Of a DNA stretch of 27,573 nt, positions 1 to 27,573 are shown in pieces. Where the stretch lies: positions 1 through 27,573 of IMG/VR virus record IMGVR_UViG_3300027808_000128. One strand, written 5' to 3'. The DNA is from a virus. Its lineage: Duplodnaviria; Caudoviricetes. The notes beneath the pieces were generated by a model, which was given only the letters and a program-made list of their open reading frames with translations, searched no databases and was not told where the DNA came from. How positions within the stretch are numbered: the stretch's first letter is position 1; each line of letters begins with the position of its first letter. Position numbers and translations under genes: made by a program.

Positions 1-1
1 T

Positions 2-277
2 GACGACAGAGTCTGCGACGTCCAAGAGTATGCACCGAACGAAGAGATACCACTCACTGCCAAAGGCAGAGGCGGCACTGACTTCTGTCCCGCATTCGAC
101 TGGGTAGAGGAGAACGCACCAGATGCGCGTGTCATCATCTACTTGACAGATGGGTGGGGTTCATTCCCAGCCGAGCCTTCCATACCCACTGTCTGGATCT
201 CATGGGATCGGCCAGAGTCCAGCTATCCGTTCGGTCAAGTCCTCAAGTTGGACGACGCACTGAACACCTCTATCTAA
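2..277 (+). CDS. C-terminal part of a DUF2201-type VWA-like domain protein (5' end outside the window)
   Basis: Hand translation, not in the ORF track: ...PLTAKGRGGTDFCPAFDWVEE...VIIYLTDGWGSFP...PTVWI...YPFGQVLKL*. GxGGTDF and hhYhTDG are typical DUF2201/VWA C-terminal motifs. Confidence 0.8.
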   Translation, partial: DDRVCDVQEYAPNEEIPLTAKGRGGTDFCPAFDWVEENAPDARVIIYLTDGWGSFPAEPSIPTVWISWDRPESSYPFGQVLKLDDALNTSI

Positions 278-319
278 CAAACCAACAGGGGGAGCGCATC
301 TGATAACGCTCAATCTCAC

Positions 320-335
320 TGTCATATATATGACA
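320..335. promoter_or_regulatory. Perfect 16-bp palindrome TGTCATATATATGACA, possible operator
   Basis: Self-complementary, intergenic, 25 bp upstream of ATG 361. Function inferred only. Confidence 0.35.
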
Positions 336-360
336 ACCAACTGAAATACAAAACAAACAT

Positions 361-1350
361 ATGAAAACTATAGACGTAATCAAACAAGCCAACGAAAACT
401 CACCGCTCAAAGCGAAGTCCTCAATCCTCAGATGGGAGCCAGCTTCCCGCTCCCTACTGTTAAGACGTGACGGGCGGTGGCATCCCGTCGTTAGCCTATT
501 CGACGGAGTCCTCATTCAGTATATCCAAGCTGGAAATTCGGATGGTCTTAGTAGGTACGTCGATAGGAATGCGTTCAACGCCTTTGTAGATCAACAAGCG
601 CGTGCGCGCCTCCATCTCCTCATCCCACCACAACTACCGTATAGTGTAGAAGAGCGCACTCCGAGCTGCGTCGCGATGCTGCGCGGTATTATGGATAGCG
701 TAGCTCCGAAGGTTGGCAGCAATCTATATTGGCAATGGGCGTTCCAATACATGCTCGTCTCCTACTGCGCCACAGTAAGATCCGCTGCTACATCATTGGA
801 ATCGAAGCTTAACTCAATCATAACCGCACCCGCTTACTCGCAGCTTAGTTCAGCTCTGGCAGCATTGTCTGACACAGTATGTCGCGGCCGTGTCCTGAAC
901 TACGCCGAACATTGCCGCGCAGTTACATCGATTATGGATACGCTTAGGCAGAGTTTTTACAGTGCCAGCTCGATGCTCGGCGCGGCATACTCTGATGAGG
1001 ATGGCCTTAGATACAATCATCCAGTTATTAAAGCGAAGCTGGTGACTGTAGATGTGGCAGGCAACTGGGGGGTTAGTGATCGCGATCACAGATACGACTT
1101 GTCTATCCGCGTAGAGAACCCCGCAAAGCTTATGGATCACTGGCCAGATCTTGTCAGTGTCTTAGCATCTGTCGGAATTGAAGAGCCGACACCTTACGGC
1201 CTTACCTTCTCTCAAGATAACCTCGCGGCGATTGCGTCGCTCATCGACGTGGCCAAGCTCGACTATGCGGAACCGCAGAAGTGGCGGGACGCCGCGACTG
1301 GTGTCACCGCCCACGAATCAACTCCGGTATCCGCAATGGAGTTCGCATAA
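361..1350 (+). CDS. Hypothetical phage protein (329 aa)
   Basis: Long ORF with an A/C-rich leader (AAACAAACAT-ATG) like neighbouring genes. No motif recognised. Confidence 0.75.
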   Translation: MKTIDVIKQANENSPLKAKSSILRWEPASRSLLLRRDGRWHPVVSLFDGVLIQYIQAGNSDGLSRYVDRNAFNAFVDQQARARLHLLIPPQLPYSVEERTPSCVAMLRGIMDSVAPKVGSNLYWQWAFQYMLVSYCATVRSAATSLESKLNSIITAPAYSQLSSALAALSDTVCRGRVLNYAEHCRAVTSIMDTLRQSFYSASSMLGAAYSDEDGLRYNHPVIKAKLVTVDVAGNWGVSDRDHRYDLSIRVENPAKLMDHWPDLVSVLASVGIEEPTPYGLTFSQDNLAAIASLIDVAKLDYAEPQKWRDAATGVTAHESTPVSAMEFA

Positions 1351-1369
1351 CAATCTACCAAACAACAAT

Positions 1370-2119
1370 ATGAAAATGAAACATAAAGCACCGCTAATCA
1401 ATACTGGAAACTACAAGACCCGCAAGGGTGAAGCCATCGGCTACAAGACTATCGGACTGCATCTCGCGCCCGCTAACCTCAGTGGCTACAACGTGTGCAT
1501 CAAAGCCAGTGCTGGCTGTAAGGCAGCCTGTCTCAACACGGCAGGCCGTGGCGCTATGTCGTCCGTTCAGTCAGCGCGCATCGCCAAGACCCGCCTGTTC
1601 GTAGAGGATCAGCCGCAGTTCATGGCCCGCATGCACGCTGACATGCTCACTGCAATCAAAGCTGCGCGTCGTGCTGGCATGCTTCCAGTAGCCCGCTTGA
1701 ATCTCACAAGCGATCTGTCATGGGAGTCTATCCGCATCTGGAAAGATACTGGTGACAAGGCGACACTGATCTCCACCTTAAGTGACGTGCAGTTCTATGA
1801 CTACACCGCTGATGCTTCGCGCATGATGCGGTGGCTTGCTGGTGACATGCCACCCAACTACCACCTCACGTTCTCCCGCAAAGAGACCACGCCCGACCTA
1901 TTGGTGGACTCCATTGTCAAGTCTGGTGGCAATGTAGCCGTCGTCTTTGACAAGCTGCCGACCACATGGCGCGGACATAAAGTTATTGACGGCGACGAAA
2001 ATGATCTTAGATTCTTAGATCCAGTCGGCGTTATCGTCGGCTTGAAAACCAAAGGCAAAGCGAAGACTGATGATTCAGGATTCGTGATTCATTCAACGAA
2101 CAGACAACAAACAACATGA
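1370..2119 (+). CDS. GP88-like phage protein with a Cx6Cx3C motif (possibly radical-SAM-like Fe-S)
   Basis: Start moved from 1178 to ATG 1370, which avoids overlap and follows an AACAACAAT leader. Motifs LHLAPANLSGYNVCIKASAGCKAACLNTAGRG, RLNLTSD, QFYDYT, NYHLTFS and DGDENDLRFLDP..VIVGLK match this widespread phage family as I recall it. Confidence 0.7.
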   Translation: MKMKHKAPLINTGNYKTRKGEAIGYKTIGLHLAPANLSGYNVCIKASAGCKAACLNTAGRGAMSSVQSARIAKTRLFVEDQPQFMARMHADMLTAIKAARRAGMLPVARLNLTSDLSWESIRIWKDTGDKATLISTLSDVQFYDYTADASRMMRWLAGDMPPNYHLTFSRKETTPDLLVDSIVKSGGNVAVVFDKLPTTWRGHKVIDGDENDLRFLDPVGVIVGLKTKGKAKTDDSGFVIHSTNRQQTT

Positions 2120-2247
2120 AATACAAACTACGCTACTACTTAGGAAAGGTCTTCAAGTTTCTTGGCTTCTGCCGCGATTGCAGGGCGGCCTTATACTTCA
2201 CAAAATACGGTCAGGGCGTGTGCCCTAGATGCTCAAAGAGATACTGA
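2116..2247 (+). CDS. 43-aa Zn-ribbon microprotein
   Basis: ATGA overlap with the upstream stop. Translates MKYKLRYYLGKVFKFLGFCRDCRAALYFTKYGQGVCPRCSKRY*, with two CxxC pairs. Below the ORF-track cutoff. Confidence 0.65.
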   Translation: MKYKLRYYLGKVFKFLGFCRDCRAALYFTKYGQGVCPRCSKRY

Positions 2248-2270
2248 ACACCGATCAACTAACAAACAAC

Positions 2271-2441
2271 ATGAAAATAATACTACAAACTACCGACTCT
2301 GAATCTAAATACGCACGCTCCGCAGAGGTGCGTGTCGGGTACGACGATCTCAACATACACGAGGTGTGGGAGGACTTGATTGTTCCTGCGCTTCTAGCAT
2401 ACGGGTTCGCACGAGAATCAATCGACAAGATTAACGGATAA
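2271..2441 (+). CDS. Small hypothetical phage protein (56 aa)
   Basis: ATG 2271 follows an AACAAACAAC leader and is preferred over 2229. Confidence 0.6.
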   Translation: MKIILQTTDSESKYARSAEVRVGYDDLNIHEVWEDLIVPALLAYGFARESIDKING

Positions 2442-2480
2442 CGGATAACGAATAACGAATAACGAATAACGAATAAAGAA
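2432..2480 (+). repeat. 7-bp tandem repeat (TAACGRA) x7
   Basis: TAACGGA x2, TAACGAA x4, TAAAGAA x1, ending 6 bp before ATG 2487. Confidence 0.9.
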
Positions 2481-2486
2481 TAGATT

Positions 2487-2879
2487 ATGAACACACCAAC
2501 CAACTCCGAGGCGTTGCCTCTCACGAATTGTTCGGCTCTTGTTGTCCACTGCGTTAGTAGTCTGTCGCACGATGTGTATATCGGCAGACCATCAAAATGG
2601 GGGAACCCGTTTGAGATCGGGAAAGACGGCAACAGAGAAGCAGTAATACAGAAATACCGTGAATGGGTAGTGACCCAACCTGATCTTATGGCTGCTCTGC
2701 CTGAGTTGCGCGGGAAGGTGCTGGGATGCTGGTGCGCTCCTAAATCGTGTCACGGCGACGTGCTTGCCTCTCTCGCCAACCACCAACACGACGTAACCGA
2801 TGAGATCGTGGATGCCGTAGAAAACGATGTCGGGCTGGAATCTTGCAACGCCGTAACGCCGACCGACTTCGGGATGTAA
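2487..2879 (+). CDS. DUF4326 domain protein
   Basis: VVHC...DVYIGRPSKWGNPFEIGKDG.R..VI.KYR.W...LPELRGKVLGCWCAPKSCHGDVL is the DUF4326 signature. Confidence 0.85.
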   Translation: MNTPTNSEALPLTNCSALVVHCVSSLSHDVYIGRPSKWGNPFEIGKDGNREAVIQKYREWVVTQPDLMAALPELRGKVLGCWCAPKSCHGDVLASLANHQHDVTDEIVDAVENDVGLESCNAVTPTDFGM

Positions 2880-2898
2880 TTCTGAACAACCAAAAACC

Positions 2899-2949
2899 AT
2901 GACAACACCAAATGATCCTAAAGGCGCAATCGGCGCTACGAAAACATAA
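2899..2949 (+). pseudogene. 16-codon 5' remnant of a DUF5664-type gene
   Basis: MTTPNDPKGAIGATKT* compares with NDPKGTVGATKT in the gene at 20008. 2911-2946 and 20059-20094 are identical at 31/36 nt. Confidence 0.7.
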
Positions 2950-2983
2950 CCAGTAGATATCAACTATAAAGCAAACAAACATT

Positions 2984-3250
2984 ATGCAAACAGACAGTCC
3001 CACATCAATAACACTAGACATCAACGGAAATGATGTATCCATCAAATCCAAACAGGAAGGCGGTCGCTGGGCAGTGATCGCTTTCACCCCATCCTGCTCT
3101 TTGCGCAGCAACAAGACGCACCGACCCCACCTACTTGACATGTTCTGTGAGGCCGTATTAGCGGGCTGTGACTCGGATAGCGATGGAGACTTGGACATGA
3201 TTCGGAAAGGCGTACTTATGATAACGCCAAACATAACAAGTGGGCAGTGA
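2984..3250 (+). CDS. Hypothetical protein (88 aa)
   Basis: AAACAAACATT leader; GTGA overlap with the next ORF. Confidence 0.55.
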   Translation: MQTDSPTSITLDINGNDVSIKSKQEGGRWAVIAFTPSCSLRSNKTHRPHLLDMFCEAVLAGCDSDSDGDLDMIRKGVLMITPNITSGQ

Positions 3251-3585
3251 AGCCGGACTTGTATTCGGACGATCCCAAGTTCCATGAACTGATCGCCCAT
3301 GAGTTGTTCCACGTGGTCTCTGCAAGATACAGGATACCTTATCATGTTCTCGATTCCAAGAAGAGATCGCGTGGCGCTGTCGCATGCCGCGACGTTGCTT
3401 ATCAAACCGCTGTGTCGCTGTTCCTATTAGATCTCAAGCAGGCCGCGCGAGCCTTCGGAGTTAGTCCAGCCACTATCTTAACGAGCACACAGCGCACGTT
3501 GGACAACTGGAATCCCGACGCATCTAGTAAGGTGCTTGTTGAAGTGTTCAAGGCGGTCGTCTTGAAGCTGGGATTAAAAGAGTGA
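3247..3585 (+). CDS. DnaA domain-IV-like HTH protein (divergent)
   Basis: VSARYRIPYHVLDSKKRSRGAVACRDVAYQ...LKQAARAFGVSPATIL parallels the DnaA C-terminal pattern and the protein at 19203. Confidence 0.55.
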   Translation: MKPDLYSDDPKFHELIAHELFHVVSARYRIPYHVLDSKKRSRGAVACRDVAYQTAVSLFLLDLKQAARAFGVSPATILTSTQRTLDNWNPDASSKVLVEVFKAVVLKLGLKE

Positions 3586-3604
3586 GCAGTTTAGAGTGGG
3601 CAGT

Positions 3605-6600
3605 TTATTTAGTGTCGAACTTAATAAACTGCTCCTCCTTATTAAACTCGTCGTTTAAGATCTTCAACCTACGGTAGCCCTCGTCGCCAAGGTTATTGAC
3701 AACCCTTTCGGCGAGTTCTTTATTGATGACTGGTCGCTCGGTATATCCGTTAAATATCAGATTAATATTTTTCGGCCCATAACCCTTCTCCTTCAGAATG
3801 CTCGCTGCTTCATTGATGGACAGGTCGCCGTGTTTGCTAGTGACGAGTCCTCTGGTAGTCTTGAATACATCTCGACTAATCTCAATCTTATTGGCTGTAT
3901 GTTCGCGGGCTAGCTCTTTAATTTCTTCATCGGATATCGGACGCTTACTTCTGAGAATATTCAAACTCGCTCTATTGGCTCTCAGCTCGGTGCTCGCGTT
4001 GGCAACCAGCTTCGTATACTGCGCTACCGTATCTACTGGGAAAGATCTAACGGGCGAACCCTCACCTATTACTATTGAAAGCGCCGAATACTGGTCGTCT
4101 ATTACGGGCGCTTGAGTCGCTTTATACGCATCAATCGCTTTCTCAAGAATGCGTGGGTTGTAAGATTTATCAAGAACATATGCGATTCCTTTCCCAAGTA
4201 TCCCTAAACCGTCCTTCTCACCGTAGATTTTCTGACCTGTTTTAGAGTCTCTATTGTAACTAGCATCAAAAATAGCGCCAGCAAGTATCTGTTGATCTCC
4301 GTATGTGCCCCAAATAGAACTTAATACGGCCATAGCAGCGCCGGATATGTCGCCGCGCCGCGCTTTCTCAAGCCCGCGCAGTATCGGATCGACCCCCAAT
4401 GCGAATGGATTGACGAATGTTAGATCCACAGATCGTAATTTACCACCCAATGTGAAGTAAAGGATCGAGTTGTCCTGCATGAAAGACGGGAGGGCGCGCC
4501 GCCGCACTTCCTCTTCTTCATCTCCGATATCAAAAATCTGTTGGGCTATTGCACCAAGCCCACCTGAAATAAGTGTTAGCACCGCAGTCATACCAATCAT
4601 TCGTTTTGCACCGCGTGCGGCCATTACTGGGTTGCCAGACTTCATCTCAGCAACGCCTTCTTTGTATGTGTTCCATATGATTCGGGGCACTTCAATTTTG
4701 AATCTTAGGAACGGAGATACCAAAACTCCAGGCCCTCTAACAAATTCTTTTACGATGGGCGGTGCTTCTGAGTAGCTCTGAGCAGTCGCAAGAACCTTTC
4801 GAGCAGCTTCTCGCTTCATCTCATAATCACTTAGGCGGCTATAGTAACTATCGTTTCCAGCATCGATGTCTGCTTGTCTCGCTCTTTCAAGAGTAGCAAG
4901 CTCATGCTTGAAATAAGCTATTTTGTAGAAGCCGTCAACGGCGCCAGATAATGCTTGAAGTCTAGACATGAGCGGGCCTACTGCTTTAGATCCTGCATCT
5001 TTAATGGCCTTCAACTTGTCTGCGATATCTTTCATATCGTTCTCCATCTTACCGACAGAAATCTTTCCGCTGAGTATATCCTTCAGGAGACCTGTCGTTA
5101 TCTCGTTGTTTAGAATGCCGAAGGCGGCAAGCTCAGCTTGTAGCTCATTGATAGCGTTCGGGTCTTTACGGAGGTTGAGGAGGTTTCCAACCAATCCCAA
5201 CTCTTTGCCCATATCAAATACGTTGATAAAGCCTTGTGACGGGCCGAAGAATATCATGTTGCTAACAATGTTACGTAAGTAGAATCCAACAGAGAATAAT
5301 GTTTTTGCTCCGAGCGATAGGCCCGTCAGTGTTGAAGCCAGCCATTGCATGTTCTCGATGGCCCTCTTTGCCTTCGTCTTATTCTCACTATCAAACTGAG
5401 GTGCATAGGCGTTACGCATGCCGTCAATCAGTTCTTTAGGTCCGTAGTAATGGTATGTGGGGTCATACTGGCCATCAAGATCTTTGGGTATTGTATCTTC
5501 GGCGTCTCCAATAAAGGCGCGACCCGTTCTAAGGTTAACGAAGTCGCCCGCAATAAAGGCTGGGTCGTTGCGCATTTTCTCATTTAACTCATCCCGCGTC
5601 ATGAGGAACCCGACCATTTCCTTCTTACCATCCAAATTAACCTGCTCTACCATTGAACCAATAGAGATCAGGTTGTTGTAGAACGATTGGCGCGAAGCCA
5701 TCGATGTTACAACGGCGAAGGTTCGGAACATGTTGTTGATCGCCTCCTCTGGTTTGTCGTATTCTCCAAGTAGTTCGCGGACGGCTGGATCTAAGTTACC
5801 TTTGTTCTTAAGGTTATCGATCAGCGACTTGGTCACGCCGCCTTCCAGTGGCCTGCGCTTACGATAATCCTTCTCATAGGATCTTAGGAACTGAGCCATG
5901 AAGTTTGCTACCGCCGATGGATCTTCATCTACTTGGTCTTCAGCCTTTTGCTTAGCTTCCTCCTTTGTAAGCTCCTTCTTGGTTTTGGTAGAGTCTTTGT
6001 CAGCGTCTATCTTGGATTTCTTTTTAAGAGTCGATGCGAGTTTGGCGACGTAACGCGCGCGGAAATACGGCGTGGCGTTGTTGCGGATCTCAACGAATTT
6101 TTCATCACTCGATGTGAGAACTTTGTCTATGTAACCCTCTTCGTTGAATGCTCTGTAAGCGCGTGTCAGATAGATTCCCATGTTCGAATCGAACTTGATC
6201 TGCATACTCTCTGAAAGAGCGTATGTGTCCTTTAGCTTTCTGGAGAACCCGTCGATCACCGAGCGGAACTCGGTTATAGTGTCGGCTAGTTCCGGATAGT
6301 CTTCGCGGATACGGCCCAGAGCAGCACTCTGCTTGCGTCGGACTTCCTCACGGGCGACATCGCGCAAAGCTTCGATTTGGTCCTTAACCATTCTCTTTCG
6401 CATCTCAGATGTTGCTTCTACAGAAATATATTTTGGGTCGAGTGTTCCTTCTTTGACCCTTCTCTTGCGTTCTTTCAAGGCTGACAGATAGGACTGCGAT
6501 AGTCTGAGTCTGGTCTCTTTATCAACCGTAAGCAGCTCGGTGCTTCCCGCTGCATCTGCAAGATCGTTCGGATCTACCGCTCCATCCGTTTCGTCGAGCA

Positions 6601-9600
6601 GCCTAGCCAGCTTCGACATGTAATTCTTAGCGATAGCCTCTACGGCATTCTCAAAAAATATCTGCTGCTTCTTCAAGCGGGTTACACGCGGATCAAGCTC
6701 GCCTTTGAACAAGCTTACTATGCCTGAGAACCCTTTGTAGTTCCCTTTTACATACTGTGAAACTGGCAGATCGATGGAATCAATCACGCTCTGGAAGCGG
6801 TTAGCTACTTCTTCATCTGTCGTTTCATCTGTGATATCCACGCTAGTCGCAGCGAACTGGCGGCGAAGAACTTCAAAGCCAGCCAGTGGCGTACGTGGGT
6901 CGAACGCATTATGGCCGTCAACCGAATAAGAACCAGCATGCAGGTAGCGCAACTCATTCGACATGAGGTGAATAATCGCTGCGAGTTCTGGGTTGTTCTT
7001 GTTGAGATTGTAACGAGCGTATGTCCGTCTGAATACTCCACGGAGGTAGCGCAACGCGATCTGCATCAGGTTCGGGCTGCCCTCAAAGAAAGCGATGTCC
7101 TCCTCTGTGGTGGAGCCGCGAGCGACCCGTTGATGATACATGCGCAGATACTCGCCTATCATCTGGCGTTTGACGTCCGCCGCGTCCGGCCCGCGAATGC
7201 CATCCTTCAAAGAAGCGCGGAGTTCAGGGTCGGATGTGTAGTCGTCGATGATGCCGTCGAACTCTTGGTCAAGAGTCTCGTCAACCAGCGCGTTGATCTT
7301 CTCGATTGGAACAGCGTTGAACTCAGCTACGTGAGTAAGCTCTTCATTGATGTATGTTTCGAGTAACGCCTTAGCCATGTTGGCGTCTTCGATCACCGAG
7401 CTGCGAGACAGCAACCTATTGCGCATGTTGGCTCTATTGATAAATATCGCGGACTGCTCCGTGCCATCTGTATTGCGGATGATCGTGGCGACGATAGCCT
7501 CGTTTGGTCGCCCATCGAATGTGCCACTATCATCAGCTTCTTGTTGAGTATTAAATACTGATACCGCTACATCGGCTGGGATCAACGAACGCACTGCCTG
7601 ATCGATCAGATAGTCAATCATCCGCTGTTGTTGAGCGGTTCCGAGTTCACCGTCAACGAGTGGCTCCAAGCTGGAGAACTGAGTGAGATCGATCTCAGCA
7701 GCGGGTTTTGCTGCATCTCTAATTGATTTTGGAATCGGGGAGAACTTACGCCCTTCGTCGATTGTCTCAGCTGCCGCGCGATCCATCCGAGCTTCAATCG
7801 AAGTGGATGCCGGATCGATGTTGCCGATTGTGGTGAAGTCGATAAGGTCTGCAAACGCAGAGTCAAAGGCTTTGTTCAAGCGGACTCCAAACAGATCCTT
7901 GATCGCGTCAATGATACGGGTGAAGAAGTTCCTGCGACTACCAGCATCTCTGGTTACTTTGAGCGTGTTCTGGAAATCGCTGGACGTGAAGAACGTGGCG
8001 ATGAACTCTTCGATGTTCTGAGTGCCCGACTCAAACAGTAGGCTTGCGCGCCCACCATCAGCAAGCTGCTTGTCATATGCGCGGCGTGAGATTTCAAGCA
8101 AACCATTGAGGCGCTTCTTAGCCGTGCGCTGAGAATCCGTGAGTTCGGATTCAGGCTTGGTGGTGAGGTCAACAGTAGCTGCGTGGAGATACTCATGAAG
8201 CAGGACGGACTCGATGCCCATTCCGTAGTATCCTGTCATATTTATGACAACGTGTCCGATACCATCGGAACCGACGCTGAACTCGCCTGCCTTATTGTTG
8301 TCGATGTTGGCGATGGTGAACTTGGTTTTGTTAATCAGATCAGGATTCTTGAGCAAGAACTGGGCGACAGCGCGGTGCTGCTTGTTCTTGCTGCTCTTCA
8401 TGATCTCCTTCATAGCTGCGGCTACAGAGTTCGGGTTACCGGATTCAAGGTTCAGGCGCTTGATTTCTTTCTCGTTCTTGACGCGGAAGAAATTACGGTG
8501 CTTTGAGTTGATGAACGACGGTGCATCAAAGCGGTGGATTTTCTCTGCCAGAGATTTGTGTAAACTCTTCGCTTCAGATTCCGTGATATTTAGTTTTTCC
8601 GCGAGCAATGTCGGAACAGATTTCTGTGTGAGTAGTGTGGTCTCTAATTCTGAGAAGCCAAGTCTACGTAACGTGTCGCGTTGTTTCTTATCAGCGACCC
8701 TCTTGAAGTCGTATTTGTAAACGCCGTAGGCTTCGAAAGCCCTGCTGATAAGAGCCGTCGATTTATTCGTAGCTTGAAAGCGGTCGAGAAACTGACGGCG
8801 GAATCGGTAAGAATCCGTTTGGGAATGGCTTTTAGATACTGCCCATAGGGCGATAGCTCTAAATAATTTTTCTGGTTTCAGGCTTTCGGCAAGAGCTGGG
8901 CTGTCTTTATGGACGGTGTCCTTAGCGAGTGCTCGCAGGGCTAGCTGAACGTCTCTGTCGGAGTCGAACAGCTCGTATGCGGGCTTCAAAAAGAGCTTCG
9001 GCATCGCTGCTGCAGCTTCACTAGCCGCTAGTTTATCAAAGATGTATGGGAGTGTAGACTCGCCTGTGGTATACATTTGCCCAAACTCGGACTCTTTCAC
9101 AGCCTCAATAGCGCCCGAACGCTTTTTAGGGTCGAGCGCGAAGACGTCTTCAGTGGCTTTCTCCTCAAGGGCATACTGGACTCGTTTGAGGGCGCGTGTA
9201 CCTACTCGAGACGCAATAGCTTTTATGTTGGGGAACAAACCGTTTTCATCTGGACGCGCAATATCATCATTGATAATACCGTCGATATAAGAATCGAGGA
9301 CTCTGTTCTCCCAATCGGCGGTAAGCTTCTTCGTCTTGTTCTTCTCGCCTTCTTTTAGGATTGGTTTGCGCTGGCCTTTCTTAAAGCCAAACGTATAGAT
9401 GAAGGCGGCTTTGCGGTTTGTTTCTTCCGTGATTGGGAGATCGGTTTTAGCACCCGTAAAGTCAGCGGGAACTTTGATACGTTCTAGTAAGGCGTTACGC
9501 GCTTCTTGCTCAGCCCCAGCTTTGATCGAAAAGAGACCGTCCACCACCTCTATTGCTCCCGCTCTCTGGAGGCTCTGGAATAGCTCTCCAAATAAAAGAG

Positions 9601-12600
9601 CTTTCTTAAACTCTGGGACAAGCTCTAGCGCCGCCGTTTCTTTAGCTAGCTCAAGGCTTGCCCCCTTTAGGTTGGCGCGGCTAATGTCTGACATGGCAAG
9701 CATTGCAGCAGCCATGTCCTCCGCTTGCTTCTTGGCAGTTTTGTCTTCTTTTTTACTATAATCGCCAGCAAGACTACCCCCTCTAAAAATCACATAAATT
9801 TTTCCGATAAGGTCGTCTACCTTAATAGACGCTTCGCCGAATGTAGTTTGAGCGTCGTCTAATGGCGTGGTGTCGGTAATGTTATTCAGATCGCGATGGA
9901 TTTCCATCGGAGCGTAGGACAGCGGTTTGAATCCCTCAAGGAGTTCAAACGAATCGTCGGCAGTCTTAGATACGAGTGACGTCTTTTTGCGGCCGCTCCT
10001 TTTATCTTTGCGTTCCAACACATTCGGGTCTGCTGCAGTTGGACCATCTACACGGATAACCAATCGAGTAGTCTTATCAAACACAATCGACTTGTTCCGT
10101 AGGAGCTCAGGAAATGATTCCGGAACCCTTACCGGAATCTCAGCTCGCAAAAACTGGATCATGCTCCGTGGATTGTTGTCGAACAATCCGATCTTTACCC
10201 CGCCGTCAGTAGCTATATAATACGTCTGCTTGTTTCTTTCTACAAACTTGCCGCTAACTGGATCAAATTCATTTGCCTGCGGAGTTCTAAGGGCTTCAGG
10301 ATTCAGGATGTCGGAATAACTTGCAATCTTTGCGGCATTGAGGACTGGATACTTTTCGTAGATTAGTTTAGAAATGAGATCGGATATCTCGGATGAGCTT
10401 TTGACATTCTGGTAGCCGTTTGGCATCCCATAAGCACTGCCTTTAGTTAACCTAATCGGGAAACCCTGCTCTACTATCAAATCAATAGTGCTGCCAATAG
10501 CCTTTTTGATGGCCTTGATCTGACCTGCTTGGAGCGGGTCTGACGCAGCCGCTTCCTTACCCGTCTTTCTTTCTGAAGCCGCTTTCTTTGTAGCTGCCTT
10601 AGCTTCTGCCACAGCTGCTTTCTCAGCTGCCTTAGCTTCTGCCGCAGCCGCTTTCTCAGCTGCCTTAGCTTCTGCCGCAGCTGTTTTCTCAGCGGCTTTC
10701 TTTGCTCCGCTGTCTTTTATTTGAGCTGCTGTTTTTGCAGCCGTATCAGCTTTGCGTTGCGCTGCTTGCGCCGCTTTCGCGGCTGCCGCCGCATCCTTTG
10801 TTGCGGCGGCCGCAGCCTTCGCAGCTTCAGCCGCCTCTGCTATCGTAACTTCCTTTGCGGCTTTTGTTCTGGCTTCATAAAGTTCGCGTGTCCGCGCCAT
10901 CGCCCATTCAGGAAATTCTGGTTCTTGAGGTGCTAATGTCGCAAGAGCCTTATCAACTTGTTCTTTCGTCAGTCCTTGCTGCTCGCCTGCCACGTATATA
11001 GCTTTTATGTCGCTCGGAGTTATCTTAAGTTCATTAAGCTCATCGTCTGTAGCGTCATCAATAACACTCGCGCCAACTTCGGGCGTAGTGTATGTAAGCA
11101 CTAACGCGGGAGATTCCGGCGAACTCTCCGAAAGAACTTCATCGATAGCTTCTTGGATAGCACTCCCAGATGCGCCGTCTAGATCTGCTTGAATTTCTTC
11201 CATAGAGTCTCCCTCTATATCAGGTTCAGTGCTTGGGGCGGCTCCGCCATATAGAGTAGCTAGAAACTCTTTCACTCTAGTGATCTCTGCATTAAGATCG
11301 TCAACAGTAGTCGCCGTATTGTTTTGAACGGGGCTAAGACTTTGGTTGATAAATGGGATAGCGGGTCCTTTACGACCTGTTTTCGGTATGTCTTTATTAC
11401 CTCGTATATCACCTACGGTATCGTTGAGGTGCGTAGCAATTGCGCGCAACATTGGTGACCCATAATAATCGTTGATATCGGCACTACCTGTTTTGTTAAG
11501 CCAACCATCTTCTCCAATACCGAAGAATGGATACCATTTACCAGCGGGCACTCCTTTTTTACCGCCACCTCCTGTTGATATATAGAACGGGAGTTTCATT
11601 CCACCAACATCTAATACAGTAATAATTCGGCCAGAATAATTGATGACTCCTGTTTCTCCGGCTCGAGTCTCTAGCGGGCCATTAGTTGTGCGGGCATAGG
11701 TAGACTCGAAAGGAATCTGAACGGCGAGTGCTGAATTTTCTCCGAAGGAGAAGGCAGGTGCTGTAAAGTTGTTAGCTACAGATGGGGGTTCTACGGGCGC
11801 AGCAATTGCTATAGGCGCGGCAGTTGTTGCCACCGCTTCAGGCGCGCTTATGTTCAGCACGGGGGCTTCGGGTAAATCGACATCCTTTATGTCTGCGTCA
11901 AAAGAAGCCGCCGTAGCGGCAGTGGCAGAACCAGCGGTAGCAGCGGTGGCGGCTGGTGTTTTGGGTGCGGCAGTCGATGCTTTTTGCAGCGGGTTCCTTA
12001 GTCTGTTAAGGATAACGTCTGCCGCAAGTGGACTGCCAGCGTCTTTCAGTTTAGTGGAAAGATCGGTAATTACTTTATTCCATGCCGCGTCGCGGCTCTC
12101 TGCTTCAATAGCACCGCCGCGCGCCAGTCGTCCAGCAGTCCGCTGAAAGACTCCCATACCACCACCGAATACACCGCCGTAGAAGCCAGCCATTGCCGAT
12201 TGCTGTAACCGTTCAAGGATCGGGACGTCTTGGCCAGTAGCTGCGCTTTGGATATACCCGTTAACCAACTCATCGGCAGCTTCTTCCAAAGCTTCGTCGG
12301 TGAACTTCTTGGCAATGTCAGCGGGTGCTGAATTTTTCCACATGGACTTCAAGCCTTTCTTCGCATACTCAGCAACCACTTTATCGAAATCAGCGCCTTC
12401 GCCAAATTCCCTACCTCTTATCTTTGTAAGGACTGCTTTAAGCTGGCGTGGTGTGGCACCGCCAAGAATGAAGTCTTCAAGACCACCGCGTCCTATCATC
12501 GAGAAACCGAGTGTGATGCCGCCAGTAACAGTTCCGGCTACAATGCCAGCGGCAAGCGCGCGCGAGTGCTTCTCGTCCTTAGTAAGGTCTTTACCTTCGG

Positions 12601-14494
12601 GCGAATTCTCCAAAGCAGAATACACAGACGCGTAGGTGTTGCCACCAGATCTTGTAGCTGCGGGGATAAACATAGCGGACCTGATCACATACTTGTTTGC
12701 CGTTGTCTTTGCATACGCGCTGATTGCAGTTTCGGCAGACGCTATCGCCGCTTCTTTGGTAGCTCCTTTGACAAGTCCGCTAGTAACGAGTCGTTGGGCA
12801 GCCGCCGACGCTGTTTCTTTTGCTCCAGTAGCAAGTGCGCCACGGGTAATGCCGAGAACAACGCCACGGGCAGTGAGCCTTGCGCCAACGTAAGCCGCTC
12901 CACCTACTCCGGTCGCGGCGGTTAATATAGCGGTAGCAGCTACATCAAATACGACGGGGGCCGCCATTTCGCCGAGCGTCATTGCCATGCCAAAATTATC
13001 GCCGAACATGTTGGCAAGGCGGCGGCGTGAATCCCGCTCCCTCTGGTTTGTGAGGAGGATCTCACGCGCGGCATCAGACTTGGCAACAACTCCGAATGCC
13101 CCCAATATATCTTCATAAGAAGATACGATGGACGCGCCGATGGCGTCGATCCTATTTCGTATGAAACCATAATCAGCGGTCTGTAGGAACTCGTCGAGAA
13201 TCTCCCCGTCCTTTTTGTCTTCGGAATATCCTTTCTGGAGTGCGCGGTTCCAATCGTCTGCAAGATGAGTGTCCTTAAATACTTTGTCGTATTCGTTGAA
13301 CATCGACTGGATCACAAGATCGCGGTCTTTGGCCATCCCCTCTTTTTGCTTTTCAGAAAGGTCGGAGTTCGCGAGCATCGCCTTAAAAGCAACTTTGTTT
13401 GTAAAGGCTTCGCGGTGGATGACGGGGGATTTATATCCAAAGTAACGAAGGTTCCTGCTCCCTTCTTCTTCTGTAGAATACTTTAGCAGTCCTTGTTGAG
13501 CAGCTGCGTCGCCCGCCTTGAATTCCACAGCGGCTTGCTTATCGGCGGTTGAAATGTAACCCGCGTCCGGTAGTAGATCATCCATCTTATCGATGATAAG
13601 GCCATACAGTTCTTCGTTTGAAGGTTTACGCAAAGACTTAACGTCCTCTCTTATAGCATCGCTATCGTAACGGAGATACTGTTCTATTTGTTTAAGCGAC
13701 TCGCTGTCGTCACTACGCCCCTGCACCCCGCCATCATAGTGGTCTTGCTTGCCCATGTTCTCTGCGAGTGCTTGCACCCATTTTTCTACCTCTTTGTCTT
13801 CCTTGATAAGAGTCTCCGCTGCGGCAATGGCGTCGAAGTAGTTTATAGCTTTGAAGTTAGGAACCGATTGGCCTTCTTGGATCTCATAAGACTTCTTGAT
13901 TGCAAGCGCGTCGTCTGGTGAGATAATACCAGCACGCAAACTCTGCTTGTATGCTTCGACTGGCGTGAGGTTTTCCGCGAGATCACCACCTACAAATATG
14001 TAGCCCCCATTCTTTTGTTTGACTTTAGCGAACGGAATAGAACCGTCGGCAACCTTAGCGAGCTGAGATTTATCGAAGTTGGTGTCTAGAATCAACTTCA
14101 CTTGTTCTTCAAGAACAGGCATACGGTCAGCATACTCTTGCTGAGACTCCTCAGAAAGGCGGCCACTGGTCATCAATTCTTTGGCTACGTTATACTCGCG
14201 AAGAACCGATCTATCCTCAGAAGCAGGGTCGGTATAGTCGTATACCGAAGCCAACTGCGCTTCGAAAGAAACGCCCTTATCTTCAAACTCTAGCTTAATC
14301 GCTTCTTCAGAAACATCGATAGACCGTAGAGAATCCGCAAAGTTATTATTGATGAGCTGTGCAGTTGCTCCATCGAGTTCATCATTCGCAAGATACTCGC
14401 CGATGACATACTCTTTATACTTCCTCCGCTGTTCAATTTGATCTGTGATATTATTTTGGGCGGACCAAATGTCGATTGGAGTAAGCTCAGTCAT
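3605..14494 (-). CDS. Giant (3629 aa) polyvalent protein, probably a virion-packaged ejection protein, with a zincin-like metallopeptidase domain
   Basis: VLLHEYLHA (HEYLHA at 8180-8197) with downstream NIEEFIA; Gly/Ala-rich hydrophobic segments; Ala/Lys helical repeats; last and largest of three genes of increasing size after terL. Confidence 0.75.
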   Translation of the reverse strand: MTELTPIDIWSAQNNITDQIEQRRKYKEYVIGEYLANDELDGATAQLINNNFADSLRSIDVSEEAIKLEFEDKGVSFEAQLASVYDYTDPASEDRSVLREYNVAKELMTSGRLSEESQQEYADRMPVLEEQVKLILDTNFDKSQLAKVADGSIPFAKVKQKNGGYIFVGGDLAENLTPVEAYKQSLRAGIISPDDALAIKKSYEIQEGQSVPNFKAINYFDAIAAAETLIKEDKEVEKWVQALAENMGKQDHYDGGVQGRSDDSESLKQIEQYLRYDSDAIREDVKSLRKPSNEELYGLIIDKMDDLLPDAGYISTADKQAAVEFKAGDAAAQQGLLKYSTEEEGSRNLRYFGYKSPVIHREAFTNKVAFKAMLANSDLSEKQKEGMAKDRDLVIQSMFNEYDKVFKDTHLADDWNRALQKGYSEDKKDGEILDEFLQTADYGFIRNRIDAIGASIVSSYEDILGAFGVVAKSDAAREILLTNQRERDSRRRLANMFGDNFGMAMTLGEMAAPVVFDVAATAILTAATGVGGAAYVGARLTARGVVLGITRGALATGAKETASAAAQRLVTSGLVKGATKEAAIASAETAISAYAKTTANKYVIRSAMFIPAATRSGGNTYASVYSALENSPEGKDLTKDEKHSRALAAGIVAGTVTGGITLGFSMIGRGGLEDFILGGATPRQLKAVLTKIRGREFGEGADFDKVVAEYAKKGLKSMWKNSAPADIAKKFTDEALEEAADELVNGYIQSAATGQDVPILERLQQSAMAGFYGGVFGGGMGVFQRTAGRLARGGAIEAESRDAAWNKVITDLSTKLKDAGSPLAADVILNRLRNPLQKASTAAPKTPAATAATAGSATAATAASFDADIKDVDLPEAPVLNISAPEAVATTAAPIAIAAPVEPPSVANNFTAPAFSFGENSALAVQIPFESTYARTTNGPLETRAGETGVINYSGRIITVLDVGGMKLPFYISTGGGGKKGVPAGKWYPFFGIGEDGWLNKTGSADINDYYGSPMLRAIATHLNDTVGDIRGNKDIPKTGRKGPAIPFINQSLSPVQNNTATTVDDLNAEITRVKEFLATLYGGAAPSTEPDIEGDSMEEIQADLDGASGSAIQEAIDEVLSESSPESPALVLTYTTPEVGASVIDDATDDELNELKITPSDIKAIYVAGEQQGLTKEQVDKALATLAPQEPEFPEWAMARTRELYEARTKAAKEVTIAEAAEAAKAAAAATKDAAAAAKAAQAAQRKADTAAKTAAQIKDSGAKKAAEKTAAAEAKAAEKAAAAEAKAAEKAAVAEAKAATKKAASERKTGKEAAASDPLQAGQIKAIKKAIGSTIDLIVEQGFPIRLTKGSAYGMPNGYQNVKSSSEISDLISKLIYEKYPVLNAAKIASYSDILNPEALRTPQANEFDPVSGKFVERNKQTYYIATDGGVKIGLFDNNPRSMIQFLRAEIPVRVPESFPELLRNKSIVFDKTTRLVIRVDGPTAADPNVLERKDKRSGRKKTSLVSKTADDSFELLEGFKPLSYAPMEIHRDLNNITDTTPLDDAQTTFGEASIKVDDLIGKIYVIFRGGSLAGDYSKKEDKTAKKQAEDMAAAMLAMSDISRANLKGASLELAKETAALELVPEFKKALLFGELFQSLQRAGAIEVVDGLFSIKAGAEQEARNALLERIKVPADFTGAKTDLPITEETNRKAAFIYTFGFKKGQRKPILKEGEKNKTKKLTADWENRVLDSYIDGIINDDIARPDENGLFPNIKAIASRVGTRALKRVQYALEEKATEDVFALDPKKRSGAIEAVKESEFGQMYTTGESTLPYIFDKLAASEAAAAMPKLFLKPAYELFDSDRDVQLALRALAKDTVHKDSPALAESLKPEKLFRAIALWAVSKSHSQTDSYRFRRQFLDRFQATNKSTALISRAFEAYGVYKYDFKRVADKKQRDTLRRLGFSELETTLLTQKSVPTLLAEKLNITESEAKSLHKSLAEKIHRFDAPSFINSKHRNFFRVKNEKEIKRLNLESGNPNSVAAAMKEIMKSSKNKQHRAVAQFLLKNPDLINKTKFTIANIDNNKAGEFSVGSDGIGHVVINMTGYYGMGIESVLLHEYLHAATVDLTTKPESELTDSQRTAKKRLNGLLEISRRAYDKQLADGGRASLLFESGTQNIEEFIATFFTSSDFQNTLKVTRDAGSRRNFFTRIIDAIKDLFGVRLNKAFDSAFADLIDFTTIGNIDPASTSIEARMDRAAAETIDEGRKFSPIPKSIRDAAKPAAEIDLTQFSSLEPLVDGELGTAQQQRMIDYLIDQAVRSLIPADVAVSVFNTQQEADDSGTFDGRPNEAIVATIIRNTDGTEQSAIFINRANMRNRLLSRSSVIEDANMAKALLETYINEELTHVAEFNAVPIEKINALVDETLDQEFDGIIDDYTSDPELRASLKDGIRGPDAADVKRQMIGEYLRMYHQRVARGSTTEEDIAFFEGSPNLMQIALRYLRGVFRRTYARYNLNKNNPELAAIIHLMSNELRYLHAGSYSVDGHNAFDPRTPLAGFEVLRRQFAATSVDITDETTDEEVANRFQSVIDSIDLPVSQYVKGNYKGFSGIVSLFKGELDPRVTRLKKQQIFFENAVEAIAKNYMSKLARLLDETDGAVDPNDLADAAGSTELLTVDKETRLRLSQSYLSALKERKRRVKEGTLDPKYISVEATSEMRKRMVKDQIEALRDVAREEVRRKQSAALGRIREDYPELADTITEFRSVIDGFSRKLKDTYALSESMQIKFDSNMGIYLTRAYRAFNEEGYIDKVLTSSDEKFVEIRNNATPYFRARYVAKLASTLKKKSKIDADKDSTKTKKELTKEEAKQKAEDQVDEDPSAVANFMAQFLRSYEKDYRKRRPLEGGVTKSLIDNLKNKGNLDPAVRELLGEYDKPEEAINNMFRTFAVVTSMASRQSFYNNLISIGSMVEQVNLDGKKEMVGFLMTRDELNEKMRNDPAFIAGDFVNLRTGRAFIGDAEDTIPKDLDGQYDPTYHYYGPKELIDGMRNAYAPQFDSENKTKAKRAIENMQWLASTLTGLSLGAKTLFSVGFYLRNIVSNMIFFGPSQGFINVFDMGKELGLVGNLLNLRKDPNAINELQAELAAFGILNNEITTGLLKDILSGKISVGKMENDMKDIADKLKAIKDAGSKAVGPLMSRLQALSGAVDGFYKIAYFKHELATLERARQADIDAGNDSYYSRLSDYEMKREAARKVLATAQSYSEAPPIVKEFVRGPGVLVSPFLRFKIEVPRIIWNTYKEGVAEMKSGNPVMAARGAKRMIGMTAVLTLISGGLGAIAQQIFDIGDEEEEVRRRALPSFMQDNSILYFTLGGKLRSVDLTFVNPFALGVDPILRGLEKARRGDISGAAMAVLSSIWGTYGDQQILAGAIFDASYNRDSKTGQKIYGEKDGLGILGKGIAYVLDKSYNPRILEKAIDAYKATQAPVIDDQYSALSIVIGEGSPVRSFPVDTVAQYTKLVANASTELRANRASLNILRSKRPISDEEIKELAREHTANKIEISRDVFKTTRGLVTSKHGDLSINEAASILKEKGYGPKNINLIFNGYTERPVINKELAERVVNNLGDEGYRRLKILNDEFNKEEQFIKFDTK
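10592..10695 (-). repeat. 33-bp coding tandem repeat, about 3 copies (AAEKxAxAEAK)
   Basis: Near-identical units GCTTTCTCAGCTGCCTTAGCTTCTGCCGCAGC on the + strand. Confidence 0.85.
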
Positions 14495-14557
14495 AGCTGT
14501 GGCGGGTTCTGGGTGTTGTGTTGGTTATGCTTTTCTAATGCGTATATTCTGGAAACC

Positions 14558-15571
14558 TTAAGGAATATTCCAAGAGGTCTTTAGATAGTCGTCTATCGTC
14601 AAATCGGTTTTCGTTGGGATGGGCTTGCTCCGATCACCTGTAATTTCTCTGTATAGCTGCGTTCTACTGTCGTCGATTCGCACGCCGAGTAGATTGTGAA
14701 GTTCGTTATCAGGGAGTTTCTTTACCTCCTCCACTTGATCTGGATCTAAATTAGAGAGGTTAATCACCCTATTGATCAGAGCATTTCTGTAAGGCGCTGC
14801 GAAGGACTTAGGTTTTGTGGCTGTTGGGCTTGCGTTTTCATTGCTTCCCAATAAGGTATTCTCGAATGAATCAGAGCTTCCGTCACCATATTTTATAGTG
14901 TTAAACAAGCTCTCGGATCTGTCGATGTAATCGGTTCGGAGCTTATATGCCAGTTCTAACTTCGCGTTAGCAGCCTCCTGCTGCGCTTGGAGCGTATCAG
15001 CGTCCTTTTTACGTTTAGAAATTTCGCTAAGCCCAGCATTGGCAGTCAGGCTGCCAGATGTAACTTGATCGGCGACATCGGGCATGCCCAGTTGAGCCGC
15101 CATATTCCACACTTGGTTTATCTTAGCTTGTTCCACAGCATTGGCTGTTGCTCCAGCGGATATTTTAGAGTTAACCGCTGAAAGCAACGCGGAACCGTTC
15201 TTAGTCTCAAAGAAGGTTGGGTTGCTCATCATGATGTCGGACACAAGAAGGCGTTGATCGTTGGGGTCTTTACCCTCCATCGCATCCTCAAGCTGTTTGG
15301 ATATTGCTGGATACAATGTCGCCGCGTCCCGTGCTTCTCGGAGCTTTAGCTTCTCATCCTCGAAAGCAAGGTTGGCTCGTTGAAAAGACAGCTCCTGATT
15401 TTGCACGTCGAGCATGCGCTCTAACGTCTTATTAGAGATTTCTTGAAACGGAGCTATTCGCTGCATGTAGTCCGCTTGCAGCTGTTTACGCTCCCGATCC
15501 TTAAGACTGGAATCAGAAAAATAAGAACCGCGCATTGGCGCGATGTCCGTTTCGTAAGAAAATTCTGCCAT
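14558..15571 (-). CDS. Putative internal virion protein (~337 aa)
   Basis: Helical, Q/E/A-rich. Start MAEFSY at 15571 avoids overlap with the upstream gene. Function inferred from position. Confidence 0.6.
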   Translation of the reverse strand: MAEFSYETDIAPMRGSYFSDSSLKDRERKQLQADYMQRIAPFQEISNKTLERMLDVQNQELSFQRANLAFEDEKLKLREARDAATLYPAISKQLEDAMEGKDPNDQRLLVSDIMMSNPTFFETKNGSALLSAVNSKISAGATANAVEQAKINQVWNMAAQLGMPDVADQVTSGSLTANAGLSEISKRKKDADTLQAQQEAANAKLELAYKLRTDYIDRSESLFNTIKYGDGSSDSFENTLLGSNENASPTATKPKSFAAPYRNALINRVINLSNLDPDQVEEVKKLPDNELHNLLGVRIDDSRTQLYREITGDRSKPIPTKTDLTIDDYLKTSWNIP

Positions 15572-15575
15572 ATTT

Positions 15576-16277
15576 TTATTTGGGGGTTGCATTCATCTCC
15601 CCACGCCGCTTCTTGATAGCGTCGCGCATGAACTGTGTATACTCCGATTGGAGTGCAGCGGCTTCCGCGCCTGCTGCGTCTGCTTGTCTGGACTGTTCCC
15701 CCAGCCTGCCTCTTTGTTCCTGAGTCAGGATACTTGGTTCGTTGAGGCGCTGTGTTGAAGCCCCCATTGCCATCTCTTCAGCGGCTCTCGAATAGCCTTG
15801 TTTACGCAAGCGAAGGGCTTCGCGGCGCATGGCTCCGGATTGGGTTCCAAGGCTGCGGGACTCTCCAAGTTTACCTATGCTGTTCCCTAGAGAGTCCCGT
15901 CCCAAGCCCCCCAACGAGGGTTTGGCGGTAGGCGTCGGAAGTGGCTTTTCAGCGCGGTTAATACCGCGCGTATAGCCCGCATCGTCGATGCCGAGAGCCT
16001 TTGCACGTTCTCGAAAACCTGACGGCTTACTGCCTGCATCACCGCGAGCAGCAGCTTGCATATCCGCAAACAGCGCTCTACGACCTGCGAGGTTGGAATT
16101 CTCTTTAGGTGATACAGAGGTAGTCGCAGCGGTGAGTGCGGGTGTGGGTGTGGGTGTGGGTGTGGGTGTGGGTGCGCCAAAAGAAGGAAACGAAGCTGCG
16201 TAATTAGGTGTTGGATTGTAATTAGGTGCTTTAGGAAGTAGTTTCGATACGTATTTTAATTGTGGGGAGGTCGCCAT
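15576..16277 (-). CDS. Putative internal virion protein with a Pro-Thr linker (233 aa)
   Basis: Low-complexity A/G/R-rich ORF with its own promoter. Function inferred from position. Confidence 0.6.
   Translation of the reverse strand: MATSPQLKYVSKLLPKAPNYNPTPNYAASFPSFGAPTPTPTPTPTPALTAATTSVSPKENSNLAGRRALFADMQAAARGDAGSKPSGFRERAKALGIDDAGYTRGINRAEKPLPTPTAKPSLGGLGRDSLGNSIGKLGESRSLGTQSGAMRREALRLRKQGYSRAAEEMAMGASTQRLNEPSILTQEQRGRLGEQSRQADAAGAEAAALQSEYTQFMRDAIKKRRGEMNATPK
16140..16175 (-). repeat. 6-bp coding microsatellite (GGGTGT)x5 + GGGTGC encoding PTPTPT
   Basis: Read directly from the sequence. Confidence 0.9.
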
Positions 16278-16286
16278 ATCGAAGGG

Positions 16287-16315
16287 AAGTTACGCGACAC
16301 CTAGAAGATTGTCAA
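16287..16315 (-). promoter_or_regulatory. Sigma70-type promoter TTGACA-N17-TAACTT for the virion-protein operon (near-leaderless)
   Basis: Minus strand reads TTGACA atcttctaggtgtcgcg TAACTT cccttcgat ATG. The ATG is 9 nt after the -10. Confidence 0.7.
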
Positions 16316-16363
16316 TAGTCCAGTAAAGTGCCCCTGAAAAACGAGGTCAGTTTCTTTCGCCTT

Positions 16364-16450
16364 TACTCTTAGAGTATAAAAACTTCTATTTAGAAGAAGT
16401 AGTTCATTAAGCTAGGCTTAATGAACTACATCATTCTATAGAAAGTTTTT
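16364..16450. repeat. AT-rich nested inverted-repeat cluster (possible terminator or cis-site)
   Basis: Perfect 14-bp stem GTAGTTCATTAAGC-tag-GCTTAATGAACTAC (16399-16429), outer arms AAAAACTTCTAT / ATAGAAAGTTTTT, and three short palindromes. Confidence 0.75.
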
Positions 16451-16464
16451 TTCCTAAAGACAGA

Positions 16465-18255
16465 TCACTCTGCCAAGCTGCTCATCGAGTTCACCAGAGC
16501 ACTGCCCAGCTCGTTGATCGTTACTGGCTGCCTCCTGTATCCCGCTTCCTGTTCCCCTTTCGGTGGGTCGATAGCCACCAGACCGAGCCGCTGGCGCGCA
16601 CAGTCGAGCGCGAGGAAGGCAGCATCCGCTAAGTCGGGAGACCGCCCGAACCGTGATTTGAACTCTGGCTTCGATTCGATGCGCACTCTTAGTGTCCCGC
16701 TCTTGACCAGATCGTAGTTCCGGTTGGTAATTTCTCGCGCGAGATCCGAGTCAATGCCAAACAACTGTTTGGTCCGCATCAGCTCCTTGCCCACGAACCA
16801 CAGTTCAGATACACGGTTCACGTAGAGTTCTTCACCAGTTAGCTTAGAGTTCTGGCTAACGCGCTTATCAGATGCTTTATCACCGAACCCGACACGCATA
16901 AATCGGTTTGACCACTCACCCGCAAGCACGTCGCAGAACGGTGAACCCGCGCCTGTGGCATCTACCGCCACGTTTTCTGGCAGAATACCCCGCTTGACGC
17001 AGTGGTCCTTGATCTGCTGGACGATCTGGTAGGTGCGCGGTATAGCCTTGTTAGAGGCGTCGTCGTTAAGCAGGAGCGATTCCCCGAACTCAAAGACGTA
17101 GTGACCCTCTCTATTGTAACCGACATAAGCTATATATAGGATCGAGCGGTCGCCACCGTTGGTAAACGCGGGGTCAACGCCCGCCACGGCTGTGGGCTTA
17201 CCCGCCCATACCACTTTACCCATGCTGCCGCTTTGAGTGAGATCAATCTCCGAGTAGATACCCGTCGTCTCGTCGCTGTCAAAGAACACGGCGCGAACCA
17301 TTCGCATGTAGCCCCGCGACTCCACACCGAGTAGTGCCCTATCCTCGTCGAGCTTTTCTTGGGTCGGCAGCCACGGATATAGAACCATGCCAGCGGTAAT
17401 GTTGGGACTCCGCTCGCCGTCGAGCCGCAGGTAGTAGCCGTTCCACTTCGTCACCCAGTTGTCCGCCGTCTGGGTGTCCACCGAATCCCAGCCGCCTTTC
17501 GGTTCCGCCCAGACACCGAAAGCGTCGAAACGGCTGTTCGGGTTGGCCATGCCGATCATCTGGAGCGACGGGTTTTTCGAAAGGTTGGTCAGACCCGCGT
17601 GCAGGATCGCCTCCGAAATTTCGGAAAGCTCGTCGCCGATGACGATGACCCGCGTCTGCTTGATACCGATGAACTTGCCGACGGCCTCGCGTGTTTTGCT
17701 GCGTTCCGCCGCGATAAGCCGCAAGCCCGCACGTTCGATAAGCGTGCCTTTCTCATCGACATACGCAATGGACCCAATCGAATCCCGAATCTTGCACGGT
17801 GCAAACGGTATCACGGTCAACAGCGCGATTACGGAACCCCAGATACGCTGGCGGGCTTCACGTAACGATGTGGAGGTCATCATCACCAGAGTGTCTTGCG
17901 GCTCCGACAACCAGTTAATGAGACCCCATGCGGCCATCGTGTGGGATTTGCCGGAGCTAGCCGAGCCACCGATTGCCAGATACTTGTTGTTCAACGCTGC
18001 CCAAATCATTTCCTCAGCCCACGGATGGCGCACCATCAGCGGCTCTGGCATGTCATCGTTGTTCCAGAGTTCGTCACAGCACCGCCAGAAATAAAATTCC
18101 TTCGCGCGCAAGTTCGTGTGGTTGGCAAACCCATATAGGAGCGCCGTAATAAGGCTGGTTGGCGGGATAAAAAGGCCGCCTACATCCATGCGTTTAGTGA
18201 CCGGATCTATTCGCGGTTCGAGAATTTTACTTTTTTTTACGATTTTTGTTGCCAT
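16465..18255 (-). CDS. terL: Terminase large subunit
   Basis: Walker A GSASSGKS, Walker B VIVIGDE, coupling motif GMANP, RNase H-fold nuclease residues GVDPA, VDATG and SPDLADA. Confidence 0.9.
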   Translation of the reverse strand: MATKIVKKSKILEPRIDPVTKRMDVGGLFIPPTSLITALLYGFANHTNLRAKEFYFWRCCDELWNNDDMPEPLMVRHPWAEEMIWAALNNKYLAIGGSASSGKSHTMAAWGLINWLSEPQDTLVMMTSTSLREARQRIWGSVIALLTVIPFAPCKIRDSIGSIAYVDEKGTLIERAGLRLIAAERSKTREAVGKFIGIKQTRVIVIGDELSEISEAILHAGLTNLSKNPSLQMIGMANPNSRFDAFGVWAEPKGGWDSVDTQTADNWVTKWNGYYLRLDGERSPNITAGMVLYPWLPTQEKLDEDRALLGVESRGYMRMVRAVFFDSDETTGIYSEIDLTQSGSMGKVVWAGKPTAVAGVDPAFTNGGDRSILYIAYVGYNREGHYVFEFGESLLLNDDASNKAIPRTYQIVQQIKDHCVKRGILPENVAVDATGAGSPFCDVLAGEWSNRFMRVGFGDKASDKRVSQNSKLTGEELYVNRVSELWFVGKELMRTKQLFGIDSDLAREITNRNYDLVKSGTLRVRIESKPEFKSRFGRSPDLADAAFLALDCARQRLGLVAIDPPKGEQEAGYRRQPVTINELGSALVNSMSSLAE

Positions 18256-18269
18256 GCTGGTTGCGGCGC

Positions 18270-18298
18270 ACCATAACTCCCAACAGATGAAGCGTCAA
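18270..18298 (-). promoter_or_regulatory. Sigma70-type promoter TTGACG-N17-TATGGT upstream of terL
   Basis: Minus strand reads TTGACG cttcatctgttgggagt TATGGT, within the 47-bp divergent gap. Confidence 0.6.
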
Positions 18299-18302
18299 TC
18301 TC

Positions 18303-18959
18303 ATGGAACAAGATCTTGAAAATGAAGAAAACGGCGACATGCCGTCGGACAATCCGCTACTTCAGAGGGCGCTAGAGCTTTATGCAAAAGACTACAAGAT
18401 CATGGCGATTGCCCGCGAGCTTGGTGTGCATGCGGGAACTGTTCGCCGCTGGTTTAAGAGAATCGGACTGCCGCCTAGACGGCGCGCGGGCACACCATTA
18501 CCAAAACAAGTTCAGGATATTGTTCAATACGTAGATGATACTGACGAGGATGCGGAAGACCTTAAAGACAATCTCGACAACTACACTGGCGACGCGATCA
18601 GACTAGCCAAGCAAGAAGCGCGCACGGTAGAGGACGAACAGATGATGGAAATTGCTGAGTCGCAATCGTCTCCTGCCGACAAGTATCAGCACTACATCGC
18701 GGCAGCGGGCATCAAGCTGCTGCGTGATTCGATGAAGAATTTGAAAGGCCCAAAGTCAGTCCGCGAATTATCGGAACTAGATCAGTTGATCCGTCGCAAT
18801 CTCGGATTGAACTCCAAAAGCGGTGGTGGTGCGAGCAGCATGCGCATCGATATCAGCATTCTTAACAACTCCAAGACCGACAGAGGCAACGGAACAATTT
18901 CTAAAATGAAATCAAAAATTATCGATGTAGACGTAGAACCCGAAACTTTATCCGAATAA
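18303..18959 (+). CDS. N-terminal HTH protein, possible terminase small subunit or regulator
   Basis: HTH IMAIARELGVHAGTVRRWFKR, helical middle, IIDVD tail; adjacent and divergent to terL. Confidence 0.6.
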   Translation: MEQDLENEENGDMPSDNPLLQRALELYAKDYKIMAIARELGVHAGTVRRWFKRIGLPPRRRAGTPLPKQVQDIVQYVDDTDEDAEDLKDNLDNYTGDAIRLAKQEARTVEDEQMMEIAESQSSPADKYQHYIAAAGIKLLRDSMKNLKGPKSVRELSELDQLIRRNLGLNSKSGGGASSMRIDISILNNSKTDRGNGTISKMKSKIIDVDVEPETLSE

Positions 18960-18960
18960 C

Positions 18961-19206
18961 ATGTTTAACAATAAAAAAATAACAATAAATCCCCCGACAT
19001 TAGTTCGTAAGAACGGCGCGCTACATGATGACTTTACCTTTGAGGTGGTTATACTAGAAGGCGAATACTATAGGGTCCTCCCCGAAACGGCGCGCGAAGT
19101 GTTCTACTTACAAGGACTTACTAAAGGTTTCAATATCCACGTGCCCGAATCAGGAAATGGAATTATTGTCAACAAAGCCGCTATCGACTCGGTTAGGCAC
19201 GTATGA
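18961..19206 (+). CDS. Hypothetical protein (81 aa)
   Basis: Tightly packed in the operon (1-bp gap upstream, ATGA overlap downstream). Confidence 0.65.
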   Translation: MFNNKKITINPPTLVRKNGALHDDFTFEVVILEGEYYRVLPETAREVFYLQGLTKGFNIHVPESGNGIIVNKAAIDSVRHV

Positions 19207-19523
19207 AAATTACTACGTTCGACGAACCTAATTATGGGGCCATACTCGAAGCGGCCACCCTCCAGTTTGGAGTTACGGTCGGAGACCTAAAAGGCAAGTC
19301 AAAAGAATCGCGCATTGTAAACGCGCGTCACGTGGCTATGGCCGTTATGCGGGTCTTCTTTGAATGCAGTTTTGCAGATATCGGAAGAGTCTTTAATCGC
19401 GGACACGCCACCGTAATGCACGCATGCAAACGGGTTGAGTTCTCGCGAAACAAAGTTCTTCAAGACGCAGCCGTCACCGTAGCGAAAGCGTTCGTCGCTC
19501 AACGCAAATCAAATAAATCATGA
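19203..19523 (+). CDS. Stand-alone DnaA C-terminal (domain IV) HTH protein
   Basis: FGVTVGDLKGKSKESRIVNARHVAM...SFADIGRVFNRGHATVMHACKRVE closely follows the DnaA signature IGxxFGGRDHxTVxHA. Confidence 0.85.
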   Translation: MKITTFDEPNYGAILEAATLQFGVTVGDLKGKSKESRIVNARHVAMAVMRVFFECSFADIGRVFNRGHATVMHACKRVEFSRNKVLQDAAVTVAKAFVAQRKSNKS

Positions 19524-20011
19524 TTATTGGAATCGATAACGGTCTCGACGGCGGTATTTGCGCCATCTCTGCTTTTTCAGGCGACCTTATCGCTTACATG
19601 GAAATGCCATGTAAGGAGCGCGCTGGCAAGCGAGAGATTGATACACTTAAAGTATATCAATGGATCATGGATCTGAATACTGATTCCCGAATCCTGATTG
19701 AGGAACCCCTCAAGCATGCGAAGACATCGCAAGCCATGCGCTCGATGGGCATCTCATTCGGCAAACTGCTCGGCATGTGTGAGTCGCACATCCTTACCGT
19801 TGAGCCTGTCGAAGTGCTTAAATGGCAGAAGGTAATGCTTGGCAAAGTAATCAAAGGCCAGACGAAAAAAGTAGCCCTTGAGAAAGCACAAGCATTCGAA
19901 CCTGAAGAAAAATGGTTGGCCTCTCCGCGCTGCCGCGTCCCGCATGATGGTATCGTGGACGCTTACCTAATCGCCCAGTATGGGCGCTTCTCAACTCTCA
20001 TAAAACCATGA
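19520..20011 (+). CDS. RuvC-like Holliday junction resolvase
   Basis: MIIGIDNGLDGG, ILIEE, SFG, KWQK, HDGIVDAYLIA: the RNase H-fold D-E-D-D pattern of phage RuvC-like proteins. Confidence 0.85.
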   Translation: MIIGIDNGLDGGICAISAFSGDLIAYMEMPCKERAGKREIDTLKVYQWIMDLNTDSRILIEEPLKHAKTSQAMRSMGISFGKLLGMCESHILTVEPVEVLKWQKVMLGKVIKGQTKKVALEKAQAFEPEEKWLASPRCRVPHDGIVDAYLIAQYGRFSTLIKP

Positions 20012-21180
20012 CACCTATCCACATTGAACCTGCGAACAATTCCGGCGCACGCTTTAACAACGACCCTAAAGGCACAGTCGGCGCTACCAAAACACCACTA
20101 GCATTGATCCCACCGTTTGCTATGGAGCAGACCGCGTGGGTCCACAAGTTAGGTGCAGAGAAATATGGCAAAAAGATTCCAGTTTATGCTTGCAATGATG
20201 GCGTTGAACTGGCAGAATTCTGTTCGTGCGGATACTCCATACAAAACCAACGTGCCACCCAGACAGGCCACATGCCGCTCGCGGACTATGTTTCGAGTGC
20301 TACAATAAAGAACACCCAAGAAGCAAGCGGGCCTCATGTCATGAAGGAAGAGTTGCATGGGCAAAAGGATTATGTAAATCCTGCTACGACAAACAGCTTA
20401 GGCTTTCAGATCCAAGTTACGATAGCAGACAAAAAAGTATTACTAACGACTGGGTCTCAAAAAATAAAGAATATCTTAGAATCCAACATTCTGAATACAA
20501 TAGAAGACCAGAAATTAAGGAAAGAAATACTGTCAACAATAGGATTAGAACTCTTCAATCATTTGGGTTATCGTTGGAAGATGAACTCAGAATTTTGGGT
20601 GAGCAAAATTACGGATGCAAAGTTTGCGGTGGACCAGCAGGAAGAAAAGGATTATTTGACATCGACCACGATCACAAGTCTGGAAGATTTAGAGGATTTA
20701 TATGTCACAGGTGCAATAAAGGGCTTGGCCTGCTCGGAGACAATATCGAGTCTGTTGAAAAAGCACTCGCATACCTGCGATGTTCAGAATCTAATTATTC
20801 GTGATGGTGAAGTAGAGCAGTATGGGGCCTATAATTGGAGGCGCACAGGCGTATGTGCGACCACGTATGTCGCAGCGATCATGCGACACCTCAACGCTTG
20901 GCGTGACGGGGAAGACCTTGACCCTGAATCCGGTATCTCTCACATCGCTCATGCGGCCTGTAGCTGCAACATCCTACTGGACGCCCAGCACTGCGGCACG
21001 TTACAGGATGACCGATACAGGAAGCCCTCTAACCCACATCGCGGATCGGAATTTAAAGCTGAAGAATTTGGTGTTGAAACGGGTCGCCCGCCAGAAAGCG
21101 AAATGGAATGTTTGTGGTGTGGCCGCAGGCTCATCTATTCATGGAACATGGGCTGGGCTTGTGAAGACTGCCATCTTTAG
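20008..21180 (+). CDS. DUF5664-type dATP/dGTP diphosphohydrolase domain protein with a 219-aa in-frame insertion and a C-terminal Zn ribbon
   Basis: Removing 20170-20826 gives KTPLALIPP...GAEKYG|AYNWR...YVAAIMRHLNAWRDGEDLDPESGISHIAHAACSCNILLD...DDR, the canonical family pattern. The tail is CLWC...CEDC. Confidence 0.85.
   Translation: MTPIHIEPANNSGARFNNDPKGTVGATKTPLALIPPFAMEQTAWVHKLGAEKYGKKIPVYACNDGVELAEFCSCGYSIQNQRATQTGHMPLADYVSSATIKNTQEASGPHVMKEELHGQKDYVNPATTNSLGFQIQVTIADKKVLLTTGSQKIKNILESNILNTIEDQKLRKEILSTIGLELFNHLGYRWKMNSEFWVSKITDAKFAVDQQEEKDYLTSTTITSLEDLEDLYVTGAIKGLACSETISSLLKKHSHTCDVQNLIIRDGEVEQYGAYNWRRTGVCATTYVAAIMRHLNAWRDGEDLDPESGISHIAHAACSCNILLDAQHCGTLQDDRYRKPSNPHRGSEFKAEEFGVETGRPPESEMECLWCGRRLIYSWNMGWACEDCHL
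20170..20826 (+). mobile_element. 657-bp frame-preserving insertion carrying a putative homing endonuclease
   Basis: Splits the conserved KYGxxNW motif. Flanked by a degenerate direct repeat GCAGAGAAATATGG / GTAGAGCAGTATGG. About 41% GC versus about 56-59% in the flanks (hand count). Confidence 0.8.
20226..20804 (+). CDS. Endonuclease VII-family (His-Me finger) nuclease nested out of frame in the DUF5664 gene
   Basis: QNYGCKVCG...DIDHDHKSGRFRGFICHRCNKGLGLLGDN...ALAYL is the EndoVII signature. Two N-terminal CH..R..A.GLC..CY repeats. GTG start uncertain; the nearest upstream in-frame stop is at 20205. Confidence 0.9.
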   Translation: MRILHTKPTCHPDRPHAARGLCFECYNKEHPRSKRASCHEGRVAWAKGLCKSCYDKQLRLSDPSYDSRQKSITNDWVSKNKEYLRIQHSEYNRRPEIKERNTVNNRIRTLQSFGLSLEDELRILGEQNYGCKVCGGPAGRKGLFDIDHDHKSGRFRGFICHRCNKGLGLLGDNIESVEKALAYLRCSESNYS

Positions 21181-21196
21181 TATTTGTAAAAAATAA

Positions 21197-21225
21197 TTGA
21201 CAGTCTAAAGAACCTAGACTATTTA
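21197..21225 (+). promoter_or_regulatory. Possible sigma70 promoter TTGACA-N17-TATTTA with inverted repeat AGTCTA-N7-TAGACT
   Basis: Perfect -35 after an A-tract; imperfect -10; ATG 5 nt downstream. Confidence 0.5.
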
Positions 21226-21230
21226 AAAAC

Positions 21231-21557
21231 ATGAACGATAAATTCCAAGTAGGACACGTAGGATGGAGTCCAGATTACGACTCTAACAAACCCAGACGAA
21301 TAGGCTACACCAAACTAGACCGAATGCTTTTTATTTACGCTCTTAATGGAGTAATAAAATGTTACTCAGCCGAAGAGATTCGAGAAGTAGAAGCGAGACT
21401 CTTAGATGAAGGATGGAAGCACACCGCAACGATTGACCCTGCGCGATGGATTGAGGCGATGGCAAACGGGCATCAAGAACCAAGCGATATGCTGGATGAA
21501 ATTCAATTTATGCCAAACGCTACAAAAACACCCGTGTTACCGAGCAGTAACTTCTAA
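21231..21557 (+). CDS. Hypothetical protein (108 aa)
   Basis: ORF directly after the candidate promoter. No motif recognised. Confidence 0.65.
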   Translation: MNDKFQVGHVGWSPDYDSNKPRRIGYTKLDRMLFIYALNGVIKCYSAEEIREVEARLLDEGWKHTATIDPARWIEAMANGHQEPSDMLDEIQFMPNATKTPVLPSSNF

Positions 21558-21591
21558 TTCAAAAAGCACAACACAAACAAAAATATTACCG

Positions 21592-22224
21592 ATGAGGAAC
21601 ACCAACCTACCTAAGTCTAGAGTCTATGTCCGTTGCGATGCCTTTGGCGGTAGTGATACGGAGTATGAGCCAGCGTGGTTAGTAAGCGTCCGTGCAATGC
21701 GGAACCGCCCGTTCTGCTTCCAAGTGTGGGTGGACAAATACGCCGCTTGCTTTGACAAGATTCCGCCACAGTGCATCTACCACTACGAGCCAGACGGAGA
21801 TCAAGTTGACCTACCACTTCACAAGGTACAGATGTGGGAGTGTTTGTCTGGTAGCATTGAAGTCTGGCAGAAAAGCCAGCTTTGCGATGTGCCGATGCTT
21901 GTCAACATGGGTAAGGGTTGCGCTCCAATGACTGGGCATTACTGGTTCACGATTGATTTCCTGCCTGAGAATCAAGCTGCTGGGACACTGGACATCGGTG
22001 ACGTTGAACTTCTGGAGGAACACAAGGAGGGCAACGTGGTCAAGCTATCGAATGGGCAGATTGCAATATACCCAAACAACCGACTCAAATGGATGCCTCT
22101 CAGCCTGACCCCGAAAGACGCGGTCGAACGCATTCCTGACTGGAACGTCGCCACGAACGAACAATGGGACGACTGGTGGCAAGACTCGACAGAACTTTTA
22201 GGTGACGCTAAGTGGGCGTATTGA
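21592..22224 (+). CDS. Conserved phage protein of unknown function (~210 aa)
   Basis: Start moved to ATG 21592 to avoid overlap. NLP..VYVR, FDKIP, QMWEC, G.YWFTID and EHK..N...L.NGQ.A.YPNNR resemble a family I recall from aquatic phages. Confidence 0.7.
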   Translation: MRNTNLPKSRVYVRCDAFGGSDTEYEPAWLVSVRAMRNRPFCFQVWVDKYAACFDKIPPQCIYHYEPDGDQVDLPLHKVQMWECLSGSIEVWQKSQLCDVPMLVNMGKGCAPMTGHYWFTIDFLPENQAAGTLDIGDVELLEEHKEGNVVKLSNGQIAIYPNNRLKWMPLSLTPKDAVERIPDWNVATNEQWDDWWQDSTELLGDAKWAY

Positions 22225-22228
22225 TCTC

Positions 22229-23527
22229 ATGAAAACACTATTCCCCAAGCAACGGGAGTCCGTTGACTTCCTCATTGCAGCGCTCAAGCAGCACAGAGGC
22301 GCACTTGATGGCTCCCATACCGGAGTCGGTAAGACGGTTATTGCATCCAGAGTTGCGTTAGAGTTAGGGATTCCGGTTGCCGTCGTCTGTCCTAAGATCG
22401 TCATCCCATCATGGGAACGTGAGTTTAAAGAGGTAGGCATTACGCCAATCTTCGTAACTAACTACGAGAAACTCAAACGTGGTAGTGCGTACCTTACCAA
22501 AGCAGGTAAGAAAATATACCGCTGGAAACTCCCGACTGAGACTCTCATCATTTGGGATGAGTGTCATAAATGCAAAGCGGCCTATTCCCAGAACAGTCAA
22601 ATGCTTATCGCTGCTCATCAAGCTGGGTATTACAATCTGCTCTTATCAGCAACAGCGTGCCAAGATCCTACAGAGATGCGGTCTATGGGTTATGTTCTCG
22701 GCAAGCACTCACTAAACAAGTCGGAAGATACCAAGAAGAGCTGGACAAGCTGGATGCTGCGCTACGGTTGCAGACAAGACCCGTGGCACAAGTGGGTCGC
22801 GGGTCCACTTGCAAAGTTGTCTGACCTCAACAAAGAACTCTACGGCGTGAATTGCGTTAAGCTTACCCCCGCAGATCTGCCAGCAGCCTTTGCTGATAAC
22901 CAGATTATCACAGAGCCGCTCGCGTTCTCTGGCCTGAGCGACATCGCTAAATTCTACAAGCAGCACGGCATTACGCCTGACATCGTTGAAACCTTCCTTG
23001 AAGGAGGTGGCGCGAGTCCCCATATCCTTGTCGAGATTCTACGCGCTCGTCAGCTTGCAGAGGCAGCGAAAGTGCCAGACATCATTGGCATGATCGAAGA
23101 CGCAAACGAAGAGGGATTCAGTGTAGCTGTGTTCGTCAACTTCGTAGATACAGTCAAGTCACTAGCGTCATCATTTCCCGACGCATCAGTCGTTGTCGGT
23201 GGTCAGTCAGCTATGGTTCGCGAAGATAACGTGCAACGGTTCCAGACCAACCAAACCCGCGTCATCATCTGCAACATTGCGGCTGGCGGAGTCGGCGTAT
23301 CTCTACACGATGAACACGGTGGATACCCGCGCATGAGTTTGATCTCACCCACGTTTAACGTGAAAGAATACGTCCAGACACTCGGTCGCATCCATCGCGC
23401 AAACGCAAAAAGCCCTGCAATTCAAAGGGTTCTAGTCGCTTCGAAAACTATTGAAGAAAAAGTTTTGACCGCGCTAGAGAAAAAGCGCAAAGCTATGGAC
23501 ACACTTCACACGAAACAAGATTCATGA
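22229..23527 (+). CDS. Superfamily 2 (DExH, SNF2-like) helicase
   Basis: Motif I TGVGKT, II DECH, III SAT, V AGGVGVSL, VI QTLGRIHR. ATG 22229 preferred. Confidence 0.9.
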   Translation: MKTLFPKQRESVDFLIAALKQHRGALDGSHTGVGKTVIASRVALELGIPVAVVCPKIVIPSWEREFKEVGITPIFVTNYEKLKRGSAYLTKAGKKIYRWKLPTETLIIWDECHKCKAAYSQNSQMLIAAHQAGYYNLLLSATACQDPTEMRSMGYVLGKHSLNKSEDTKKSWTSWMLRYGCRQDPWHKWVAGPLAKLSDLNKELYGVNCVKLTPADLPAAFADNQIITEPLAFSGLSDIAKFYKQHGITPDIVETFLEGGGASPHILVEILRARQLAEAAKVPDIIGMIEDANEEGFSVAVFVNFVDTVKSLASSFPDASVVVGGQSAMVREDNVQRFQTNQTRVIICNIAAGGVGVSLHDEHGGYPRMSLISPTFNVKEYVQTLGRIHRANAKSPAIQRVLVASKTIEEKVLTALEKKRKAMDTLHTKQDS

Positions 23528-24645
23528 ACCAAGAAACCACTACCCCCGACCACAGCTCACGCGGACACGCGGAGTTCTCGCCATCATCTCTCAAGTATGT
23601 CGCTGGCTGCGCTGGCTACCACGGCAAAGACGGGTCATCCGCTGCCGCCGAAATGGGGACACGCATCCACGAAGCTCTTGAAGTCTTCGACCCGTCCGCT
23701 TTGCATAACGAAGAGGAAACCAATATCTACGATCAGATTGTGGAAATGGAAAAGGAGTTCATGAAGAACTTCCCAGAAGGCGGAATCGAACACAACGAGA
23801 TCCAAGTAAATATCAGGCTCAACGGAACTGAGACTTGGGGGACATGCGACCGCTTTATCCAAATGGGTGATCGCGCCGTTATGGCAGACTACAAAACTGG
23901 TATCTCCATCATCGACCCGCCCGAAAAGAACTGGCAAGCTAAAGCATACGTCATTGGCGCATTCCAGCAGTTTGAAGAAATAAACGAAATCACATTCGTG
24001 TTCTATGTCCCGCAACACCGTGCGTCCCTAGCACACACCTTTGAGCGTGGCCGCGATCTCCAACCTCTTATCGACGAACTCAGCAATATCATCAGGGAAG
24101 GCGAGCGCGTCCGCCCAATGTGGGAGAACGGGACGCCAGCAATCAGCGACTGCCGCCCAACACAGAACTGCCGCTTCTGCCGCCACGAGGACCACTGCCC
24201 CGCGTTGGGTGGACTCATTGTTGAAGTTGCCAAGAAGGTAAATCCTCAGTTGCCAGATATCGACTTTGATAAAACCGAAGACCCATCGGATCTTGAAGAA
24301 CTCTGGGCAATCTCCAAGATTGTTTCTAACTGGTCCGACCGTTTCAAAGAGCGTATTATGAAACACGCCAAAGACGGGATGCAGTTCCCCACCCTCCGCC
24401 TCCGCTCAATGGGCGCTACAAAGAGTATCACTGACAACGGCGGACTCGTCGCGGTCGCTATGGGTTTTGGAATTGACTCGGCGGAAATCCTTGAGAACGC
24501 CACAATATCAATCAGTAAGGTCTGCAAGCTGATTTCAGCAAATGCTGAAAAGGGTGAAAAAGGAAAAATTTCTGAAGAATTTGTTGACGCCTGCGAAAAC
24601 GCAGGTATTCTCAAAACCTCCGACACGCGCTATACACTCCAGTAA
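23524..24645 (+). CDS. DUF2800 / Cas4-like PD-(D/E)XK exonuclease
   Basis: HAEFSPSS...C, GTRIHE, GTCD, DYKTG, QAKAY and CRFC...CP (Fe-S cysteines). Confidence 0.85.
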   Translation: MNQETTTPDHSSRGHAEFSPSSLKYVAGCAGYHGKDGSSAAAEMGTRIHEALEVFDPSALHNEEETNIYDQIVEMEKEFMKNFPEGGIEHNEIQVNIRLNGTETWGTCDRFIQMGDRAVMADYKTGISIIDPPEKNWQAKAYVIGAFQQFEEINEITFVFYVPQHRASLAHTFERGRDLQPLIDELSNIIREGERVRPMWENGTPAISDCRPTQNCRFCRHEDHCPALGGLIVEVAKKVNPQLPDIDFDKTEDPSDLEELWAISKIVSNWSDRFKERIMKHAKDGMQFPTLRLRSMGATKSITDNGGLVAVAMGFGIDSAEILENATISISKVCKLISANAEKGEKGKISEEFVDACENAGILKTSDTRYTLQ

Positions 24646-24660
24646 ATCGCAGTCGATAAC

Positions 24661-24760
24661 CAAGAAACAAGAAACAAGAAACAAGAACCAATAATATGGC
24701 AACCAAAAACAAGAAACAAAAGACCGAAACCGAAACCGAAACCAAAACCGAAACCAAGAA
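24661..24760 (+). repeat. A/C-rich microsatellite tract: (CAAGAAA)x3 + CAAGAAC, then (ACCGAA)n
   Basis: Read directly; spans the intergenic gap and the 5' end of the ORF at 24696. Confidence 0.85.
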
Positions 24761-25400
24761 TATGGAAACAGAAGTAATCCAAATGGAACACAATACTGGA
24801 ATCACAAACCAAAGCGGTTTGTCGATTGACGCCGCAGATATCGATATCCCACGTATCAATATCGTTCAGAAGACCAGCGACATTCCCGCACCTATCGGGT
24901 CTGTTGTTATCGATAAGCAGCACGTTATTCAAGACGCTGAAGAAGTCCGTCAAGTTATGGTCATCTCAGCACTTAAAGGATGGCGCGAAGACATTCCCTA
25001 CGACGACGACGGTATCCCCAAGATCGCCTACTCACGGGAAGATGCCGACCGCATCGCTGCCGAATCGGATTACGGGATACTTGAGTTTGCGGAGATCACT
25101 CTCCTCTTCAAGCAACCGGAAGGCGCTGACAACGAAGAAGCTTATCCGTTCCCTATTGGTAATCACCAATATGCAATGGGTCGCATCAACGTAGCTAAGG
25201 ATGCTTACCGCCAGACCTACAAACGTTTGGCCACGTTCGCAGCCTTCAACAAGACAACGCCGCTTCAAGGACGCCTATGGAACTTCAGCGCAGGGCTTAT
25301 CTCCAAGGGTAAATACTCTTGGTATGCACCATCGCTGAGCGTAAGCCCAGAAGCACCTGACCCAGCTGTTATCGAGTTCACCCAATCCTTCGTAGCATAA
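24696..25400 (+). CDS. Putative ssDNA-binding/annealing protein (alternative start at 24762)
   Basis: DIDIPRINIVQKTS start and aromatic beta-rich C-terminus (GKYSWYAP). Lies between the exonuclease and PolA, the usual SSB slot. Function inferred. Confidence 0.55.
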   Translation: MATKNKKQKTETETETKTETKNMETEVIQMEHNTGITNQSGLSIDAADIDIPRINIVQKTSDIPAPIGSVVIDKQHVIQDAEEVRQVMVISALKGWREDIPYDDDGIPKIAYSREDADRIAAESDYGILEFAEITLLFKQPEGADNEEAYPFPIGNHQYAMGRINVAKDAYRQTYKRLATFAAFNKTTPLQGRLWNFSAGLISKGKYSWYAPSLSVSPEAPDPAVIEFTQSFVA

Positions 25401-25414
25401 ACCAAAAAATACAT

Positions 25415-25603
25415 ATGGAAAAAAACGAAATCCTAAAAACAGAAGTAGCAATGCTGAGCAAAATGATCGACGATCTTTCTGGTCAACTTGAGCAAATCCA
25501 GTCGAACCTTAACAAACTGATTGTCGTCCGTGACACTCTTGCGGAAGTCATCCCACCTGAAGAGGGGCAACTCGAACTGAAGTTTGAAGTAGTCGAAGAC
25601 TAA
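25415..25603 (+). CDS. Small coiled-coil protein (62 aa)
   Basis: Heptad Leu pattern and an A-rich leader. Confidence 0.65.
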   Translation: MEKNEILKTEVAMLSKMIDDLSGQLEQIQSNLNKLIVVRDTLAEVIPPEEGQLELKFEVVED

Positions 25604-25619
25604 TCAGCAACCAAAACCT

Positions 25620-25656
25620 AAAGCCCACATCGGGTATTACTCGATGTGGGCTTTTT
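25620..25656 (+). terminator. Rho-independent terminator
   Basis: AAAGCCCACATCGGGTA-t-TACTCGATGTGGGCTTTTT: long stem with one G-U pair, then a U-tract. Confidence 0.8.
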
Positions 25657-25680
25657 CGGCTCAGGCCACAAATACCACAT

Positions 25681-27441
25681 ATGACTACCTACGCTATTGA
25701 CTTCGAATCGTATTACTCGAAAGAGTGCTCGATTAAAACACTCGGCCCGCTGGGCTATTTTTCTCATCCTGACTTCGACGCTTACATGGTTTCTGTCGTC
25801 GCGGATAACGGCTTCTCCTTTGTAGGACACCCAAAAGACTTCGATTGGTCCCTCATAGGAGGACAGACTGTCCTGTCTCACAACGCATCGTTCGACGAAA
25901 CCCTCTACCTGTACGGTGTAACCCAGAACTGGTGGCCTGAAGCAAAGGCCGCAGAATGGCACTGCACTGCGGATATGGTCGCCTACTGCGGGCTACCGCG
26001 ATCCCTTAAAAACGCTGCCGCCGCTGCTTACAATCTCACCGTTGATAAATCAACACGTGACAACATGAGCAACAAAAACTGGGCCACCATGTCTGAGGAG
26101 TTCAAGAAAGAGGTAACCGAATACGCGCTGAAGGACTCAGAACTCTGCTTGCGCCTGTGGCAGGACTACTCACCGAAATGGCCTGCCGCTGAACGAGCTA
26201 TCAGCTTCGTTAACAGAACATCTGTGCAACGCGGTATCCCCATCGACACTGAGTTGTTGAAAAAACAGATCGAAATTATCAACATCAAACTCTTCGAAGC
26301 TGAGGAAGCGATTCCGTGGCTCAACGATAAGCCCCTACTCAGTCGTCCAGCTTTCGACGCGCAATGTCGTAAAGTTGGTATCGAGCCACCCCACAGCCTT
26401 GCTGCAACAGATGCAGATGCCCAAGAGTGGCTGCGCGTTAATGGTAAGAAGTATGCGTGGGTCAACGCTGTTATCAGCTGGCGTCGAATCAATTCGCTCA
26501 AAAAGAAAATCGAGTCCTTCCAGTTTGCGACGATGCCTGACAACCGCTACTACGGTGGGTTAATGTATTTCGGGGCGCACACCGGACGCTTTAGTGGCTC
26601 TGGCGGCAACCTGAATATACAGAACCTACCGAAAGAAGAGATGTTCGGAGTGAAGCTGCGCAGTTTGATTGCAGCACCAGCTGGTAAGAAGCTCGTTGTG
26701 GTTGACCTTTCGCAAATCGAAGTGCGCACGTTGTGCTGGCTTGCCAAAGACAAAGAGGCGATGGCTGAGATCAAAGCGTGTGATGACATCTACGAAGCCT
26801 TCGCCATTCGTTTCGGATTATGGAGCCGTGACAAAGGTAGTCTTCGCGAGAAGGATTCCAAGTTGCGTCATCGCGTAAAGGCGATGGTTCTCGGCTGTGG
26901 CTACGGAGCTGGTGCAGAGAAGTTTACCGTCATGTCAGGCATGACTCTGAAAGACGCTACTTCCGCTATCCAGCTTTACCGGAACAAGATGACCTCCGTT
27001 ACCAGACTCTGGCGCGATTACACGACGGATGTTGCGGTGTCTTACGACCAACAGATACCGCTCACCATCGACCTTCCGAGTGGGCGCGCCCTTGATTATG
27101 GCAAGCTACGTCCTGTAAAGCAGAACGGGAAGATCAACTATGTAGCCCTGATGAACCGAAACGGTAAGCGCGTTCCGGTTAAGCTGTGGGGCGGTCTTCT
27201 TGCCGAGAATGCGTCCCAAGCACTTGCGCGTGATATCTTCTGCAGCATGCTTTGCAGGATTCATGATTCGGGGTTCAGGATCATTTTCCACGTCCACGAT
27301 GAAGTGGTCGTCGAAGTCGATGAGGCCGAAGCCGAAGACGCATTGGCACGCATCGTTGAAATCATGTCTACTCCACCCGATTGGATTTCAGACATTCCAG
27401 TTTCCGCTGAAGGGAACATAATCTCCGTCTACGAAAAATAA
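25681..27441 (+). CDS. polA: Family A DNA polymerase with 3'-5' exonuclease domain
   Basis: ExoI DFES, ExoII HNASFD, ExoIII YALKD, HTGRFS, NIQNLP, motif A DLSQIEVR, motif B RHRVKAMVLGCGYG, motif C HVHDE. Confidence 0.95.
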   Translation: MTTYAIDFESYYSKECSIKTLGPLGYFSHPDFDAYMVSVVADNGFSFVGHPKDFDWSLIGGQTVLSHNASFDETLYLYGVTQNWWPEAKAAEWHCTADMVAYCGLPRSLKNAAAAAYNLTVDKSTRDNMSNKNWATMSEEFKKEVTEYALKDSELCLRLWQDYSPKWPAAERAISFVNRTSVQRGIPIDTELLKKQIEIINIKLFEAEEAIPWLNDKPLLSRPAFDAQCRKVGIEPPHSLAATDADAQEWLRVNGKKYAWVNAVISWRRINSLKKKIESFQFATMPDNRYYGGLMYFGAHTGRFSGSGGNLNIQNLPKEEMFGVKLRSLIAAPAGKKLVVVDLSQIEVRTLCWLAKDKEAMAEIKACDDIYEAFAIRFGLWSRDKGSLREKDSKLRHRVKAMVLGCGYGAGAEKFTVMSGMTLKDATSAIQLYRNKMTSVTRLWRDYTTDVAVSYDQQIPLTIDLPSGRALDYGKLRPVKQNGKINYVALMNRNGKRVPVKLWGGLLAENASQALARDIFCSMLCRIHDSGFRIIFHVHDEVVVEVDEAEAEDALARIVEIMSTPPDWISDIPVSAEGNIISVYEK

Positions 27442-27461
27442 TCTCCACACACATACACAAA

Positions 27462-27573
27462 ATGACATACCGATACATTAAGAACCTGCGCGACAATCGC
27501 GCTGTAAAAGCCACCACACTCAATACACTTAGCAAGCCTAAGCCAGCCTTTACCAACAAGGCAGCTTATCGAG
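27462..27573 (+). CDS. 5' end of the next gene (runs off the window), function unknown
   Basis: ACACATACACAAA-ATG leader; open to the window end: MTYRYIKNLRDNRAVKATTLNTLSKPKPAFTNKAAYR... Confidence 0.6.
   Translation, partial: MTYRYIKNLRDNRAVKATTLNTLSKPKPAFTNKAAYR

Follow-up and report, generated by a model that had tools for sequence, protein, structure and literature searches.

The stretch of DNA analysed here, a phage contig of 27,573 nucleotides referred to below as the window, raises the question of how a conserved enzyme gene can house a complete nuclease gene in its middle and still keep its own frame open from end to end. The host gene is an open reading frame for 390 amino acids (20008..21180, plus strand) which is open throughout and matches PF18909 (DUF5664, dATP/dGTP diphosphohydrolase) in Pfam, the match falling in two stretches. 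The N-terminal part of the domain ends with the residues G-A-E-K-Y (20008..20166, plus strand; pLDDT 92-97 at residues 31-50), and the C-terminal part of the protein, with G-A-Y-N-W...R-H...D-P-E-S-G...H..H and a cysteine-rich tail, follows at 20824..21180 on the same strand. Between them lies an insertion element of 657 nt (20167..20823, plus strand) with a GC content of 41.7% as compared to 51.9% and 54.5% in the flanks. It is free of host-frame stop codons, with 21 stops in the remaining plus-strand frame, and its frame 3 encodes an Endonuclease VII-like nuclease of 192 amino acids with a GTG start (20226..20804, plus strand; PF02945, E 8.7e-16). A sequence-only reading of this DNA had described a DUF5664 motif split by 657 nt, with a stop-free host frame and the EndoVII frame nested in it, which the matches to the two Pfam families bear out. 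Its hand count of about 41% GC for the insert was also right, whereas the 56-59% given for the flanks was too high.

Further genes of the window match terminase, a virion RNA polymerase-like protein, helicase and DNA polymerase A. A 3629-aa reading frame (3605-14494, minus strand) resembles a virion RNA polymerase family no more than weakly (E 1.8e-6). A 272-aa frame (21406-22224) overlaps a 108-aa frame (21231-21557) by about 150 nt, and as its family match starts at residue 65 its true start probably lies later than 21406. No purZ-like gene was found among the 24 window reading frames scanned. The cysteine-rich tail of the host protein (21090-21177; pLDDT 82-86) is common to some filled and some empty alleles.

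The pentamer TATGG is present at both junctions (20164-20168 and 20821-20825), so that the boundary of the insert can slide. The sequence-only reading had placed the insertion between K-Y-G and x-x-N-W, i.e. at 20170-20826, which has the same length as 20167-20823. Among 52 members of the insert family described below, the residue after K-Y varies (G in 20, T in 18, S in 10, N in 3, D in 1) and the G preceding x-x-N-W is kept in 44, and the site is therefore best written as K-Y/G, the stroke marking the point of insertion; 44 of the 52 inserts end in G and 10 in YG. The repetition of TATGG at the two ends stands, while the accompanying V-E-Q-Y-G duplication is confined to a close clade and is not a general feature, and a target-site duplication was rejected since V-E-Q-Y is limited to that clade. 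The window sequence is present in at least 24 freshwater-type DNA runs from 23 studies, six of these runs being possible sources of this DNA; no RNA run is among those listed, which has no bearing on expression. Of the 24, four were examined, and X7 and X14 each have a contig that bridges both junctions (754 nt and 8.3 kb, respectively); the insert is also present in three further viral contigs (L087-L089). As the X7 and X14 contigs span both junctions, the insert is a genuine feature of this phage DNA and an assembly chimera is excluded.

The motifs of the nested nuclease are intact, comprising two N-terminal CH-P...CxxC repeats, D-H-D-H and C-x-x-C-N, and its profile match, D-H-x-H, C-x-x-C-N and four zinc cysteines place it in PF02945. 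Its start lies at the same place in the relatives L090 and L094, with ATG instead of the GTG of the window, and outside the nuclease frame the insert has only about 19 and 7 codons. A possible extended -10 element, TG-g-CAGAAT (20210..20218, plus strand), was noticed by eye 7 nt upstream of the GTG, and TG-g-TATAGT was noticed in the same way 6 nt upstream of the ATG of a free-standing-like nuclease gene, L095; a promoter scan gave no site within the insert and did not report TG-g-CAGAAT. A leaderless internal transcript for the nuclease, as this element may suggest, is a lead only. The nuclease of L096 has AGGAGG 7 nt upstream of its ATG, and this site is covered by a short hairpin. An inverted repeat CCAGTT...AACTGG is located just 5' of the nuclease start (window 20179-20212, and the matching place in L090, L094 and L095); folding of the insert RNA and of eight end segments yielded nothing significant (z -1.72 to +1.13). 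The L095 gene (3001-3561 of an Aeromicrobium MAG contig) encodes a full-length nuclease, 47% identical to that of the window; the gene is not nested at its 5' side, and the locus is truncated by the contig end. It is a possible ancestor or escapee of the nested element.

How strongly the open host frame of a single copy speaks for selection depends on the model. With the nuclease protein kept fixed, a stop-free host frame would arise with a probability of 0.015 under the codon usage of this phage and of 8e-4 under uniform codons. The stop rates of 125 unrelated EndoVII matches yield a chance of 3.6e-4, and those of 55 unrelated matches below 50% GC, none of which is stop-free (0/55), a chance of 5e-6. 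The value of 1e-5 to 1e-6 proposed from the sequence alone is thus model-dependent, the estimates running from 0.015 down to 5e-6, and the single open copy by itself is suggestive evidence for selection on the host frame, below decisive. The argument is carried by the family and not by the single copy.

In 13 of the 120 listed homologues (of 248) of the 390-aa protein an in-frame insert is present (coverage 82-96%, identity 47-96%), and in the remaining 107 K-Y and N-W are separated by exactly three residues. An insert-only profile, built from three sequences and searched against 1.84 billion representatives, returned 48 matches, which were 47 PF18909 proteins and one Ig-repeat false positive. 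The in-frame inserts at one site which had been anticipated among homologues were found in 53 of the 59 sequences examined, all with both junctions at the same place and with inserts of 191-231 aa, the open fraction being inflated since protein searches detect open host frames only. Of the remaining six, five start within the insert and the last escaped the search pattern. The sequences starting inside are L096, which is open at the DNA level, two on contigs shorter than 1 kb, and P0178 and P0192 on contigs of 5.7 and 13 kb, which could be interrupted copies. Less one near-copy, the 53 sequences form the set of 52 inserts used throughout, with a median pairwise identity of 27%. The nested nuclease was confirmed at the DNA level in L090/L091, L094 and L096 (a Modicisalibacter prophage); together with the window type these are the four divergent types for which DNA was examined, and all are open. 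Three of the four were also recovered from the nuclease side, and of 42 nucleases found independently, three show 95-99% codon compatibility with the inserts P0004, P0012 and P0167. Same-site open inserts across many divergent hosts thus uphold the proposal that the host frame is under selection. A tblastn search with the host-frame insert gave no match in 50,697 cultured phage records. Six inserts (P0173, P0190, P0195, P0196, P0197 and P0203) are 191-196 aa long, about 25 residues shorter than the rest, and look as if one N-terminal nuclease repeat were missing.

The distribution of the insert is patchy. Among 80 host loci, 76 are empty, three are filled and one is unreadable. Between the window and L088 only 2 of the 657 insert positions differ, as compared to 23 of 120 and 17 of 200 positions in the flanks (pS 0.46 and 0.27), and there are no differences in the 12 nt and 47 nt adjoining the junctions. 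The resolvase-like gene upstream shares about 90% identity with its counterpart in the empty-allele phages L010-L013 and 50% with that in L088. Recent homing with co-conversion would leave such a pattern, the cleavage step being deduced from the distribution. Together with the same-site open inserts in many divergent hosts and the lack of an intron or intein signature the pattern agrees with the splicing-free selfish element which had been proposed for this locus.

Comparison of the window with L090 and L094, i.e. of three sequences and few codons, suggests which frame is read where. In the middle of the insert the nuclease frame has pS 0.74-0.81 and pN 0.23, and the host frame pS 0.28-0.30 and pN 0.34-0.37. 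At the ends the host frame is the constrained one, with pS 0.47-0.56 and pN 0.18-0.22 in the first 18 codons (the N-arm) and pS 0.83 and pN 0.08-0.13 in the last 16 codons, where pS is about equal to pN in the nuclease frame. By these values selection changes frame, from the nuclease frame mid-insert to the host frame at both ends, and they point to translation of the ends in the host frame. The sequence-only reading had expected conservation in the nuclease frame and nothing beyond stop avoidance in the host frame; the former was found mid-insert, whereas the ends appear to be under purifying selection at the protein level.

The two ends are also where structure is predicted. The N-arm (20170..20229, plus strand) would form a strand, I-P-V-Y, and a short helix followed by C72-x-C74, the codon of C72 being located at 20221-20223 and that of C74 at 20227-20229, where it overlaps the nuclease start codon. 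The C-arm (20692..20826, plus strand) would form a helix ending with H253-x3-C257 (codons 20764-20766 and 20776-20778, plus strand) and then a beta-hairpin back to G-x-x-N-W. We take the pattern of C-x-C and H-x3-C to be a likely zinc site, in which zinc would be bound by C72, C74, H253 and C257, the two arms being predicted to fold into a small clasp. An AlphaFold model with 58 sequences gave pLDDT values of 73-88 for residues 51-80, 83-92 for residues 241-280, 92-98 for the host core, and below 50 for most of the insert middle. A model of the insert only, for which the alignment comprised 47 sequences, excluding fragments and the six without the clasp motifs, yielded 72-76 and 84-89 for the ends, with strands at residues 5-7, 212-215 and 218-221, and here the C-arm hairpin is the sole possible partner of the N-arm strand; the pTM values of the two models were 0.49 and 0.34. 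A structure search with the full model found 2p06 as the best match (Z 7.0, rmsd 4.7, 85 residues aligned, below the reliable level of the tool), the alignment covering residues 23-329 and hence spanning both host halves. With the insert-only model the best match had Z 3.9 and consisted of long helices, one low-confidence helix dominating the search and the clasp being barely covered. A search of a viral structure library gave PF18909 proteins only.

Among the 52 inserts C72 is conserved in 47, C74 in 49, and H253 and C257 in 46 each; where other conserved nuclease residues with four or six codons overlie the host frame, the host-frame residue is kept in 12-34 of 52. The two motifs occur together in 43 of the 52, six have neither and three have one alone (Fisher p 9e-6, not corrected for kinship). 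The best tree has five changes in their joint loss, a single clade is not rejected (p-AU 0.42), and the supported branches yield only two independent pairs, so that repeated loss is not demonstrated by the tree. No clasp-bearing mini-element devoid of the nuclease was seen in the 107 of 107 listed insert-free homologues, and a profile search aimed at such elements gave only five proteins which were already known.

A first alternative is a homing element whose product is a tolerated loop without any zinc clasp, the ends being a plain beta-stalk, expression signals of the nuclease and an imprint of its codons. This explanation has some points in its favour: the start codon of the nuclease overlaps C74 and partly forces this residue, the -10-like element and the CCAGTT/AACTGG hairpin are located in the N-arm, whose conservation could in part serve a promoter or hairpin, and positions of the imprint type such as T220 are equally conserved. 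Since T220 (48 of 52), T218 (41) and A236 (40) are highly conserved too, the clasp does not stand out by conservation alone, and since the motifs are absent from 6 of 52 elements the clasp is not obligatory. Against it, C72 lies outside the nuclease reading frame and its codon differs without a change of residue, being TGT in the window but TGC in L090 and L094, and H253 and C257 require specific synonymous nuclease codons. In 75 of 102 unrelated EndoVII sequences A-x-x-Y-L is present, and the corresponding frame of these 75 has the histidine in six, the cysteine in four and both in one. The apparently free-standing relative L095 has four stops in the frame matching the host frame and lacks both C-x-C and H-x3-C, and P0176 lacks the histidine and has C-x-x-C in its place. 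We consider an element without a clasp unlikely.

A second alternative is that the insert is removed from the RNA or skipped by the ribosome, as an unrecognised intron or a bypass, and that the open frame is a fallback. The TATGG repeat at both junctions of the close clade would fit with this. In agreement with what had been read from the sequence alone, Pfam, Rfam, RNA folding and boundary residues all gave no signature of intron or intein machinery; Rfam produced three weak matches (E 2.3-9.1), none of them an intron family, and the insert RNA folds no better than its shuffles (z 0.32). Group I and II introns were rejected by this folding value and by covariance models, which detected no ribozyme core. 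Bypassing of the T4 gene 60 type is defined by a stop codon right after the take-off codon; it was rejected as the insert has no host-frame stop, and the 5' junction is not followed by one. The ends vary in length and sequence across the family, and their synonymous variation in the host frame, indicative of selection on the translated protein, argues against removal from RNA. Such removal or skipping is in our view very improbable.

The same low probability is given to a third alternative, namely loss or dispensability of the host gene: the long protein would be made without being active, and the frame would be kept open only to avoid polarity or toxic fragments. The purifying selection seen in the host flanks may predate the insertion, and P0178 and P0192 as possibly interrupted copies would also be compatible with such a loss. 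Against it stands host-frame selection specific to the insert on both arms, and 46 of the 47 insert-bearing hosts exceed the PF18909 cut-off, with W277 and H294 invariant in 58 aligned sequences. It is hardly credible that the conserved Cys and His are the catalysts of a novel domain for protein splicing or self-cleavage: Cys and His are conserved near both ends, and inteins with out-of-frame EndoVII are described in the available text of 10.1101/2025.01.02.630785, but no Pfam intein family matches, the insert is followed mostly by A or D (S in 3, C in 1 and T in 0 of 52), none of the 52 inserts has a terminal His-Asn, the Cys and His are 16-20 residues inside the junctions, and the models have short arms with a disordered middle.

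The explanation we favour, with a probability of roughly two thirds, is a homing element carrying an EndoVII gene in a shifted frame which is read through in the host frame and whose ends form a likely zinc-bound clasp rejoining the host halves. The nuclease would be translated separately from its own start and would cut empty alleles near K-Y/G-x-x-N-W, whereupon repair would copy the insert in. The host gene would be read straight through to give the 390-aa protein, in which a loop of about 150 residues would be largely disordered. The two arms would pair and extrude this loop, and the host domain could then assemble without splicing. The chances are about even that an old lineage of selfish elements has in this way exchanged splicing for folding, by means of a split zinc clasp and beta-stalk encoded in the host frame at the ends of the element. 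If so, homing nucleases would have a third dedicated means of residing inside a gene, beside ribozymes and Hint domains, and the clasp and stalk would be a portable scaffold to graft loops of about 150 residues into proteins. The family supports, by sequence comparison, both translation of the host frame and selection on it, and the four named residues give a mutational handle on the mechanism. Annotation conceals such nucleases, as the long proteins carry the PF18909 label only.

The sequence-only reading had considered the arrangement possibly undescribed, which does not hold. The principle of the layout was published in 2025 for the ShiLan hidden-HNH element of actinophage methylases (PMC11855218), where a tolerated loop was proposed without experiments; in the available text of that paper both the retention of the inserts in the host protein and the means by which the host tolerates them are left open. 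As far as that text goes, the window element shares with ShiLan/Pacc40 gp60 an in-frame insert of about 200 codons without a host-frame stop, a frame-3 nuclease with a GTG start a little way in, a lack of intron or intein signatures, a patchy distribution and the proposed read-through as a loop. The features by which that type is recognised are found here in an in-frame insert of 3n length at a conserved site, a complete nested nuclease frame, no detected intron or intein machinery, and near-identical inserts in diverged alleles with patchy occurrence; the likeness drawn here is one of layout. Unlike ShiLan, with a DNA methylase as host, the host here is PF18909 and the nuclease belongs to PF02945 (EndoVII), the family comprises dozens of clusters below 50% identity at one site, and the ends are conserved, predicted to be folded and carry C-x-C and H-x3-C, which do not appear in the available account in PMC11855218. 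New here are the breadth of a single-site family, the switch of frame in selection, and a likely mechanism of tolerance in the conserved clasp. A literature search, with most subscription papers outside its reach, found no paper on the insert family or the clasp.

Related arrangements were seen in other hosts. Helicase-methylase genes of more than 1000 codons have an EndoVII frame nested in an open frame (L172 901-4542, L217/L218 1153-4473, L226/L228 1354-4515), and the host in L218 is about 60% identical to the Tiff81-type helicase-methylase, a family discussed together with Pacc40 gp60. A SNF2-type helicase (L224 981-3032) has a nested EndoVII frame in the same relative frame as the window element, which differs from that in L172, L218 and L228. 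In L223 (2076-2825) an open frame of 250 codons without a Pfam match lies over an EndoVII frame, which may be due to chance at 59% GC.

Out-of-frame nucleases are also known from inteins. According to the accessible parts of the respective reports, EndoVII-like nucleases lie out of frame within actinophage inteins (10.1101/2025.01.02.630785), and a cyanobacterial dnaX intein has an out-of-frame LAGLIDADG nuclease with frame-dependent selection (10.64898/2026.09.14.751524). With these the window element has in common a frame-3 nuclease in an open insert and selection on the nuclease frame in the overlap; in contrast to them, as they are described there with splicing domains and as splicing, it has neither intein boundary residues nor a match to an intein family. 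Free-standing EndoVII homing genes, apparently including L095, belong to the same nuclease family, whereas the gene of the window is embedded in its target, whose frame is open. The host domain, finally, matches PF18909 like the dNTP pyrophosphohydrolase of phage Wayne, a DUF5664 protein which, in the available text of PMC12884076, hydrolyses dATP, dUTP and dGTP to monophosphates. As this is a small enzyme with a published assay, versions with the insert, with a mutated clasp and without the insert are directly comparable.
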